A stretch of 64,000 bases of DNA from Candidatus Andersenbacteria bacterium RIFCSPHIGHO2_02_FULL_46_16 (GCA_001817065.1 MHHQ01000005.1:18651-82650), one strand, 5' to 3'. Shown: positions 1-64,000, counted from the first letter of the stretch. Made by a program: numbers and translations. The notes: generated by a model from the letters alone, not told the origin.

Positions 1-1
1 G

Positions 2-874
2 GACTGGCGCAATAAATCCATCAGCAGCGCTGGACCGTCTACGCCGGTGACGATAATTGGTTTAAGCGACGTACCCAGCGCAGGGGATGTCGTACAGGTG
101 GTGGAGGAAACAAGTGAGGCCAGAACTAAAGTAGCTTCACGCCGGGCACCGGTAAAGAAATTGACTAGCGGAGAGGATGACGGGCGACAGGTCTTGGCCT
201 TAGTGATAATTGCAGATGCGCACGGATCATTAGAAGCGATCACTCAAACGGTGGAGGCAATGATGCCGCCGGATGTAAAATTATCGATTGTCAGGGCTGA
301 CGTGGGTACGGTCACCGATTCTGACGTGCTGACTGCGGCCGCGGGTGATGCCATTGTTTATGCATTTAATACCACGGTCAGCGGGATGTCACGAAAACTG
401 GCGGACAAAGAGGGCGTGGAGATAAAAATGTTTGATGTGATTTATCATTTGTCGGAGGATGTGCGTTTAGAGATTGAAAAGCGGCTGCCGGTTGATATCG
501 TGAGAAATGATTTAGGTAAACTCAAAGTGTTACGAGTATTTTTCTCGACACCAAAAAAGAAGATAGTGGGGGGCGAAGTCACGCAAGGAAAAGTCAAAGT
601 AGGAGCGAGGGCAATTATTCGGCGTCCATCGCTGAGCAATAAAAAATCCCTCGTGGCCGCGAGAGGGAAAGATGAGAGCTTGATTGGCGAGGGGGAAATC
701 AAGGAAATGCAGCGTGAGAAAACGGCGATTACAGCAGCGCAGCAGGGCGATCAAATCGGATTGACGATTGAAGGAAAAGGTAAGATTAAAGAAGGTGATA
801 TTTTGGATATCTACATAGAGGAGAAAGTCAGACGCCAGATGGAAGCGGACAAGCCTAAAAGACAAACTACTTAA
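2..874 (+). CDS. infB: Translation initiation factor IF-2, C-terminal part (5' end truncated by window edge)
   Basis: Reading frame is open from the window start. C-terminal IF-2 domain residues (…IIADAHGSLEAI…VGTVTDSDV…). Followed directly by rbfA, the canonical infB-rbfA order. Confidence 0.85.
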   Translation, partial: DWRNKSISSAGPSTPVTIIGLSDVPSAGDVVQVVEETSEARTKVASRRAPVKKLTSGEDDGRQVLALVIIADAHGSLEAITQTVEAMMPPDVKLSIVRADVGTVTDSDVLTAAAGDAIVYAFNTTVSGMSRKLADKEGVEIKMFDVIYHLSEDVRLEIEKRLPVDIVRNDLGKLKVLRVFFSTPKKKIVGGEVTQGKVKVGARAIIRRPSLSNKKSLVAARGKDESLIGEGEIKEMQREKTAITAAQQGDQIGLTIEGKGKIKEGDILDIYIEEKVRRQMEADKPKRQTT

Positions 875-891
875 TATTCATTAATGAAGCT

Positions 892-1284
892 ATGAATAGC
901 CGAGGAAGACTAGACCAGTCACAACTCATCGGTGGCCTGCCGTTAGCTAAACCTTCTCATCGTATGGATCAGGTGAATGCCAACATCAAGAAACTGTTTG
1001 GGGAGATTCTCCTGACAGAGGCGGATTTGCCGGAGGGTGTGTTGGTCACAGTGACAGATGTGGACACAACCCCTAATTTGCGTTCGACACAAGTTTGGCT
1101 GTCAGTTTTGCCATCTAGCAGGGCAGTCGAAATAAAAAAAAAGATAAAACCGCAAATGTACGATTTACAGGGATCATTGAACCGGGCACTTGATATGCAC
1201 CCGTTACCAAGAATTAAATTATTAATTGACCATGGAGCAGAACACGCAGAAAAGATTCAGCGCAAGCTGGACGAACTTAGTTAA
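892..1284 (+). CDS. rbfA: Ribosome-binding factor A
   Basis: 130 aa. N-terminal 'RMDQVNANIKKLFGEIL' is typical of RbfA. Sits immediately downstream of infB. Confidence 0.85.
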   Translation: MNSRGRLDQSQLIGGLPLAKPSHRMDQVNANIKKLFGEILLTEADLPEGVLVTVTDVDTTPNLRSTQVWLSVLPSSRAVEIKKKIKPQMYDLQGSLNRALDMHPLPRIKLLIDHGAEHAEKIQRKLDELS

Positions 1285-1366
1285 ACGACGAGAAGACTGG
1301 GAGGGGCAGTCTGGCTTGCTGGGAAATTTGGACCTAGTGGTGCATGACATTCATGTGAGCCTAAAA

Positions 1367-2287
1367 ATGGCCAGGAGTGTTTTAATTGGCACTCACGAAC
1401 ATCCGGATGGGGATGCGTTAGGTTCAGCCTTGGCGCTAATGCATGTTTTACGGTTGCAGGGGAAGGAAGTGGCAGTATTTGCTCCTGATCCAGCACCAGA
1501 GATGTTTAAGTTTCTACCCGGGATTGAGCAGGTGGTGTATGGGGTACCGCCTGATCCGAGCCTATTTGACGTGGTGGTGCTACTGGATTCAACAACCACG
1601 GAGAGAGTGCGCCTGGACGGCTTGATTGAATCTCATCCGCTGACTATTTGTATCGATCATCACGTACACGATGCTTATCAATGCAAGCTGAATTTAATTG
1701 TGCCTGAGGCAGCGGCCACGGCGCATATCCTGACAGAATTTTTTAATAAAACAAATACACCGATTACGAAGGACGTAGCCACATGTTTGTTAACGGGGAT
1801 ATTTACGGACACCGGTTCCTTTATGCATGATTCAACCTCACCGGAGATTTTGAAATTAGCCGCAGCATTGATGGGTAAAGGGGCAAGGCTTTCCCATATT
1901 GCTCACGAAACTTACCAGAAGAAAGAGTTGCCGGGACTAAAGATATGGGGGAGGGCTTTGTCGCGCATAATGATGAATGAGAAGACTGGCGCTACTGTTT
2001 CAATAATTACCGCAGATGATCTGGCGGAATGCGGTGCAACGCTGGATGATTTATCAGGGGTAGTTAATATGCTGAACACACTGCCGGAAACAAAGTTTGC
2101 CTTATTGTTAACAGAATATGAAAAGGGAAAGATTAAAGGCAGTTTAAGATCTGAGCCGCATAAGGGCGTTGATGTGAGCGCCATAGCCAAGAAATTCGGC
2201 GGGGGAGGCCATAAACTAGCAGCCGGGTTTGAAGTAGTCGGTCATTTAGTAGAGAGTGATGGCCAGTGGCGAGTGGTCGCGCCATAA
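1367..2287 (+). CDS. nrnA: DHH/DHHA1 phosphoesterase, NrnA-like nanoRNase/pAp phosphatase
   Basis: DHH motifs 'HEHPDGDALGSALAL' and 'DHH'. C-terminal 'GGGGH' DHHA1 motif. The track ORF begins at a TTG at 1226 and overlaps rbfA; in-frame ATGs at 1232 and 1367, so the start is uncertain. Confidence 0.75.
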   Translation: MARSVLIGTHEHPDGDALGSALALMHVLRLQGKEVAVFAPDPAPEMFKFLPGIEQVVYGVPPDPSLFDVVVLLDSTTTERVRLDGLIESHPLTICIDHHVHDAYQCKLNLIVPEAAATAHILTEFFNKTNTPITKDVATCLLTGIFTDTGSFMHDSTSPEILKLAAALMGKGARLSHIAHETYQKKELPGLKIWGRALSRIMMNEKTGATVSIITADDLAECGATLDDLSGVVNMLNTLPETKFALLLTEYEKGKIKGSLRSEPHKGVDVSAIAKKFGGGGHKLAAGFEVVGHLVESDGQWRVVAP

Positions 2288-2318
2288 ATAAAGCTTAATT
2301 AACAGAAAGAAAAATAAT

Positions 2319-3161
2319 ATGCCTAAGGCAGCAGTGAAGGATAAACCGGCAAACACACTACGCTTTTTAGTGTTTGGTGACGTGGTGGGTCGGCCGGGGA
2401 GAGAAGCTTTGAATTACACCCTCCCGTTACTGCGCGATGAGTTCCAACCTGACGCTGTGATAATAAATATCGAAAATATTGCGCACGGAGCCGGTTTTTC
2501 TCCGGAGACTTGGTTAGAGGCGAAAAAATGGCAGGCGAATGTTTATACATTAGGCGACCATGCGTGGGACAATGAAGCGAGCATACCTTTGTTAGAGAAT
2601 AAGAAATTACCGATTGTGCGACCGGCCAATTACCCGGGACAAGTGCCAGGCAGCGGTTATTATCTTTTTACGCTGGGAGCTTTTGAGGTAGCAGTTATTA
2701 ATCTGCAAGGTCAAGTCTTTTTCAAGAATCATCCTAAGAATCCTTTCCATGCGCTGGACGAATTATTGGTTTTACCAGACATAAAGCGAGCCAATATTGT
2801 GTTGATTGATTTTCACGCGGAAGCTACTTCTGAAGCGCGCGGATTTGGATGGTATGCAGACGGACGAGTGTCAGCGGTGTGGGGCAGCCATACCCACGTT
2901 CCCACTGCAGACGAGCAAATATTAGCGGCTGGCACTGGTTACATTACAGATGTAGGGATGGTAGGAAATCATAATTCGATTATTGGGGCAGATAAAGCCG
3001 GGCCCTTGAAGACATTCCTGAACCAAACAAAAGAGCGCTTCACATACCTAGATGAGGGGGTGTATGAGATTGGCGCGTTGCTACTTGATATCGATCCGAA
3101 AACTGGCCAGACAAGTCGTATTGCGCAGATTAGGAAAATAATGAATGATACAGACAGATAA
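2319..3161 (+). CDS. YmdB-like metallophosphoesterase (TIGR00282 family, 2',3'-cyclic nucleotide phosphodiesterase-like)
   Basis: 'LRFLVFGDVVGRPGR', 'GDHAWDNE', 'DFHAEATSE', 'GSHTHVPTADEQ' metallophosphoesterase motifs. About 280 aa. Confidence 0.7.
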   Translation: MPKAAVKDKPANTLRFLVFGDVVGRPGREALNYTLPLLRDEFQPDAVIINIENIAHGAGFSPETWLEAKKWQANVYTLGDHAWDNEASIPLLENKKLPIVRPANYPGQVPGSGYYLFTLGAFEVAVINLQGQVFFKNHPKNPFHALDELLVLPDIKRANIVLIDFHAEATSEARGFGWYADGRVSAVWGSHTHVPTADEQILAAGTGYITDVGMVGNHNSIIGADKAGPLKTFLNQTKERFTYLDEGVYEIGALLLDIDPKTGQTSRIAQIRKIMNDTDR

Positions 3162-3200
3162 TAGCTTATTTGAGCTATTTATATGAGGAGGTGAGGTTAG

Positions 3201-3476
3201 ATGGTAAATAAAGACGACCTAATTGAGAAGGTAACTAACAGAACCCGCTTAACACACAAAGATGTGGAAGAAGTGGTGAATGCTTTGTTGGAACAAATTA
3301 TAGAGATTTTGTCGATGGGGGAGAAGGTAAATTTAACTGGTTTTGGTGCATTCGAGGTTAAAGACAGGAAAGGCAGAAAAGGGGTAGACCCGAGATCATT
3401 GCAACCGATGGAGATACCGACGGTTCGTGTGGCTAAGTTTCGAGCTGGCAAGACATTAAAGGAAAGCGTGAAATAA
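3201..3476 (+). CDS. hup: DNA-binding protein HU
   Basis: 91 aa. 'KDDLIEKV…LTGFGAFEVKDRKGRKGVDPRSLQPMEIPTVRVAKFRAGKTLKE' is a HU/IHF fold. Strong GAGGAGG Shine-Dalgarno upstream. Confidence 0.85.
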   Translation: MVNKDDLIEKVTNRTRLTHKDVEEVVNALLEQIIEILSMGEKVNLTGFGAFEVKDRKGRKGVDPRSLQPMEIPTVRVAKFRAGKTLKESVK

Positions 3477-3565
3477 ACGAAAAGCGAAAAAATCAAAACG
3501 TAAAATAGTAAACCGACCAAACTTATTTACATTAGCACTGATCTGCGATACTTTGTTTATCCAGT

Positions 3566-3594
3566 TTGTAAAAGTTTGTTATTTCTGGTAAATT
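3566..3594 (+). promoter_or_regulatory. Putative sigma70-type promoter for tRNA-Pro (TTGTAA, 17-nt spacer, TAAATT)
   Basis: -35-like TTGTAA at 3566-3571 and -10-like TAAATT at 3589-3594, about 20 nt before the tRNA 5' end. Confidence 0.3.
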
Positions 3595-3614
3595 TCTGCA
3601 ACGCAGGTGCAGCG

Positions 3615-3685
3615 CGGGGTGTAGTGTAACGGTAGCACGAGTCCTTTGGGAGGATTTAGTCCGAGTTCAAATCTCGGCACCCCGA
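3615..3685 (+). tRNA. tRNA-Pro (anticodon UGG)
   Basis: Hand-folded cloverleaf: acceptor CGGGGTG/CACCCCG, D-arm GTGT-AACGGTA-GCAC, anticodon arm AGTCC-TTTGGGA-GGATT (anticodon TGG), T-arm CCGAG-TTCAAAT-CTCGG, discriminator A. CCA not encoded. 71 nt. Confidence 0.75.
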
Positions 3686-3688
3686 CAC

Positions 3689-3733
3689 TTCTTCGCTCTT
3701 CACTATTGCTTCGAGCTTCGAAGTGCAAGCACT
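3689..3733. repeat. Direct repeat copy 1 (core GCTTCGAGCTTCGAAGTGCAAGCACT)
   Basis: A 26-bp exact core at 3708-3733 (about 45 bp imperfect) recurs at 3971-4015. Copy 1 immediately follows the tRNA-Pro 3' end and is followed by a T-run. Confidence 0.8.
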
Positions 3734-3970
3734 TTTTTTGGAGAGCAAACATTAATTCGGCAGACCAGATACGAAGAAATGCCCTGCGAAGCCCGATGGG
3801 GCGAAGTGTTGGCTAGTCAGGGACAACGCATCTTAATTTGACTTAACTAAGTGAAGATAAAAAACAGCTCATCGTTTTGAAGAACAATTACTTCATTCTC
3901 CAGAGTCCTGCAAAAAATCCTGTCTGCTCTATAGAGGCTAAATTAGATGCGTTGACCCTGGTTGGCTAGT

Positions 3971-4015
3971 GACTTCTCTTTTCGCTTACGCTTCGAGCTT
4001 CGAAGTGCAAGCACT
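3971..4015. repeat. Direct repeat copy 2 (core GCTTCGAGCTTCGAAGTGCAAGCACT)
   Basis: Exact 26-bp copy at 3990-4015. Together with copy 1 it brackets an inverted-repeat-bounded segment about 250 bp long. Confidence 0.8.
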
Positions 4016-4150
4016 GCTTGAAAGCGTGACCCCATCTTTACCCACCGGGATCTAATCTTTGTTTACCTGGTGCATTAAGATGGGAATAAGAAAAAAGGGA
4101 AAGGCAAATCCCCGGCTGGATGCCGGGGATTATTTATTAATGAGAATTGA

Positions 4151-6805
4151 TTATGTAGGAGGTGGAGCATAACCGCCATCACCGCCGCCGTCAGGCGCTG
4201 GAGCAGGTTCACCGCCACCACCGTCACCACCAGGGGGTGGGGCGAAATCACCACCACCGCCATCACCTTCACCACTATCAGCAGGCGGGGGAGGTGGATT
4301 GCCTTCACCATCATTCGGTGGCGGGGCAAAATTACCACCATTATCGGGAGGGGGTGGGGCTTGTTGGCCAGCTGGCGGGGGATTATATACGTCTCCACCG
4401 GGTGCTTCGTTGGTCGGGGGGGTGTAATAAGATCCAGTGCCGCTGTTAGGTGGGGGCTGGTTCATGGGTTGTGTGTAGGAAGGGTAATACGGTCCTGACG
4501 AATTTTGAGTCGGCATGGACTGGTAGACGCCAGGATTATAAACACCACCGGTGGATGATGGGGGACGATAACCGGAATCCATAGCGCCATCGGGGCGGTA
4601 CGGGGCTCCCGGCATGTAAGCGCCAGGTTGTCCTGTACTGTAATTATTTTGATTGGGTATATAAGACGAGGCACGGAAATTCGTGTTAAAAGAACCGTCT
4701 GGATTATACATGGCGCCGGGACCGGGCACAGGCTGTCCTTGAGGATTTACCGGTACAGCATTACCTTGGAATATTTTGGGGGTGCCGTCAGAATTTATCT
4801 CACCGCGCTGCAGGGCTGCTTCATATTCTTTTTTCTCTTCACCAGTCATCTTGGCAGGATCAAAGCGACGCTCAACCGCCAGTCCTGGCGGTGGTGCTTG
4901 GAAGAGAAAGAAGTTGCTAGCCCTTTCGGCGGGTGGGATTTCGCGGAAGGCTTTTAAGCAGTCGGCAGGGTTGGTACAACCGTTGTGCCCAACATACTGG
5001 GCGGGTGTCTGGGGCAAAATATTATACACAGGCACCGGCGGACGGAAGGAAGTCATACCTGGAAAAACTGGCGGCCGTCCCTTTTCTTCGGGTTTAAAGC
5101 CCACGTTGACGGGTGGCTTGAGAGCATAACCGCTGGGTGAAGTATAGTTACTGCAATCATTGGAACTGCAATATTTTTCAATGGCATTAATGTCCCGAAG
5201 TCCCCCCGGGCCAGCGAACGGCAGTTCCTTTAGGCCTTCAGGCTTTTGCCAGCCTTCAGGATCTTTTAAGCCGAATCGTTCGTGAAAACCGGCAATGCGC
5301 TGCATTTGCGGTGGTAAGTAGTTATCGATATTGGCTAAGGCCGTGGCATCGTCCTTGAATTGGTCGCGCAGTTGGGCTTTGTATTGCTCAAGCGCAGCAA
5401 TGTCATTAGGCGAAGGCTTAAAACGATATTCTAATTCTTTATACTTCGCGAACGCATTGGGACGATGTTGCTCCATAGCGCTTAATGTTTCGGGCGGAAT
5501 GTAATCAGGCCGCATGGTTTGTTGCAGACGGTCTAGATTGACGGTGGCAACCCAATAGGGCAGCAAGTCAGGAGGGACCATGGTGACACCAGGGACAAAG
5601 GTAGCGCTGAATGATTCTAGTTTGGCTAATGTGGCATCATCTGGCCTGACCCCTTCAAAGCGGCTAAGCGAATTAACTTTGTCTAATTCAATAATGGATC
5701 TGATTTGCTGCGGATAAATAGTGGCGGCTGTTTCATCAAGGGCGCCTTTGATATCGGCTGGAGTGATATAGCCATTGGCCGCAAACTCTTCAAAAACATC
5801 TCGAACAGCTTGCCGGGTGTCTAGGCTGTAAATGTGGTCGGCCTGTTCCTGCTGCAGCACACCGATGCTTTTGAGGGATTGCAAGCCCTGTACGACACCG
5901 GCAGTAACGGCTGGTTTATCAAGTTTGTCGGCGGCTTGATCGACGCCGCTGGCTGCGGCTTGGCTTAAGGCGTTAAAATCAGTTTCGGCGTCTTCTGGAA
6001 TAGTGGCGCTGTTTTGATCGATAGTGATCTGCAGGCCGGCGATTTGTTCTTCAAACTGGCGGGTGACTTCCTCATCTAGGTCGCGGTCAAATAGTTCATG
6101 CAGTGTATCCTCCACGCGCTGCACCGCCGCATTAGCAGCAGGGTGCTGGTCCTGGATTAATTGTTGGGCTTCAGCGGCGCGTTCGGTAACCCGGCGATAA
6201 GTACGTTCCGGTGCCCGACCGGGAGTAATGAGATTGAGAGAGCCGTCCCATATGTTCTCACCGAAAATTTCCAGACTATGAAGAAAACCACGACTGGTGC
6301 CTGGAGATGGCAAAGGGGGGGGCTGAACGTCAGCGGAAGAGTCGGAGGCTTTTTGCTGTAAGGCAGCGTCGGTTGGAGGAGGGACGGGGGCTAGAATCCG
6401 CTCGTCTTCGACAGTACCCAAAGCGGTGTATTGACCGACGAGCTGGCTAATGTCTAGACCAGTAGGGATTTGATCCGGTCCTATTTCCACTAATCCTTGT
6501 CCTTCAACGCCGATGAAATACTGCGTTTGGGTGGGCGCGTCGGGGTTGGGATATGCTTCGATCCAGCCGGTGATGACCAGGTCTGGATTTACTTCCTCGG
6601 CAGTAGTGGTCGCTTGTAAAACTTTTCCAGCGCCAGGAATGGCTGTAGGAAGGTTGTTATAATAAGGTCCCCAGTCGTAATAATTGGTTAATTGCGAATA
6701 GCTGGCGCTAACCGGCTGATATAAAAGCAGCCCAGTTATAATAACCGTGGCTGAAATAAAAAACGTGTGCCAAGAAAATCCCTTGGAAAGGTAGTGATAC
6801 TTCAT
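4151..6805 (-). CDS. Large secreted protein with extreme C-terminal Pro/Gly/Tyr/Asn-rich low-complexity tail
   Basis: 884 aa. N-terminal signal/TM segment 'WHTFFISATVIITGLLLYQPVSA'. C-terminal third is P/G/Y/N/Q-rich ('…PPPPADSGEGDGGGGDFAPPPGG…'). No catalytic motif recognised. Confidence 0.6.
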   Translation of the reverse strand: MKYHYLSKGFSWHTFFISATVIITGLLLYQPVSASYSQLTNYYDWGPYYNNLPTAIPGAGKVLQATTTAEEVNPDLVITGWIEAYPNPDAPTQTQYFIGVEGQGLVEIGPDQIPTGLDISQLVGQYTALGTVEDERILAPVPPPTDAALQQKASDSSADVQPPPLPSPGTSRGFLHSLEIFGENIWDGSLNLITPGRAPERTYRRVTERAAEAQQLIQDQHPAANAAVQRVEDTLHELFDRDLDEEVTRQFEEQIAGLQITIDQNSATIPEDAETDFNALSQAAASGVDQAADKLDKPAVTAGVVQGLQSLKSIGVLQQEQADHIYSLDTRQAVRDVFEEFAANGYITPADIKGALDETAATIYPQQIRSIIELDKVNSLSRFEGVRPDDATLAKLESFSATFVPGVTMVPPDLLPYWVATVNLDRLQQTMRPDYIPPETLSAMEQHRPNAFAKYKELEYRFKPSPNDIAALEQYKAQLRDQFKDDATALANIDNYLPPQMQRIAGFHERFGLKDPEGWQKPEGLKELPFAGPGGLRDINAIEKYCSSNDCSNYTSPSGYALKPPVNVGFKPEEKGRPPVFPGMTSFRPPVPVYNILPQTPAQYVGHNGCTNPADCLKAFREIPPAERASNFFLFQAPPPGLAVERRFDPAKMTGEEKKEYEAALQRGEINSDGTPKIFQGNAVPVNPQGQPVPGPGAMYNPDGSFNTNFRASSYIPNQNNYSTGQPGAYMPGAPYRPDGAMDSGYRPPSSTGGVYNPGVYQSMPTQNSSGPYYPSYTQPMNQPPPNSGTGSYYTPPTNEAPGGDVYNPPPAGQQAPPPPDNGGNFAPPPNDGEGNPPPPPADSGEGDGGGGDFAPPPGGDGGGGEPAPAPDGGGDGGYAPPPT

Positions 6806-6853
6806 AGGATGAGTTAAATTGGTTAATTTACATGGTTATTATACGCTTGATCT

Positions 6854-7258
6854 ATGATGACCTCAACGATGGCATTGGCGTTGATTTTATTAGCGGTGCT
6901 GATAGGTAGTTTTTATTATATTGTGCAGGCCGAAGGAGGATGGGGCGAGCTGCCAAGACTGATGGAAAGAGTAGGAATAAAGATTGATCAAATCCAAATG
7001 CCAAAATCCAAATTACCAATAGACGACGGTGCCAAGCTGCCATCAAGCCTACCTGAGGACTATGTTTCGGGTAAGTCTAGGTTTAGCCGGGGAATATGCG
7101 TGAAAGACAGCGACTGTTATGTTGGTGGATGCTCGGGAGAAGTATGCGGAAATGAAGAGGGGATGGGAACGACCTGTGAATATAGTGAGGATTTTCCAAG
7201 CGAAATAAAGTTTGAGTGTGCGTGTGTGGCCAAGGCGTGTGGATGGAGAACTAAATGA
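6854..7258 (+). CDS. Small secreted cysteine-rich protein
   Basis: 134 aa. N-terminal hydrophobic segment, then a Cys-rich C-terminus 'CVKDSDCYVGGCSGEVCGNEEGMGTTCEYSEDFPSEIKFECACVAKACGW' with 9 Cys. Confidence 0.5.
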   Translation: MMTSTMALALILLAVLIGSFYYIVQAEGGWGELPRLMERVGIKIDQIQMPKSKLPIDDGAKLPSSLPEDYVSGKSRFSRGICVKDSDCYVGGCSGEVCGNEEGMGTTCEYSEDFPSEIKFECACVAKACGWRTK

Positions 7259-7282
7259 CCAATGCTCAATGACCAATAACCA

Positions 7283-9034
7283 ATGAATGCCCAAGCCCCA
7301 ATTTCCAAATACGTTGCCTTATTGTTGTTTTTAGGAATTTTATACCTCGGCGCTGTAAACAGTAAAGAAGTTTTTGCGAGTGAGAAGATTGATAATTTTA
7401 CAGTTAATATAGCGATTAATGAAGATGCGACGATTGATGTGGAAGAAACGATCCGGTATGACTTTGGCACTGACGAAAGACACGGAATTTACCGGGAGAT
7501 TCCATATAAATACCAGGCGAGGGGAGGAAATTATTCGTTGGATATATCTGATCTTGATGTAACGATTGGTGACGAACAGGATTATGTGCCATTCGAGGTG
7601 TCCCGGGCTGGAGGAAATCTGGTAATCAAGATCGGCGATCCCGACGCTTATGTAACGGGAGTGAATACTTACACCATAAACTACAAGGTGGCAGGAGCGA
7701 TGAACTTTTTTGAAAGCCATGACGAGTTGTACTGGAACGTCACAGGCAACGGCTGGGTGGTACCGATGCAAAACATAATAGCCCGCATCAAATTACCAGC
7801 CGAGGTGAGCCAGGATAATCTGCGGCTGGCGTGCTTTGCCGGAACGGTAGGCTCCACTGCATCGTGTAACGATTTATTTTATGCGGAGGATAACGTTAGG
7901 TCGGGCGAGGCTTTATTTTCGCAGGATAGTCTTAGCCAAGGAGAGGGATTGACGATAGTCGTAGGTGTGCCAAAAGGGTTGATAATTGCACCGACCTGGG
8001 CGGATAAGATGGTTAAAGTAACACGTGATAATTGGATAGTTGTTCTGCCCTTTATTTCGCTGGGAATTTTGTACTCGATTTGGCGTAAATACGGCCGTGA
8101 TCCGAAAGGGCGCGGGGCTATCCCGGCGCAATATGATCCGCCAGAAGGTCTTTCACCGGCCCAGGCAGGAACAATTCTAGATGAACGAACCGATCAGACA
8201 GACCTAACCGCTGATATTGTCCATATGGCAGTGAATGGATATTTAAAGATCAGGCGAATAGAAGTAGACAAATTGTTCGGCAAGAATATTGATTATGAGT
8301 TAATCAAGGTGAAAGAAGCAGATAGGCTTTTGACTTCACCGGAGAAGGAGTTATATAAAAGTTTATTCGGGGAAAATAAGGAGCGGGTAAAAGTTTCTGA
8401 CTTAAAAAATAAGTTTTATAAGGATTGGGAGAAGGTAAAAAAAGTGACATATGAATCGGTGGTGGAGCTGGGTTATTTCCCCCGTAATCCGAACACAGTC
8501 CGGGCAATTTATATATTGATAGGTATTGTGCTGGGCGGGGGAGTTAGCTTTTTGAGCGCATCATTGCTGGGATCGATCGGTGTCGTCAGTGCAATAATAT
8601 CTGGTTTGGTAATAGTGATTTTTGGATTGCTGATGCCAGTTAAAACTATCAAAGGGGTATTAACTAAGGAATATATTTTAGGATTGAAGCGCTACATCTC
8701 TATTGCAGAGAAGGAAAGGATAAAATTCCATAACGCGCCGGAGAAAAATCCGGAGCTGTTCGATAGACTATTGCCCTTCGCCATGATGCTGGGCGTGGAG
8801 AAGGAATGGGCGAAACAGTTTGCCGATATTTATAAGCAATCGCCCAGCTGGTACGAAGGTCTGGCGGGTACACATTTTAATGCGGCGATATTAGCCTCCA
8901 GTTTGGGTGATTTTTCAACGACGGCGCAAAGCACGCTCACGAGCAGACCATCTTCCGCATCAGGTGGGGGCAGCGGCTTTTCCGGCGGGGGATCGGGAGG
9001 AGGGTTTGGAGGCGGGGGAGGAGGGAGCTGGTGA
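7283..9034 (+). CDS. DUF2207-family membrane protein
   Basis: Signal peptide, extracellular domain, two TM segments and a C-terminal glycine-rich tail 'GGGSGFSGGGSGGGFGGGGGGSW' typical of DUF2207 proteins. Confidence 0.6.
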   Translation: MNAQAPISKYVALLLFLGILYLGAVNSKEVFASEKIDNFTVNIAINEDATIDVEETIRYDFGTDERHGIYREIPYKYQARGGNYSLDISDLDVTIGDEQDYVPFEVSRAGGNLVIKIGDPDAYVTGVNTYTINYKVAGAMNFFESHDELYWNVTGNGWVVPMQNIIARIKLPAEVSQDNLRLACFAGTVGSTASCNDLFYAEDNVRSGEALFSQDSLSQGEGLTIVVGVPKGLIIAPTWADKMVKVTRDNWIVVLPFISLGILYSIWRKYGRDPKGRGAIPAQYDPPEGLSPAQAGTILDERTDQTDLTADIVHMAVNGYLKIRRIEVDKLFGKNIDYELIKVKEADRLLTSPEKELYKSLFGENKERVKVSDLKNKFYKDWEKVKKVTYESVVELGYFPRNPNTVRAIYILIGIVLGGGVSFLSASLLGSIGVVSAIISGLVIVIFGLLMPVKTIKGVLTKEYILGLKRYISIAEKERIKFHNAPEKNPELFDRLLPFAMMLGVEKEWAKQFADIYKQSPSWYEGLAGTHFNAAILASSLGDFSTTAQSTLTSRPSSASGGGSGFSGGGSGGGFGGGGGGSW

Positions 9035-9378
9035 TTATTAATTTTCAAAGGTCAATTTTCAAGGCTCAAATAATAACCAATCACGGACAAAATCCAAATG
9101 TTAAAGTTTAGAAATCCTAAATCCTAAACTGGAGAAATTCTAAATAAATTCGAAATTCTAAACTGACGAAATTTGAAACTGATTTAACTAAATAAGGAAG
9201 ATTGGGTAATAAGGAATGCTCAAGAACTAAGCCGTTGCTTCCGCCTCCGCCAGTTGGCGGATGGCGGAGCTATGTAGGGCGAGGACAGAAATGTTATTTT
9301 ATCAACAATAATGATTGCGGATCGTTACATTTGAAACAGTTGACGGCATGCTGCAAATTGTTTAAACAGTACGTACAA

Positions 9379-9453
9379 GCGGGTATCGTATAATGGCTAT
9401 TACAACAGATTTCCAATCTGTGAACACGGGTTCGACTCCCGTTACCCGCTCCA
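9379..9453 (+). tRNA. tRNA-Gly (anticodon UCC), CCA encoded
   Basis: Acceptor GCGGGTA/TACCCGC, anticodon arm ACAGA-TTTCCAA-TCTGT (anticodon TCC), T-arm ACGGG-TTCGACT-CCCGT, discriminator T, then CCA. The track ORF 9202..9393 overlaps it and is spurious. Confidence 0.8.
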
Positions 9454-9498
9454 CGAAATTATTCTGTGTATGCTTGTGCTGGCATCTTCGGCTATCTT

Positions 9499-9870
9499 TC
9501 AGATATTTTGATTAGGAAAATGCAGCATCGCCTTTTTTAAATATGCCCAATTGCACAAAAAGGGGAGTAATAAGGTTAGGCTATTTATAACAAGTTGTAC
9601 GTAGAGTGGAGTCCTGAAAGTATCAGGAATTTTTGAAGAAGCCGTTGGCAGTGCCGTAATTACCGCTAGGATGCTTAGAGGAAAGACAACGAACCAGAAC
9701 AATCTACGCGGAATCCTTCCTGCCAAAATGATTGATCCTATGATTAAATAAATAACTCCGACCAACGCGTGAACAATAAAACCAAACTGGCTTATAAGAG
9801 CCAATATAGATAGAAGAAAGAAAAGAAAGATATCGAACATCCCCAGAAGGTAGCGCCACAGTGGATTCAT
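9499..9870 (-). CDS. Small integral membrane protein (3-4 TM), hypothetical
   Basis: 123 aa, almost entirely hydrophobic segments. No recognisable motif. Confidence 0.4.
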   Translation of the reverse strand: MNPLWRYLLGMFDIFLFFLLSILALISQFGFIVHALVGVIYLIIGSIILAGRIPRRLFWFVVFPLSILAVITALPTASSKIPDTFRTPLYVQLVINSLTLLLPFLCNWAYLKKAMLHFPNQNI

Positions 9871-10273
9871 GACACAATTGTACTACATAAAATAAAACAT
9901 TTTTCCGGAGGAAATACAAACCAGCACAACAATGTATCTCTGCTTCCTTCGCCGTAGTTAATCCTCCTGTCTGACCTCACTTAAATTCAATTCTGGTATC
10001 CCGCTCCATTCTACACCCTCAGACGAAGAATGGCTCTGCATAGCTTTAGAGCGAAGCATGGGCTGTTCACAAACTTGCGTTCGTTTAACTATGACGGGCT
10101 ACGAAGGGCAAGCCACTTCTTCGGAGCTACGAAGGGCAAGTAATTTCACCCAGCCAAAGGCGGTAGCAGATGGAGCGAGGCTCGATCAGCAGGTCGAGGT
10201 TCCCCCCGAAGTGCGATTTGCCCTGGGCGGCCCGCTCACGTAATAAACAACCCTGACGAAAGTCCAGGGTTAT

Positions 10274-11209
10274 TTATTGTATACTCTTTTCCAATTGTTC
10301 AAGCTTTTTGCGTAAATTAGTGTTCACGGCAATATAGCCTCGTTTCTTTTTTTCCTTCTTAGTTTCCAAAACTTTTTCTGCATCAGTGAGACAATTTTTA
10401 AACCAATCAATCTTTTGTTTTACAAGTTCGAGCGCGTTTATATTTTTAGCGCATTCTCTTAAAGTTTCCAAAAATCTACCCATAACTTCTTCGTAACCCT
10501 CGACTGAATGTGTTTCTGGTGATGGTGTGCGGCCATAATATTCGTCGGTGACATGATACTCCCAATCAAATTCTAAATTTTCAAGACGTAAGTACTCTCT
10601 TAGATATTTCCCCTGTATAGCTTCGGAATAGGCTGCGAAGGCTTCGGCATCCACTTGTAATTGATGGTTTCCCGTTGCTTGGGAAAATTTTTCCAATTCT
10701 TCGGCCATTGTTTTTATGACGGGGATTACCCCTAAAAAATCATCGTCGGATTCATGCACTTTATAAAAACGTTGTATCTGGAGACGTATCATATTTGCAA
10801 CGTCTGATAATCCTTCTATCCTGTTTTTATCTAGTGCAGAATCCTCAAATCCCTTTAACAACCCAATGAATTTTTCACTGTCTACTATATTAAGAATTAT
10901 GTGCTTGCTGGTATCTTTCTCCCTTTCTTCCTCTGGTAGGGGCACAAATAGAGTTTCCCTTAAATCGAGTTCTAATCCAGTCTTTGCCAGAAAATCAGTA
11001 TATTTTTCAGAAAGTGCTTCCATTTTTTTACTCACTGAGCTAAGAGCCTCAAAATCGTCATTACCATTCTCTCCTATCCGTTCCCATACATTAGCGTTGT
11101 CGTTCGCATTTTCAATATCGATAATGAAATCAGACAGTTGATCTTGAGGGAGGTTAACTTCATTTTCCTCGGGATTTCCGTAGTTAGATGGATTGAATCT
11201 TTCTCGCAT
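10274..11209 (-). CDS. Hypothetical acidic cytoplasmic protein, AT-rich orphan gene
   Basis: 311 aa and no recognisable domain. Markedly more AT-rich than its neighbours. Flanked by GAGCTTCGAAGNGCAAG-type repeats. A stem-loop terminator lies just past its stop, at roughly 10246-10272. Confidence 0.55.
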   Translation of the reverse strand: MRERFNPSNYGNPEENEVNLPQDQLSDFIIDIENANDNANVWERIGENGNDDFEALSSVSKKMEALSEKYTDFLAKTGLELDLRETLFVPLPEEEREKDTSKHIILNIVDSEKFIGLLKGFEDSALDKNRIEGLSDVANMIRLQIQRFYKVHESDDDFLGVIPVIKTMAEELEKFSQATGNHQLQVDAEAFAAYSEAIQGKYLREYLRLENLEFDWEYHVTDEYYGRTPSPETHSVEGYEEVMGRFLETLRECAKNINALELVKQKIDWFKNCLTDAEKVLETKKEKKKRGYIAVNTNLRKKLEQLEKSIQ

Positions 11210-11502
11210 TTTTTAACATTATTACAGACACGTTGGGAAATCAAAGTAAACCATTGGGAACAATATTTCCTCTATTTGCTAAAATCAGGCACAAAGAAAG
11301 TCGCCTGCATATTCATAACCGCAGTTCGGACGTCACTTAAGAAGGAGCTCCCTTTTTCGTTCCTCGCTACGCGCGGAGCTTCGAAGAGCAAGCCAATCTT
11401 TAGGTGCAGTAGTTTATCTTCTGTTAAGTTTTAGCGAAGAAATTTTTAGTGGAGAAAAAGTGGCTAGATTAATGTTGCGCAGTCTATTACCTGGTCCTAT
11501 AA

Positions 11503-11844
11503 TTGACGCGTATGAAGCGAAGTAAAACAACGAAAAAACGAGACGAGTACACGGTTGTATTGGAAGATATAAGGGATAACTTCCGTGCTTTTGGCGAAGC
11601 CTTGCAATTAGTAATTGATAAGGTGCAACAAATTGAAGCATTGCAACAAGGAACCGAAAACAAACTGCAGAAAATTGAAGCGTCACAACATGGAACAGAA
11701 ACCAGGCTGGAAAAAATTGAGACGAGCGTTGATGTCATTAAAACAGAAGTGCGTCTGATCCGCCGTGATCAAGTCAGCCGGGATGAATTTGATTTACTAG
11801 AAAAACGGGTGTCGCGAATTGAGAAGAGGATGAGTGTACGGTAG
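11503..11844 (+). CDS. Small coiled-coil protein with internal repeat, hypothetical
   Basis: 113 aa. Heptad-rich, with duplicated 'QQGTENKLQKIEA / SQHGTETRLEKIET'. Divergent from the orphan gene. Confidence 0.45.
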   Translation: MTRMKRSKTTKKRDEYTVVLEDIRDNFRAFGEALQLVIDKVQQIEALQQGTENKLQKIEASQHGTETRLEKIETSVDVIKTEVRLIRRDQVSRDEFDLLEKRVSRIEKRMSVR

Positions 11845-12043
11845 TTTTCATGCCAGAGAATTTTGAGAGAATACGTAACTATAGTCTAACTTATACTGAC
11901 TTGGAGGACAGGGTTGAAGCGATTGGGAGGAAGTCGGAAAAACTACAAAAGTGGTAAAAATATTAAAAAGTGATGCTAATGGTTTATTATTGCGGTTGAG
12001 CAATAAGCTGGTTAATTAATTAAGCTGTGAATTACGAAACTAA

Positions 12044-12595
12044 ACCTACCCGTATTTTCCAGCCACGACTAAAACCATGCTGCTGATCCACGATCTCGGC
12101 AAAACTTTCTTCTGTCCCCTCAAGAGCAACCGCCTGGTTGACGATAGTGGCGGCATTAGACCATACAACAACGTCAGTGAGCTCAAGTGGTCAGAACATG
12201 AGCTTGAACATGGCAAGTTGGTCAAAGTCAAAGGTTTTCCCGGCTCTTTCAAGCTGATGCTGTTCCGCATCATGGTCTCTACCAACCGGACGGAATACAT
12301 CGTTACCAACAACCTAACTCAAAACTCCCTGGCTGATGCTCAACAAGCGAGCGCCACCAGGTGGAAGATTGAGCAGCTTCATCGCGAGGAGAAACAGCTG
12401 ACCGGTATTGAAAAGTGTCAGGCCAGAATTAACCGCTCTCAGCGTAATCATATTTGCCTGGCAATGTTGGCTTGGAGCGTGCTCACCCAAGCCGCCCACG
12501 CTGCCGGCAAAACCATCTACCAGCAGAAATTGTCGCCGTTGCAACGATTCGTGGTCAATCAGTGGCGGAATCCGGCGACAACATTTGTGTTGTAA
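12044..12595 (+). pseudogene. C-terminal fragment of a DDE transposase (IS701/IS4-like), N-terminally truncated IS remnant
   Basis: 'ATRWKIEQLHREEKQLTGIEKCQARINRSQRNHICLAMLAWSVL' matches the C-terminal catalytic-E signature of IS701/IS4 transposases (RWxIE…K…G…Q.R…H…L.ML). Only about 170 aa are present, and the frame opens abruptly after AT-rich DNA with no N-terminal DDE region. Confidence 0.6.
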
Positions 12596-12884
12596 CGGGA
12601 TTCTACAACTGAATATGTGGAGTGGTATGCGAAAGTCCTACTGGAAATAAGTCCGAACCCTGTCCACGAAGGAGCTCAATATATGAAGGAAGAAAGGTAT
12701 CCATTTTCTCATCGTTCGCTAATGCTAGCTGCTCCTATCCCACAAAGTGACTTCAGTTGGCGGGCAACTTTTATAAGTTTGGTTTGTTCGAATGATCATT
12801 TTGACTTGTCCGTGATTTTACTTTTTTTGTGCACAGAAGACAATTTTTTATGCTATCATTAGCAACAAAGGAATTAATTGATTA

Positions 12885-14516
12885 TTGATGATGCAGGATT
12901 TGATGAAGTGGGGGACAACTAATAATAAAAACCAGAGGTTCTTTAGGTTGGTTTGGGTGATTCTAGGAGCAGTGATGCTTTATGAGGTCTTTATTTATTC
13001 GGGTTTGGGATATTATCAATATCCTTATGTTCGCAGTGTGCCCCTGTGGTTAATGAAGCACGTATTGATCGTGGCGGGGGTAATCGGCTGGCTAGTACTG
13101 GTGGCGAAGGTGAATGTGGCGACAAGCGGCCGACGTTTAAGGAAGATACTGGCTAGCATTTTACTATTTATTGTAGGTGGAGCGATTTTTGCGTGGGTGG
13201 TTGAGATCGGTAAACCGGCTGGAGGATTTTTCTATAGTCCGCTTGATGAATCGTATACAGCGCCTTTTGCGTTTGTTTTGCTCTACATGCCGGTTGTACT
13301 AGTTTTTTTAACCGGCTTGCGGTTAATTACTAAGAAGGCTTCTGACAAAACGCTGACATTACTAGCAATTTTAGGCGGGATCGTCGCGGCAACATTGATC
13401 GCGCACGTCCTTTTCACCCAATGGATCTTGTCTGACATACCCCTAGACAAAGAATTTCTACGCGGTAAAGAAACGAGGGTAATTGGTAAGGGCTGGAAGG
13501 AAGCACCCGAGCAGTATGGCACACGCCTTTCCCCGCGGTTTGTTAGAACCGAACAGTTTCCCCAAGGTGACCGAGAGATAGAGTCCCTTCATCGAGCAGC
13601 GGAAAAATTGACAATTGATCAGTGGGGTGCGGTTTGCCAAAAAGTAAAGTGGGCGTCGTTAGGCCAAGGAATTTTGGGCAGCAAAGCAGCGAGTTCTTGC
13701 TGGTATGTCGGAGCAATAATCTATGAGGAACCTTTGTTTTGTGAAAAAACCACCGAGATGGTGGATGTTTGCCGGGCTGACTTGGCGTTACTGCTTGGGG
13801 ATATTGCCGTGTGTAAGGGAGAGAAGGATTGTATGGGCAGAAATCCTGGTCTATTGAACCAAGAAGGCATGTCGTGCGAAAGCCTAATAACAGAAGAAGA
13901 TAAGCAGGTGCCATTTTACACGGCGCTTGGTTTAACACCTTATGCGGAATGCCAACGTCGCACGCTGCAGGAGCAGCAGAAAACAATGACGTGGAGTGAA
14001 AATACATATAGGCTGGCGATGACAAAGCTAATTATTAATGAGTGGTATGCGGATACAGATAATCCCGACCAGTCATACGTTGAATTAAAAAACATCAGCA
14101 ACAACACGATAGTGTTAAAAGATGTGGAGATTAATCGAATACCCCTGCCCGCGATGACGATGGCCCCAAATGAGATTGTTGTATTTTACGGCAGTGATCT
14201 GCGAAAACTAACTGTTGACTTGAGCCGTTTATTTCTGCCGATAGCTAATGAAATGAAACCATTATTAAGTCGCGAATTAGATCTATCAATTTTTGGAGGG
14301 CAAGGTTCTTATACTGATGTACCGGCCAACATGTCTACAGGGGCGGTAAATTTGCAGCCGTTAAGGGAAGGAAAGTATTACGATCACTGGCAAGAAGTGT
14401 ACCAGCTAATGCCACCCACACCGGGGGAGGAGAATAATGTGATAAAGGCAATACCGCCGAGTCCAAGACCTAAGTCTACCCCCGGCGGCGTGGATATTCT
14501 TTTCCAGGGTATATAA
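12885..14516 (+). CDS. Membrane protein with multi-TM N-terminal region and Cys-containing extracytoplasmic C-terminal domain, hypothetical
   Basis: 543 aa, with about 5 TM segments in the first 180 aa, then a soluble domain. No motif recognised. Confidence 0.5.
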   Translation: MMMQDLMKWGTTNNKNQRFFRLVWVILGAVMLYEVFIYSGLGYYQYPYVRSVPLWLMKHVLIVAGVIGWLVLVAKVNVATSGRRLRKILASILLFIVGGAIFAWVVEIGKPAGGFFYSPLDESYTAPFAFVLLYMPVVLVFLTGLRLITKKASDKTLTLLAILGGIVAATLIAHVLFTQWILSDIPLDKEFLRGKETRVIGKGWKEAPEQYGTRLSPRFVRTEQFPQGDREIESLHRAAEKLTIDQWGAVCQKVKWASLGQGILGSKAASSCWYVGAIIYEEPLFCEKTTEMVDVCRADLALLLGDIAVCKGEKDCMGRNPGLLNQEGMSCESLITEEDKQVPFYTALGLTPYAECQRRTLQEQQKTMTWSENTYRLAMTKLIINEWYADTDNPDQSYVELKNISNNTIVLKDVEINRIPLPAMTMAPNEIVVFYGSDLRKLTVDLSRLFLPIANEMKPLLSRELDLSIFGGQGSYTDVPANMSTGAVNLQPLREGKYYDHWQEVYQLMPPTPGEENNVIKAIPPSPRPKSTPGGVDILFQGI

Positions 14517-14682
14517 AAAAGATACCGAAATTGACGCTGATATCGATCGAAGGGAATATCTTGGTGAGGATAACTGCAATCCCTGAGGTTTATAGGATCG
14601 GGTGCCGGAGAGGGTGAACGAAAAAGAAGCCACTGCGCAGTCACCCATGATGAAGCTCTAAACCCGTCCTAGCGATGCTGTT

Positions 14683-15144
14683 CTAGAAGGCTTGAGTAGT
14701 TAACAATTCTTGTTTAGTTATGCCCAATTTCGCGATTAGCTCTTGCATGCAAACTAATTTCTGGCGATGGATTTCTTCTCTTTTTAAACATGCTTGATAA
14801 ACACTCTCGGGACCAAAGTCACAGCTGCCCGACACAATCTCGGGCATGAGCTGCTGCTCGACCAATTCTTCATACAAAGTCACAAGCTCCGCGGGATCAG
14901 ACCTTTTTATTTGACGGAGTTCGGTTTGGCAGGCACTGCTGAGCTGTCCCGGTACAGGTTCTTGTGTTTCCTCAATAACGCCTTCACCCATGATCGGCTG
15001 CGGGGCGGCAAGCCTTTGAGAACGAATCAATACTAGCACCAGCACTAACAATGCCAGAGTGATAATGATTAAGGCCAGCAATAGAGGAGACTTTTGACTT
15101 GGGTTCTTCATGGATGGGAATATATTAATCATAACACTTGGCAA
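14683..15144 (-). CDS. Small membrane-anchored protein, hypothetical
   Basis: 153 aa. One TM segment 'LLLALIIITLALLVLVLVLI', then a soluble domain with 4 Cys. Confidence 0.45.
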   Translation of the reverse strand: MPSVMINIFPSMKNPSQKSPLLLALIIITLALLVLVLVLIRSQRLAAPQPIMGEGVIEETQEPVPGQLSSACQTELRQIKRSDPAELVTLYEELVEQQLMPEIVSGSCDFGPESVYQACLKREEIHRQKLVCMQELIAKLGITKQELLTTQAF

Positions 15145-15226
15145 TAAAAAGTTAAAAAGTACATAATCGGAGGATTACCCAGGTTAGCCAGGAAGAGCGT
15201 GTGATGGACACAGGGTTAGGTATATT

Positions 15227-16249
15227 ATGGAAATAAGGTTAAATTTTAAATCTTTGTATATGGTAAATTGGCAACAAAATAAAAAAATCATTATTACGGG
15301 GATAATACTGGTAATAGCGGTAGGGTGGTATTTATATAAAACAAGTAACCCGCCGGTAATTCCGTTTATGCAGTCCCAAAGCTTCCAGGAAGACATGGTG
15401 GGCAGCGCAGAGGTGCCAGCTGTCGCCAGGAAGGGAAGTGCGGCTATGCCGGGGGCAGCGGGTAATAGTTTGACAGCACCACTGGCATATGATGCCGCTG
15501 GTGTCCCGGAGAGTTTGAGTGAGGTACCGACGGCCGATGCCCGGAAAGTCGTGCAATCCGGTACGCTTGATCTAGTGGTTAATAAGGCAGAGGAGGCGGC
15601 TACGCAAGCACAAGCGCTGGCCCAGCAGGCGGGCGGTTTCGTGGAGAGTTTGCAGATTTATGAAGTGGTAGATGGCCAAAAGAGCGGGTCGGTCATTATC
15701 CGAGTGCCGGCAAATAAATTCCGGGAAACGATGGATAGCCTGAAAGCTTTGGCGATCAATACCGAGAATGAAGTAGTAAATACACAGGACGTGACAGCAC
15801 AATACGTGGATATTGAAGCCCGCTTAAAGAATATGCGAGCAGAAGAAGTGCAGTACTTGAGTATCATGGAAAGGGCAGTGAAGATTGAAGACGTTTTGAA
15901 TGTTACGCAACGACTAAGCGACGTGAGGGGTAGAATTGAACAACTAGAAGCTCAGCTGAAGTTATTAAAGGCTGAGGTGGAGATGTCATCAATAGTGGTC
16001 AATCTGACAGCCGAAGGGGACATTGAAGTGTTTGGGATACACTGGCGGCCGTTGGTGGTAATACGTCAGGCATTTAGAGACATGCTGAAGTCCTTAGCTG
16101 CGTACGCCGACCAAATTATAAAGTTCGTGTTTGCCTTACCGGTAATATTATTATGGATCGCCACCTGGGGAGTTGGTCTGCTGATAGCATGGAAGGTGGG
16201 AAACAGGATTAAACAGCGCTGGTTTGATAAGGATACGAATATTCATTAG
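15227..16249 (+). CDS. Membrane-anchored coiled-coil protein, DUF4349-like architecture
   Basis: N-terminal anchor, long coiled-coil, C-terminal TM segment. The DUF4349 assignment is from memory only. An alternative start lies at 15260. Confidence 0.4.
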   Translation: MEIRLNFKSLYMVNWQQNKKIIITGIILVIAVGWYLYKTSNPPVIPFMQSQSFQEDMVGSAEVPAVARKGSAAMPGAAGNSLTAPLAYDAAGVPESLSEVPTADARKVVQSGTLDLVVNKAEEAATQAQALAQQAGGFVESLQIYEVVDGQKSGSVIIRVPANKFRETMDSLKALAINTENEVVNTQDVTAQYVDIEARLKNMRAEEVQYLSIMERAVKIEDVLNVTQRLSDVRGRIEQLEAQLKLLKAEVEMSSIVVNLTAEGDIEVFGIHWRPLVVIRQAFRDMLKSLAAYADQIIKFVFALPVILLWIATWGVGLLIAWKVGNRIKQRWFDKDTNIH

Positions 16250-16277
16250 TCGACAGCGGGGCTACTAAAGAAGAAAA

Positions 16278-16305
16278 AAGCCCGGCATTGATAATAGCAG
16301 GGCTT
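16278..16305. terminator. Possible bidirectional stem-loop between convergent genes
   Basis: AAGCCC…GGGCTT 6-bp stem with a 16-nt loop, flanked by A-run and T-rich sequence. Weak. Confidence 0.25.
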
Positions 16306-16313
16306 GGTTAAAA

Positions 16314-16985
16314 TCAGTAAGGATTGTGAGGGTTTTGCATGTTGTAGGGAATAGTGGTGCGTTCGCCACGAAAATTAATCATTAGATGAGGCGATTCCCG
16401 TTGACGCAGAGCGACTATGTAAATTGGCTCAGCACATTTTACAGGGTCAGTAACAGAAAAGTCGCAAGAGAATGGGCGATCGATCAGATGGCAAAGGGTT
16501 TCCACGTGGGAGACTAATACATAGCAAATCGGCTGCGCTGAGTTGATGTGCCGGTTCATCAATGCCGTAAGGAGCTGAAAGATACGTGCTCGAACATGCG
16601 CGCGTGTCTCAAAGATTTCAGGATCATCAAATTCCGCTGCCTTCCAGTAAGCTTTTTCAATAGCCAAGGGGTCAGTGAGTGAACGATACCCAGCGAAAAT
16701 GCGTTGAGCGCGCTCTGGCTGATACTGCTGGACTGCAGCTAAGGCCGGTTCTTCTCCCAGTTTTGTTCCCATTAAAAAGGTATTTATGTATTGTCCTGAC
16801 CCGACGGCTCGTACTTTAGGAGAGGTGTACAAATGGATGGGATACCCGGCAGAAAAATTTTGGATAGGATATGAGCTGCGATAGAGAGCGGCCTTGCCTT
16901 GAAAAGTGATGTCAGGCGGTATGTCAGTATATTCGGTATGACCGTGACGCAGGAAAACAGCGCGGAACAATTCTTGGTCTGGCAT
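16314..16985 (-). CDS. Histidine phosphatase superfamily protein (phosphoglycerate-mutase-like)
   Basis: N-terminal 'FLRHGHTEYT' RHG motif of branch-1 histidine phosphatases. Confidence 0.6.
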   Translation of the reverse strand: MPDQELFRAVFLRHGHTEYTDIPPDITFQGKAALYRSSYPIQNFSAGYPIHLYTSPKVRAVGSGQYINTFLMGTKLGEEPALAAVQQYQPERAQRIFAGYRSLTDPLAIEKAYWKAAEFDDPEIFETRAHVRARIFQLLTALMNRHINSAQPICYVLVSHVETLCHLIDRPFSCDFSVTDPVKCAEPIYIVALRQRESPHLMINFRGERTTIPYNMQNPHNPY

Positions 16986-17165
16986 GGTAGGCCTTTCTCG
17001 AATAAGAGGTGGATTGGTAAGGTACTGAACAGAAAAGAGTACAGTGTTTTTAGCACGAAGTCAATAATAAATGGCGGAGTGTTTAGGCGGAGCTGAGAGG
17101 TGATGAGAGGGGAGACTAGATGGGCAGGTAAACAAATTTCGGGCAGACCGTGATATAATTAAGTT

Positions 17166-17579
17166 ATGAAATACGGACGATACGGATGGCCCTATTTGTT
17201 TTTACGAGTAGGGTTAGGGTTAACTTTCTTATTTATCGGGGTTGATATTTTGCGTCATCCGACGGTGTGGATTGGTTATGTGCCGCGCGAGACAATGCTT
17301 GGGTTGGACAGCGAAACAATGTTACGAATCGGCGGATTTTTTGATATGATCGTTGGAACTCTATTAATAATAAAGGCTTGGCCTAGAGTAGCCGGTGCGT
17401 TGGCAACGCTTCATTTAATAGGGATATTTTCTTTGAATGGGATTGATGGTGTGCTGGCTAGGAATATTGGATTATTGGGGGCGGCTATAGCAGTACTGGT
17501 GTGGCCGAATAGTTATCGCCGTAGGCGATGGTGGTGGAGTAAGCGCAGGAGATGGCGAGGGACGGAAGATGAGGTTTAA
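17166..17579 (+). CDS. DoxX-like small membrane protein
   Basis: 137 aa, 4 predicted TM segments, 'LRVGLGLTFLFIGVDIL' DoxX-like N-terminus, Arg/Trp-rich C-terminal tail. Confidence 0.5.
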   Translation: MKYGRYGWPYLFLRVGLGLTFLFIGVDILRHPTVWIGYVPRETMLGLDSETMLRIGGFFDMIVGTLLIIKAWPRVAGALATLHLIGIFSLNGIDGVLARNIGLLGAAIAVLVWPNSYRRRRWWWSKRRRWRGTEDEV

Positions 17580-17667
17580 TTGGAGTGATAGAGGTAGCCT
17601 AACAACTAGCGCAGGACACAAACAAAGCCAAAAATGCATTAACTGCAACGGCCGAAATAAAAATTAA

Positions 17668-17690
17668 AACAGCCCCTCGGGGCTGTTTTT
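17668..17690. terminator. Rho-independent bidirectional terminator
   Basis: AACAGCCCC-TC-GGGGCTGTT perfect 9-bp stem, with an A-run upstream and TTTTT downstream. Lies between convergent genes. Confidence 0.65.
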
Positions 17691-18840
17691 AGTACATGCT
17701 GAGAGGGTTAATGGGACGGCCCTGCTGACGAACTTCGAAGTGAAGATGAGGACCAGTCGATCGGCCGGTTGATCCAACCTTAGCGATAGTTTGACCTTGG
17801 TTGACGGACGCACCTTTAGAAACATAGATAGCTGAATTGTGAGCGTAGTAAGTGACTAATCCGCCACCATGGTTAATAATTACGAGGTTGCCATAACCGC
17901 CCAAGAAGCCAGTGAACTCAACCGTACCGGCGGCAGCGGCATAAATGGGCGGCAGTGATCGGTTGTCGATATCGATGCCAGTATGTCCCCAACGGAAATA
18001 CTGGGAAATGTGCTTGGAAGAGGTAGGCCAGATGAATCCAGCAGAGGTGTCGCTGGAAGCGGGAGGTACAGGACCATCAGCCACATGCGTCTCGTCGGCG
18101 ACGATACGAGGCGCAGAACGAGGAGCGATATAGCCGTCAGGGACGATTAGTTTTTGACCAACTGATAATTTACTAGTATCAGAGAGATCGTTGTATTGCG
18201 CGACATCTTTGGCATCCACATCATACTTATCGGCGATAGCCAGGAGCGTGTCACCAGAGTTAACAGTATGCAGGACGCCGGTTGTAGGTAAGATCGTCAG
18301 GTGGTCGCCGACATTAATAGTGTCTGAGCTAGACAATCCGTTAGCCCAGAGAATAGTGTTAGTACTGACATTGAATTGAGCAGCTATGCCAGCGATAGTG
18401 TCGCCAGGTTGGATGGTATAAATCTGTGATTTCTTGATGGCAACGGAGGTAGGCGGTGCTTCACTAGCCGGTTCTGGTACCACTGGATTTAATGGGGCAA
18501 CTAAAACATTGCCGCCCAGAGTTTGGGAAAAAGTAACTTCCGGATCCTCACCGGTGATTAGATCAATGCCCGTATTAACATCTAAAGCTGCTAATCTAGC
18601 CCCCCCAATGCCGGGAGAGTCAGTACTGGCATAAGCAGAGGGATCAAGAGGTCCTTCGATGACTTCTTCGCCAGCGATGACGTTATATAACAAAGAGTTG
18701 CGGTCTGTAACCGCAGCCTGATTACTGTGCCACGCTGCGCCAATGATAAGCGCGAGAAACGACGCGTGGATGATATATTTCTTAATAAGAGGAACTGAGT
18801 CCTGGCCGCTCGATAGGGTTGGAGGCGGTTCCTCCGACAC
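17689..18840 (-). CDS. M23 family metallopeptidase with two LysM domains
   Basis: LysM repeats ('YTIQPGDTIAGIAAQFNV', 'HTVNSGDTLLAIADKYDV') and M23 motifs 'HTGIDID…', 'GSTGRSTGPHLHFEV'. Confidence 0.8.
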   Translation of the reverse strand: MSEEPPPTLSSGQDSVPLIKKYIIHASFLALIIGAAWHSNQAAVTDRNSLLYNVIAGEEVIEGPLDPSAYASTDSPGIGGARLAALDVNTGIDLITGEDPEVTFSQTLGGNVLVAPLNPVVPEPASEAPPTSVAIKKSQIYTIQPGDTIAGIAAQFNVSTNTILWANGLSSSDTINVGDHLTILPTTGVLHTVNSGDTLLAIADKYDVDAKDVAQYNDLSDTSKLSVGQKLIVPDGYIAPRSAPRIVADETHVADGPVPPASSDTSAGFIWPTSSKHISQYFRWGHTGIDIDNRSLPPIYAAAAGTVEFTGFLGGYGNLVIINHGGGLVTYYAHNSAIYVSKGASVNQGQTIAKVGSTGRSTGPHLHFEVRQQGRPINPLSMY

Positions 18841-19224
18841 CTCTGTGAGGGACAGGTTAGATGGGGCGGGAGAAGATGTCTGGTCCCTAGTTCTCTTTGA
18901 TTGTTGATGATTTAAAATGCCGGTTGCTTAAAAAGCCAAATTGTATGTCCGGCGTGTTTGTTTTACTACCCTGCTAGCAGGGATAAGATGGTATTGTAGT
19001 TAGAGTAATGCATGAGTCAACATTGACATTGTTAAATTAATATCATGTTATATACAGAGTAGCAGCAGTATGCCCCGGGAGTTGCTTGAACGGGCAAAGT
19101 GTCAGATTTTTTTGACATTCGTTCGTGTGGATAAATAGAAGAGAAGAGAGTGCGAAAGGTTAAGAAATAAGCAAATCATCAGAATAAATTTCACTTATAT
19201 GATTAGATTAGAATAAAGAAATAT

Positions 19225-20079
19225 ATGAACATCTACGGTAATTTAACCGATATCAACTATTTAAAAAGCCGTTTAAAGCGAGCCGGTATTAAACCGCAAC
19301 GATCTGCCGGACAAAACTTCTTAATTTGCCCGGAGGTAGTGGAGGCGACGGTGATGGCAATAACAGGCGGACCCAAAAAGATTACAGAATTAGGAGCTGG
19401 CGTGGGGACTTTGACCGTCGCCTTGTTAGCAGCTGGCTTTGCAGTGAAGGCAATTGAAAGAGAGCAACAATTGGCTAAGGCAATAACAAAAGAAGTTCCT
19501 AGCCCAGGCCGGGCTAATTTAAAATTAGAGACAGGTGATTTGCGAAAGGTTGATTGGCGCTGGAGTGAGGACGGATCAATAGAGCAAAAATTTCAATTGG
19601 TGGGAAACATTCCATATAATTTATCCGGCTTGATAATTCGTCGTCTCGTGCAATTGGAGCCACAACCGGAAAGGGTGGTGTTAATGGTGCAGTGGGAAGT
19701 AGGGGAGCGCATCGTTGCCCAACCGCCCAAGATGGGACTGCTTGGTTTAGCAGTTAGTTTATGGGGTAAGTCGGATATTATTGTTAGGGTTCCAGCGGAT
19801 TGCTTCTGGCCTAAACCTAAAGTAGGGTCGTGCTTGATCATGCTATCTCCACATGGGGAGAGTAGGATAAAGACAGAGGAAAGAGAAAAGGTTATGGCAG
19901 TAGCTAAACCGTTTTTCATGGCTAAGCGGAAACAAATGGCTGGAGTATTAAAACAGAACTATAAACTGATGACTCGAGAGGAGGCAGAAATGACGCTTAA
20001 AAAAGCAAATATAAAAGGAACACAGAGACCGCAGGAAGTTGCTGTAGAGCAATGGCGAGCATTGGCGAGTGTGTTATGA
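19225..20079 (+). CDS. rsmA: 16S rRNA (adenine1518/1519-N6)-dimethyltransferase
   Basis: 'GQNFLI', SAM motif 'ELGAGVGTLT', 'VGNIPYNLS'. Confidence 0.85.
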   Translation: MNIYGNLTDINYLKSRLKRAGIKPQRSAGQNFLICPEVVEATVMAITGGPKKITELGAGVGTLTVALLAAGFAVKAIEREQQLAKAITKEVPSPGRANLKLETGDLRKVDWRWSEDGSIEQKFQLVGNIPYNLSGLIIRRLVQLEPQPERVVLMVQWEVGERIVAQPPKMGLLGLAVSLWGKSDIIVRVPADCFWPKPKVGSCLIMLSPHGESRIKTEEREKVMAVAKPFFMAKRKQMAGVLKQNYKLMTREEAEMTLKKANIKGTQRPQEVAVEQWRALASVL

Positions 20080-20142
20080 TTAGGAAGTAACAATATGATC
20101 GTTAAATTGTTTTAAGAACACTGGGGTGATGACGGACTAAAT

Positions 20143-21135
20143 ATGCCAAAGGTTATAATTATCATAATATTTGCAGTTTTGGTACTGGGCATTATATTGG
20201 GTGGGTCTTTTTTAGTGTGGCAACAATTTGGTGGATCTAATACGGCAGGAGAAACGCCGATCCAGGATAACACCGGCGCTTTGTTTGGCACATTACCGTC
20301 CGCGGAACAGACCCAGAACCAACCGACCGATGGAGCCTTACTTGATACGGGAGATAACGATCAAGACGGTTTAACAAATAGCGAGGAGCAGGTTTGGGGG
20401 ACGGACATTAATAATCCCGATACCGATGGGGACGGTTATTTAGACGGAGAGGAAGTAGTGGCAAACCATGATCCAAATAAACCCGCACCGGATGATTTAT
20501 TGGCGCCAACCCAGACTACCCAACTTACCGCAAACCAAGTACCAGCACCGCTGACTAATTTGACGACTGCCAGTATTGAACGATTCTTTGCAGACGATGT
20601 GGATTTATCCGGAGAACCAATAAATTTAACTACCGAGTATAACAACCAATACGCGGAGACTGATCGTTCCCCGGCAACCATGAGCGAATTTGCGGCAAGA
20701 CAAGTCGTCATTACAAAATTACCCAGACCGCAGGATAGCGCGCTGCCTGAGACCAAAGAAACAACGCCGGCATTGGTTGAGCAATACCTAACAATTGCCA
20801 ACAACCCCTCAGCGTTAGCTAATTCCAGTATTTATTCGGACGCACAGTTTGAGCTTTATCGAAACAACAACGCTGGCGCGATGAGCAATATTGCCAATAC
20901 AGTAAGATCGTATCGAACAGGTTTACAAAATGCGTCGGTGCCGGCGATAGCAGCACCCGTCCATATTTTGCTATTAGGATATACAGAGCTGCTGACGAAT
21001 ACTTTTGAGAAAATAGCTTTATGGAACGAGGATCCGGTGACGTCGATGGTTGCATCAAGACAATTAGAGGCGATAGACAGAACATATTATCCAATTATTC
21101 AAAATGAACTGCAGCGCCTGGAGGCTTTGCAGTAG
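20143..21135 (+). CDS. N-terminally membrane-anchored protein with thrombospondin type-3-like Ca-binding repeats
   Basis: TM anchor 'IIIIIFAVLVLGIILGG', then 'DTGDNDQDGLTNSEE…DTDGDGYLDGEE' (DxDxDGxxDxxE repeats). Confidence 0.55.
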   Translation: MPKVIIIIIFAVLVLGIILGGSFLVWQQFGGSNTAGETPIQDNTGALFGTLPSAEQTQNQPTDGALLDTGDNDQDGLTNSEEQVWGTDINNPDTDGDGYLDGEEVVANHDPNKPAPDDLLAPTQTTQLTANQVPAPLTNLTTASIERFFADDVDLSGEPINLTTEYNNQYAETDRSPATMSEFAARQVVITKLPRPQDSALPETKETTPALVEQYLTIANNPSALANSSIYSDAQFELYRNNNAGAMSNIANTVRSYRTGLQNASVPAIAAPVHILLLGYTELLTNTFEKIALWNEDPVTSMVASRQLEAIDRTYYPIIQNELQRLEALQ

Positions 21136-21144
21136 TGATAAGCT

Positions 21145-24100
21145 ATGACAATTCCAGTTTGGGGGCTGCTCGGTGTTTTTACTTCGACATTTGTGGCGCC
21201 ATTTGTAAGTGCTGTGGCACCAATCCCGCTCGCCCTACCGCAAACGGTTCGCTATGACGAATATATAGCCAATCAAATTGCCCGGGCGGAATTTTCTAGT
21301 GATCCACAACATTTATTATCAATATATAAGACAGCGGGTCAGGCGGAAGGACGGAAAGGAGAGCAAGGGCCCTTCATCACAGCTTTTATTTATAGCGGCA
21401 GTACTTGCAGCACTATTGGAGACGAGCAAAGTTATCGGATTGTACTACACAATATCGGCAATGAAACAGCTCAATCGATATCGGTGCAGAATTTGTACCC
21501 GGAATACACTAGCTTACTGAGGGCTGAACCAGAAGCCGAACATGACTCTACACAAAGATTGTTGACGTGGGGGGGGCAAGAATTAGCTAGCGGCGGCACG
21601 CTTACTTTCTACTTCAGCGTTAAAACAGAACAAGCAGCCGCGGGTTATCTCGATAACCTAACAGTCTATTACGGAGGAGGGGATAACGGTATGAAAGTTA
21701 CTATTGGCGAGCGGGCATTGTCGGGTGTTTGTACGGTAACAGACAGTATTAGAAGTTTTATAGCTGGCCGAGCGGCCCCTAAACCAGCGATTCTTTGTGA
21801 TCCAGCAGAACAAGGATGCTCCTCGAATTATCAAGGAGTAGGGCTGGGCCCTAATTACCGACGAGCCTTGCAACCGGGGAATCAACCTACCATCTGCTCG
21901 CTACATGACAAACAACTACGGCAAGGCCAAGTGATACCGTGTAGAGATAATCTGCCGCAATTAGGCCCCATGTTTGCTGAGGCGATGGCTGATATTCTAC
22001 CGGGGGAGTGCCGAACGTTAGAAGATAATCGTGTGGTTCAACCGGGTATGAACGATGCTTTGAATCGTCGAAGTAAACCGGCGGCTTATTACATGGGCCC
22101 ATTAAATGGTGTCGCTGTATATGAGAGCGGCAATGACTTTAAAAGAGTGGTGCATGAGAATTCTTTACTAGGCATCAAGAATCTGGACGGGGTTCGTGAT
22201 GTTTTAATGCCAGTGCATATAAGTAACTGGGGAGAATTTGTGAAGATAGCCCGTAATGTTTACTCGGGCAGCATGGATCCCGATGCAGCCGTGGCGGACA
22301 TGCAAGGGAGAAAGGCTACATGGGAAAGTAATGTTCAGTCACAGCATTCCTCACTTAATACCGCCTATGCCGTAGTGCAGAACGCACGAAAAAATAATTT
22401 TAAAAGCATTCTGTGCGGTGGATCCAATTTGTCTGATGTAAATACATGTAAACTGCTGTCCAATGCGCAGAGTACCATTCGCGCTGCCTGTTGTGGTTTA
22501 GAGATTTTGCTGCAAACACGGGCAGATCTGGCTAAGGGTATTATCCCAGCTATACCTTATGACTGTCCCAAGGCCAGAGCGTTTGGAACCGGGGGTTTGG
22601 AAACCGGGTTACCGCAAGTATATGCGGCCTATGAAGAAAGCCTGAACAGCAGCTCTTTCCCGGCAGCTCAAAACAAGAGCTTGAATGATTATTCCCTAAT
22701 GCTAGATAGCTGGGAAAGCAGATTCGTCCCGGCAATTGATAAATATAAGTCAGGCGACAAAGAAGCAATGGTTCAATTTATCAATAAGATGCAAGAAGAT
22801 CAGGTGACAGTATTCGCGAATAGTCTAATGAAGGCTTATCGAGAACAGATGTTGGTTGATATTAATAATGACAATAAAATTCGTTTGGGTATCTATGAGG
22901 ACAAATTAAATAAACCAAAGGAAATCGCTACTTCTTGCGCTAAAGAACTGCCCAACGAATATGATACACCGGACATCCGGTCGGTGGAATTAACGATGTG
23001 CGAAAACGGCACGCCATCACAACCAGTGGTCGCTGAGGTAAACTTGCGGGAAGAAACAAATGAAATTTATTCTCGCCAGCCGATTGCCCCGCCGCTGATT
23101 ACTCAGGTACAGGTTACTATAGACCAACGGATGACTTTTGGTTCATCATGTTCCGGCCGGCCAGGGGACCCTTGGTGGGCAGCGGATTGTTCGTGTGATT
23201 GCGGTCAGGTTGTCCCGGTTTCCGAAGGCAGCTTACAGTTTTGCATGGCCGGACAGGGGTATTATACGGTGGGCGGTTTACCGCCACCGCCGGGATGGCC
23301 AAGACCAGATTACTTACCTCCCGGAATTCCAGAACCATACGTCTATAACAATGTGCCTAATAGCTTGGCAGGCTGGTGGCAAGCGATTAAATATTCAAGC
23401 CGACAGGGGCTGGTGGAATTTAGTATTAATAGAGTCGAAACGAAAAGCTTATCGCTGAAAAAGGCAACTGTGCTTTCATGGATTGGTGAAAAATTTGTAC
23501 AACCCGTTATGGCTCAAGTGGGGATAACTTCTCCGTTGTCTTCACCGCCGATGCCACCCGATCCACCGCCACTAGATCCCCTAGAAACTTTGCCAGCCGG
23601 CACATGCGGTGACGGAACAATAGACGCAAATGAGAGTTGTGACGCAGCAGCAGTACCAAACGGATGTCCTGCAGATAGCATTTGCAGTCTTTGTATATGT
23701 ACGATGGGTGCACCGTCAGTAACTCCTGTGTTTATTCCGACACAAGGAGTGTCTCCGGCGATGTCTCCAGTTAGTCCAGTACCTTCGGTCTCGCCAGCAG
23801 CATCAGCTTCTATACAGCCGACTATCACACCCAGTCCGTCTCCGCTGATTCCACCGACGGTCCCAATTGATCCAACACCGCCGATTACTCCGACAATCCC
23901 GCCCACTGTAACCCCAATGGTAACGTTAGAGCCACCCAGCTTAGCTCCGTCGACAGAAGCCTCTCCAGCTAGTCCGGCACCTACATTATCTCCGGCTGTT
24001 ACACCAACAATAGCTATATCGCCAAGTCCGTCTCCACTGATTACACCGACGGTCCCAATTGATCCAACACCGCCGATTCCTCCGACAGTGCTGCCCACGG

Positions 24101-24567
24101 TAAGTCCAATGGCATCTAGGTCACCTTCACCACTAATTAGCCAGTCACCGTCGCCGAGCCCATCTTCTTTGATGTCTCCATCGCCATCTTTGCCCCCCTG
24201 CCCCTCCGCGAGCCCGCAACCTAGTGTCAACCCGTCACCCAATATTAGCCCCTCTCCCTCCTCATTGCCTTTACCATCCACCAGCATCCAATCACCATCT
24301 CCGGAAATTGTTAATCCAATTGTCTGGCATGATATCTGGGTAACTTCGAAGGCAGAATGCTTAGCTAATTTCCAAGGCTGTCATCATTTCAATCCGAGCG
24401 GTAGTTGTGTAGAAGAGCCGTCACCACCGCCACCTCCACCTCCCTCGCCGGAGATTTCTCCCTCATCACCACCTCCCTCGCCGTCAACAAAACAGAGCCC
24501 GCAGCCATCCCCTGTGGTTTCGCCAAAGCTGTGCGTGAACCCCGACGGAACAGTTGTTTATTATTAA
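21145..24567 (+). CDS. Giant secreted surface protein with Myxococcus-type Cys-rich motif and C-terminal Pro/Thr/Ser-rich tandem repeats
   Basis: 1140 aa with a signal peptide. 'CGDGTIDANESCDAAAVPNGCPADSICSLCIC' motif. Duplicated block 'SPSPSPLI(P/T)PTVPIDPTPPI(T/P)PT…'. Poly-Pro C-terminus. Confidence 0.6.
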   Translation: MTIPVWGLLGVFTSTFVAPFVSAVAPIPLALPQTVRYDEYIANQIARAEFSSDPQHLLSIYKTAGQAEGRKGEQGPFITAFIYSGSTCSTIGDEQSYRIVLHNIGNETAQSISVQNLYPEYTSLLRAEPEAEHDSTQRLLTWGGQELASGGTLTFYFSVKTEQAAAGYLDNLTVYYGGGDNGMKVTIGERALSGVCTVTDSIRSFIAGRAAPKPAILCDPAEQGCSSNYQGVGLGPNYRRALQPGNQPTICSLHDKQLRQGQVIPCRDNLPQLGPMFAEAMADILPGECRTLEDNRVVQPGMNDALNRRSKPAAYYMGPLNGVAVYESGNDFKRVVHENSLLGIKNLDGVRDVLMPVHISNWGEFVKIARNVYSGSMDPDAAVADMQGRKATWESNVQSQHSSLNTAYAVVQNARKNNFKSILCGGSNLSDVNTCKLLSNAQSTIRAACCGLEILLQTRADLAKGIIPAIPYDCPKARAFGTGGLETGLPQVYAAYEESLNSSSFPAAQNKSLNDYSLMLDSWESRFVPAIDKYKSGDKEAMVQFINKMQEDQVTVFANSLMKAYREQMLVDINNDNKIRLGIYEDKLNKPKEIATSCAKELPNEYDTPDIRSVELTMCENGTPSQPVVAEVNLREETNEIYSRQPIAPPLITQVQVTIDQRMTFGSSCSGRPGDPWWAADCSCDCGQVVPVSEGSLQFCMAGQGYYTVGGLPPPPGWPRPDYLPPGIPEPYVYNNVPNSLAGWWQAIKYSSRQGLVEFSINRVETKSLSLKKATVLSWIGEKFVQPVMAQVGITSPLSSPPMPPDPPPLDPLETLPAGTCGDGTIDANESCDAAAVPNGCPADSICSLCICTMGAPSVTPVFIPTQGVSPAMSPVSPVPSVSPAASASIQPTITPSPSPLIPPTVPIDPTPPITPTIPPTVTPMVTLEPPSLAPSTEASPASPAPTLSPAVTPTIAISPSPSPLITPTVPIDPTPPIPPTVLPTVSPMASRSPSPLISQSPSPSPSSLMSPSPSLPPCPSASPQPSVNPSPNISPSPSSLPLPSTSIQSPSPEIVNPIVWHDIWVTSKAECLANFQGCHHFNPSGSCVEEPSPPPPPPPSPEISPSSPPPSPSTKQSPQPSPVVSPKLCVNPDGTVVYY

Positions 24568-24626
24568 TTTTTCTGAGGTCACCTTGTTAGTTAAATAATA
24601 TAAGATATAATAATTAAATAATCATT

Positions 24627-25367
24627 ATGAATGAAACAACAGAAGGAAATAACCCGTATCAATCACCGGTAGGAGATCCATTAGACCAGCGTTCGCCGCT
24701 GGGGGAGGAGGTAGAGCGAACGGGTCTTCGAATAGCGGTGGTAGTAGCGGTAGTTATATTAGTACTATTTGGGTTGTATTGGGGTGGTAAATTGCTGTTA
24801 ATGCCAGGAGAAAAGGAGACTCCTGGGGGGCAAGGTGGCGTAGAGGTTTCGGTGGGATCGAAATGCAGTGATCCAACTGTTTATACGGACATTAATGTGG
24901 CATTAAGTAACGCGGGAGCAGTGTGCAAGATAGATTTGAGCGGACAAAATTTACCGTCACTGCCTATTTCGATTGGCTATTTTTCAAACTTAGTAGAACT
25001 AGATGTAAGTAATAATGAAATCTCTTGGCTGCCATCGGAGATAGGGTGGCTACAAAAGTTAGAGAAATTTGATACCAGTAATAATAAACTGCCTTCTTTA
25101 GCGCTAGAAATAGGGTGGCTTCGCAAGTTGAAGGAATGGAATTTATCGAACAACCAACTCACTTGGTTACCAAGTGAAATTGGCTGGTTAGTAGAGATGG
25201 AGAATTTGAACTTGTCTAATAACCAACTTAGTGCTGTTCCAATAGATTTAGGTTGGATGGCTAAGATGCAAAAATTAGATTTGTCTGGCAACCCTCCGGA
25301 AGTGGCAGCGTCTGCCGACAGACTGAGGCCTTATATGGCCGGTGCAAATATTGTTTTACCGCAGTAG
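24627..25367 (+). CDS. Membrane-anchored leucine-rich repeat (LRR) protein
   Basis: Anchor 'VVILVLFGLYWGG', then about 8 LRRs ('LDVSNNEISWLPSEIGWLQKLEKFDTSNNKL…'). Confidence 0.7.
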   Translation: MNETTEGNNPYQSPVGDPLDQRSPLGEEVERTGLRIAVVVAVVILVLFGLYWGGKLLLMPGEKETPGGQGGVEVSVGSKCSDPTVYTDINVALSNAGAVCKIDLSGQNLPSLPISIGYFSNLVELDVSNNEISWLPSEIGWLQKLEKFDTSNNKLPSLALEIGWLRKLKEWNLSNNQLTWLPSEIGWLVEMENLNLSNNQLSAVPIDLGWMAKMQKLDLSGNPPEVAASADRLRPYMAGANIVLPQ

Positions 25368-25382
25368 TTGTAAACCCCCACA

Positions 25383-25408
25383 CCCTAGCCTAAAGGCCAG
25401 GGCTTTTT
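25383..25408 (+). terminator. Rho-independent terminator after the LRR gene
   Basis: CCCTAGCC-TAAA-GGCCAGGG stem-loop followed by CTTTTT. Nested inside a larger inverted repeat, 25375-25385 against 25463-25473. Confidence 0.55.
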
Positions 25409-25613
25409 AGCGGAGCTAATATAAAAACCGTTCATCACCGGCCTTAAAGGCCGGCGCTTCTTGGGTGTGGGGGTAAAATTTGGCTGGCTCAATGTTCAAC
25501 CTGGTGCATGTCAGGCGGTGTTGATTTAGCGATGGCTGGACAGTGAACAGATAGTCTTTGATTGCCATGCGCGATAGATTATACTGGAGCTTATTGATGG
25601 ATAATCTTGTACT

Positions 25614-26498
25614 ATGAATCCGATAAATAAAATGGGGTGGCGAGTAGTGGGGATGACGACAGTGGTTGTATTAGTTATAGCTGGGTTATATTGGGGAGGA
25701 CAGAAATGGCTTAAAGGAGACGGTGATCAAACAACGACACCAGGCGGGTCTTTGTCTTTGGCCGATAAAACGCGAGATAGCGATGGCGATGGGATGGCCG
25801 ATTTGTACGAAACAGCTTTCTATAGTACTAATCCCAATAGTGCTGATACAGACGGTGATGGAACGGGTGATCGGGACGAGGTGGTGGCTGGCCGAGATCC
25901 GCTGATTCCAGGTCCAAACGATGTCAGTAAGCCGGCAACGGGTGAGCAAATCACTCAAGTGGACACCTTTACCAAAAAATATTTGGCATCGTTGCCAGAG
26001 GATGTGCCGCGCGAACAGATTCTGGATCAAGTAAGAATAGAAGCGTTCGTCAATGCGAATAAGGGAGCATTGCTGCCACCGGTCACTATAACTACTTCAT
26101 CGAATGAGGGAAAAGAGGCAGTGCAGGCTTACTTGGATGCCGTATCCAGCACACATAATAAAGAGTTGCGTATTGTTACGAGCGCAGATGTTGAGGCGGC
26201 ATTCCGGCTGCTGATTAATACCCAAGACAAGCAGCCAATGCAGGGGATTGTTGATGTTTTACGAAAGAATGTAGTGATACTGCAAAAAGTCACAGCACCG
26301 AACGAGGTAGCAGGCTTGCACGAAAAGATGATCGCAGCGACAACCGCGCTCCAAATCAACAGCGAGGGATTACTTAATATTGACCAGGATTTTGTCGGCG
26401 GTTTGATTGCGGCGAAAAAAATCGAGGAACTAGGTGGGGTGTTTCAGGAGATGGCGACATCGGTTAAGGAATTGGAGACTAAGTATGGATTGGAATAA
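25614..26498 (+). CDS. N-terminally membrane-anchored protein with TSP3-like Ca-binding repeats (paralog of 20143..21135)
   Basis: Anchor 'VVLVIAGLYWGG', then 'DSDGDGMADLYE…DTDGDGTGDRDE'. Same architecture as the 20143 gene. Confidence 0.55.
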   Translation: MNPINKMGWRVVGMTTVVVLVIAGLYWGGQKWLKGDGDQTTTPGGSLSLADKTRDSDGDGMADLYETAFYSTNPNSADTDGDGTGDRDEVVAGRDPLIPGPNDVSKPATGEQITQVDTFTKKYLASLPEDVPREQILDQVRIEAFVNANKGALLPPVTITTSSNEGKEAVQAYLDAVSSTHNKELRIVTSADVEAAFRLLINTQDKQPMQGIVDVLRKNVVILQKVTAPNEVAGLHEKMIAATTALQINSEGLLNIDQDFVGGLIAAKKIEELGGVFQEMATSVKELETKYGLE

Positions 26499-26590
26499 AC
26501 GAAACATGCATAAAACACAGGGGACGAAACATGCACAAAGCACAGAACACAAAACCCAAACAAAGCACAAAACTAACAGACCAAACAAAT
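26499..26590 (+). repeat. A+C-rich strand-biased intergenic repeat (family core CACAAAGC(C/A)CAAACAAA(A/G)CACA)
   Basis: 'gaaacatgcacaaagcacagaacacaaaacccaaacaaagcacaaaac'. The plus strand is almost devoid of G and T. Same family as 30798-31075, 32013-32180 and 33240-33300. Confidence 0.75.
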
Positions 26591-26620
26591 ATACCGGTAA
26601 TTTTTAAGGAAGAATGGAAA

Positions 26621-28360
26621 ATGGAAATAAGGAAACAAGAAAAAGAATATCGGAAAAAACTAAGCGTCGGGGCGCTAGTTTTGGGTTTAGTGGCTTTAAG
26701 CATGACGGCGGACGTACGTGATGCCTGGGCCGATCCGCATGGGATATTTTATACAGCAATCGGGCAACAACAATTGTTTTTTAACGTGTTAGCGGCACTG
26801 GATCAGGCCGACTATGTGGAAACAGCCTTTGATCGAGAAGCGCGCCGAAAAGCCCGGGAAGCAGTATCTGCCGAGCAGCCTTTTGCCAAAGAGACTGAGT
26901 CGGGCGGACGCTTTACAAAAGAAACAGAGGTGGCCAGCGATAGCGGATACTTAACACAGCCCGGCACACCGACATTGCTTAACCGAGCAGTGACTTTGGA
27001 TGGAGCAGACCTGTACACTGATCAGCTAGTGCGGGAATTCGGGGCGGAATCGGCGAGGCGTAACGCGGCAGCGGAGCTGCTGCAGACACTGTGCGCATAT
27101 GGGTTTGGTATTAAGGAATGTGATAATGAAATTAAACCAGGGCTAACACCTGAGCAGAGACAGGCCGAGGTCTTGGCTATGGAGCAGCGCCGGCGTGAAG
27201 CAGTAGTGGTAGATCCGTTGGAGTGGCAAGCTATGCCTGTTTTAAATGGTGTTTTAGCCGCATTGAATTCGGGAACAGAGGAGGATGAGACTGAACGAGC
27301 TTTAAGATGGGTATTTCAGATTAATGAACCATATGCTTTTTCAAACGAAGTGGCGTTATGGCGTCAGCAAATAAACCAACTACCCGAGTTGGAAAGACCA
27401 GCGCATCTGGCAACGCTGCAAGGGATGATTGATGAAGTGGCAACGCAATATATGCCAGATAAATCAGTGTCTTGGCCGTTTTTAGAAATTAAAACCGAGG
27501 CGGACGGAAGTGGCTCTTATAGACATCTTATATGGAACCCTATTAGCGCTTCTGATTGTTGGCCTAATAATAGGCGCACTGTCCCTTGTTTGGAATACAA
27601 CTACGGCGAAGCATTGTCTCAGGCTGGTTTGCCCACAGACGTAGCGTCTTATGTGAAAAGAGTTAATGATGCCATTTTTAGCGATTCGTCAAGACTAAGC
27701 AATGTAGCTTCAGAAGCATTTAAAAGAGTGGAATATCAACAAGGTTTGATAGAAAATGAGGGTTTGTTGGCGGACGCGAACCTAAAAAGCAATCCACCTC
27801 CTTCTCCGTCGCCGGACGTAACGCCGTTATCAAGTTACGGGGAATTATCGTTGCTGATTAATAATCCGGTAGCAGCGCGGAAAGCTAGCGTTTATGGCAT
27901 ACCAAACGTACTGGGGCAACTAGCGACCAGCCAGCAAGCCAGTTCGTTAACAGGCTTGGATAATCCGGGAGGCGTGCAATTAGTGAAAAGAAGCGGCAGC
28001 AGCGGTACGCCGGGGAGCGGAGAGCCGGAATGCAGTAATGGAGTAAATGACGACGGTGATAATTATATTGATTACCCGCTGGATCCGGAATGTGCTAGTG
28101 CAACCGACACTTCAGAAAGCCAGTCGGGACCGCAAGCCGCGGCGAGCAACACCGGCCCGCAGGTGGCTGGAGCGCTGGATTTATTATTTAAGCCCAGTGA
28201 GAATTTCTTTGATAAAGATAAGGATCCGACCTCTCCGTCGGCTAATATAATTTCACCAATACTGGAGTTTGGCGCACGCCATGCCTTGCGGGTAATGACC
28301 GCTGGCAAGTGGCGGCCGGGGACAACTGCTGGTGTTACGTGCGGATTTACGTGTGATTAA
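26621..28360 (+). CDS. Secreted protein with a Cys/Asp-rich 'ECSNGVNDDGDNYIDYPLDPEC' motif, hypothetical
   Basis: The track ORF starts at 26531 inside the CA-rich repeat. The probable true start is ATG 26621, preceded by AAGGAAG, followed by a signal peptide 'LSVGALVLGLVALSMTA'. Confidence 0.55.
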   Translation: MEIRKQEKEYRKKLSVGALVLGLVALSMTADVRDAWADPHGIFYTAIGQQQLFFNVLAALDQADYVETAFDREARRKAREAVSAEQPFAKETESGGRFTKETEVASDSGYLTQPGTPTLLNRAVTLDGADLYTDQLVREFGAESARRNAAAELLQTLCAYGFGIKECDNEIKPGLTPEQRQAEVLAMEQRRREAVVVDPLEWQAMPVLNGVLAALNSGTEEDETERALRWVFQINEPYAFSNEVALWRQQINQLPELERPAHLATLQGMIDEVATQYMPDKSVSWPFLEIKTEADGSGSYRHLIWNPISASDCWPNNRRTVPCLEYNYGEALSQAGLPTDVASYVKRVNDAIFSDSSRLSNVASEAFKRVEYQQGLIENEGLLADANLKSNPPPSPSPDVTPLSSYGELSLLINNPVAARKASVYGIPNVLGQLATSQQASSLTGLDNPGGVQLVKRSGSSGTPGSGEPECSNGVNDDGDNYIDYPLDPECASATDTSESQSGPQAAASNTGPQVAGALDLLFKPSENFFDKDKDPTSPSANIISPILEFGARHALRVMTAGKWRPGTTAGVTCGFTCD

Positions 28361-30297
28361 TGATTATGAGGATTATTAGAAACAATATTGCTCTACCCCC
28401 ATACCAGACAATTTCATCAGTCAGGGCAGTGATGGGTGATGGGCTCTTTCATTCCTATAAGAAAGCCTCGTTTTTTAGCCTGTGGTATGGTGGTTTAATT
28501 GTTTTGATACTGGTTTGTTTGGTTGGTTTAAGACCAGCGTTAGCGCAGGAATTAGCACCGGTTGATCTTGATGTGCCTAGGTTGGCGCATGAGACGCAGA
28601 GTGAGCTTATTGCTCTGGGTTGCGAAGAAGTGGATCTTACAAACAAACAGGCTTTGCTAGCGGCCAGAGCGCAGAGCTGGCAACTAATAATACCGGTTGA
28701 TGCTAATGGGAATAGCATGACGTTCTGTTCTATACAGGCAGTAGAAAAATTGCAGCCGTTGAGAGGAGGACAAGTTAAACAAGCCGCGACTGGTTGGCGT
28801 GAAGTATTAGGAAGAATTGGTCTTTTTGGTTTTGATGCCACTTCTTTTCTTCTAACGGGCTCGATTGGTTGGCTTTTTACTTTAGGTGCTCAAATAGGTG
28901 GTTCCGTGTTTAGTTACACTATTTTGCTTTTAACACCGTTGTTTCTTGTTTCTGAGCATATAACAAACAGTACTGTGAGAAGCCTCTGGCCGATAGTTCT
29001 GGGCATAGTTAATCTTGGATTTATGTTAGCTTTGGTTTTTATTGCACTGACAACAGTCTTACGGTTAGAGGTTGGCGGTGGAGTAAGGCGGTCACTGCCA
29101 CGCTTGTTGCTAGCAGCGCTGTTAGTAAATTTTAGTTTAGTGATAGCCGGCGTAGTAATTGATTTTACACGATTGTTAATAAGGGTCTTGGCGGTTGTTT
29201 TCTCGGTGCCTGATCTTACTAGTGACTTGCCTGGTCTTTTAGAGCCAGCTGGTAATTTCGGTCCCATATATGAGGCATTGAAAACCGTGGGGCCGACGTG
29301 GTCATCATCAACTAATGCTCTTAGGGCTTTTATTGGTATGTTAATTGTCTGGATGGTGGCTAGCTCGGGGTTGGTGCTTTTGTTCAATTTGGCAATGCGG
29401 TACATAATGTTGCTTGGTTTGTTGATAGTTTCCCCGTTCGCCTATTTGTTTGTGGCTCTGCCAAATACAGCTAAATTGGCTGGTTTATGGTGGTCATCGT
29501 TTTTTAAATATGTTTTTTATGCGCCAGCAGCACTGTTGATATTGCTGCTAGTTGGGAAGATGAGTCAGATGTCTCTCCCCGGAATCACCGATGGGGTTGC
29601 AAGTGGTTTGGTAAGTGTAATGTTTTTGACCGTCGGTTTTATCGCGGCAGCTCGTGCCGGTAAGTATGCGGGCATTGCGGGATCAGCGGCGATGATTAGT
29701 TTTGCACAAAAAACGGGGCAAAAAGGGAGAAATTTGATGTATAGGGGAGCAAGGGGAATGGGTAGGGGATACATGGCAGCCACAGGGGCTCGAGCTGCCA
29801 CTAAGTATGCTGGTGCGCAGATTGGTTTATTTGGCCGGACGGCCGGTAAAAACCTGTTGTCTTACATTCCTGGTGCGGGCAAAGCAGCAAAGACAAAGGG
29901 TGGCCCGATGGCCGATCGCTTGTTACCAAGTAAAGGTGAACGACAAGCTCGGGCTGCGGCAGTTACGGCGGCCAGGGCTGGTAATTATAATGACCCGTCT
30001 TTGGGATCATCTAGATTGGCAAACAGCGTTGTTGGCGCTCATTTAGCTAGGCAGGCAGGACCTCAGCTTGCAAATATGGGCGCAGTGGGTACCGCAAGCC
30101 AAATTAATGCGGCAGTTAAGAATAAAGAATTAGTTAGAAATTTGGACGATACACAAAGGGCTAATTTAGAAGCTCAAATATTAGTTAATACGTCTTTCAG
30201 TGTTGCCCCAGAAGAAAATGAGAAAGTACGGCAGAGGTTGATCAATGAGTTGAATAACACAATAAGAGACGTTGAATCAAAAGACTATAAAGCCTAA
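28360..30297 (+). CDS. Polytopic membrane protein, VirB6/TrbL-like (putative T4SS channel component)
   Basis: 645 aa, at least 8 TM segments, then a Gly/Ala/Arg-rich hydrophilic tail. Start ATG overlaps the upstream stop (TAATG). Assignment is by architecture and context only. Confidence 0.4.
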   Translation: MIMRIIRNNIALPPYQTISSVRAVMGDGLFHSYKKASFFSLWYGGLIVLILVCLVGLRPALAQELAPVDLDVPRLAHETQSELIALGCEEVDLTNKQALLAARAQSWQLIIPVDANGNSMTFCSIQAVEKLQPLRGGQVKQAATGWREVLGRIGLFGFDATSFLLTGSIGWLFTLGAQIGGSVFSYTILLLTPLFLVSEHITNSTVRSLWPIVLGIVNLGFMLALVFIALTTVLRLEVGGGVRRSLPRLLLAALLVNFSLVIAGVVIDFTRLLIRVLAVVFSVPDLTSDLPGLLEPAGNFGPIYEALKTVGPTWSSSTNALRAFIGMLIVWMVASSGLVLLFNLAMRYIMLLGLLIVSPFAYLFVALPNTAKLAGLWWSSFFKYVFYAPAALLILLLVGKMSQMSLPGITDGVASGLVSVMFLTVGFIAAARAGKYAGIAGSAAMISFAQKTGQKGRNLMYRGARGMGRGYMAATGARAATKYAGAQIGLFGRTAGKNLLSYIPGAGKAAKTKGGPMADRLLPSKGERQARAAAVTAARAGNYNDPSLGSSRLANSVVGAHLARQAGPQLANMGAVGTASQINAAVKNKELVRNLDDTQRANLEAQILVNTSFSVAPEENEKVRQRLINELNNTIRDVESKDYKA

Positions 30298-30299
30298 TC

Positions 30300-30797
30300 T
30301 TGTGCAGATTGTTTAATATGGGTCTTGATTATAATAGTATACCGTCGGGATCGGTGGTAACCGTGTCGCAAGCCGAAGGAGAGCAATATGTGGCGGGATT
30401 GTTTGAATTGCCCCAGATAGCTCGACAAGCCATGGTGTCGACGCGAACAGGGGCGTTTGTGAGAGGCCTGACTAAGGCTTATGGGCTGGAACAGATTAAA
30501 GCGCCGATAATTGCATTGTCAATATTAAAAACAGGGATTGGCAAGATACCGCTTAGTGGGTTGGGGGCTTATTTATCTGGCCAACTAAGGCTTCCTAACG
30601 ATAAAGCGCAAAGGATGGCGCGCGAGATAGAACAAGATTTATTTGAACCAGTTCGGCAGGAGCTGGAGGCGCATTGGGCGAAGCAGAAAAAAGAGGAACC
30701 GGGAAGGCAAGCACAGACGAAAGCGACAGAAGGAGGAGCAAGGAATGTGCTGAATCTTAAGATGGACAAAGCTCCGCCTAAGCCACCGTGGAGATAG
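30300..30797 (+). CDS. Hypothetical protein of the T4SS-like cluster
   Basis: 165 aa, no motif. An alternative start lies at 30318. Confidence 0.4.
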   Translation: MCRLFNMGLDYNSIPSGSVVTVSQAEGEQYVAGLFELPQIARQAMVSTRTGAFVRGLTKAYGLEQIKAPIIALSILKTGIGKIPLSGLGAYLSGQLRLPNDKAQRMAREIEQDLFEPVRQELEAHWAKQKKEEPGRQAQTKATEGGARNVLNLKMDKAPPKPPWR

Positions 30798-31075
30798 TAC
30801 ACAAAACATTCACAAAACACAGTGCACAAAGCCCAAACAAAACACAAAAGACAAACTGATACAAACACGACGCACTTATCCTACCGTTACGGTTGAGAAG
30901 GGGAATGAAACATTCACAAAACACAGTGCACAAAGCCCAAACAAAACACAAAAGACAAACTGATACAAACACGACGCACTTATACTGCTATTACTTTTGA
31001 GAGTAAGGGCGAAACATTCCCAAAACATAGTACACAAAGCCCAAACAAAACACAGTACACAAACACGAATAAACA
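30798..31075 (+). repeat. Tandem array (about 2.7 copies, 104-bp period) of the A+C-rich repeat
   Basis: Unit 'cattcacaaaacacagtgcacaaagcccaaacaaaacacaaaagacaaactgatacaaacacgacgcacttat…' starts at 30807, 30911 and 31015. Copies 1 and 2 are nearly identical; copy 3 is diverged. Confidence 0.85.
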
Positions 31076-31102
31076 GCGCGGACAGACTCTAAATGAGATT
31101 TA

Positions 31103-31483
31103 ATGACACGACATACAAGTCCATATCGTGATCTGGAGGAACGAACATTATTGTTTGCCAAAGAGGTATTAAGAATGTGTCAGTCTTTACCTAAAAGTAC
31201 TATTAATAATAGGTTGATTGATCAACTGATTAGATCGGCCGGGTCAGTAGGGGCGAATTACCGAGAGGCAAACGACGCTATAAGCAAGAAGGATTTTGTT
31301 CATCGTTTACGTATTGCACGAAAGGAAGCAAAGGAAACGAGCTATTGGCTTGATTTGTTACGGGAGGTTAATGTGGAACTGGTGGATAAAATTTCAGTAT
31401 TACAACAAGAGGCAATAGAGCTGAGAAATATCTTGTCTGCTATAATTCAGAAATGTGAGGTTAAGTCCCGTGAACGTGTTTGA
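31103..31483 (+). CDS. Four-helix-bundle protein (TIGR02436 family, '23S rRNA intervening-sequence protein'-like)
   Basis: 126 aa. 'SAGSVGANYREA…KDFVHRLRIARKEAKETSYWLDL' matches the family signature. Confidence 0.65.
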   Translation: MTRHTSPYRDLEERTLLFAKEVLRMCQSLPKSTINNRLIDQLIRSAGSVGANYREANDAISKKDFVHRLRIARKEAKETSYWLDLLREVNVELVDKISVLQQEAIELRNILSAIIQKCEVKSRERV

Positions 31484-31545
31484 TAGGTTTGTAATATTGG
31501 ATTTTGTTTGGGCTTTGTGTTTTGAGTTTTTATATAGTTTATAAT

Positions 31546-31992
31546 ATGCGATTTCAAGTTCCCCAATTCGTCGACATTGAAGATCGGATTATTGGTCCGC
31601 TGACGCTAAAGCAATTTGCTTTTTATCTGATTGCGGCCATGATCATTGGCATTTTATATGTCATGGTAAGTTTAGGCGTGCTGATCGTGTTGGCATTGCC
31701 GATTGCGGGGACAGCTTTGCTGTTTGCTCATGCGAGGTTTTATGGGCAGCCGTTCGGTCAGGTGCTGATTAATGGCATTAGCTATGCTATGGGGTCGAAG
31801 TTGTATTTATGGCGAAGAACTGACAAGGATAACAAGATAAAAATCAGCGGGTCGGAGTTTAGCGATGAAGCGGAAGTATATGGGGTTTCATCTATTGACT
31901 TGATGAGCCAAACTTTAAACACAGAAGGAAATGTCGTGGGAGCAGATTTAGAGGACCCGTTGCTCGAAGAACCGGAGGGGAGCAAGGATTGA
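31546..31992 (+). CDS. PrgI-family protein (VirB3-like T4SS component)
   Basis: 'MRFQVPQFVDIEDRIIGPLTLKQFAFYL' matches the PrgI N-terminal signature, followed by two TM segments. The track ORF starts at TTG 31504. ATG 31546 is directly abutted by TATAAT. Confidence 0.6.
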   Translation: MRFQVPQFVDIEDRIIGPLTLKQFAFYLIAAMIIGILYVMVSLGVLIVLALPIAGTALLFAHARFYGQPFGQVLINGISYAMGSKLYLWRRTDKDNKIKISGSEFSDEAEVYGVSSIDLMSQTLNTEGNVVGADLEDPLLEEPEGSKD

Positions 31993-32012
31993 TTTTATAC
32001 AAAGGGCAGGTT

Positions 32013-32180
32013 AGAAACATTCCCAAAGCACAGTGCACAAAACCCAAACAAAACACAACAACCTAAACCTTACAAACAATCGACGAAACTTATCCAAAAC
32101 ACAGTCTTTGCAAACTTAACAAACCATAACAAAGCGGTGACAAAATTTTACGAACAACGATAAAAACAGATAAAAACACA
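32013..32180 (+). repeat. A+C-rich strand-biased intergenic repeat copy
   Basis: 'gaaacattcccaaagcacagtgcacaaaacccaaacaaaacacaaca…cgacgaaacttatccaaaacacag…'. Confidence 0.75.
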
Positions 32181-32188
32181 GGGTATGG

Positions 32189-32350
32189 AAGTCACATTAT
32201 GAAATGCCACAAATATAGTGACGGGCCCTGTCGGCGCTGCACCCCCACCCGACGGCTTCGGTCTGCCAGGCGGGCAGCCTGCAGGCGCTCGGTGGGGGTC
32301 CCCCGCGCCGCCACCCGTTTATTTAAGAGTGGCATTTCATAATGTGACAT
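32189..32350. repeat. Palindromic element: perfect 20-bp inverted repeats flanking a 118-bp GC-rich core
   Basis: GTCACATTATGAAATGCCAC at 32191-32210 and its exact reverse complement at 32329-32348. The core is about 75% GC and internally self-complementary (GCGCtgcaCCCCCACC / GGTGGGGGtcccccGCGC). Confidence 0.75.
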
Positions 32351-32507
32351 CTATACAAACTTAATTCCAAAATATCCTCTTAAGGACCAATGAATGAACG
32401 AGATGGGGACCGTGGGAAGGAAAGGGAAGAAGTAGAAATACGGAGAAGGGGAGGCTTGCAACAAAAAGAATAGAAAGGGGCAGGGCGATAAGGTAAACTA
32501 TTAAGTG

Positions 32508-33239
32508 ATGTTAGAGAAGGACCAAAAAGGCAAATCCAGTCAGGAACTAGTGCAGATTACGGCGGTACGCGACGGAGTGGTGGTATTGGGGAATAATACC
32601 TTGCGGGCGACTTTGATCGTGTCTTCATTAAACTTCGCCTTAAAGTCTGAAGAGGAGCAAGATGCAATAATTTATGCCTTTCAAGGTTTTCTAAACTCAC
32701 TGGATTTCCCGGTACAGATTTTAGTGATGTCGAGAAAGCTGGATATTACATCCTATTTAGAGGAGCTGGATTCTCGTAAAGAACGGCAAAAAAATGAACT
32801 GCTGCGCTTGCAGATGGCCGAATATATTAATTTTATTTCAGAATTGGTCAAGGGTGGTAATATTATGACCAAGACTTTTTTTGTCTCCGTTTCGTTTGCG
32901 ATGGCGCAGAGCCGACAGTTGAACACGTTGGAAAAACTGGCCAAGACATGGCAAGGCATTGGAAAAGGCAATAAGCCATTTACTGACGTAGAGTTTGAGC
33001 ATTACAAGAAGCAATTAATGCAACGGGTGGAGCAAGTAGCTGTTGGTTTAAGAGGAGTGGGTTTACGTGTGGCACCGCTACAGACGCAAGAAGTGCTGGA
33101 ATTGTTTTACAGCATCCTAAATCCTGTTACGTCACGCAATTTACGTTTGCACAATGTAGCCAAACTGAGCGTAGAGGAAACCGGGGCACCAGACTTAGTG
33201 TCTAGCAACAGATCAGAGCAGCCGTGGGTGAGCAGGTAG
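32508..33239 (+). CDS. VirB4/TrbE-family N-terminal domain (CagE_TrbE_VirB-like), a separate ORF
   Basis: 'ITAVRDGVVVLGNNTLRATLIVSSLNFALKSEEEQDAIIYAFQGFLNSLDFPVQILVMSRKLD' resembles the conserved N-terminal region of VirB4 ATPases. No Walker motifs. The ORF ends at TAG 33237-33239. Confidence 0.5.
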   Translation: MLEKDQKGKSSQELVQITAVRDGVVVLGNNTLRATLIVSSLNFALKSEEEQDAIIYAFQGFLNSLDFPVQILVMSRKLDITSYLEELDSRKERQKNELLRLQMAEYINFISELVKGGNIMTKTFFVSVSFAMAQSRQLNTLEKLAKTWQGIGKGNKPFTDVEFEHYKKQLMQRVEQVAVGLRGVGLRVAPLQTQEVLELFYSILNPVTSRNLRLHNVAKLSVEETGAPDLVSSNRSEQPWVSR

Positions 33240-33300
33240 AGTACAAAACGTAGACAAAGCACAGACAGGCACAAAGTCCAAACAAAGCACAAGCCGTACA
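33240..33300 (+). repeat. A+C-rich strand-biased repeat copy, located between the two VirB4 pieces
   Basis: 'gtacaaaacgtagacaaagcacagacaggcacaaagtccaaacaaagcacaagccgtaca'. Confidence 0.7.
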
Positions 33301-33468
33301 TGTTTTATAAACTGCCATTAATCGGTAAAACCGTACAAACGGGATAGATTAGGCATTAGAAAATAGAAATATAGTAACCAGTAATCCGTAACTTGAAAAT
33401 GAGAATAAATAGGGTAGAGAGGGATGTTTATGGCTCGCTAGGGCTGGTTTTAATATATCTGTTATACT

Positions 33469-35298
33469 GTGGATATGCTGGGATTTAAAATTAAGAGGCA
33501 AACTAAGCAACAAAAGAAACCCGAGAAAGCCTTGCCTGAAGACCAGGCTAAGTTAAAGCAATGGCAGGAGGGAGTGGTGCGTTTGAAGGACATTCTAGCC
33601 CCAGCGGCTTTTTCAGTGTCCACTAAATATGTTGAGATAGACGGCAAGTTTGCCACGACGTTATTTGTGACGGCTTATCCGCGCTATCTGGAAACTAATT
33701 GGCTGTCACCAATAGTGAATTTTGATGTGGAGTTCGATATGGGGATGTTCGTTTATCCACAAGACTCCGCCACGATTTTAAGGCAATTGAAAAAACAGAT
33801 CACCCAAGTGTCCGCTTCGATAATCATGCGGACGGAGAAAGGTAAAGTGAGGGATCCACAGTTAGAAACTGCCTACCGAGACATTGAAGAACTGCGGGAC
33901 AGACTGGTGCAGGGAACGGAACGATTTTTTCAATTAAGTTTGTATCTGACGCTATATGCCGACAGTCAAGAAGAGTTAGAGGAAACTGTCGGACAGATTG
34001 AAGTGTTGTTAGAAGGCCGCCTGGTCTATATTAAGCCGGCTATATTCCAAATGAAGGAAGGATTCTTTTCGACCATTCCGCTGGGGCAGGACAAGCTGGC
34101 GAGAACTACCAACATGAGCTCATCGTCGCTATCAACAACCTTCCCTTTCGTGAGCTCCGACCTTTCTAGCAGTAATGGAATTTTGTTCGGTATTAATTTG
34201 CACAACAACAGCTTAATATTGTTTGATCGATTTAGTTTGGGCAATGCTAATATGGTGATCTTCGCTAAGTCTGGCGCGGGTAAATCGTACGCGGTTAAAC
34301 TTGAGATATTGCGGCAATTGATGTTTGATACGGAAGTGATTGTAATTGATCCGGAAAAGGAATACCGTTATTTGTCTGACTCGGTGGGCGGGGCTTATCT
34401 GCGGATAGCCACAGCGTCCGACCACAGGATCAACCCATTTGATTTGCCGGAGTTGGGAGAGGAAGACGAGCCAGAAACGGTGCTGCGGGAGAATATAACT
34501 CGTTTAATTGGTTTGGTTTCGCTGATGGCCGGGGGGTTTTCGCCAGAGGAAAACTCGGTGGTAGATAAGGCTTTGTGGGAAACATATGCGCTGAAAGATA
34601 TTACTAAAGGCATTAGATGGACAAAGCCTGAGGTGCCGACTTTGCAGGATTTTTATAATATTGTTGGCGACATGGAAGGCGGCGCTAATATTGCCTTGCG
34701 GATTGAGCGGTTTGTGGAAGGGACTTTTGCTGGGGTTTTTAACCGACCAACCAACATCGACTTGGATAATCAACTAGTAGTGTTCAATGTGCGTGATATG
34801 GAGGAGGAGCTGCGGCCGCTAGCTATGTATGTCGTCTTGGGGTTCATTTGGAACAAAGTACGTAGCTCGTTAAAGAAAAGAATACTGGTAGTGGACGAGG
34901 CGTGGGTGATGATGCAACACGAGGAGTCGGCTAAGTTTATGTTCTCCATCGCAAAACGGGCACGCAAATATTACTTAGGTGTAACGACGATTACGCAGGA
35001 TATACAGGATTTTCTGGATTCTAAGTACGGTAAACCGATTGTCACAAACTCTTCTTTGCAGCTGCTACTGCGCCAGTCGCCAGCGGCGATCGATTTGTTG
35101 GCGGATGTGTTTTATCTGACCGACCACGAGAAGTTTAGATTATTGGAAAGTGATGTGGGAGAAGGTATTTTATTTGCCGGGCTGAAACATGTAGCGATTA
35201 AAGTAGTGGCCAGTTATGCGGAGGACCAGGTAATAACCAGCGATCCACAGCAGGTGCTGGCGATTGAGGCGGCGAAGAGAGAGATGGCGGCTAATTGA
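33469..35298 (+). CDS. virB4: VirB4/TraE-family type IV secretion ATPase (C-terminal two-thirds)
   Basis: Walker A 'FAKSGAGKSY', Walker B 'ILVVDEAWVMM', 'YYLGVTTITQDIQDF'. N-terminal region 'YVEIDGKFATTLFVTAYPRYL' is VirB4-like. Track start is GTG 33469; first ATG at 33475. Confidence 0.8.
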   Translation: MDMLGFKIKRQTKQQKKPEKALPEDQAKLKQWQEGVVRLKDILAPAAFSVSTKYVEIDGKFATTLFVTAYPRYLETNWLSPIVNFDVEFDMGMFVYPQDSATILRQLKKQITQVSASIIMRTEKGKVRDPQLETAYRDIEELRDRLVQGTERFFQLSLYLTLYADSQEELEETVGQIEVLLEGRLVYIKPAIFQMKEGFFSTIPLGQDKLARTTNMSSSSLSTTFPFVSSDLSSSNGILFGINLHNNSLILFDRFSLGNANMVIFAKSGAGKSYAVKLEILRQLMFDTEVIVIDPEKEYRYLSDSVGGAYLRIATASDHRINPFDLPELGEEDEPETVLRENITRLIGLVSLMAGGFSPEENSVVDKALWETYALKDITKGIRWTKPEVPTLQDFYNIVGDMEGGANIALRIERFVEGTFAGVFNRPTNIDLDNQLVVFNVRDMEEELRPLAMYVVLGFIWNKVRSSLKKRILVVDEAWVMMQHEESAKFMFSIAKRARKYYLGVTTITQDIQDFLDSKYGKPIVTNSSLQLLLRQSPAAIDLLADVFYLTDHEKFRLLESDVGEGILFAGLKHVAIKVVASYAEDQVITSDPQQVLAIEAAKREMAAN

Positions 35299-35320
35299 TA
35301 ATAGAGTAAGTACGTGTTAT

Positions 35321-35983
35321 ATGGTGTTTGACGCTGGCCAAGATGGAGGTAGGCAAGAAGAAAAACAAGGTTTACGTAATCAAGTCTCAGACACGAGAAG
35401 GAAAGTGCTGCAAAGAAAAGCTGAATTAGCTGCGCTTAAAACCGCAGAAAAGGTTTCGAGTAAAGCAACTGGGGTAGTGGGGAAACAAGCGGGTCGCGCA
35501 GGGGGAAAAGTAGCCGCTAAGACGGCAGGTGTTCCGGTCCAAGTTGGTGAAAAGGCATTAGCAGCGACAGGTGTCGGCGCGCCTGTTGCTGCCGCAATAA
35601 TGGCTGCTCGACTAGTGGCGGAAAAAGGGGTAAGTGAAGCGACAGGGCAAATTGCTAAGCAGGCTTCCCGCCAATTGAGCAAAGCGCCGTTTAAACCATT
35701 AATAGCCGCACAAAAAAGACGCGTAAAAAAGGCCCAACAAAACGCGGGGGAAGCTGAAGAGGCTTTAGCGGAGTTTGGTGAAGATAGCGTAATGGACATT
35801 GTGGATGGAAAAATAAGGAAGGTTGTAGGAAAATTTGTTAGTATACCGGTGGAGGTCGCGTTTGGGTTGTTGTTGACGGTTTTTATGTTCCCATTTGTTA
35901 TTTTGGCAGTGGGTATAGTATTAGCAATAGTTAATATAGAAAGGTTGATACCAATAATTAGGCTGATGTCGTCAATTATTTAA
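35321..35983 (+). CDS. Ala/Lys-rich protein with C-terminal TM segments, hypothetical T4SS-cluster component
   Basis: The track ORF starts at TTG 35264 and overlaps virB4. ATG 35321 lies after the virB4 stop. The C-terminus has two hydrophobic helices. Confidence 0.4.
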   Translation: MVFDAGQDGGRQEEKQGLRNQVSDTRRKVLQRKAELAALKTAEKVSSKATGVVGKQAGRAGGKVAAKTAGVPVQVGEKALAATGVGAPVAAAIMAARLVAEKGVSEATGQIAKQASRQLSKAPFKPLIAAQKRRVKKAQQNAGEAEEALAEFGEDSVMDIVDGKIRKVVGKFVSIPVEVAFGLLLTVFMFPFVILAVGIVLAIVNIERLIPIIRLMSSII

Positions 35984-36007
35984 CTTTTTGAGTAGTGAGC
36001 TAACCCA

Positions 36008-36436
36008 ATGAAATATTTTTTACATAGCAAAATAAGAAGTGGAAAGGTTTTAATTATAACGTTTATACTATTCTATGGTTTAGGGTTGCCACATTCAGTT
36101 AAAGCACAGGCCGCGGTCCCTTGCCCTTGGGGCTTTTTGGAAGTGCTTGATGTAGACGGCGTTAGAGATATTTGCAGTATTATTGGTGGCAGCGGTGCTA
36201 CGGCTACAACGGCAATTGGAAGATTGTTGAGTTGGGTGACGTTAAGCTTGACAGCGCTAGTGATGATGGCAGCAGCGGTTGGCATTGTGATAGGCGGTTA
36301 TATATATATGACGGCGGGGGGCAGCGCGGATCGGGTGCAGCTGGCAAAAACTTGGATAATTGCTGCTTTACTGGGGATTACGATCGCTTTAACGGCTTTT
36401 GTGCTGCTGAATACAATTAGCACAACACTGGTTTGA
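36008..36436 (+). CDS. VirB2/TrbC-like pilin (putative)
   Basis: 142 aa. Signal peptide ending 'VKAQA', then two hydrophobic helices separated by a short loop ('VTLSLTALVMMAAAVGIVIGGYIYMTAGGSADRVQLAKTWIIAALLGITIALTAFVLL'), the classic T4SS pilin topology. Confidence 0.5.
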   Translation: MKYFLHSKIRSGKVLIITFILFYGLGLPHSVKAQAAVPCPWGFLEVLDVDGVRDICSIIGGSGATATTAIGRLLSWVTLSLTALVMMAAAVGIVIGGYIYMTAGGSADRVQLAKTWIIAALLGITIALTAFVLLNTISTTLV

Positions 36437-36441
36437 TTTCA

Positions 36442-37995
36442 TTAAAGATGAATTTTTCTAGAGGGATGATTAGAAGTCTGGTTTTTTGTTATAGTAAGCA
36501 GGAGATGACTGAAGGTTTGCGCGATTAGACAAGTAACTATTGTCCAATGGAGAGCAGCGAGATCGTTTTTCCAGTAAATGGTATCGGCTAGGCCGAAGAT
36601 AAGAATAGACAATAGGGCGAGGGTAAGGGTTTGTGTTTGGTAAGTGATCAAAAAATGATTGGTTTGTATTGGTGTGATTGAGTGTTGATTATGCCCACCG
36701 GTGATTTTTAGTACGCTACGCCAAGCATGAACGAGAATATAGGCATTGAGCAGGATAAAGCTGACTAAGCCCAACAAGCCGGTGTTAAGCCAGAAAGAGA
36801 GAAGCCAGTTGTGGGGATCTCGAAAGACAAATTCTGGTAGCGGGGATTCACATTTTTTTGTTGAAAGCTGACAGTTAGCGAATTGTGTAAAGCGTTCGTG
36901 CAGTTGGTTTTGGTAGGCCGGTTCGAAAGTACCCAGCCCGACGCCGAGAAGGGGGTGATCCTTTATCAGATCCACGCTGATGCTCCAAAGCTGTTGGCGA
37001 ACAGACAATGAATTATGAGTATCCGAGGAGGAAAGGGGCTGCAGGAGATAGGTTAAGCGTCCCGTGGACGATAGATAACCAAGGGAGATAAACACGAGAG
37101 TAAGAACAGCCCCCCAGCGAAGGTAAAGAGGTCGACGAGTGGCGGTAGATGTTGAGGTTGGTTGAAAAAGGATTAAGCCGATAGAGACGGAAATAAAAGC
37201 GGCAGAAATACCAGCGACTGACTGCGTAGCGAGCAGGGCGGCAGCGAGGATGAGCGAAGAGGGGAGATAGAAAAGTCGTTGATGGCGGTTAAAGAACAAC
37301 CAGACGGAGATAACAAGTAGCGGGACTAAATATAGTGCTAAAGAGTTTGGTACGTCATAAACACTCTTGATACGAGCAAGGTGATTTATTTGCGACAACC
37401 CAAGCAACGCGACAATATTACCGGACAGAACAAGTGATTGAATAATCAAGAAATAATAATTAGGTGAGAAAGTTTTGGCAGGAAGAGTTTTTGTTTCGGC
37501 AAAGGGGCTTCGAAGAGGTTCTGGGGCAGAGTCAGATGAAGGGAAGAAAGACTGGGCGGATATTATCAGCCAACCCAGCAGAAGGGGAACAATGATCCAT
37601 CCTTTTAGTATGCCCAGACTGGTAAGGATGTGTGGCGAGATAATCGTGCTAACGATGGCCGAAAGGACAAAAAGAGCAATCAGCAGATGGAGGAATGACG
37701 GTAGGGCGCGCCAGATTATTGGCCACTGTCTGCGAATAGAAGGTTGAATAAAGGTAAAAAAGAAAACAGTTACAATAGACGCTTCCAGTAAATTGGTGGG
37801 AAGACTGAAGAAAGAAAACTGAATAAGATAGGTGGGCAATAAGGCTGTGAGTAAAACCAGCGCGCTGGACGGGCGAGACAAAGTTAACAGGGACAGCAGA
37901 AGAAGAGCAGGGACGATAAGAAAAACGATCATGGACGGGGGATGATTAAGGAAATAATAATTGCCACGGTGATCAGAAGGTGGGAGTACAGCCAA
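36442..37995 (-). CDS. O-antigen ligase (Wzy_C) family polytopic membrane protein
   Basis: 'HPLLGVGLGTFEPAYQ…HNWLLSFWLNTGLLGL' Wzy_C-like motif. At least 10 TM segments. Confidence 0.6.
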   Translation of the reverse strand: MAVLPPSDHRGNYYFLNHPPSMIVFLIVPALLLLSLLTLSRPSSALVLLTALLPTYLIQFSFFSLPTNLLEASIVTVFFFTFIQPSIRRQWPIIWRALPSFLHLLIALFVLSAIVSTIISPHILTSLGILKGWIIVPLLLGWLIISAQSFFPSSDSAPEPLRSPFAETKTLPAKTFSPNYYFLIIQSLVLSGNIVALLGLSQINHLARIKSVYDVPNSLALYLVPLLVISVWLFFNRHQRLFYLPSSLILAAALLATQSVAGISAAFISVSIGLILFQPTSTSTATRRPLYLRWGAVLTLVFISLGYLSSTGRLTYLLQPLSSSDTHNSLSVRQQLWSISVDLIKDHPLLGVGLGTFEPAYQNQLHERFTQFANCQLSTKKCESPLPEFVFRDPHNWLLSFWLNTGLLGLVSFILLNAYILVHAWRSVLKITGGHNQHSITPIQTNHFLITYQTQTLTLALLSILIFGLADTIYWKNDLAALHWTIVTCLIAQTFSHLLLTITKNQTSNHPSRKIHL

Positions 37996-39374
37996 CTATT
38001 GATAAATTGGGAGTGGATGAAGAGGGCTGTAAGACTATACAGTCCGGCCAGGGCGCGGGGATCGCGGTAAAGGAGTGAGCGCGTAATAAATAAACGAAGC
38101 AAATAAGACCAGGGCAGAAGGAAAAGGGAAAGACCGATCAGGCCGGTGGTGGCCCAGATAGTTAGTAAGCTGTTATCAGCTCCCGCGCGGGAGTGAATAG
38201 AGTAATTGGCCACAGTTTGCGCCTCGCCCGGGGCAAATTGATAGGCATTGTAACCAACCCCCAATAATGGATTATCCCGGACAATTTGCCAACCGTTGGC
38301 CAAGCTGGCGAGACGAAGCTCGACGGTGGGGTCGATGGTGAGAAGGCCAGACAAACGGGGACCAAGGGCAAAAATCATGATTGTACTGATAATTATTGCT
38401 AAACCAAGAACAGCGCTGATAGTGACGAGGCGGCGCCGGTTAGACTTAACTTCTTGCTGATAAAGAAACAGGGGGGAGAGGAGAATGGCCGCTGCGCCAG
38501 CAGCCACTTGGGTGCTGCGAGATTGGGTGGTAATAAGAGCTATTATTACTAGAATAAAACCCGGTAGGCGCCATGTTTTATTCTGCCAAAGAAGAATCAT
38601 AGGGAGAGCCAGCACAAGAAATAAGCCAATAAAGTTGGGGTCTAGCCAGGTAGAAACTAAACGAAATTGATGCGGATCCCAACCCGCCCGGGCTAACAAA
38701 GAAAGGTCTGGGAAAAACGCCAGCTGCGCTAAACCGGTAGATACTAACAACAAAACAGTGAGGTTTAAACCATACCAGACAAAATGGTGGAGGGCGGGGC
38801 TCTTAAGCAAATAGATAAGGGCGGGTAAAAGCAATAAATTAGCGGATAAACGAAGCCAGTAGGAAAAGGCAACTAAAACGTTACTTAAACCAAGGTTGGG
38901 CGCGTGAAGGATAAGAGTAAAAAGTGACCAGATGATAAAGGGCGTGATCAGCCAGAGGATTACTCGGTTGAGTTGAGCTGACTGACTGCTTATTTTTTGT
39001 GCTGCCCGTTCGTCCAAGCGAGAGGTTGTGTTAGTAATTGATTGATGGTGGAGCTCGATGCTTGGAGGAAGTTTTCGGAATAGGCATGGTGGGCGGGAGA
39101 TGTTAAGGTGAATGTTTTGATCAGCGGATCGAATATAAGTTTTTTTTATACCGACGATGAGCAAGAGAATAGCGACGGCCAAGTCACTGGGTAACAGTCC
39201 GCCACCTTGGCCCGGTAAGGGGAGACGAACCAACTGACCGGTTAAAAGAGAGAAGAATAACAAACCGATAGCTAAACGCGGTAACCGAATTAACCAAACA
39301 GCAAGAAGGGCCCCTAGTCCACCAATGGCGACAACAAGCGGTAAAGCCAACGAAGATAACGCTGAAAAAGCCAT
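37929..39374 (-). CDS. O-antigen ligase (Wzy_C) family polytopic membrane protein (second copy)
   Basis: 'LLGVGYNAYQF…HSRAGADNSLLTIWATTGLIGL' Wzy_C-like motif. The maximal ORF overlaps the downstream ligase gene by 67 nt, so the real start is probably internal. Confidence 0.55.
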   Translation of the reverse strand: MAFSALSSLALPLVVAIGGLGALLAVWLIRLPRLAIGLLFFSLLTGQLVRLPLPGQGGGLLPSDLAVAILLLIVGIKKTYIRSADQNIHLNISRPPCLFRKLPPSIELHHQSITNTTSRLDERAAQKISSQSAQLNRVILWLITPFIIWSLFTLILHAPNLGLSNVLVAFSYWLRLSANLLLLPALIYLLKSPALHHFVWYGLNLTVLLLVSTGLAQLAFFPDLSLLARAGWDPHQFRLVSTWLDPNFIGLFLVLALPMILLWQNKTWRLPGFILVIIALITTQSRSTQVAAGAAAILLSPLFLYQQEVKSNRRRLVTISAVLGLAIIISTIMIFALGPRLSGLLTIDPTVELRLASLANGWQIVRDNPLLGVGYNAYQFAPGEAQTVANYSIHSRAGADNSLLTIWATTGLIGLSLFLLPWSYLLRLFITRSLLYRDPRALAGLYSLTALFIHSQFINSWLYSHLLITVAIIISLIIPRP

Positions 39375-40030
39375 ATCGGTTTAGAGTAGTGCTTGTGAAA
39401 GTAGTTGTCAGCTGATTTGTCGTAGAGATGTGTCTTGGCTGCTTGGTCGGACAGACTTGCACCTCGCTGATGAAGGACGCGCCAGGAGGGCAATAGATGA
39501 ACTGACCAGCCGGCTAGCCAAGCGCGGCGGCATAGGTCAACGTCCTCCCAGTAAAGGAAAAAACTCGGATCAAATCCGGATAATTCCTCAAAGACAGAGC
39601 GTCGAATGAGCATGGCACCACCGCTAACCCAGCCGACAGCTTGTGGGTTGGAGGGCAAAGAAATAGGTGTAAGACGGCGGCTAAAGAGCGACCAAAGATT
39701 GACTGACTGGCCATAACACTTTGTTTCATAAACTTTGTTATGGTTATAGAGGAGGGGACCAACAACGCCTACTTTAGGATGGTTAGATAAGTAGCCCAAC
39801 GGGAGTGTGAGAGAATTGGGGAGAAGAGCTGCGTCGGGATTAAGGAACAGGATAAACTCATTGGTTAGTTGTCTTGCGCCAACATTGGCAGCGGCGGCAA
39901 AACCAATATTATTCTTATTATTGTTTATAACCTGCTGATTGGTGACACCGTTTTGCTGCAAGCTGGCCAGGCACGCCTGCAACTGCGCGGCTGAGGTTTG
40001 AAAGGTTACCACGACAGCGCCGATGGACAT
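39314..40030 (-). CDS. Family 2 glycosyltransferase
   Basis: 'IGAVVVTFQT' GT2 N-terminal strand, 'NPDA', 'GGAMLIRRSVFEELSGFDPSFFLYWEDVDLCRR'. Confidence 0.7.
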   Translation of the reverse strand: MSIGAVVVTFQTSAAQLQACLASLQQNGVTNQQVINNNKNNIGFAAAANVGARQLTNEFILFLNPDAALLPNSLTLPLGYLSNHPKVGVVGPLLYNHNKVYETKCYGQSVNLWSLFSRRLTPISLPSNPQAVGWVSGGAMLIRRSVFEELSGFDPSFFLYWEDVDLCRRAWLAGWSVHLLPSWRVLHQRGASLSDQAAKTHLYDKSADNYFHKHYSKPIWLFQRYLRWLYRLLSPLVD

Positions 40031-40063
40031 AAGGTTGAGAAAATAGAAATTAAGAAACGATAA

Positions 40064-40951
40064 TCAGTAATTAGAAAGCGGCATTGGAGCAGGACCAGTT
40101 GTTCGATTGATAGCGTCGCGAAGCGCCTGGATGACAACCGGATGTCGGCGACGCAGGCGGTGATAAGCATAGCGCAGACGGTTGGCAATCCACCAATAAC
40201 ACCGCCATGGCCAAAACGTTTCTCGCTCCAAGAACAAAGCGCCATTGCGAACAAGATAATAGGTTTTTTTTGTTGAGGCGGCGGAATCCGAGGACTCTTC
40301 GTCATGAATGACGGTAATATTAGAGGCAGTCCTGAGTGGCAGATGACGCCGCATGGTCTGCTGGCTAAACAAAACATCTTCCCAGTACATAAAATATTCA
40401 GAGGGTAAGCCATGATTGAGGAGTAATAGATTAAGGGGGGCGGAGAAACAGGCGCCATGAATGTAGGGGAGAGTAAAGAGATGCCGGTTTTGATGGGTCG
40501 GTAGGGCAATATTAGTCAAACGACACCGACCAGTGAGCAAGTTGACTTGTCCGCTTAATTGGGGCGGTTGGTTGGGCTGGTGGACAGTTAACCCGAGCAA
40601 AATGTTGTCTGGGTAGTCGCTCCACCACTGACGCAGCTTGGTAAAAGTATCCCTAGGAACAATAACGTCATTGTTTAAACAGGTAATGATGTCGGAGGGG
40701 GAAGCTTGGAGGGTAGAGATAACGCCCAGCCCCATATTTATTCCAGCAGCGTAACCGGCATTATTGGGCGGATTTAGTTGGACCAGCCGAGGATTAGTCT
40801 TGAGGGAAAGCCCGGTGGGGCCATGGTTAATAACTATAATAAAATCAGGCGGGTCGTTATTTTGTAAAAGCGACTGGACGGTCCGGTTAGTAGGGGCCGG
40901 GTCACCGTAGTGGACAGTAATTGCAAAATGTTTTTTTATTTGTGGATTCAT
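40064..40951 (-). CDS. Family 2 glycosyltransferase
   Basis: 'FAITVHYG', 'NAGYAAGINMG', 'GACFSAPLNLL…YFMYWEDVLFSQ'. The track start 41008 overlaps the upstream gene, so internal ATG 40951 is preferred. Confidence 0.6.
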   Translation of the reverse strand: MNPQIKKHFAITVHYGDPAPTNRTVQSLLQNNDPPDFIIVINHGPTGLSLKTNPRLVQLNPPNNAGYAAGINMGLGVISTLQASPSDIITCLNNDVIVPRDTFTKLRQWWSDYPDNILLGLTVHQPNQPPQLSGQVNLLTGRCRLTNIALPTHQNRHLFTLPYIHGACFSAPLNLLLLNHGLPSEYFMYWEDVLFSQQTMRRHLPLRTASNITVIHDEESSDSAASTKKTYYLVRNGALFLERETFWPWRCYWWIANRLRYAYHRLRRRHPVVIQALRDAINRTTGPAPMPLSNY

Positions 40952-40976
40952 TGTGGATAAATATGTGGAAAGGGCT

Positions 40977-41915
40977 CTATTTTTGTGGATAAGTATGGTA
41001 AAAACCATACCAAAAATGGCTATTTATAGCTATTTTGTATATTAATGGGAGACTATATTTGGGGCTGATTATTTTGGTTATTTGACGAATTATAAACAGT
41101 AGTCCGCTGTAGTAGATAAGCGCGTGCTTAAACCAATGTGAAAGTGAGTTCGTCTTGGGGACGGCAACAGAAGGGTGCTGGGACTGGAAAAGACGAAAAC
41201 CATGCCCCGCGGCTTGCTGGCGATCCAATACACGCTGAGTTGAGTAGTAGTGGTAGTGGTGTCCGATAGCTTCTGGCAGCACGGATAGTTGCAAGTTTTT
41301 TTGGGCGGCCAAACGGCGGCCTAGATCAATATCTTCCCAACCATAGGAATTATATTGAGGACGGAAGGGAGGAGAGGGCAGGACTGATCGCTTGAGAGAC
41401 AAATGGGAACCGTAAAAGTAATGGTTAGGATCAGCGACTGCTTGACCCAGCAAGGCATCAAAGTTGTTTTGACTGCCACCATGCGTCATCCATTCCATGA
41501 GCGGAGTAGGGTGAAGACGAGGATCCCACACCACAAATCCTAAGGCGGCAATCTGAGCGTCGGGATAATGGGAGTGGAAATTTAAGTGGGCCATTAGTGA
41601 ACCTGGGCGCAAAACAATGTCAGCCCCGAGAAACAGCAAGAGACTTGAGCTACTTTGGGCTATGGCATGATTACGAGCAGTGCCGGCGCCGGCATGCGGA
41701 GAGGAAATGATTTGATAAGGCCAAGAGCTTGCGTGGCATAGACGACGAGCGGTTATTAATGATTCGTCGGTGGAGCCGTCATCTGACAAGACTGCGCTTA
41801 TTTGCCAATGGCTGGGGATGGACTGGCCAAAGAGTGCAGGCAGGGTGAGGGGGAGCTGCTGGGCATTATTGAAGACGGGAATAATAACAGCGCAGTGTTG
41901 GTTTTGGTTATTCAT
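40977..41915 (-). CDS. Family 2 glycosyltransferase
   Basis: 'CAVIIPVFNNAQQL', 'SDDGSTDES', 'GADIVL' GT2 motifs. Confidence 0.7.
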   Translation of the reverse strand: MNNQNQHCAVIIPVFNNAQQLPLTLPALFGQSIPSHWQISAVLSDDGSTDESLITARRLCHASSWPYQIISSPHAGAGTARNHAIAQSSSSLLLFLGADIVLRPGSLMAHLNFHSHYPDAQIAALGFVVWDPRLHPTPLMEWMTHGGSQNNFDALLGQAVADPNHYFYGSHLSLKRSVLPSPPFRPQYNSYGWEDIDLGRRLAAQKNLQLSVLPEAIGHHYHYYSTQRVLDRQQAAGHGFRLFQSQHPSVAVPKTNSLSHWFKHALIYYSGLLFIIRQITKIISPKYSLPLIYKIAINSHFWYGFYHTYPQK

Positions 41916-41933
41916 TGCTAAATATTATAACAG

Positions 41934-42116
41934 CCTAAGTCACCGTAAATAAATAACTTAACCATCTCTCGCCCACTATGCACCAATCTGCGACTTTTTT
42001 TCAATCGCGAAACATTCAACGTAGTACTGCGCTTCGTATTTCGCTCAATCGAAAAAGTCGTATCTCGGCGCAGATTGAACGAGATCTGGCCAAGTTATTT
42101 ATTTACGGCGCCTAAG
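41934..42116. mobile_element. MITE-like element copy A: about 25-bp terminal inverted repeats, 183 bp, non-coding
   Basis: Left end CCTAAGTCACCGTAAATAAATAACTT, right end AAGTTATTTATTTACGGCGCCTAAG, an imperfect reverse complement. Internal sequence is shared with copy B at 59347-59618. Confidence 0.55.
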
Positions 42117-42120
42117 AGGG

Positions 42121-43560
42121 TCAGCCTAATGGGGGTGGGACAGGATCAGTGGTACCCGCACGCAATAGACGAAAATGGGCGGGCGAGACGATATTGGCAC
42201 TAAAAACTGCTACACCGTACACACCGGTGAGAAGAATAGCCCTAACTGCTACCGGTACAGTTGACGGCAAAAGATACAAAAAGACGCTGCAGCCAATAAA
42301 TGTAAATAAGATTTTAAAGACCAGGCTGTAGGGTAGCGATAAACCAGTAGTGCGATGCACATACCAGGCAGCACTACCAGCGGCAATTAATTCAGTGGCG
42401 ACAGTAGTCCACGCGGCGGCGGCGGCGCCATAGCGCGGTATTAGGAGCAGGTTGGCACAGGTATTAAAGACCGCTAGTGCTAAGTATAGCCGAAGGAGGA
42501 AGGATTGCCGTCCCAAGGCGACCAAAGCGAAACCAAACAGATTGCCAAAAAACATAATAACGAGAGCGAGGCTGAGGATTTGCAGAAGGGGTGCCGCAGC
42601 GATAAAAGTTGGCCCGGCAATTAATAATAGAATTGGCTGACTAAAATACAGCAGGACAAGCAAGGAATATAAGGAGAGGACGAGTAAAACTCGAAGGCCT
42701 TCGATGAGATATTGGTTGACATGGGGGAGGTCTTGCTGAGACAGTGCCGCAGTGATACGGGGCAACAATAAACCGCCGAACATAGCGGGGAAAAAGAGAG
42801 CACTTTCAATAATGCGATAAGCGGCGCCATACCAACCAATTTCCCAGGCGGGACGAAAAAAAGACAGGATCAGCATATCGATACGAAAATAAACAGCATT
42901 AACTAACAACATTGCTCCCAGTGGCCAAGATACGATGATGATTTTTTTCCACGCCGACCAGGCAAAAACAAGCCGCCAGGGCGTAACTGGAAGCAGCCAG
43001 TGGTGCAGCAGATAGGCTAAGGCGGTGCCAATAGTAAAGGCCATTATCATCGAACTGATGTTGGCGGCGGATGTGCTAAGCAAAAAAATACTGGCTATCT
43101 GAGCAAGCCGCCCGACCAGATCGCCTAAGGTAGCGCGCCATACTACCTGACGATGTTGATAAATTCCCAGCAATAACTGACTGAATGATTGGCAGGACAG
43201 GCCAAACGACATAATAATAAAGGGCAAGGCGTAGGGACGCAGGTTGGGGATAATAAGGGTAATGACGGTGGCAAGCAGAAAGACTGCACCAAGCAGCAGA
43301 AGGCGCAAGGAAAAGACTTGAGACAGGAGGACGGGGGATTGATGGGGTTGCTCGGCGACGGTTCTGGTGAGGGTTAGATAGAGGCCAAAGTCGGCGGCCA
43401 GCTGCACGAGAGCACCAATAGAGAGAAGAAGTACATATGAACCAAACTGGCTTGGTCCAAGCAGGCGAGTAATTAAAGCAGTAACAACAATACCGAGGAG
43501 TATGTTGATGAGTCGCCCGATAGTTGCGATGGTGGTATTAGTAAGAATAGATTGGGCCAT
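42121..43560 (-). CDS. Wzx-type polysaccharide/oligosaccharide flippase (MOP superfamily)
   Basis: 479 aa, about 12-14 TM segments, 'polysaccharide biosynthesis protein'-type N-terminus. Confidence 0.65.
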   Translation of the reverse strand: MAQSILTNTTIATIGRLINILLGIVVTALITRLLGPSQFGSYVLLLSIGALVQLAADFGLYLTLTRTVAEQPHQSPVLLSQVFSLRLLLLGAVFLLATVITLIIPNLRPYALPFIIMSFGLSCQSFSQLLLGIYQHRQVVWRATLGDLVGRLAQIASIFLLSTSAANISSMIMAFTIGTALAYLLHHWLLPVTPWRLVFAWSAWKKIIIVSWPLGAMLLVNAVYFRIDMLILSFFRPAWEIGWYGAAYRIIESALFFPAMFGGLLLPRITAALSQQDLPHVNQYLIEGLRVLLVLSLYSLLVLLYFSQPILLLIAGPTFIAAAPLLQILSLALVIMFFGNLFGFALVALGRQSFLLRLYLALAVFNTCANLLLIPRYGAAAAAWTTVATELIAAGSAAWYVHRTTGLSLPYSLVFKILFTFIGCSVFLYLLPSTVPVAVRAILLTGVYGVAVFSANIVSPAHFRLLRAGTTDPVPPPLG

Positions 43561-43634
43561 GTCGCTGAGGGCGGAGATAGAGAATAGTAAGCCTTGAACA
43601 AGAGTTACTAAAGTCTATGCCGGGTCCGGGTGGT

Positions 43635-44159
43635 TTAGATGAAAACTGGCCGAACAACAACGCGTCTATTAGGCTCGTCACCCAAACTAGCGGTGGTAAC
43701 GTCGGGACGAACAGACAGAGCTGTGTGAACAACGTGGCGATCGGTCGCGTTCATCGGCGGCAGAACGACGGCGCGACCAGTGCGTCCAGCTTTCTGCGCT
43801 GATTCCTCGGCCAGGCTCTGGATGCTTAATTCGTGAGAAGCTAAATAACCATTAACATCAACGGTGACATAAACTGGCTGGCGTAATTGACGGCGCATAA
43901 TGGAGCGCAAAATATATGACAAGGCGTTTAAGTGGGCGCCTTTTAGCCCGATCAACAGACGACCCGACTGTTTGGCTTCGATATTGATATGAATTTGTTG
44001 ACGAGGCAGACCGGCTTTGTCTTTAGTGAGTTTGCTGGCACAAGAAACCCGGGAGCCGGAAAAACTCATAACATCAAGTAGGTGCCTGACGTCTTCTTCA
44101 ATTAAGGCGATGGTTTCGGGGTTGAGGTTGGTTTGAGTGGCAGTTGTGGGCATAAACAT
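43635..44159 (-). CDS. jag: Jag-like protein (KH/R3H RNA-binding, SpoIIIJ-associated)
   Basis: Follows yidC, the canonical yidC-jag order. Start ATG overlaps the yidC stop (TAATG). C-terminal R3H-like 'GEPNRRVVV'. Confidence 0.65.
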   Translation of the reverse strand: MFMPTTATQTNLNPETIALIEEDVRHLLDVMSFSGSRVSCASKLTKDKAGLPRQQIHINIEAKQSGRLLIGLKGAHLNALSYILRSIMRRQLRQPVYVTVDVNGYLASHELSIQSLAEESAQKAGRTGRAVVLPPMNATDRHVVHTALSVRPDVTTASLGDEPNRRVVVRPVFI

Positions 44160-44908
44160 TACATTGCAACAGAGCTGGTTATATGTAAACGTTTTTTAAA
44201 TACGTACTGCTGCACTATACCAAAAATTGTCGTGGCTACCCAGTATAGCGCTAAAGCGGCCGGTAGTTTCATAGAAATAAATACCGTCATGACCGGAAAC
44301 ATAAAGGCCATATTCTTTTGCATAGAGGCCATCATGGCCGCGCTTTGGTCGTCATTAGGGGCGGGGGGTGGGGTGGTGGGCGAGACAGACTTCATGAGGA
44401 TAAACTGGCTGACTCCCGCGACGATGGCTAATAATAAACTGCTTTGGGCCAGGTTAATGGTCAGAAAATTAAAGTTAACACTCGATGGCGCAGGAACAAA
44501 AGCATAGAGGTATTGAAAAGTGTCGGGACTGATGCCAATAAGAAAAACCCGATAGAGCGCAATTAAGATAGGCAGCTGAATTAAAAGGGGTAAACAACCG
44601 CTGGCTGGGTTAATGCCGGCTTTCTTATAGAGCTGCATGGTGGCCTCGGCTTTTTTGGTCTGGTCGTGCGCGTGGTCCTTTTGTATTTTCTTTAGTTCCT
44701 TTTTAAGGTCAGCCATTTTAGTTTGGTTTTTTTGCATCTGCTTGGCCTGGTGAAGGGAGGGGGGGATAAGGATTAACCGCACAATAATAGTGACAATTAG
44801 AATACTGATACCAATCCCATGACCAGGCACCAGATCCGTAATGATCACTAACAAATTGAAGAGGGGGCGAAACAGCAGTTCTTGATAGACGAAAAAAAGA
44901 GGATTCAT
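44159..44908 (-). CDS. yidC: Membrane protein insertase YidC (short form)
   Basis: 249 aa. Conserved YidC/Oxa1 core with 'IRLILIP' and 5 TM segments. Sits within rnpA-yidD-yidC-jag synteny. Confidence 0.8.
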   Translation of the reverse strand: MNPLFFVYQELLFRPLFNLLVIITDLVPGHGIGISILIVTIIVRLILIPPSLHQAKQMQKNQTKMADLKKELKKIQKDHAHDQTKKAEATMQLYKKAGINPASGCLPLLIQLPILIALYRVFLIGISPDTFQYLYAFVPAPSSVNFNFLTINLAQSSLLLAIVAGVSQFILMKSVSPTTPPPAPNDDQSAAMMASMQKNMAFMFPVMTVFISMKLPAALALYWVATTIFGIVQQYVFKKRLHITSSVAM

Positions 44909-44926
44909 ATATAGAGCTAATAAAGA

Positions 44927-45190
44927 CTACGGTTTTACTTGAGGAACAGGGTCAGGGCCACCAGCGGTGAAGGGATGACAGCGAACGACGCGGCGGAGGG
45001 CTAACAATAGACCGGGCCAGCCGTGTTGATTGATAGCTTGGACTGCATACTCGGAGCAAGTAGGTGTGAAGCGGCATATGCCGTGCGGAAAAATTAGTTT
45101 AGTAAGGCTATGATCAGGAGAAACAGTGATTTGGTATAAACGAATAAGTCGTCCGATGAAGTATAGGACGAGGTTTGGCTTAGTGGACAT
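44927..45190 (-). CDS. yidD: Membrane protein insertion efficiency factor YidD
   Basis: 87 aa. 'YQITVSP……CRFTPTCSEYA' YidD signature. Confidence 0.75.
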   Translation of the reverse strand: MSTKPNLVLYFIGRLIRLYQITVSPDHSLTKLIFPHGICRFTPTCSEYAVQAINQHGWPGLLLALRRVVRCHPFTAGGPDPVPQVKP

Positions 45191-45253
45191 AGAATAAGAG
45201 TATCGGTTATTGATGAAAGAGAAAACTAAGAGGGCGGGTACTCTAAAGTAAGG

Positions 45254-45583
45254 TCAGATGGAGGACTGAGACTGGCTATTTAACGATGCAACCAGGCTGT
45301 CTTTTAGCGGCGAAATAGAGCTGAGCTGACCAATGGCCGGCTTAGCAATTAACACAAGATTGGTTCCCGCCGGAAAGTCCGCTGTCAGCGGCCGAATTAT
45401 CTCGCGTAGCCAGCGCTGGTATTTGTGCCGACGAACGGCAGACGGACTAATTTTTTTACTAACAACGCAAGCAAATTGAACTTGGGGAGATGGGTTAGGT
45501 GGGAGATATATATGGATCCTAACGTAAGGAGTGTGCAGGGCTTGGCCGTGGCAGATGGTTTGCTTAATGTCTTTTTCCTTCAT
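45254..45583 (-). CDS. rnpA: Ribonuclease P protein component
   Basis: 109 aa, basic protein, between rpmH and yidD. Confidence 0.8.
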   Translation of the reverse strand: MKEKDIKQTICHGQALHTPYVRIHIYLPPNPSPQVQFACVVSKKISPSAVRRHKYQRWLREIIRPLTADFPAGTNLVLIAKPAIGQLSSISPLKDSLVASLNSQSQSSI

Positions 45584-45726
45584 TACTGACGAGGAGTGAC
45601 GCGATGGCGCTTTTTCCGTCGGCGGCTAGCCACAACACCGGTGCGTTTTTTCCGTTTTTTTGCGGCCAGAAAACCGAATCGACGAGAGCGTCTGCGTTTG
45701 GATGGCTGATAAGTTCTTTTAGGCAT
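45583..45726 (-). CDS. rpmH: 50S ribosomal protein L34
   Basis: Hand translation gives MPKRTYQPSKRRRSRRFGFLAAKKRKKRTGVVASRRRKKRHRVTPRQ (47 aa), with L34 hallmarks. Its TAA stop overlaps the rnpA ATG. Not in the ORF track (below 60 aa); the track ORF 45564..45755 is a wrong-frame artefact. Confidence 0.85.
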   Translation of the reverse strand: MPKRTYQPSKRRRSRRFGFLAAKKRKKRTGVVASRRRKKRHRVTPRQ

Positions 45727-45807
45727 AATAAGTAAATACAATTATTTAGTAACAATACATACCTAGCGCTCGTTGGTCAAATGGTATGCGATAGAATTGT
45801 CTATGCA

Positions 45808-45880
45808 ATGTTATCAACAGATTGTCCACACTATTTCCACAAATAGATGATTTTGTGCTTTACAGCTCTGTGGATAACTA
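45808..45880. promoter_or_regulatory. DnaA-box cluster in the rpmH-dnaA intergenic region (dnaA promoter / oriC part)
   Basis: TTATCAACA (45811), TTGTCCACA (45822), TTTCCACAA (45834) and perfect TGTGGATAA (45869, reverse complement of TTATCCACA), all within 90 bp before the dnaA ATG. Confidence 0.55.
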
Positions 45881-45895
45881 TGTTATTATTCATCG

Positions 45896-47302
45896 ATGAC
45901 TGATGAACAGCTATGGAAGGCAGCGTTGGGTCAGTTGGAGCTTAAAGTAAGTCAGGGAAACTTCTTAACCTGGTTTAAGTCTACTAAGATCCAACACCGA
46001 CAAGGAGGAAAAGTGGTTATTGAAACACCCTCTGCGTTTACGTTCGAGTGGTTATCTAAGAAATATAAAATGCCGATCCTGGAAACCTTACAAGGGCTTG
46101 ACGCGAGTATTATCAACATCGACTTTACGATAAGCTCAGCAACTGCCCGACAAAGAGTACTCAAAAAAAACTTTCGGGTGATGGCTCACAAAGTGGCGAA
46201 AAAAGCACCAACGGAAATAATAGGGGAGGGCAACAAACCAGCAGTAGCGCCAATCGCGGATAGTCAGGCGCAGCGATTAGCTAAAACCCTTAACCCAAAA
46301 TATGTTTTTGATACCTATGTGGTCGGCCCCAGCAACGAAATGGCTCACGCCGCTTGCCGCGCGGTAGCGTCTAAGCCAGGGGAAGCGTATAACCCGCTAT
46401 TTATTTATGGCGGCGTTGGTTTAGGAAAAACCCATTTATTGCAGGCGGTGGGTAATGAGATACTGAAGAACACTCCGTCAGCGAGAGTGTTGTACGCATC
46501 TTCAGAAAAGTTTATTAATGAGTTTGTCCAGTCAATCAAAGAAAGAAGAACCCAGGCCTTTAAACAATATTACCGGGAAGTTGATGTACTAATCATAGAC
46601 GATGTGCAGTTTATGGCGGGTAAAGGGAAGACGCAGGAAGAGCTTTTCCATACATTCAACGCCCTCCATAGTCAGAACATTCAAGTGATCCTGAGTAGCG
46701 ACCGATCACCGCGGGCCATACCTACCCTAGAAGAAAGACTGCGCTCACGATTGTCCGGAGGAATGATTGCCGATATAAAACAACCAGACTACGAAACACG
46801 TTTGGCAATTATCTCAAGTAAAGCAGAGAAGCTTGGCAGCACGATTGACGATGAGTCACTCGCGTACATCGCTAAGAACATTCAAAAGAACGTGCGCGAG
46901 TTGGAAGGAGCCTTAAACCGGGTTATTGCCCACTGTGAGCTAAGTAACAGTAAGGCAAGTTTGGAATACACTAAAAAGATATTGGAGGGGATATTAGAGC
47001 AGTCAAACCAAAAAACGATCGACTCTAAAAGTGTGCTGGAAGTAGTTAGTTTGTACTACAACATGTCGCTTGACGACCTGTGCGGCAAGTCTAGAAAGAA
47101 AGAGATTGTCCGGCCGCGCCAGATTGCGATGTACCTGCTGCGCAAAGAAAATCGCGTTTCTTTTCCAACTATCGGTGATTATTTTGGCGGCCGAGACCAC
47201 ACCACAGCGATGCATGCCTGTGAAAAAATTGAGAAGTTACTCGAACACGACGAAGAGTTATTGCAGGAACTTAACTTTATCAGGGAGCGTCTCTATGCAT
47301 AA
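45896..47302 (+). CDS. dnaA: Chromosomal replication initiator DnaA
   Basis: Walker A 'GGVGLGKTHLLQAVG', 'VDVLIIDDVQF', C-terminal DNA-binding helix. 468 aa. Confidence 0.95.
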   Translation: MTDEQLWKAALGQLELKVSQGNFLTWFKSTKIQHRQGGKVVIETPSAFTFEWLSKKYKMPILETLQGLDASIINIDFTISSATARQRVLKKNFRVMAHKVAKKAPTEIIGEGNKPAVAPIADSQAQRLAKTLNPKYVFDTYVVGPSNEMAHAACRAVASKPGEAYNPLFIYGGVGLGKTHLLQAVGNEILKNTPSARVLYASSEKFINEFVQSIKERRTQAFKQYYREVDVLIIDDVQFMAGKGKTQEELFHTFNALHSQNIQVILSSDRSPRAIPTLEERLRSRLSGGMIADIKQPDYETRLAIISSKAEKLGSTIDDESLAYIAKNIQKNVRELEGALNRVIAHCELSNSKASLEYTKKILEGILEQSNQKTIDSKSVLEVVSLYYNMSLDDLCGKSRKKEIVRPRQIAMYLLRKENRVSFPTIGDYFGGRDHTTAMHACEKIEKLLEHDEELLQELNFIRERLYA

Positions 47303-47604
47303 CGTCAATACCTCAGTAGTTTTATTTCCTGTGGATAGACTGTTAAAAGAAAGGAGAAAAGATGTTGAAAGAGCTAGGGGTAAATATTTAATACACACTG
47401 TTTATGCCCGATTTATTAGTAAAAACCGCCATTTTATCCACGTTTTATCTACTATAAATATTGCTTTACAAGGCTTTATAGCACCGATATCCACATATTT
47501 CCCCTGCTCTACTACTACTACTATATTAATTAACTAGACGTACGTAGAAGCACTGCCTTGTGGGGATAAAGGAAAAGGTTAAATAAAAAACAGATAAAAT
47601 ACCT
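47303..47604. promoter_or_regulatory. Candidate oriC (dnaA-dnaN intergenic): DnaA boxes plus AT-rich unwinding element
   Basis: DnaA-box-like 9-mers CTATCCACA (reverse complement of 47330-47338), TTATCCACG (47434-47442) and ATATCCACA (47487-47495). AT-rich 'tactactactactatattaattaa' block at 47510-47540. Confidence 0.55.
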
Positions 47605-48708
47605 ATGAGATTTATTGGAACACAAAAGAATTTAGTAGAGGGGGTAAGTGCGGTGTCGGCTCTGGCTGGCCGTAATCCACAGCTGCCTATTTTGCAGAAC
47701 GTGCTATTAGAAGTGCGTGATGGAGTTTTGAATTTAACATGTACTGATTTAGAGGTGGGGGCACACGTGACAGTGGTTGGTAAAGCGGAAAAGGAGGGTA
47801 GTGGCGCAGTGTCGGCAAGGCAGTTGTTGGAGTACATACAACAATTGCCTGGTCTGGAGCCGGTGATATTGGAGTTAAAAAAGACTAGCTTAATGGTCTC
47901 AACGAAAAATTTCAGTGCCCAATTTCCAGTTATGGCAGTGGATGATTTTCCGATCCTCCCAATACCGCAAGACAAGGACAGGGTAGTGGTTGATAGCCGC
48001 CTGTTTTGTCAGAGTATTTCTAATACTTTATTTGCCGCAGCAAAGGACGAAACAAGACCTGAGATACATAGCGTGATGGTAAGCGGCGGAGAAGATGAGA
48101 TAAGGGTGGTGGCGACGGACAGTTTTAGGTTGGCGGAGCAGGTTTTGCCTTGGAGTAAGAAGAACAAGGAATTTAGTTTTTTGTTACCAGTAAATGCGGC
48201 GCAGGAGACAGTGAGGTTATTCGGGGGAAAGGATGAATTGGGACTGTTAATTGAACATAATTACATTGCTTTTCAGTCGGAGGGATGTAATCTTTCAGCC
48301 AGACTGATTGATGGTACTTATCCGAATTATCAACAAATAATCCCAAACAAGTTCAACTCTAACTGCGTGGTTGATGTGGAGGAGTTTTTGCGAGCACTGA
48401 AAGTTTTGTCGGTTTTCATTCCGAGGGAGTCTCGGCGGGTGTCTTTAAAGGTGAAACCGGAAAAGGAAACAATAAATATAAAAGTGGAGGGAGGGGAGAG
48501 TGGTTCAGGCGAGGTGGACGTAGGAATAGAAGGAACAGGCAAAGAAGTTGACGTGCTCTTTAATATTCAATATTTATTGGAAGGATTCCAGCACATGGCT
48601 AGCGATCGGTGCGAGATGTCCTTTGGAGGGGCAAGCGATCCCTTGTTGATAAAACCGCACAACAGCTCGGTTAAACAGCTGTACGTAATAATGCCGATAC
48701 AGGCATAG
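47605..48708 (+). CDS. dnaN: DNA polymerase III beta sliding clamp
   Basis: 367 aa, three-domain clamp, follows dnaA. Confidence 0.9.
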   Translation: MRFIGTQKNLVEGVSAVSALAGRNPQLPILQNVLLEVRDGVLNLTCTDLEVGAHVTVVGKAEKEGSGAVSARQLLEYIQQLPGLEPVILELKKTSLMVSTKNFSAQFPVMAVDDFPILPIPQDKDRVVVDSRLFCQSISNTLFAAAKDETRPEIHSVMVSGGEDEIRVVATDSFRLAEQVLPWSKKNKEFSFLLPVNAAQETVRLFGGKDELGLLIEHNYIAFQSEGCNLSARLIDGTYPNYQQIIPNKFNSNCVVDVEEFLRALKVLSVFIPRESRRVSLKVKPEKETINIKVEGGESGSGEVDVGIEGTGKEVDVLFNIQYLLEGFQHMASDRCEMSFGGASDPLLIKPHNSSVKQLYVIMPIQA

Positions 48709-48710
48709 GT

Positions 48711-49901
48711 ATGGATTTAGTTAGAATAAACTTAACGAACTTTAGAAACTTTAGTCCAAAAACTGAAATTGAACTACCGCGGGCTGGTTTGTTAGTGGCG
48801 GCAGCGCCGAACGCGGTGGGAAAAACAAATTTTTTGGAGAGTATTATGGTTTTGCTGAGAGGGAAGACCTGGCGGGCAAGAATTCAGGAATGCGTTAAGT
48901 GGGGCGAAGATAGTTTTTTGTTGGAAGGGGAGATTGAGCGCCAACAGGACAATGATAGCCGGGTGGCGATTCGCTACCATAAACCATCACGTAAAATAAG
49001 GATTGAAGAGGATGGCTTGCCGGCTTCGGTGGTGGCTTTTTATGCCCACTATCCCTTTGTGATGTTTGTGCCAGAGGATACGTTTTTGTTATCGCGCGGT
49101 CCCGCACAACGAAGAAATTTTATCAATCATGTTCTGGTATGTCAGCCTAACTATATAGCTGCTCTGGTGCAGTACTATCGGGTACTGCGGCAGCGTAATG
49201 AAGCATTGAAGAAGGCGCGTAGCGCGGCTGATATTTCGACGTGGACTGACTTACTGGTGGAGTATGCTACTAGCGTGTGGCGCCATCGGGATAATCTGGT
49301 GACTTATTGGAACGACAAAATTAACGAGATGTACCATAGTTTATCTGGTGAAGAGAAGGAGTTTAGTATTAGCTTGGCTTTTGGTACGCGAGACCGCGAA
49401 AGACTGGTGGATGAACTTAATCAGGCTTTTCGCCTAGAGCATCGATATGGCTACACGCTATATGGGCCACACCGGGATGATTTGGTTGTATTAACTAAAC
49501 AAAAGCGAGTGGCAACGGCTTTGTCGGGCGGGCAAATGAAAAGCTTGGTAGTGGCGTTAAAGATATTGTCCCACCGCTATGTGCGGCAGGTGACGAAGGA
49601 AGAGCCGCTGCTTTTGCTGGATGATGTGTTTAGCGAGCTGGACGAGAATAGACAGGTGGCCTTAGTGGAAAATCTACCCAATACCCAGACGATAATAACC
49701 TGTACTGTTTTGCCGGAAGCGTTACGTCGGCGCGAGGGCGTTTATTTATTGGACTTGCGTTCAATTATTCAAGAGAAGGGTCGGGAGAAGAAGTATGTGG
49801 GAACGGGCGTGGCGGGAGAGGCGGCGGTGAGTCCTTTATTGGATGGAGGGGGGAGAGTCAAACAATATCAAACAGAACCGGAAAAAGTGGCGGTAAATTG
49901 A
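48711..49901 (+). CDS. recF: DNA replication and repair protein RecF
   Basis: Walker A 'AAPNAVGKTNFLESI', ABC signature 'LSGGQMKSL', Walker B 'LLLDDVFSELD'. 396 aa, which is C-terminally extended. Confidence 0.85.
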   Translation: MDLVRINLTNFRNFSPKTEIELPRAGLLVAAAPNAVGKTNFLESIMVLLRGKTWRARIQECVKWGEDSFLLEGEIERQQDNDSRVAIRYHKPSRKIRIEEDGLPASVVAFYAHYPFVMFVPEDTFLLSRGPAQRRNFINHVLVCQPNYIAALVQYYRVLRQRNEALKKARSAADISTWTDLLVEYATSVWRHRDNLVTYWNDKINEMYHSLSGEEKEFSISLAFGTRDRERLVDELNQAFRLEHRYGYTLYGPHRDDLVVLTKQKRVATALSGGQMKSLVVALKILSHRYVRQVTKEEPLLLLDDVFSELDENRQVALVENLPNTQTIITCTVLPEALRRREGVYLLDLRSIIQEKGREKKYVGTGVAGEAAVSPLLDGGGRVKQYQTEPEKVAVN

Positions 49902-49902
49902 T

Positions 49903-50166
49903 ATGACAAAGAGCCTAGCCGAGATAATGAAACTGTCCCGGGTGGGGATTGATGAGTTTGATGTGCGGTACTGGGTGCAGCGGTATGTGGAGGGTTTGTT
50001 GGGGGGAGGGGTGCGTTGCAGGGAAGTAAAGGGTGGACGAATGGTGTTGGTGGCTGAGTCGGCCTGTTTGCGCCAAGAGCTTTATTTGTTGAAGGAAGAT
50101 CTGCGGGTAGCGGTACAGCAAAACACGGGATATGAAGCAAGAGAGATCGAGGTTGGGTATCTATAG
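49903..50166 (+). CDS. DUF721/DciA-like small protein (recF-downstream)
   Basis: 87 aa in the position occupied by DUF721 (YaaB/DciA-like) genes in dnaA-dnaN-recF operons. The motif match is weak. Confidence 0.45.
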   Translation: MTKSLAEIMKLSRVGIDEFDVRYWVQRYVEGLLGGGVRCREVKGGRMVLVAESACLRQELYLLKEDLRVAVQQNTGYEAREIEVGYL

Positions 50167-50171
50167 AAGGG

Positions 50172-53039
50172 TTAGTCGATTGTGACGGTGTGTTTGGCGG
50201 ATTCGGTGGTGTTGCCTGTTTTGTCATAAGCAATGGCGAAGACCGTATAAGTGCCTGGTCCAGGTGAGTCAGGCCAGATGATTTCGTAGCGGTTGGGGAT
50301 GGTGGAATGTGGGTTAGTAGTGCGTCCGATTCGTTTAGTTCCAGGGTCTCCTTCTTTGGTATAGAGGACGTCGATGATATCAATGCCGCTGCTGTCGTTG
50401 GCGGTTACCTTGGCGGTAAGAGGGAAGTTGGTGGCCTTAAGGGTGGAGCCGTTGGTAGGAGTATGTAAGGTAACAGACGGGGGGCTGTCGTCCGGGTTAA
50501 TAATAAAGGTCCGATGGGCGCGGCCAATCAAATTGTCTTCAGTGATAGCCATAATTAACACTGTTTTGCGACCAGAGAAGGAGGACTCGAAAGTCAGGTC
50601 AGCAGTAAGGGGATCGTCAGGTTTTCTGACGGCTACCTCTCGACCATCAATCAGGAAGCGTACTTCCTTGATCTTTTTAGGAGAATCCACTTCGGCCTTA
50701 ATGGTGGTGGGACTATCGGTCAATACAGTGGTATTAGGTTCGGTGATAGAAACTTTAGGCAAATCCTCGGCATTATGAGTGCCGCATTCTAGGATAGGCA
50801 GGGAGTCGGTATACTGGGGTTCTTCTGGTTTGTCCTTACTTTCCGCATTGTGCTTCAGGCGCCACCTGGTGACGCTTTCCTCCCAGCGGTTGAATTGCCC
50901 GTCGTTTTCAGCGTTAGACGGGGCGGCGCCTAGGGGGTGAGCACGAGAAATATAAAACAATATACTATGAATCTCCTTGAAGGTGGTTGGCCGGCCAATG
51001 GCCACAGGACAGTCTAAAGAATAAACCACATTACTGTCAGGGTCCCATTTGCCTTTAACTTCCGGGATCTCTCCACGCAAAATGGCGTGCGGGACATTTT
51101 TGGTCGGTTCAGGTGGCACAAAGGTTTCGATCGGAGTGCCTTCGAGGGCTTGTTTGAAGAAGGTGTTCCAAATGGGGGCGGCGGTGAGAGAGCCGTCGGA
51201 ACGTTTACCCATAGGTGAGTTGTCGTTGTTGCCCGTCCAAACACCGGCGACTAGGCTGGGCGTATAACCAAGCGTCCATCCGTCGCGAAAGTCTTGGGTG
51301 GTGCCAGTTTTAGCGGCGACCGGTCGGCTACCTAAATTAAGATAATTATTGGGACCGAAGGTGGCGGATCGAGTGAAATTGTCCGACAAGACATTAGAGA
51401 CGGTTCTGGCCAATTGGGCAGTGATGACTTGTTGTCCCACGAGTTCTTCTTGGGTGGCATCAAAGAGGGTTTCTTCGTGGTCGGCTGTTTTGAGAATGGA
51501 GCGAAGGGGCTGGCGAACGCCGTCATTGGCGAAGACACCATAAGCGGAAACCTCGTCTAGTAAAGTAACTTCACCGCCACCTAGAACTAACGACAAACCG
51601 TATCGGTCCGGATCATTTAGTGATGACATCCCCATGGCTTGGGCAAGGTCGGTAGCTTCTTTGACCCCGGCCAAGTACAGGGTTTTTACGGCGGGGATGT
51701 TCAGTGAGTTAGATAGGGCGAACCGCATAGAAACAGGCCCGCGTTCCGAGAGGTTGTAGTTTTTGGGTTGGTAGCCTTGGCCAAAGTCGGTTTCAGCATC
51801 TATCAAAATAGTTTCTGGGGTATAGCCTTTTTTCCAGGCAGCGGCATAAACAAATGGTTTTATAGAGGAACCAGGTGAGCGATGGCGAATAGCTACGTTA
51901 ACATTTCCGTCGATTTCTTCATTAAAATAATCAACCGAACCAGCCATGGCGAGAATGTCACCGTTTTTGGGGTCGATGGCAACCAAGGCGGCGTTTGAGG
52001 CGCCTTGCCCTCGGAGTTTTTCCTGCTGCTTTTTGAGGGTGTCCTCGGCGATTGTCTGCAGCCGCATGTCGAGAGTGGTCGTAACTACCAGGCCGCCTTG
52101 CTCAACAACTCGTTCGCCATATTCCTGATCAAGTTGTTGTTTGACGTAGAAGACAAAATGAGGCGCCGAAATAGCTTCAGCCCGCGGTCGAAAATCTAGC
52201 GGCTCTTGTTTGGCCTGCTCAGCTTCCTGTTCGTTGATAAATTTTAAGTTGACCATGCGGTTTAAGATAGATTCCTGGCGGCTTTTCAAGTCTTCAAAGT
52301 GAGACCCGTACGGAGAGTAGTAGGTGGGTGCTTTAGGGAGAGCAGCGACAATAGTGGCTTGAGCTAAGGTGAGGTCTGCAGCAGAGCGGCCAAACAAAGT
52401 TTGTGAGGCAGCTTCTACTCCATAAGATTGGCTGCCGTAAGGAATCTCATTGAGGTACATGGCCAATATTTCCTCTTTACTGAGACGTTGCTCTAGCTCC
52501 ATAGCCAGAACGGCCTCTTTAACTTTGCGGCGGATGGTTCTTTCGGGGGTTAAGATAGAATTTTTAATTAGTTGCTGGGTGATAGTGGAGCCACCTTGAG
52601 CGCGTGAACCACTTAAGGGCTTGAGGATTACACCACGAGCGATGCCTTTTAAATCAATACCGTGGTGTTCAAAAAACTGATCATCTTCAGCGGTGACTGT
52701 CGCATTAATGAGGTGTTTAGCAATACGGTCTAGCGAGACGGTCGTGCGGCGTACCTCACCGATCTCATAAAGAAGGTGGGTGCCAGTGCGGTCATAGATT
52801 TTGGTGGATTGAACAACTTGTCGTGAATTTATTTTTTGGGGGTCGGGTAAGTCGCGGCTCCACCATAAAACAATTGTGGCAAAGGCAAGTAAGCCAAGGC
52901 CAAGCAACCCCAGAGTAATTGGCACAAGCCGAAAACGTAGGCGACGCAAGGAGGAGGGCACAATTAATTTACCGGGGCGGCGGGTGCGCCGCTCGTGATA
53001 TTTATCAGGCGTTCGATTGGTTAGGCGGCGAATAGCCAT
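50172..53039 (-). CDS. Class A penicillin-binding protein (PBP1A: glycosyltransferase + transpeptidase) with C-terminal beta-rich extension
   Basis: GT51 motifs 'TAEDDQFFEHHGID', 'GGSTITQQLIKN'. Transpeptidase 'SPGSSIKPF' (SxxK) and 'KTGTT'. About 250-aa C-terminal Ig-like extension. Confidence 0.85.
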   Translation of the reverse strand: MAIRRLTNRTPDKYHERRTRRPGKLIVPSSLRRLRFRLVPITLGLLGLGLLAFATIVLWWSRDLPDPQKINSRQVVQSTKIYDRTGTHLLYEIGEVRRTTVSLDRIAKHLINATVTAEDDQFFEHHGIDLKGIARGVILKPLSGSRAQGGSTITQQLIKNSILTPERTIRRKVKEAVLAMELEQRLSKEEILAMYLNEIPYGSQSYGVEAASQTLFGRSAADLTLAQATIVAALPKAPTYYSPYGSHFEDLKSRQESILNRMVNLKFINEQEAEQAKQEPLDFRPRAEAISAPHFVFYVKQQLDQEYGERVVEQGGLVVTTTLDMRLQTIAEDTLKKQQEKLRGQGASNAALVAIDPKNGDILAMAGSVDYFNEEIDGNVNVAIRHRSPGSSIKPFVYAAAWKKGYTPETILIDAETDFGQGYQPKNYNLSERGPVSMRFALSNSLNIPAVKTLYLAGVKEATDLAQAMGMSSLNDPDRYGLSLVLGGGEVTLLDEVSAYGVFANDGVRQPLRSILKTADHEETLFDATQEELVGQQVITAQLARTVSNVLSDNFTRSATFGPNNYLNLGSRPVAAKTGTTQDFRDGWTLGYTPSLVAGVWTGNNDNSPMGKRSDGSLTAAPIWNTFFKQALEGTPIETFVPPEPTKNVPHAILRGEIPEVKGKWDPDSNVVYSLDCPVAIGRPTTFKEIHSILFYISRAHPLGAAPSNAENDGQFNRWEESVTRWRLKHNAESKDKPEEPQYTDSLPILECGTHNAEDLPKVSITEPNTTVLTDSPTTIKAEVDSPKKIKEVRFLIDGREVAVRKPDDPLTADLTFESSFSGRKTVLIMAITEDNLIGRAHRTFIINPDDSPPSVTLHTPTNGSTLKATNFPLTAKVTANDSSGIDIIDVLYTKEGDPGTKRIGRTTNPHSTIPNRYEIIWPDSPGPGTYTVFAIAYDKTGNTTESAKHTVTID

Positions 53040-53136
53040 AAGGATTAGTTAATGGATAATCCGGTGTAACAATGCTCAACAAGAGACAAGAAAGCAAGTT
53101 TAGATAATTGGCAGAAGAAATTCAAGGGAGGTGTTG

Positions 53137-54513
53137 TTATAGCCTTTTGGTTGGATCGACGAGAAAGCCTTTAAGGTCACGGCGGCCAATAATCATGTTG
53201 TATTTCATATGCGAACGATCGGCAATGAAAGCCTTAGTCTTGATTTGGCGGTCTCGTAGACGAAGGGTGAGTTCAATAACGGGGCGTTTTTCTTTACCAA
53301 GTGCACCTCGGACGGGAACTTTTTTGTCTTGGACTAGGCGGGTGTGCAGGTGGTGTTTTCGGGCCAGCAGTTCATCTATAGTTGTACGCCAGGCACCAGT
53401 GTCTACTTTGGCAGCGATAGTGTGGGAATGACCGTCGGCGTCTAAGATTTCTACGGTTTCATGCACACCTAGAATTAGATGACCGGAGACATCCTCGATT
53501 TCTTGCTCAACTTCTCCCCCAAAAAGATTTTGACCGAGACGAACGCCACGCTCAGGGGTAGACACCGTCAAGTCTTCCACGCGTTTAAGGCGAGAGAGTA
53601 GGGGGGCCATATTGGCGAGCTGGATTTCTAGGCCGGGCTTGGCGTTAATCTCCAGGACGGTGGGACCATCGTCACGGTCGAGGGCGATATCGACACCGGA
53701 GTAGGCTAAGCCAAGGGCTTGGGCGGATTTGGTGGCGAGGAGTAGTGATTGCTTCCAGTGCGGTATGTGAAGGCCCGACAGGTTGAGTCGTGAACCAGGG
53801 AGGTTTTCAATAACATGTCCGCGGTGGATGGCGGTGGTGGTAATGCCACAGGCAAGGTCAATGCCAATCCCGATGCCGCCTGCATGTAAATTGGCTTTGC
53901 CGTGAGACTCCAAGGTAGGCAGACGAAGCATCGCCATAATCGGCACGTGGTTGTAAACAACAATACGTAAATCCGCCACGCCTTGTTTGGAGTAAGGTTT
54001 AAGGTCGGGGTGGTTTTTTATCCGCTGCTCAAAAAGAGCAACATCGGGGATGTTGGACGGGGAGAAATTTCCATCGAGCGTATCAAGGACGTGTTTGCGA
54101 AGCTGGGGGATAAATATTTCGGTTTTATCGGCTTTAACCCAGTTACCTTTTTTGTTGCGACCAAAAATGACGATGATGCCTTCGCCGCCATAAGAAGAAC
54201 GGGGCTTAATAACGAAGGAGGCGGGAAGTTTAGTCCAACGGAAGCGCGCGAGCTCCTGCCGATTTTTAATGGCGGCATAGAGCCGTGGGGTGGGTAGGCC
54301 AGAGCGCTGCAGCAACTTTTTGGTAGCAAGTTTATCCTGAGCAATTTTTGAACCGGTTGAGATGAGGCTGTGTCCAGTATAGCGGAGGGAACGTGCATTA
54401 AGGCCAAGAAGTTGGCGGGAGGTTTTACGGAAGGCGTTTGGCATGGCGAAGTAGTTCGCGGAAGCGGAAATATTCCGTAATGCGTAAGCCGCCCCATTGT
54501 CCGAGAGCGACAT
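53137..54513 (-). CDS. RimK-like ATP-grasp ligase fused to a C-terminal retropepsin-like ('putative ATP-dependent zinc protease', DTGA) domain
   Basis: ATP-grasp motifs 'VIKPRSSYGGEGI', 'ADLRIVVY', 'GKANLHAGGIG'. C-terminal 'AAKVDTGAWRTTI…GRRDLKGFLVDP' has the aspartyl-protease DTGA motif. The track start overlaps the upstream gene by 89 nt; an internal ATG at 54444 reduces this to 20 nt. Confidence 0.65.
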   Translation of the reverse strand: MSLSDNGAAYALRNISASANYFAMPNAFRKTSRQLLGLNARSLRYTGHSLISTGSKIAQDKLATKKLLQRSGLPTPRLYAAIKNRQELARFRWTKLPASFVIKPRSSYGGEGIIVIFGRNKKGNWVKADKTEIFIPQLRKHVLDTLDGNFSPSNIPDVALFEQRIKNHPDLKPYSKQGVADLRIVVYNHVPIMAMLRLPTLESHGKANLHAGGIGIGIDLACGITTTAIHRGHVIENLPGSRLNLSGLHIPHWKQSLLLATKSAQALGLAYSGVDIALDRDDGPTVLEINAKPGLEIQLANMAPLLSRLKRVEDLTVSTPERGVRLGQNLFGGEVEQEIEDVSGHLILGVHETVEILDADGHSHTIAAKVDTGAWRTTIDELLARKHHLHTRLVQDKKVPVRGALGKEKRPVIELTLRLRDRQIKTKAFIADRSHMKYNMIIGRRDLKGFLVDPTKRL

Positions 54514-55978
54514 TAATTGGAACGGTCAGTAAGATTATTTCTGGATAAGACAGGATCAGGGTGCGGAATAATTCTGAGCTAACAATAAAGTAACAGATAG
54601 TAGAAAGGACGAGTGTCCAGGCGGTGATGGTTAAAGCAGAGCGGACGCCTAGTTTGAATTGAGCAGCAATAAACTCCTCAGCCAAAATAGTGAGAATGAG
54701 AGCAGGAAAGATGGAAAAGGAGAGAATAGAGTTCTGATTATTAGCTACGCCAAACCCGAGAAGGAGCAATAAGCTCAAGCTGACGCTGGTGAGGACTAAA
54801 GCCATACGAGGGAGATACAACAGCCGCAGACGACGAAGCACTGATCGGGTGAGGGTGCCAGAGATGACAATGACAACAAAGACAATCAGGCCGTAAGTTA
54901 GACCCATAACTAAGAAGGAGAGAGTCGTCATAGCGGGAGTGATTAGACCAAACGATTTAATGCCAACAACCTGTCGGGCAAAAGCCAAGATGGTAGCAAT
55001 TACTGGTAACATCAAGATGAGGACAATACTATTAATAGGAATGCCGCGGTTGATCAGGAAGTTGATACCAAAAGACATGAAATTAGTCAGACCTAAGTCA
55101 GACACCGTACGAGCACTAAACTGACCTAAGAGCCGATGTTCGGTGGCAGAGGAGAGAACGACTGTCTTGGCTTCCTCGGGGGTGGTGGTGGTAGAAAGGG
55201 CATCAAGTAGCAGAGGACGAGTAAGCAGGATATAGTTAGGTTGGAGTTGGTCGAAGGCGGACTGAGCGGTGGGGGTAAGAACGCCAAACGGAGTTTCAGA
55301 TAAAAGAACAATACCTTTGTCAGTAAAAGAGGCAGAGTCCTGCGGCAGGTTCTCGGTTGGTTTAATATGTTGGGCAAACTTGGTCAGCACATTTGCGCCC
55401 ACACCACCGGAGGTCCACATGATGATCAAGTGAGACTGGTTAAGAGAGGGGCGCAGATCGAGCAGCTGGCTAGTTAAGTCCTCTTCGATGAGAACTTCTG
55501 GTTGCCCGCTTTTGGCGTGAACTGTGAGTAGTAACACGCCAGCGTCCGCAGCGTGCTGGCGGCTTGTTTCTATCTGGTCGTCTGAGGCGTTATTGTCTAA
55601 AACAAGAACGATCAAGTGATGGAAGACGCGGATTTCTTTGGTGTCTTCATAGATGTTTTGATCAGTGGTGACTTTAAGCTTGACTAAGTAGGAGGCTTGT
55701 TTGCTGTATGCGTGATTTACTTTGCTGCCAGTAGCGCTGGTACCATCACCAAAATCCCAAACAATTCCTTCAACGGTTTCAGAGCCGAGGCTGCTTACTT
55801 GGCTATCAAAACTAAGTGGCTGACCGACAATAGCGTCGCGGGCTGTGCCAGCGCTAATATTAAGCGAGGGTTCATTGGTTGTGTCGGCGTCCTGGTTGTT
55901 TGCTTGGGCAAAGACTAAACCTGGCAATATAAACAAAAGCGGCAGGGACAGGAATAGTAAGATAAGTTTTTTTGGCAT
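54425..55978 (-). CDS. Secreted PKD-domain protein fused to a C-terminal multi-TM domain (7TM 'inactive-transglutaminase-associated' type inferred from context)
   Basis: Signal peptide. PKD motif 'WDFGDGTSATGSKVNHAYSKQASYLVKLKV'. Central soluble domain and a C-terminal region with about 7 TM helices. Confidence 0.5.
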   Translation of the reverse strand: MPKKLILLFLSLPLLFILPGLVFAQANNQDADTTNEPSLNISAGTARDAIVGQPLSFDSQVSSLGSETVEGIVWDFGDGTSATGSKVNHAYSKQASYLVKLKVTTDQNIYEDTKEIRVFHHLIVLVLDNNASDDQIETSRQHAADAGVLLLTVHAKSGQPEVLIEEDLTSQLLDLRPSLNQSHLIIMWTSGGVGANVLTKFAQHIKPTENLPQDSASFTDKGIVLLSETPFGVLTPTAQSAFDQLQPNYILLTRPLLLDALSTTTTPEEAKTVVLSSATEHRLLGQFSARTVSDLGLTNFMSFGINFLINRGIPINSIVLILMLPVIATILAFARQVVGIKSFGLITPAMTTLSFLVMGLTYGLIVFVVIVISGTLTRSVLRRLRLLYLPRMALVLTSVSLSLLLLLGFGVANNQNSILSFSIFPALILTILAEEFIAAQFKLGVRSALTITAWTLVLSTICYFIVSSELFRTLILSYPEIILLTVPINVALGQWGGLRITEYFRFRELLRHAKRLP

Positions 55979-55999
55979 AGTTATAAGGATATCTTTATT

Positions 56000-56488
56000 T
56001 TACGCTGAAATGTTATGTAATTGGTATTTATTGTCAACAAGACAAAGTGCGGCGGCTAAAGCATCAGCCGCATCGTCCGGTTGGGGTAGGTTATTTAAAT
56101 GGAGGCGGCCTTGGATGGCTTGTTGCACTTGTTTTTTGTCAGCATGACCGAAACCAGTAATTTGCGACTTGATTTGCAGAGGGGTGAGTGAATAAACTGG
56201 GACGTGATGAAAGCGCAGCAGATAAGAAAACACCCCGCGGGCCTGGGCGGTTAGCATGGCAGTGCTGGTGTTAGTATTAAAGAATATTTGTTCAATGACG
56301 GCCACATCGGGGCGGTATTGTTTAATGAGGACGGATAAGTCCTGACCTAATTGCAGTAAACGGTCGGCGGTGGAAAGGATGGGCTTTGTGGTCAGGCAAC
56401 CACAACTAACAAAAATTTGCGACTGCTTGGTGTTGAGCAGGCCATAGCCGGTGCGTGCTAAGCCGGGATCGAGGCCGAGGATGATCAT
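56000..56488 (-). CDS. ruvC: Holliday junction resolvase RuvC
   Basis: 'IILGLDPGLARTGYGL' and catalytic acidic residues. 162 aa. Confidence 0.85.
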   Translation of the reverse strand: MIILGLDPGLARTGYGLLNTKQSQIFVSCGCLTTKPILSTADRLLQLGQDLSVLIKQYRPDVAVIEQIFFNTNTSTAMLTAQARGVFSYLLRFHHVPVYSLTPLQIKSQITGFGHADKKQVQQAIQGRLHLNNLPQPDDAADALAAALCLVDNKYQLHNISA

Positions 56489-56537
56489 AAGAATAGGCGG
56501 TCTAGGAAGTAAGCTGATGCAAGGAAATGATTGGTAG

Positions 56538-57065
56538 TTAAATTGTTACGTCGGTAAAAACTGACCTAACGTCAGGATGGTCTTGGAGGTTTTTAATGAG
56601 GTTGGTTAGCGGTTGTTGGTAAGCGGGATTGCTGGGCTGGATAAACTGGGGAGCAAATTGGCCGAGAGCAGTTTGCTTGAATTTCCATAAAACACTATGC
56701 GGTTCACTGAGAGTGGCTTCGTGTTGGTTGAGCAGATGGCGGATTTCAGCTACGGTGCGTTTGGTGTTGTTGGTATCGACAATAATCAGCAAGGCAGCGC
56801 CACCGGGACCAAAGGCTTCATAAGTCGCCGATTGCAGGGTAGTGGAGGATGTTTTTTGGAGAAGGTTATCAATGTTGTCCTGGGGCATGTTGGCTTGCTT
56901 GGCTTTAGCAATTGCTTCACGGAGCGACGGGTTTTGGTCGGGGTTGGGGTTAGACCGAGTGGCAGCACTGATTTGTTTAGCCAAGCGGGTAAATTGTTCA
57001 CCGCGCTTGCTGTCAGTGACTGATTTTTTATGTTTAATTTGATGCCACTTAGAATGTCCAGACAT
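56538..57065 (-). CDS. yebC: YebC/PmpR-family transcriptional regulator (compact 175-aa form)
   Basis: 'MSGHSKWHQIKHKKSVTDSKRGEQFTRLAKQI' is the canonical YebC N-terminus. Shorter than the usual 240 aa or so. Confidence 0.8.
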   Translation of the reverse strand: MSGHSKWHQIKHKKSVTDSKRGEQFTRLAKQISAATRSNPNPDQNPSLREAIAKAKQANMPQDNIDNLLQKTSSTTLQSATYEAFGPGGAALLIIVDTNNTKRTVAEIRHLLNQHEATLSEPHSVLWKFKQTALGQFAPQFIQPSNPAYQQPLTNLIKNLQDHPDVRSVFTDVTI

Positions 57066-57104
57066 GCCTCAAGTTTAAGATGCGAAAGTAAAAGAGCAAG
57101 CAGG

Positions 57105-57797
57105 TTAATTAGTCGGCGCGGACGATGTGATAATCTCTGCTTGCTGGGCAATAATCAGGCTGTTGATAACTTGGGGGACAGTATTGATGGAGACGAGCCC
57201 AATGGTTGGTCCGTTAATGAAACTGTCGGTGAGACGACATGGTGTCTGGGACTGGAATAAACCGACGGACCCTCGATAGATTTTAGTTTGGCTGATGGCG
57301 ACGTGACTATTGGGCAGGCAACTGATGGCCGGGGAGGCATCGTTGATGGAAACGTGTTGCAGATCAATACTGGCTTGTGGTTGGGCCATGAGGCCAAGCC
57401 AGGTTTGGTTGAGGGGATGTTTTTCGTTGGACTGGAAAGTGATCGGAAGGGTGCTGGTTCCTTGGGCAAATAAACGACCATCAACAACTAGGGCGGTGTT
57501 TTCGGCGGCAAATATTTTAACACCCGGCTCAACGGTAACCGTAACTAAAGGATTAATGCGGGTGGTATTAACTAAGAGATACGGATTATGGCTAGCAGTG
57601 AGAGTTATGTTTTCCCGAATCACCGAAGGCAAGAAGATGCCGGTGGTAAAGAGAGGGGTGTGATAGTCGGGCTGGACAATAAATTCTGGTAAATAGAGAC
57701 GACTTTGCCAGTCGGTAGGAAATTTGTGTTCAATAGCGACAGCGAGCGGGAGTAAAAATAAGGCAAGAGTAATTAAGAGAGTGGGCAGGTGACGCAT
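57105..57797 (-). CDS. Secreted hypothetical protein
   Basis: Signal peptide 'LLITLALFLLPLAVA'. Beta-rich, no motif. Confidence 0.45.
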   Translation of the reverse strand: MRHLPTLLITLALFLLPLAVAIEHKFPTDWQSRLYLPEFIVQPDYHTPLFTTGIFLPSVIRENITLTASHNPYLLVNTTRINPLVTVTVEPGVKIFAAENTALVVDGRLFAQGTSTLPITFQSNEKHPLNQTWLGLMAQPQASIDLQHVSINDASPAISCLPNSHVAISQTKIYRGSVGLFQSQTPCRLTDSFINGPTIGLVSINTVPQVINSLIIAQQAEIITSSAPTN

Positions 57798-58184
57798 AGT
57801 ATAGACATATATATATTACACCAATACAAATTTTTACTGGTGATTTAAGCAGCTGTAAATGGCATGGGTTAAAGGGAGAAGTGAGGAAAATAAGGATATC
57901 CTCGGCTGATAACTGTAGACAGTAGAAGATAAGTATCGAGGCGTTTAGTCGCTGCGTCGGAGACGAAGCCACTGAACCCAACTGGATGCAGATCCCCCTA
58001 ATGATTGCCTACAGTTATCAACAGGGAACTACTAATAATAACGCAAAGGAAGGGTGATGGTCAAATGCGGGGGCGTGACTGACTGGTTGGCGATGGAGAA
58101 GATGGTAAACTGGTCTTTCGGGCTGGAGGTTTGTCACGGAAGAGACTTAGTGTTAGAGGGTTTAGTTATTGTTATACTTAGAAG

Positions 58185-59213
58185 ATGGCTATTGAAACAA
58201 CAAATACGTCTGTGACGGTGACAGCGACTCGCAGCAGTGAAGATGTGTCATTGGACATGGCGCTTCGTCCCAAGAGTTTGGCAGAGTTTATTGGACAAGC
58301 CAAATTGAAACAGTCCTTGCAGGTGTTTTTACAAGCTGCGAAAGATCGTGGGGAGGCGATGGATCATGTGTTGTTGGCTGGACCACCCGGCTTGGGCAAG
58401 ACAAGCTTGGCGCATATTATTGCTCACGAATTGGGTAGCAATATCAAGGTGACGGCTGGGCCGGCCTTAACTAAGGTGGCTGATTTGGCGGGCGTTTTAA
58501 CAAACCTGGAGGAAGGAGATGTTTTGTTTATTGATGAGGTGCATCGGTTACAGCGATCAATTGAAGAGGTGCTATATCCAGCGATGGAGGATTATTCTTT
58601 GGACTTAGTGGTAGGACAGGGTCCGGGAGCGAGAACGTTGCGGTTGGAATTACCGCGGTTTACTTTAGTGGGGGCCACGACGCGGGTGGGTATGTTGGGA
58701 TCGCCTTTGCGTGACCGGTTTGGCATGACTTACCGGCTGGACTTTTATGAAGAGGATGAGGTGGTAAAAATTCTAAGGAGGTCGGCAAAATTATTGGGAG
58801 TGGCTATTGATAAAGAGTCGTTAGTGGAGGTGTCCCGACGATGTCGACGAACACCGCGGGTGGCAAATAGATTATTAAAGAGAATCCGTGATTTTGCCCA
58901 AGTTAAAAAGCACAAGATGGTGGAGAAGGACGTCGTGGAAATGGCGTTAGAAATGCTGGAGATTGATGAGGTGGGGCTTGACTCGGTGGACCGGTTAGCC
59001 ATGAGGGTACTGGCGGAACAGTTCAAGGGTGGTCCAGTAGGCTTACAAACACTAGCAGCGGTCATGGCGGAAGAAGAAAGAACTTTGGAAGAAGTTATTG
59101 AACCATATTTATTGCAGTGCGGTTTTATACAAAGAACGCCAAGAGGCAGATTGTTAACAGAGAGCGGGATGAGACATATTGGGCTAAATGATGAGCAAGG
59201 CAAGTTGGTTTAG
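58185..59213 (+). CDS. ruvB: Holliday junction branch-migration helicase RuvB
   Basis: 'LLAGPPGLGKTSLA' Walker A, 'VLFIDEVHRL' Walker B, sensor motifs. 342 aa. Confidence 0.9.
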   Translation: MAIETTNTSVTVTATRSSEDVSLDMALRPKSLAEFIGQAKLKQSLQVFLQAAKDRGEAMDHVLLAGPPGLGKTSLAHIIAHELGSNIKVTAGPALTKVADLAGVLTNLEEGDVLFIDEVHRLQRSIEEVLYPAMEDYSLDLVVGQGPGARTLRLELPRFTLVGATTRVGMLGSPLRDRFGMTYRLDFYEEDEVVKILRRSAKLLGVAIDKESLVEVSRRCRRTPRVANRLLKRIRDFAQVKKHKMVEKDVVEMALEMLEIDEVGLDSVDRLAMRVLAEQFKGGPVGLQTLAAVMAEEERTLEEVIEPYLLQCGFIQRTPRGRLLTESGMRHIGLNDEQGKLV

Positions 59214-59346
59214 AGAGATTTAGCACAACAACTTATCCCAAAGGATCCTTTTAGGGCAAACAATAATGATTCGGCTAAAAACTTAACTAACCCACGGCGA
59301 GTTACTAGGAAGCAAGAGGAGGGTCTTGTTTTTTGACTCTGGGTGA

Positions 59347-59618
59347 GCTAAGTCACCGTCTCAAAATAACTTAACCGTCTCTCGCCCACTATGCAATCTA
59401 CGACTTTTTCTCCAGCCTTCGCCAAGGCTACGGCCGGCAGGTAATCGCGAAACACTTACCGTAGTACTGCGCTTCGTATTTCGCTCCAGCTGTCGCTACC
59501 ACCTTCGCTAAAGCTACGGTGGTCAAGAAAGCTATGGCCGGCAGGCAATCGAAAAAGCTGTATCTCGGCGCAGATTGAACGAGAGATCTGACCAAGTTAT
59601 TTATTTACGGTGCATAAG
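59347..59618. mobile_element. MITE-like element copy B (272 bp; two internal duplications of about 35 and 75 bp relative to copy A)
   Basis: Ends GCTAAGTCACCGTCTCAAAATAACTT … AAGTTATTTATTTACGGTGCATAAG. Shares 'ctctcgcccactatgca', 'gtagtactgcgcttcgtatttcgctc' and 'gtatctcggcgcagattgaacgag' with copy A. Confidence 0.55.
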
Positions 59619-59670
59619 TCGTATTGAATGTTTGTTTTTGGAAGTTTGGTAAGCTAGTGTTTAAAAAGGT

Positions 59671-60198
59671 ATGAGCATCGCTAATGTTATTACGGGTAGC
59701 CGCTTGATATGGTTTGTGGTTTTTATTTGGGCGGTCGAGACTGACCGGTTGGGTTGGGCGGCCTTAATGTTTTTGGCGGCATGGGGGTTGGATGCGGCGG
59801 ACGGTTGGATGGCGCGTCGGTTGGGGCAAGTGACTGAGTTTGGTTATGTTTTTGACAAAGCGGTAGATAGAACTGTTTTAATAGTTGGCTTGATGGTTTT
59901 ATTAATGAACCAAGTAGTGCCGGATTATGCTTTCTTGATTTTAGCGAAAGACGTTGCTGCTTTGCCAAGCGTTACGGTACAATTCAAGTCGATGCGGGTA
60001 ATCCCTAGTATGGGGAAAGGAGGAAAACTGGTGGTAGTGGGACAGGGGTTGGCGGTGTTTTGGGTATGGGCTAACTTACCGGGTGGTTGGTGGGTAGTGT
60101 TGGGAGTGGCAATGCTTGGGGTGGTGGTGGGCGGGCAGTATGTTTGGCGGGTTTATAGCAATAGTGGGAGGAGCACCCCTGAGGCTGTGGAAAACTAA
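59671..60198 (+). CDS. CDP-alcohol phosphatidyltransferase family protein
   Basis: 'DAADGWMARRLGQVTEFGYVFDKAVDR' matches D-G-x2-A-R…G-x3-D-x3-D. Multi-TM. Confidence 0.7.
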   Translation: MSIANVITGSRLIWFVVFIWAVETDRLGWAALMFLAAWGLDAADGWMARRLGQVTEFGYVFDKAVDRTVLIVGLMVLLMNQVVPDYAFLILAKDVAALPSVTVQFKSMRVIPSMGKGGKLVVVGQGLAVFWVWANLPGGWWVVLGVAMLGVVVGGQYVWRVYSNSGRSTPEAVEN

Positions 60199-60266
60199 TA
60201 ATAGTGAATTTAGTGCGAGTGTTATAATATAAAGATAGAAAATAAACAGACGAAATAAACAAAAGT

Positions 60267-62261
60267 ATGGAGGGGAATCTACAACCAGATTTTTTTAGCG
60301 TAGGAGCGCGAGTAACTTCAGCGGCAGCATTGGCTGTTTTTTTGTTGTTAGGATTACCGCTGTTGGTGTCGGCTAGCGAGGCAGACGTGGTGATTAACGA
60401 ATTGATGTGGGACGGTGAAGAATATGTTGAGCTGTTCAATCAAACAGGGCAGGAGATTAGTTTGGCAGGGTGGACTTTAACTCGGCAACAGGCAGGCGGC
60501 GAGGTAAAGGAACTTGTGGAATGGGAGGAGGAAGACGAGCTAGGGGCTGGTGAATATTATTTACTGGAAAGCAAGGAAGAAGCGACAACGGTGATAGCGG
60601 ATAAGGTGGACTCGAGTGTCATGCTGGTTAATACAGGAGAGCTGATTACTTTGTGGGATGCGCAGAAGAATATGGTGGACCAGGCCAACCGGCTTGGTGG
60701 GTGGTTTGCCGGAGACGGTAAGACAGAGAAAGCGATGGAGAGGACGGCGGCGGGGAGCGACGGTCTAATAGCTAGCAGCTGGCATACGTCAACCGGCGAG
60801 ACGGGTGGGCGACTCGGAACGCCAAAACAGATAAATAGTCAGCCTCATATTAACGAGGCGCCGGAGGCGGCAATGACTGCGCCGAGCAGCGGATTGGTAG
60901 GGGAGCAATTAATTTTCACAGCGGAGGATGCGAGCGATGCAGAGGATGACGATTTAACATATGAGTGGACAATGGGTGACGATACTGTCCTGAGTGGAGT
61001 GGAGGTAGCGCATAGCTATAATCGAGCGGGAACGTTTGCGGTAGAAGTAACCGTGTCGGATGGGCAGGCAGAAGATAAGGTGGTGAGTGAAGTCGTCATA
61101 AAAGAGCCAGAATATTCAGACGAAATCATTGTTAATGAGTGGCTGCCTGACCCGGTAGGGAATGATGCCGAGGGAGAGTTTATTGAATTAAAAAATAAAG
61201 GGAATAAGCTGGTTGATTTAGCAGGTTGGCAGCTGGATGACGGGGAAGGAGGAAGTGCTGAGTATGTTATTCCGGCGGGAGTAAAAATTGCGGCAGGGGA
61301 AATTAAATTATTTAAGCGGGAAGAGACTGGGCTTGCATTAAATAATAGCAGTGACAGTGTGCGGCTGAAGGATCCGTTAGGACGGATCAAAGCAGAGCAA
61401 GGTTATGAAACAACTAAAGAAGGGTACTCTTTTAACTGGAAGGTGGACGGTAGTCCATTACTTAGCACGACGCCAACACCCGGGTTGGCAAATAATATAA
61501 CAGTGCCGGTTAACGAAGAAGAAGTTGATGAGGAGGAAGACGAGAGGGCCCTGGCAGTTAAAGGTGTGGTGGCAGGGAGTAAAATAACTAAAATCGTTTT
61601 AGCGCAGGTGAGGCAAGAGGAAAAAGGGGCGATGGTGGAGGTAGTTGGTGTGGTGAGCGTACCGCCCGGGGTGTTGGGGGACAGAGTAATTTATTTGTCT
61701 GGTTCTGGGGTGCAGGTATATTTATCTAAGGCAGATTGGCCAAAAATTAACCTGGGTGACACGATTAGGCTAACGGGAGAAGTATCGGCAAGCAGCGGAG
61801 AGACAAGGCTTAAGTTGGCACAAGCGAGCGATATCACAATTACCAGCAAAGGGGCTGCGCCACAACCGCATCGTCTGGAGACGGGTGAGGTGGGGGAGGA
61901 AACGGAAGGATGGCTGGTAACGATACAAGGAAAGGTAACAGAGACTAGCGGGGATACTTTTTATATGGATGATGGCAGCGGTGAGACAAGGGTATACATT
62001 AAGTCTTCAACCAAGATAGATAAGCCGCAAATGAAAAAGGGGGCTGTGGTAACGGTGACCGGAGTTGTTTCAGAAACGAGTAGCGGCTATCGGGTGTTGC
62101 CGAGATGGCAGGAAGATGTGCGGCTAGGGTTGGTGGCTGGCATGACAAGTTTTCCGGCGACGGGTGGAGAAAGCAGTTGGCTGATGATTGCAGTGGGGAT
62201 GGCGGTGTGGCTGTTAAAGGGAGCGCGGCAAAAAGGGGAGCCGCTGGTTAGGAATTGGTAA
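60267..62261 (+). CDS. Secreted protein with two lamin-tail domains (LTD) and a PKD domain, C-terminal membrane anchor
   Basis: LTD signatures 'VVINELMWDGEEYVELFNQTGQEISLAGWTL' and 'IIVNEWLPDPVGNDAEGEFIELKNKGNKLVDLAGWQL'. PKD-like 'TYEWTMGDDTVLSGVEVAHSYNRAGTFAVEVTVSDG'. C-terminal TM segment. Confidence 0.65.
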   Translation: MEGNLQPDFFSVGARVTSAAALAVFLLLGLPLLVSASEADVVINELMWDGEEYVELFNQTGQEISLAGWTLTRQQAGGEVKELVEWEEEDELGAGEYYLLESKEEATTVIADKVDSSVMLVNTGELITLWDAQKNMVDQANRLGGWFAGDGKTEKAMERTAAGSDGLIASSWHTSTGETGGRLGTPKQINSQPHINEAPEAAMTAPSSGLVGEQLIFTAEDASDAEDDDLTYEWTMGDDTVLSGVEVAHSYNRAGTFAVEVTVSDGQAEDKVVSEVVIKEPEYSDEIIVNEWLPDPVGNDAEGEFIELKNKGNKLVDLAGWQLDDGEGGSAEYVIPAGVKIAAGEIKLFKREETGLALNNSSDSVRLKDPLGRIKAEQGYETTKEGYSFNWKVDGSPLLSTTPTPGLANNITVPVNEEEVDEEEDERALAVKGVVAGSKITKIVLAQVRQEEKGAMVEVVGVVSVPPGVLGDRVIYLSGSGVQVYLSKADWPKINLGDTIRLTGEVSASSGETRLKLAQASDITITSKGAAPQPHRLETGEVGEETEGWLVTIQGKVTETSGDTFYMDDGSGETRVYIKSSTKIDKPQMKKGAVVTVTGVVSETSSGYRVLPRWQEDVRLGLVAGMTSFPATGGESSWLMIAVGMAVWLLKGARQKGEPLVRNW

Positions 62262-62578
62262 CTAGGCAAACAATTTACAAACCGAGAACAAATTTTCCAA
62301 ACCATAACAAATTGGTAACAAACTTTACAAACAAACTTATTCCAACGGGACCCCTTTGGGGCAAACCATAACGAACCCCAAGCTTGCTAGTGTAATTTAC
62401 GGTCAATTTAAAAACGGTAACAAGCAAGCAAAAAAAGTGAGAGTTTTGTGTCTAGGCTTGGTCAGGGATAAAAAGTAATAGCGCATTGATTGTTTTGGGG
62501 TATCTTTATGATTGATGTCGTTAAATGGTTTAGGAATTAGCGGCATTTTTAGTTATATTGATTGAACTGAAGTAAATT

Positions 62579-63649
62579 ATGAAAAACAAAAATAAAGCTA
62601 GAATTGTAATTTTAGGCGGAGGCAATGGAACTTCGCGGCTTTTAATTGCGCTCTTGCCTTTATTGATCAAGGAAGAGATTGCCTCGCTACATGCTATAGT
62701 GCATATGTCAGATGATGGAGGTTCAACCGGTCGGTTACGTGATCAATATGGTGTATCGGCAGTGGGGGATCTGACTAAGTCGCTGATGGCGTTAAGTCCG
62801 ATGAGGGGCGATTTGCGTGGGAATGAATTTTTAGCAGCCTTGGAATATAGATTTAGCGAAGGGGATTTTCAGGGACATACGGTGCGTAATATTTTGTTGG
62901 TGGCATTAGAGAAGACACAACCAGCAGCTGAGGCGGTGGATGAGGGTGACGCACCGATTGATCGAGCGCTGGCTGTACTAGCTCGGGTTTTACGGGTGCC
63001 GAAGCATGCCGGGGTGGTGCCGACAACGACTACTTCGTTGACGGAGCAGGCGGTGATTCTTTTTAATGGCGACAGTAATTTATTGGGAGAGGGGCAGCAC
63101 TCTATTTCTCATCGGGTAAATATGCAGGCGGATCCTCGCTGGCAACCCGGTGATGTCAAGGTTCGGTTTGCCGAAGGGGATGTCCCATTAAACAAGAGAG
63201 CGGAGAAAATTTTAGAACAGGCCACGCATATTATTGTGGCACCGGGGCACACTTATGGGACAATTTTACCGACACTGGCACTGCCTGATTTACAGCGGGT
63301 GATAAAGCGAACGCATGCAAAACTATTAACTGTGATGACGTTGTTAACAACACCGCATCAGACAGCGGGCTGGGACGGGGAGGATTTTGTTAGTGTTTAT
63401 GAATCATATTTAGGCAGAGGAATGGATGTGGTAATAGCGAACAAGCAGGAGGCGACTATTGAGATGGTAGAGGGACAGGACTGGGTACGGTTTAAAGGAC
63501 GGAAAGTATCGTATCGGTTGATCGAGGATAATTTGGTAAGCGGGTCTTTGCAAACAGCGCAGCGGGGAGATGTGGTGCCGCGAGCGGTGGTAGTGCATGA
63601 CAGCGCTAGATTACAGAAACTGATTGGGAACTTGTTAGGGCTGGTTTAA
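62579..63649 (+). CDS. YvcK/CofD (UPF0052) family protein
   Basis: 'IVILGGGNGTSRLL…MSDDGGSTGRLR' signature. Confidence 0.75.
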   Translation: MKNKNKARIVILGGGNGTSRLLIALLPLLIKEEIASLHAIVHMSDDGGSTGRLRDQYGVSAVGDLTKSLMALSPMRGDLRGNEFLAALEYRFSEGDFQGHTVRNILLVALEKTQPAAEAVDEGDAPIDRALAVLARVLRVPKHAGVVPTTTTSLTEQAVILFNGDSNLLGEGQHSISHRVNMQADPRWQPGDVKVRFAEGDVPLNKRAEKILEQATHIIVAPGHTYGTILPTLALPDLQRVIKRTHAKLLTVMTLLTTPHQTAGWDGEDFVSVYESYLGRGMDVVIANKQEATIEMVEGQDWVRFKGRKVSYRLIEDNLVSGSLQTAQRGDVVPRAVVVHDSARLQKLIGNLLGLV

Positions 63650-63705
63650 CAGGTATGTTGGTGAGGGGCTAACTAACAGGTAATTAGACAGTGTATAATC
63701 AATCC

Positions 63706-64000
63706 ATGGACGGTGATCAGTCGAGAGCTTATGGGACAGTGGAGGCCAGATTGGATGCTCTGAATGTGCAGCAGGAGGAGCGGCTGGCGCGACGGCGAGC
63801 GCGGTTATTGCAGTTGCCGTATGTTGATCTGTTCGCTTTTCCTTTTGAGCCCAGTATTCTTGAGATGGTACCCAAAACTGAAGCGCAAGTGGTCGGGGCG
63901 GTGCTGTTTTATAAACGGGGGAATGACATAAAGATTGGCGCGGTTAATCCGCAAATCGAAGGGTTTGTTGAGTTATTGGACAGACTTAAAGTGCGGTTTG
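63706..64000 (+). CDS. GspE/PilB-type secretion ATPase, N-terminal (T2SSE_N-like) domain; 3' end beyond window
   Basis: Frame open to the window end. 'LLQLPYVDLFAFPFEPSILEMVPKTEAQVVGAVLFYKRGNDIKIGAVNP' resembles the GspE N-terminal domain. TGTGTATAAT extended -10 lies 7 nt upstream of the ATG. Confidence 0.45.
   Translation, partial: MDGDQSRAYGTVEARLDALNVQQEERLARRRARLLQLPYVDLFAFPFEPSILEMVPKTEAQVVGAVLFYKRGNDIKIGAVNPQIEGFVELLDRLKVRF

Follow-up and report, generated by a model that had tools for sequence, protein, structure and literature searches.

A two-gene Patescibacteria relative of the Rlo system encodes a PKD-bearing 7TM protein and a predicted ligase–peptidase fusion

We analysed a 64-kb stretch of Andersenbacteria DNA, referred to throughout as the window. 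The host is an ultra-small candidate-phyla bacterium, probably episymbiotic. Two ORFs had been predicted between positions 53137 and 55978; both are real, and both lie on the minus strand. We call the upstream ORF gene A and the downstream ORF gene B. Their features are listed below in order along the coding strand.

54425..55978, minus strand: gene A, 517 aa; signal peptide, PKD, flavodoxin-like and 7TM_transglut regions (ORF and Pfam)
55907..55978, minus strand: signal peptide, gene A aa 1–24, MPKKLILLFLSLPLLFILPGLVFA with QA following; hydropathy peak at residues 1–27
55622..55861, minus strand: extracytoplasmic PKD domain, gene A aa 40–119 (Pfam PKD_4)
55124..55618, minus strand: middle ectodomain, gene A aa 121–285, flavodoxin-like alpha/beta
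54500..55093, minus strand: 7TM_transglut membrane domain, gene A aa 296–493 (PF14402 and hydrophobic segments)
54428..54499, minus strand: basic C-terminal helix of gene A, GLRITEYFRFRELLR, signature G-x3-GLR-x2-E-x2-RF
54425..54444, minus strand: 20-nt overlap of gene A (TAA at 54427..54425) and gene B (ATG at 54444..54442)
53137..54444, minus strand: gene B, 435 aa; cytoplasmic; RloC-like ATP-grasp ligase and RimB/RloA-like retropepsin
53521..54357, minus strand: ATP-grasp ligase domain, aa 30–308 of the 435-aa gene B protein (PF14397)
53473..53520, minus strand: disordered acidic linker of gene B, GGEVEQEIEDVSGHLI (pLDDT <50 at residues 311–324, AF2)
53152..53472, minus strand: retropepsin-like aspartic peptidase domain, gene B aa 325–431 (PF05618)
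53392..53403, minus strand: catalytic DTGA motif, D348-T-G-A (translation)

The longest ORF for gene B spans 53137..54513 and encodes 458 aa. However, a length of about 435 aa is shared by more than 100 homologues, and their alignment begins at the second Met. Hence, the true start of gene B should be the ATG at 54444..54442. The overlap with gene A is 89 nt if the longest ORF is used and 20 nt with the homology-supported start, in agreement with the predicted range of 20–89 nt. Translational coupling, proposed on the basis of this overlap, is plausible. It is not a conserved feature, because the overlap is absent from many relatives.

As anticipated, gene A encodes a secreted PKD domain followed by a multi-helix membrane domain. 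Pfam identifies PKD_4 at residues 42–117 (E 3.9e-14) and 7TM_transglut (PF14402) at residues 319–509 (E 1.8e-28). The NCBIfam RloB model (NF052267) covers residues 318–511 only, scoring 76.6 bits against a cut-off of 900, and the portion matched is the C-terminal half of the model. Searches of Pfam and NCBIfam matched the membrane domain to no transporter family, and no transglutaminase family was matched in gene A at E values up to 1. By these matches, gene A is a predicted RloB-like partner without the transglutaminase-like domain. Among the matches listed, at least 120 full-length homologues have identical Pfam content.

The N-terminal hydrophobic segment of gene A, and the A-Q that follows, are conserved in the alignment; signal peptidase would probably cleave between MPKKLILLFLSLPLLFILPGLVFA and QA. 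The PKD domain is a beta-sandwich with the WDFGDG motif. No sequence family was assigned to the middle ectodomain (aa 121–285). Its fold is receiver-like or binding-protein-like, and its conserved loops include D128 and a glycine-rich WTSGxVGxN motif at 188–196.

The membrane domain probably has seven helices, with the N-terminus outside and the C-terminus inside. The signal peptide and PKD domain place the N-terminus outside. The orientation is further supported by basic residues, which gather in alternate loops (+2, +4.4 and +1.9, versus about 0) and in the C-terminal tail. Strongly conserved motifs in the Andersenbacteria alignment include LLYLPRMAL, LAEEF and SYPE. The AF2 model of the domain is of low confidence (pLDDT 55–72). 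The C-terminal helix, with a net charge of +4.3, has a signature that is invariant in the Andersenbacteria alignment, across Patescibacteria and in retropepsin-7TM fusions, one of them from an Actinomycetota metagenome-assembled genome (MAG). The helix probably lies in the cytoplasm, where the ligase might dock on it.

Gene B had been described as a fusion of a RimK-like ATP-grasp domain with a retropepsin bearing a DTGA motif. The fusion and the motif hold, but the ligase appears closer to the RloC/ATPgrasp_ST type than to RimK proper. Thus, Pfam ATPgrasp_ST (PF14397) matches with E 3.8e-61, while the RimK match (E 7e-10) spans 39 residues only. The RloC-type model TIGR02291 aligns over positions 9–313 of 317 (235 bits, E 8.8e-70; curated cut-off 314). 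For the RimK model TIGR00768 the score is 47.8 bits, short of the 143.4 required. Gene B also has no RimK-type pre-ATP-grasp domain at its N-terminus, as Pfam gives no match to Rimk_N (PF18030). By fold, the top matches are RimK, cyanophycin synthetase, ArgX/LysX and Ddl; the best Foldseek hits are RimK structures 5zct/7qys (E about 1e-10). The AF2 model of the gene B monomer has a pLDDT of 80. Among 47 homologues, K80, G86/G87/G89, E139-Q140-R141, D158, R160, N185, D252, E265 and N267 are invariant, and H187 is at least 90% conserved. These include the ATP-binding Lys (K80), the glycine-rich loop and the Mg-binding E265-x-N267, whose context LEINAKPG aligns with MEVNASPG of RimK.

The C-terminal domain scores 35 bits against PF05618 (Zn_protease/RimB-like; gathering score 27). 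Its best PDB sequence matches are RloA (9G58/9G59) and 2pma, and its sequence blocks, including the DTGA region, align with these retropepsin-like domains. As in other members of PF05618 (clan AA), a Lys precedes the D-T/S-G-A motif (KVDTGA, coded at 53392–53409 on the minus strand) and a hydrophobic-G-R-D/N motif lies near the C-terminus. In the 47 homologues, D348, G350, A351, I418, G420 and D423 are invariant, and the T of DTGA is at least 90% conserved. Cys is absent from this domain in 46 of them. Ten basic positions are conserved, and the domain carries a net charge of +5.4. Both enzyme domains of gene B are predicted to be catalytically intact. The NCBIfam RloA models (NF052262-4) score at most 35.5 bits against cut-offs of 210 or more, and the RimB model scores 18.8 bits (cut-off 200). 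Since gene B falls below all of the RloC, RloA and RimB cut-offs, transfer of substrate specificity from these proteins is an extrapolation. Hydropathy analysis found neither a signal peptide nor a transmembrane segment in gene B, and the disulfide cysteines of RloA are missing. Hence, the peptidase should be cytoplasmic.

For each protein, hundreds of homologues align over the full length, with identities of 52–100%. These numbers, the strong E-values and the conserved gene pair show that the domain calls are not due to chance. We surveyed gene neighbourhoods in 75 assessable loci, 41–95% identical to the window, from Andersen-, Portnoy-, Specht-, Blackburn- and Kaiserbacteria and from Paceibacterota. 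In every one, the gene immediately upstream of the fusion encodes a 7TM_transglut protein. The flanking genes vary; the pair itself stays intact. The PKD ectodomain is found mainly in Andersenbacteria, where it is lineage-wide, and most other lineages encode a bare 7TM protein of about 220 aa (33 of the 75 loci have no ectodomain). The fusion occurs across Patescibacteria. The PKD variant and the fusion order had been suggested to be novel. Our literature search found no paper describing the Andersenbacteria PKD variant or a fusion with a C-terminal peptidase, but neither is peculiar to the window.

The same three domains occur elsewhere in other pairwise fusions. In an Actinomycetota MAG (L083) and in other MAGs (L086/L087), a signal peptide-retropepsin-7TM gene is followed by a separate ATPgrasp_ST gene. 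Like the window, these loci and others of the type (P0385, P0431, P0461 and P0365, the last with a tandem pair of retropepsin domains) encode the three domains in two adjacent, overlapping genes. They also share the 7TM signature motifs, including the C-terminal GLRxxExxRF. In contrast to gene B, they carry the peptidase on the outer, N-terminal end of the 7TM domain, preceded by a signal peptide or membrane anchor, an arrangement that should place it across the membrane from the gene B peptidase.

An amidoligase–peptidase–7TM system was reportedly predicted by Iyer, Abhiman, Burroughs and Aravind in Mol Biosyst in 2009, and the Pfam families PF14397 and PF14402 presumably derive from that work. 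Judging by the Pfam descriptions, its domain content matches that of the gene pair. Consistent with the original prediction, which assigned the gene pair to this three-domain system, the Pfam-level components are all present. The system was also said to be experimentally uncharacterised. This is no longer so; the rloABC genes of P. aeruginosa have been characterised genetically and structurally (Lormand et al., mBio 2025, PMC12239564).

In Pseudomonas, the three rlo genes form one operon, and deletion of rloB or rloC suppresses loss of rloA1-3 (PMC12239564). Rlo has a role in hypo-osmotic tolerance and affects beta-lactam sensitivity and biofilm formation; RloB was reported to be 96% proteobacterial (PMC12239564). 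The gene pair resembles rloABC in clustering a 7TM_transglut protein (PF14402), an ATPgrasp_ST ligase similar to TIGR02291 and a retropepsin of the RimB-like family PF05618, encoded together here by overlapping genes and in all 75 loci. Both retropepsins have DTGA and a basic substrate channel, both ligases are cytoplasmic, and in both cases the N-terminal domain of the membrane protein is outside the cytoplasm. The differences are equally clear. There are two genes instead of three, and the host is a candidate-phyla bacterium. The inactive transglutaminase domain is replaced by PKD and flavodoxin-like regions, or by nothing in most Patescibacteria. The peptidase has neither the signal peptide nor the periplasmic disulfide cysteine pair of a secreted retropepsin and is joined to the C-terminal end of the cytoplasmic ligase. 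It would therefore act on the cytoplasmic side, whereas the Pseudomonas Rlo peptidase acts on the outer side. For genes A and B, scores against the three NCBIfam Rlo models all fall far short of the cut-offs.

RimK, RimB and the RimBK hybrid have been studied biochemically (Little et al., JBC 2025, PMC11957791). Together, RimK and RimB make free poly-alpha-Glu of up to 28–36 residues, a synthesis that is efficient only with RimB present; RimBK is reported mainly in Flavobacteriales and Rhodobacterales (PMC11957791). RimB and RloA cleave only runs of 6–8 or more Glu, RloA requiring eight. The Rim proteins resemble gene B in pairing or fusing a cytoplasmic ATP-grasp ligase with a cytoplasmic, cysteine-free retropepsin. 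They also include the best structural match for its ligase and provide a precedent for making and trimming poly-alpha-L-glutamate. However, the ligase of gene B appears to be of the ATPgrasp_ST/RloC type. Its peptidase is C-terminal (residues 325–431 of 435) but N-terminal in RimBK. Furthermore, a 7TM membrane protein accompanies the fusion in every case but is missing from Rim systems.

Our preferred interpretation, held with moderate confidence, is that the pair is a two-gene Patescibacteria version of the Rlo/Rim class, in which an acidic peptide is made at the membrane, cut by the fused peptidase and handled or exported by the 7TM protein. Briefly, the ligase would work against the basic, cytoplasmic side of the 7TM protein, perhaps anchored by the GLRxxExxRF helix, and would consume ATP to build an acidic peptide polymer. 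The polymer would most likely be poly-alpha-L-glutamate, made either as free chains or on an acceptor. Acting as a dimer, like retroviral proteases, the retropepsin domain would cut the chain endoproteolytically. Cutting would sustain turnover of the ligase and determine how long the product grows, the part that RimB plays for RimK. The product itself, or a signal reporting on it, would then be conveyed to the cell surface by the 7TM protein, either across the membrane or along it. In this scheme the PKD/flavodoxin-like ectodomain would serve as a lineage-specific accessory.

Several observations bear on individual steps. By analogy, acidic-peptide chemistry is the most likely activity of gene B. 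This is supported by retention of K-x-DTGA and the ten basic positions in the peptidase. It is also supported by some relatives in which the same polypeptide carries an additional MATCAP carboxypeptidase domain and the cluster contains further ATP-grasp and MATCAP genes. On the other side, none of the genes in the 64-kb window codes for eight or more Glu in a row, so the search turned up no substrate there, although the preferred interpretation needs none. Functional linkage of genes A and B is argued by their adjacency in all 75 loci despite changing flanks, by the other domain fusions and by genetic interaction among the three genes of the one Pseudomonas operon. An export role for the 7TM domain is conjecture, because its AF2 model is of low confidence and no transport activity is on record for the domain.

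Joining a ligase to a peptidase in the cytoplasm would suit reversible protein modification just as well. We considered a tagging switch, a possible but doubtful alternative in which the ligase adds tails of glutamate or other peptides to a specific protein, for example ribosomal protein S6 (the RimK target) or a membrane or envelope protein, and the peptidase removes them. Nothing would be exported. Through its PKD/flavodoxin-like ectodomain, the 7TM protein would sense conditions outside the cell and tune the balance between the two activities. RimK and RimB act in this way on RpsF, and their cytoplasmic location is shared by both domains of gene B. An ectodomain that varies by lineage, joined to an invariant 7TM cytoplasmic face, fits a sensor with a constant output surface; the receiver-like or binding-protein-like fold with its conserved loop residues is also consistent with sensing. 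However, the 33 loci with bare 7TM proteins have no ectodomain with which to sense. The ligase appears RloC-like and has no counterpart of the N-terminal domain of RimK, Pseudomonas Rlo and Rim show no genetic interaction, RloA acts outside the cytoplasm and the analysis turned up no target protein.

A bolder form of the export model, which we think unlikely, makes 7TM_transglut the channel of an unrecognised synthase-coupled machine for poly-alpha-glutamate secretion. The ligase would feed the chain from the cytoplasm, and the retropepsin would be a chain-release factor able to act on either side of the membrane. Release on either side would explain why the peptidase is outside in Pseudomonas Rlo and the retropepsin-7TM fusions but inside in Patescibacteria. 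The exported polymer would join the surface of these ultra-small bacteria, held or displayed there by the PKD/flavodoxin-like ectodomain.

The gene downstream of gene B suggests another role. In every Andersenbacteria locus, a PBP1A gene lies at most 211 nt away on the same strand, and no terminator-like site was found between the two on the coding strand. The ligase might work jointly with PBP1A and add amino acids to a precursor of peptidoglycan or of another envelope component, or to a surface glycan, with the 7TM protein as membrane scaffold or flippase. The Pfam label "sugar-transfer associated", the Ddl enzymes among the structural matches and the cell-shape and beta-lactam phenotypes of Rlo mutants are consistent with this. 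Yet outside Andersenbacteria the PBP1A gene lies 1.8–5.7 kb off or does not appear in the sequence retrieved, and the 7TM–fusion pair nevertheless remains intact. The nearest structures are poly-alpha-glutamate synthetases, not Mur or Ddl ligases, and the invariant basic retropepsin domain is left without an explanation. We regard this role as improbable.

Retropepsins (family A2) classically auto-process. Gene B could thus encode a polyprotein whose retropepsin cuts the acidic linker, freeing an RloC-like ligase and a peptidase. The linker is disordered, and its acidic pattern, E-x-E[EQ]E[LI]E[ED], is conserved in two large clades, the Andersenbacteria type (EVEQEIED here) and the Portnoybacteria type (EIEEELEE). 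It is not acidic in the most divergent fusion group, and it has at most three consecutive Glu, whereas RimB needs about six and RloA eight. We regard self-processing as very improbable; it could also coexist with the preferred interpretation and is not a true alternative to it. Finally, Patescibacteria genomes are tightly packed and the whole ruvC-to-dnaA stretch is syntenic throughout Andersenbacteria, but chance proximity of two unrelated genes is effectively refuted by adjacency in 75 of 75 loci down to 41% identity with flanks that change on both sides, by the recombined domain fusions elsewhere and by the genetic interaction of the homologous Pseudomonas genes.

We conclude that the gene pair is a stripped-down, rearranged relative of Rlo and not a new class of machine; the finding is comparative and predictive. 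The 7TM–ligase–peptidase triad is not confined to Proteobacteria. In many Patescibacteria lineages it has a fixed chromosomal position beside ruvC. Such retention by bacteria whose genomes are known to be very small points to a basic function in the cell. The candidate-phyla version also bears on what RloB and RloC do in Pseudomonas. The transglutaminase-like domain appears dispensable, since many lineages keep only the 7TM core of about 220 aa, and the peptidase appears able to work on either side of the membrane. Proteins of about 220 aa and 435 aa would provide a minimal two-protein system for reconstitution. Within them, the comparison singles out D348, K80, the membrane Glu in LAEEF and the C-terminal GLRxxExxRF helix.

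We analysed two overlapping open reading frames at 53137-55978 of the window, both on the minus strand. The original prediction described a secreted PKD domain and a multi-helix membrane domain, encoded upstream of an ATP-grasp ligase with a C-terminal, DTGA-containing retropepsin. Both reading frames are as described in every particular. The features are as follows.

54425..55978, minus strand: gene A, open reading frame of 517 amino acids, RloB-like membrane protein
55124-55618, minus strand: flavodoxin-like middle ectodomain of gene A, matching no sequence family
53137..54513, minus strand: gene B, longest open reading frame, 458 amino acids, ligase–retropepsin fusion
53473-53520, minus strand: disordered acidic linker between ligase and peptidase, from model and alignment
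53392-53409, minus strand: KVDTGA in the gene B translation

Gene B homologues, among the matches listed, are mostly about 435 amino acids long and align from the second methionine. Gene callers picked the same start in the nearest relatives. Hence, the true start is the ATG at 54444..54442. From this start, gene B shares 20 nt with the end of gene A (stop codon 54427..54425), within the predicted 20-89 nt. A promoter/terminator scan placed a promoter-like site just upstream of gene A (56037..56010, minus strand); such sites were not above chance number in the region.

The N-terminus of gene A is a typical signal peptide. Pfam searches recovered both expected families, PKD (residues 42-117, E 3.9e-14) and PF14402 7TM_transglut (residues 319-509, E 1.8e-28). 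Modelling with AlphaFold on 49 homologues gave, with confidence, a PKD beta-sandwich (residues 40-119) and an alpha/beta domain (residues 121-285, pLDDT >90). The membrane domain was modelled as helical with low confidence (pLDDT 55-72). It was left out of fold comparison, and its helix count is a rough guide at most. Conservation within gene A is highest in this membrane domain, and invariant motifs include LLYLPRMAL, LAEEF, SYPE and a C-terminal GLRxTEYxRFR. Charges of +2.0, +4.4 and +1.9 occur in alternate loops of the 7TM domain, the others being about 0, and the C-terminal tail carries +4.3. From this alternation and the secreted N-terminal domains we infer an N-out, C-in topology with seven helices and a strongly basic cytoplasmic face. 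Invariant residues of the middle ectodomain (D128, T189-x-G191-x-x-G194, Q203 and Q239) occupy loop positions used for ligand binding in such folds.

In gene B, Pfam identified PF14397 ATPgrasp_ST (E 3.8e-61), a short RimK segment and, at the C-terminus, the RimB-like PF05618 (35 bits; gathering score 27). Across 47 homologues (57-80% identity), invariant ligase residues, numbered on the 435-residue protein, are K80, the glycine-rich loop, E139-Q140-R141, D158/R160, N185, D252 and E265-x-N267. These are the residues expected of an active ATP-grasp enzyme. For H187, conservation is at least 90%. Invariance extends to the retropepsin motifs D348-T-G-A (T at least 90% conserved) and I418-x-G420-x-x-D423. 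The family profile matched RimK structures and two RloA crystal structures (9G58, 9G59) in the PDB, so that the DTGA region does align with retropepsin-like domains. The AlphaFold model (pLDDT 80) best matched RimK, followed by cyanophycin synthetase, ArgX/LysX and Ddl. TIGR02291 aligned to the full length of the ligase (235 bits, cut-off 314), TIGR00768 (RimK) scored 47.8 bits and the family-model scan found no Rimk_N domain. The ligase is probably of the RloC type, rather than RimK proper.

The peptidase domain is basic (ten conserved Lys/Arg positions, net charge +5.4) and, in 46 of the 47 homologues, free of cysteine. A conserved disulfide is present in periplasmic RloA proteins and absent from cytosolic RimB. 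Neither a signal peptide nor a membrane segment was found in gene B. Hence, the peptidase is predicted to be cytoplasmic. We conclude that both enzyme domains are, as judged from sequence, catalytically intact and reside in one cytoplasmic protein. The linker reads EVEQEIED in the window and EIEEELEE in Portnoybacteria-type loci. It is conserved in two large clades and absent from Kaiserbacteria/Paceibacterota-type fusions. It may serve as a pseudo-substrate, as a cleavage site or simply as a spacer.

Each gene has hundreds of full-length homologues; the named ones belong to Candidatus Andersenbacteria, within the Patescibacteria/Parcubacteria group. Scanning one genome per species, we found the full-length fusion in 79 loci (41-95% identity) from Andersen-, Portnoy-, Specht-, Blackburn- and Kaiserbacteria, Paceibacterota and unnamed Patescibacteria. 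Open reading frames at these loci were scanned with domain profiles made from the window's family, and 75 loci were assessable. The 7TM_transglut gene lies directly upstream of the fusion in every locus with enough upstream sequence, and takes the following forms.

PKD, middle domain and 7TM: 34/75 loci
Bare 7TM protein, about 220 amino acids: 33/75 loci
Other N-terminal extension of about 100-130 amino acids, with 7TM: 7/75 loci
Cut by the contig end: 1/75 loci

This survey effectively refutes the rival explanation that genes A and B adjoin by chance, and shows the fusion to be an obligate partner of the 7TM protein with its basic cytoplasmic face. Moranbacteria and Gracilibacteria are also rich in bare 7TM proteins. 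A bare 7TM gene of the Patescibacteria type, together with the fusion (44% identity), was also found on contig CAYIUF010000022.1, which belongs to a MAG labelled 'uncultured Gammaproteobacteria'; the MAG may be mislabelled or wrongly binned, or the genes may have been transferred horizontally.

Neighbouring genes vary. The window shares its gene order with four long contigs: beta-helix protein, (yebC), ruvC, gene A, gene B, PBP1A, small ORF, recF, dnaN, dnaA. The pair is preceded by ruvC in both Andersenbacteria-type and bare-7TM loci. PBP1A immediately follows it in Andersenbacteria only. Hence, we treat the PBP1A adjacency as lineage synteny and reject a functional link. Taking the upstream-gene survey and neighbour variation together, the conserved unit consists of the 7TM core and the ligase-peptidase fusion, to which the PKD/flavodoxin-like ectodomain was added later in particular lineages.

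Other neighbours in the window were also noted. The stretch at 45896-53039 looks origin-proximal, with an order conserved in related contigs: a 468-aa ORF, dnaN, recF, an 87-aa ORF and PBP1A (opposite strand). By position, the 468-aa ORF would correspond to dnaA of the related loci. The 87-aa ORF (49903-50166) has a sub-threshold DciA match (19.8 bits; threshold 24). A conserved 230-aa secreted protein (57105-57797, minus strand) has no Pfam match and is labelled Beta_helix_4 in relatives. A 664-aa protein (60267-62261, plus strand), conserved in related loci, has lamin-tail, PKD and OB-fold domains and short acidic runs (EEEDE, DEEEDE).

We searched 1.84 billion representative proteins with the peptidase domain (E up to 1e-3), and only 573 clusters matched. 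For selected matches, Pfam scans and inspection of the neighbouring genes revealed further arrangements beside the ATPgrasp_ST-retropepsin fusion of the window. The second, a protein of 800 aa, adds a MATCAP carboxypeptidase domain to this fusion. In the third, a signal peptide-retropepsin-7TM protein is followed by a separate ATPgrasp_ST gene with a 4-nt overlap. The fourth is the published RimBK hybrid, with the peptidase N-terminal to a true RimK (PMC11957791). Loci and proteins for the second and third are listed here.

L084:1870-10678 (GCA_964391305.1), Patescibacteria MAG: MATCAP-containing cluster, the expanded module also occurring in L085
L083:2124-3392 (Actinomycetota MAG), L086:2275-3459, L087, and proteins P0385, P0431, P0461 and P0365: signal peptide-retropepsin-7TM fusions

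The order in L084, yebC-ruvC-[PKD-7TM]-[ligase-retropepsin-MATCAP]-[ATP-grasp]-[RimK-like]-[MATCAP]-[ATP-grasp], suggests a multi-enzyme pathway that builds and trims peptides. P0365 has two tandem retropepsin domains, possibly a single-chain pseudo-dimer. Across arrangements the 7TM protein keeps its signature: a proline in helix 1, R..vG..fG, a membrane glutamate and a C-terminal G-x3-GLR-x2-E-x2-RF. That 7TM protein, ligase and peptidase work together is strongly supported: the three are found apart and also fused in two different pairs. The side of the membrane on which the peptidase is placed differs between lineages, being the outer side in the signal peptide-retropepsin-7TM fusions and the inner side in Patescibacteria.

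An apparent triple fusion of 7TM, ATP-grasp and retropepsin (L067:5275-7344) would, if real, have proved a cytoplasmic 7TM C-terminus. It is an artefact, since a masked N run, read as X, bridges two genes in the stored contig. In some Portnoybacteria-type loci (L038:7320-8231, L052:8279-9145) a bona fide RimK-like ligase (Rimk_N + RimK) lies just downstream of the fusion, so that in these genomes a single peptidase goes with two different ligases. Two further proteins may be genuine fusions or products of faulty gene calling: P0366 (539 aa; class I lysyl-tRNA synthetase domain, then RimB-like retropepsin) and P0473 (688 aa; ATP-grasp-retropepsin, then YdjC-like domain).

The original prediction took the system to be predicted yet uncharacterised. 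It recognised the kind correctly; however, work from 2025 onwards has characterised, in part, the three-gene form, the Pseudomonas aeruginosa rloABC operon. Its RloA proteins, retropepsins that are secreted, cleave runs of 8 or more Glu (PMC12239564). Loss of all three causes hypo-osmotic and antibiotic sensitivity with biofilm and shape defects, suppressed by deletion of rloB or rloC (PMC12239564). RloB is reported as 96% proteobacterial (PMC12239564). Unlike Rlo, the window variant has two genes, lacks the transglutaminase-like domain and, in Andersenbacteria, carries the PKD/flavodoxin-like ectodomain. Its peptidase is cytoplasmic and fused C-terminally to an RloC-type ligase, whereas RloA is secreted and the RimBK peptidase is N-terminal.

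RimK and RimB are a cytoplasmic pair that puts on and takes off poly-Glu tails of ribosomal protein S6 (PMC11957791). Their joint product is free poly-alpha-glutamate, up to 28-36 residues long; efficient synthesis requires RimB, and the RimB-RimK hybrid is active (PMC11957791). By analogy with these enzymes and RloA, the window ligase, working at the membrane, would make an acidic peptide that is probably poly-alpha-glutamate. Acting as a dimer, the fused peptidase would cut the chain, sustaining turnover and setting chain length. Either this product or a signal reporting on it may then reach the cell surface by way of the 7TM protein. The suppressor genetics in Pseudomonas agree with a model in which RloB and RloC produce a molecule that does harm if RloA leaves it uncut. 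A role in chain release would be in keeping with a peptidase whose side of the membrane varies. The putative specificities of the window ligase and peptidase are extrapolated from relatives, matched below curated cut-offs. No run of 8 or more Glu, as an encoded substrate, occurs within the 64-kb window, and for anti-phage defence there was no PADLOC match. Two less probable rivals stand beside this mechanism: a sensor-controlled switch that tags proteins, and a ligase acting on cell-wall precursors. A self-processing polyprotein, cut by the retropepsin at its acidic linker, is unlikely given published peptidase specificities.

The description and interpretation in the original prediction hold up. 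The PKD variant and fusion order, suggested there as possibly novel, are not confined to the window. Literature searches on the Pfam names, Patescibacteria with ATP-grasp and newer Rlo work found no paper on the Patescibacteria variant; however, this variant is present, under generic names, in many public metagenome assemblies. The window system is known in kind and a distinct, phylum-wide variant. It is chiefly valuable as a minimal natural form in which the function of RloB and RloC can be tested.
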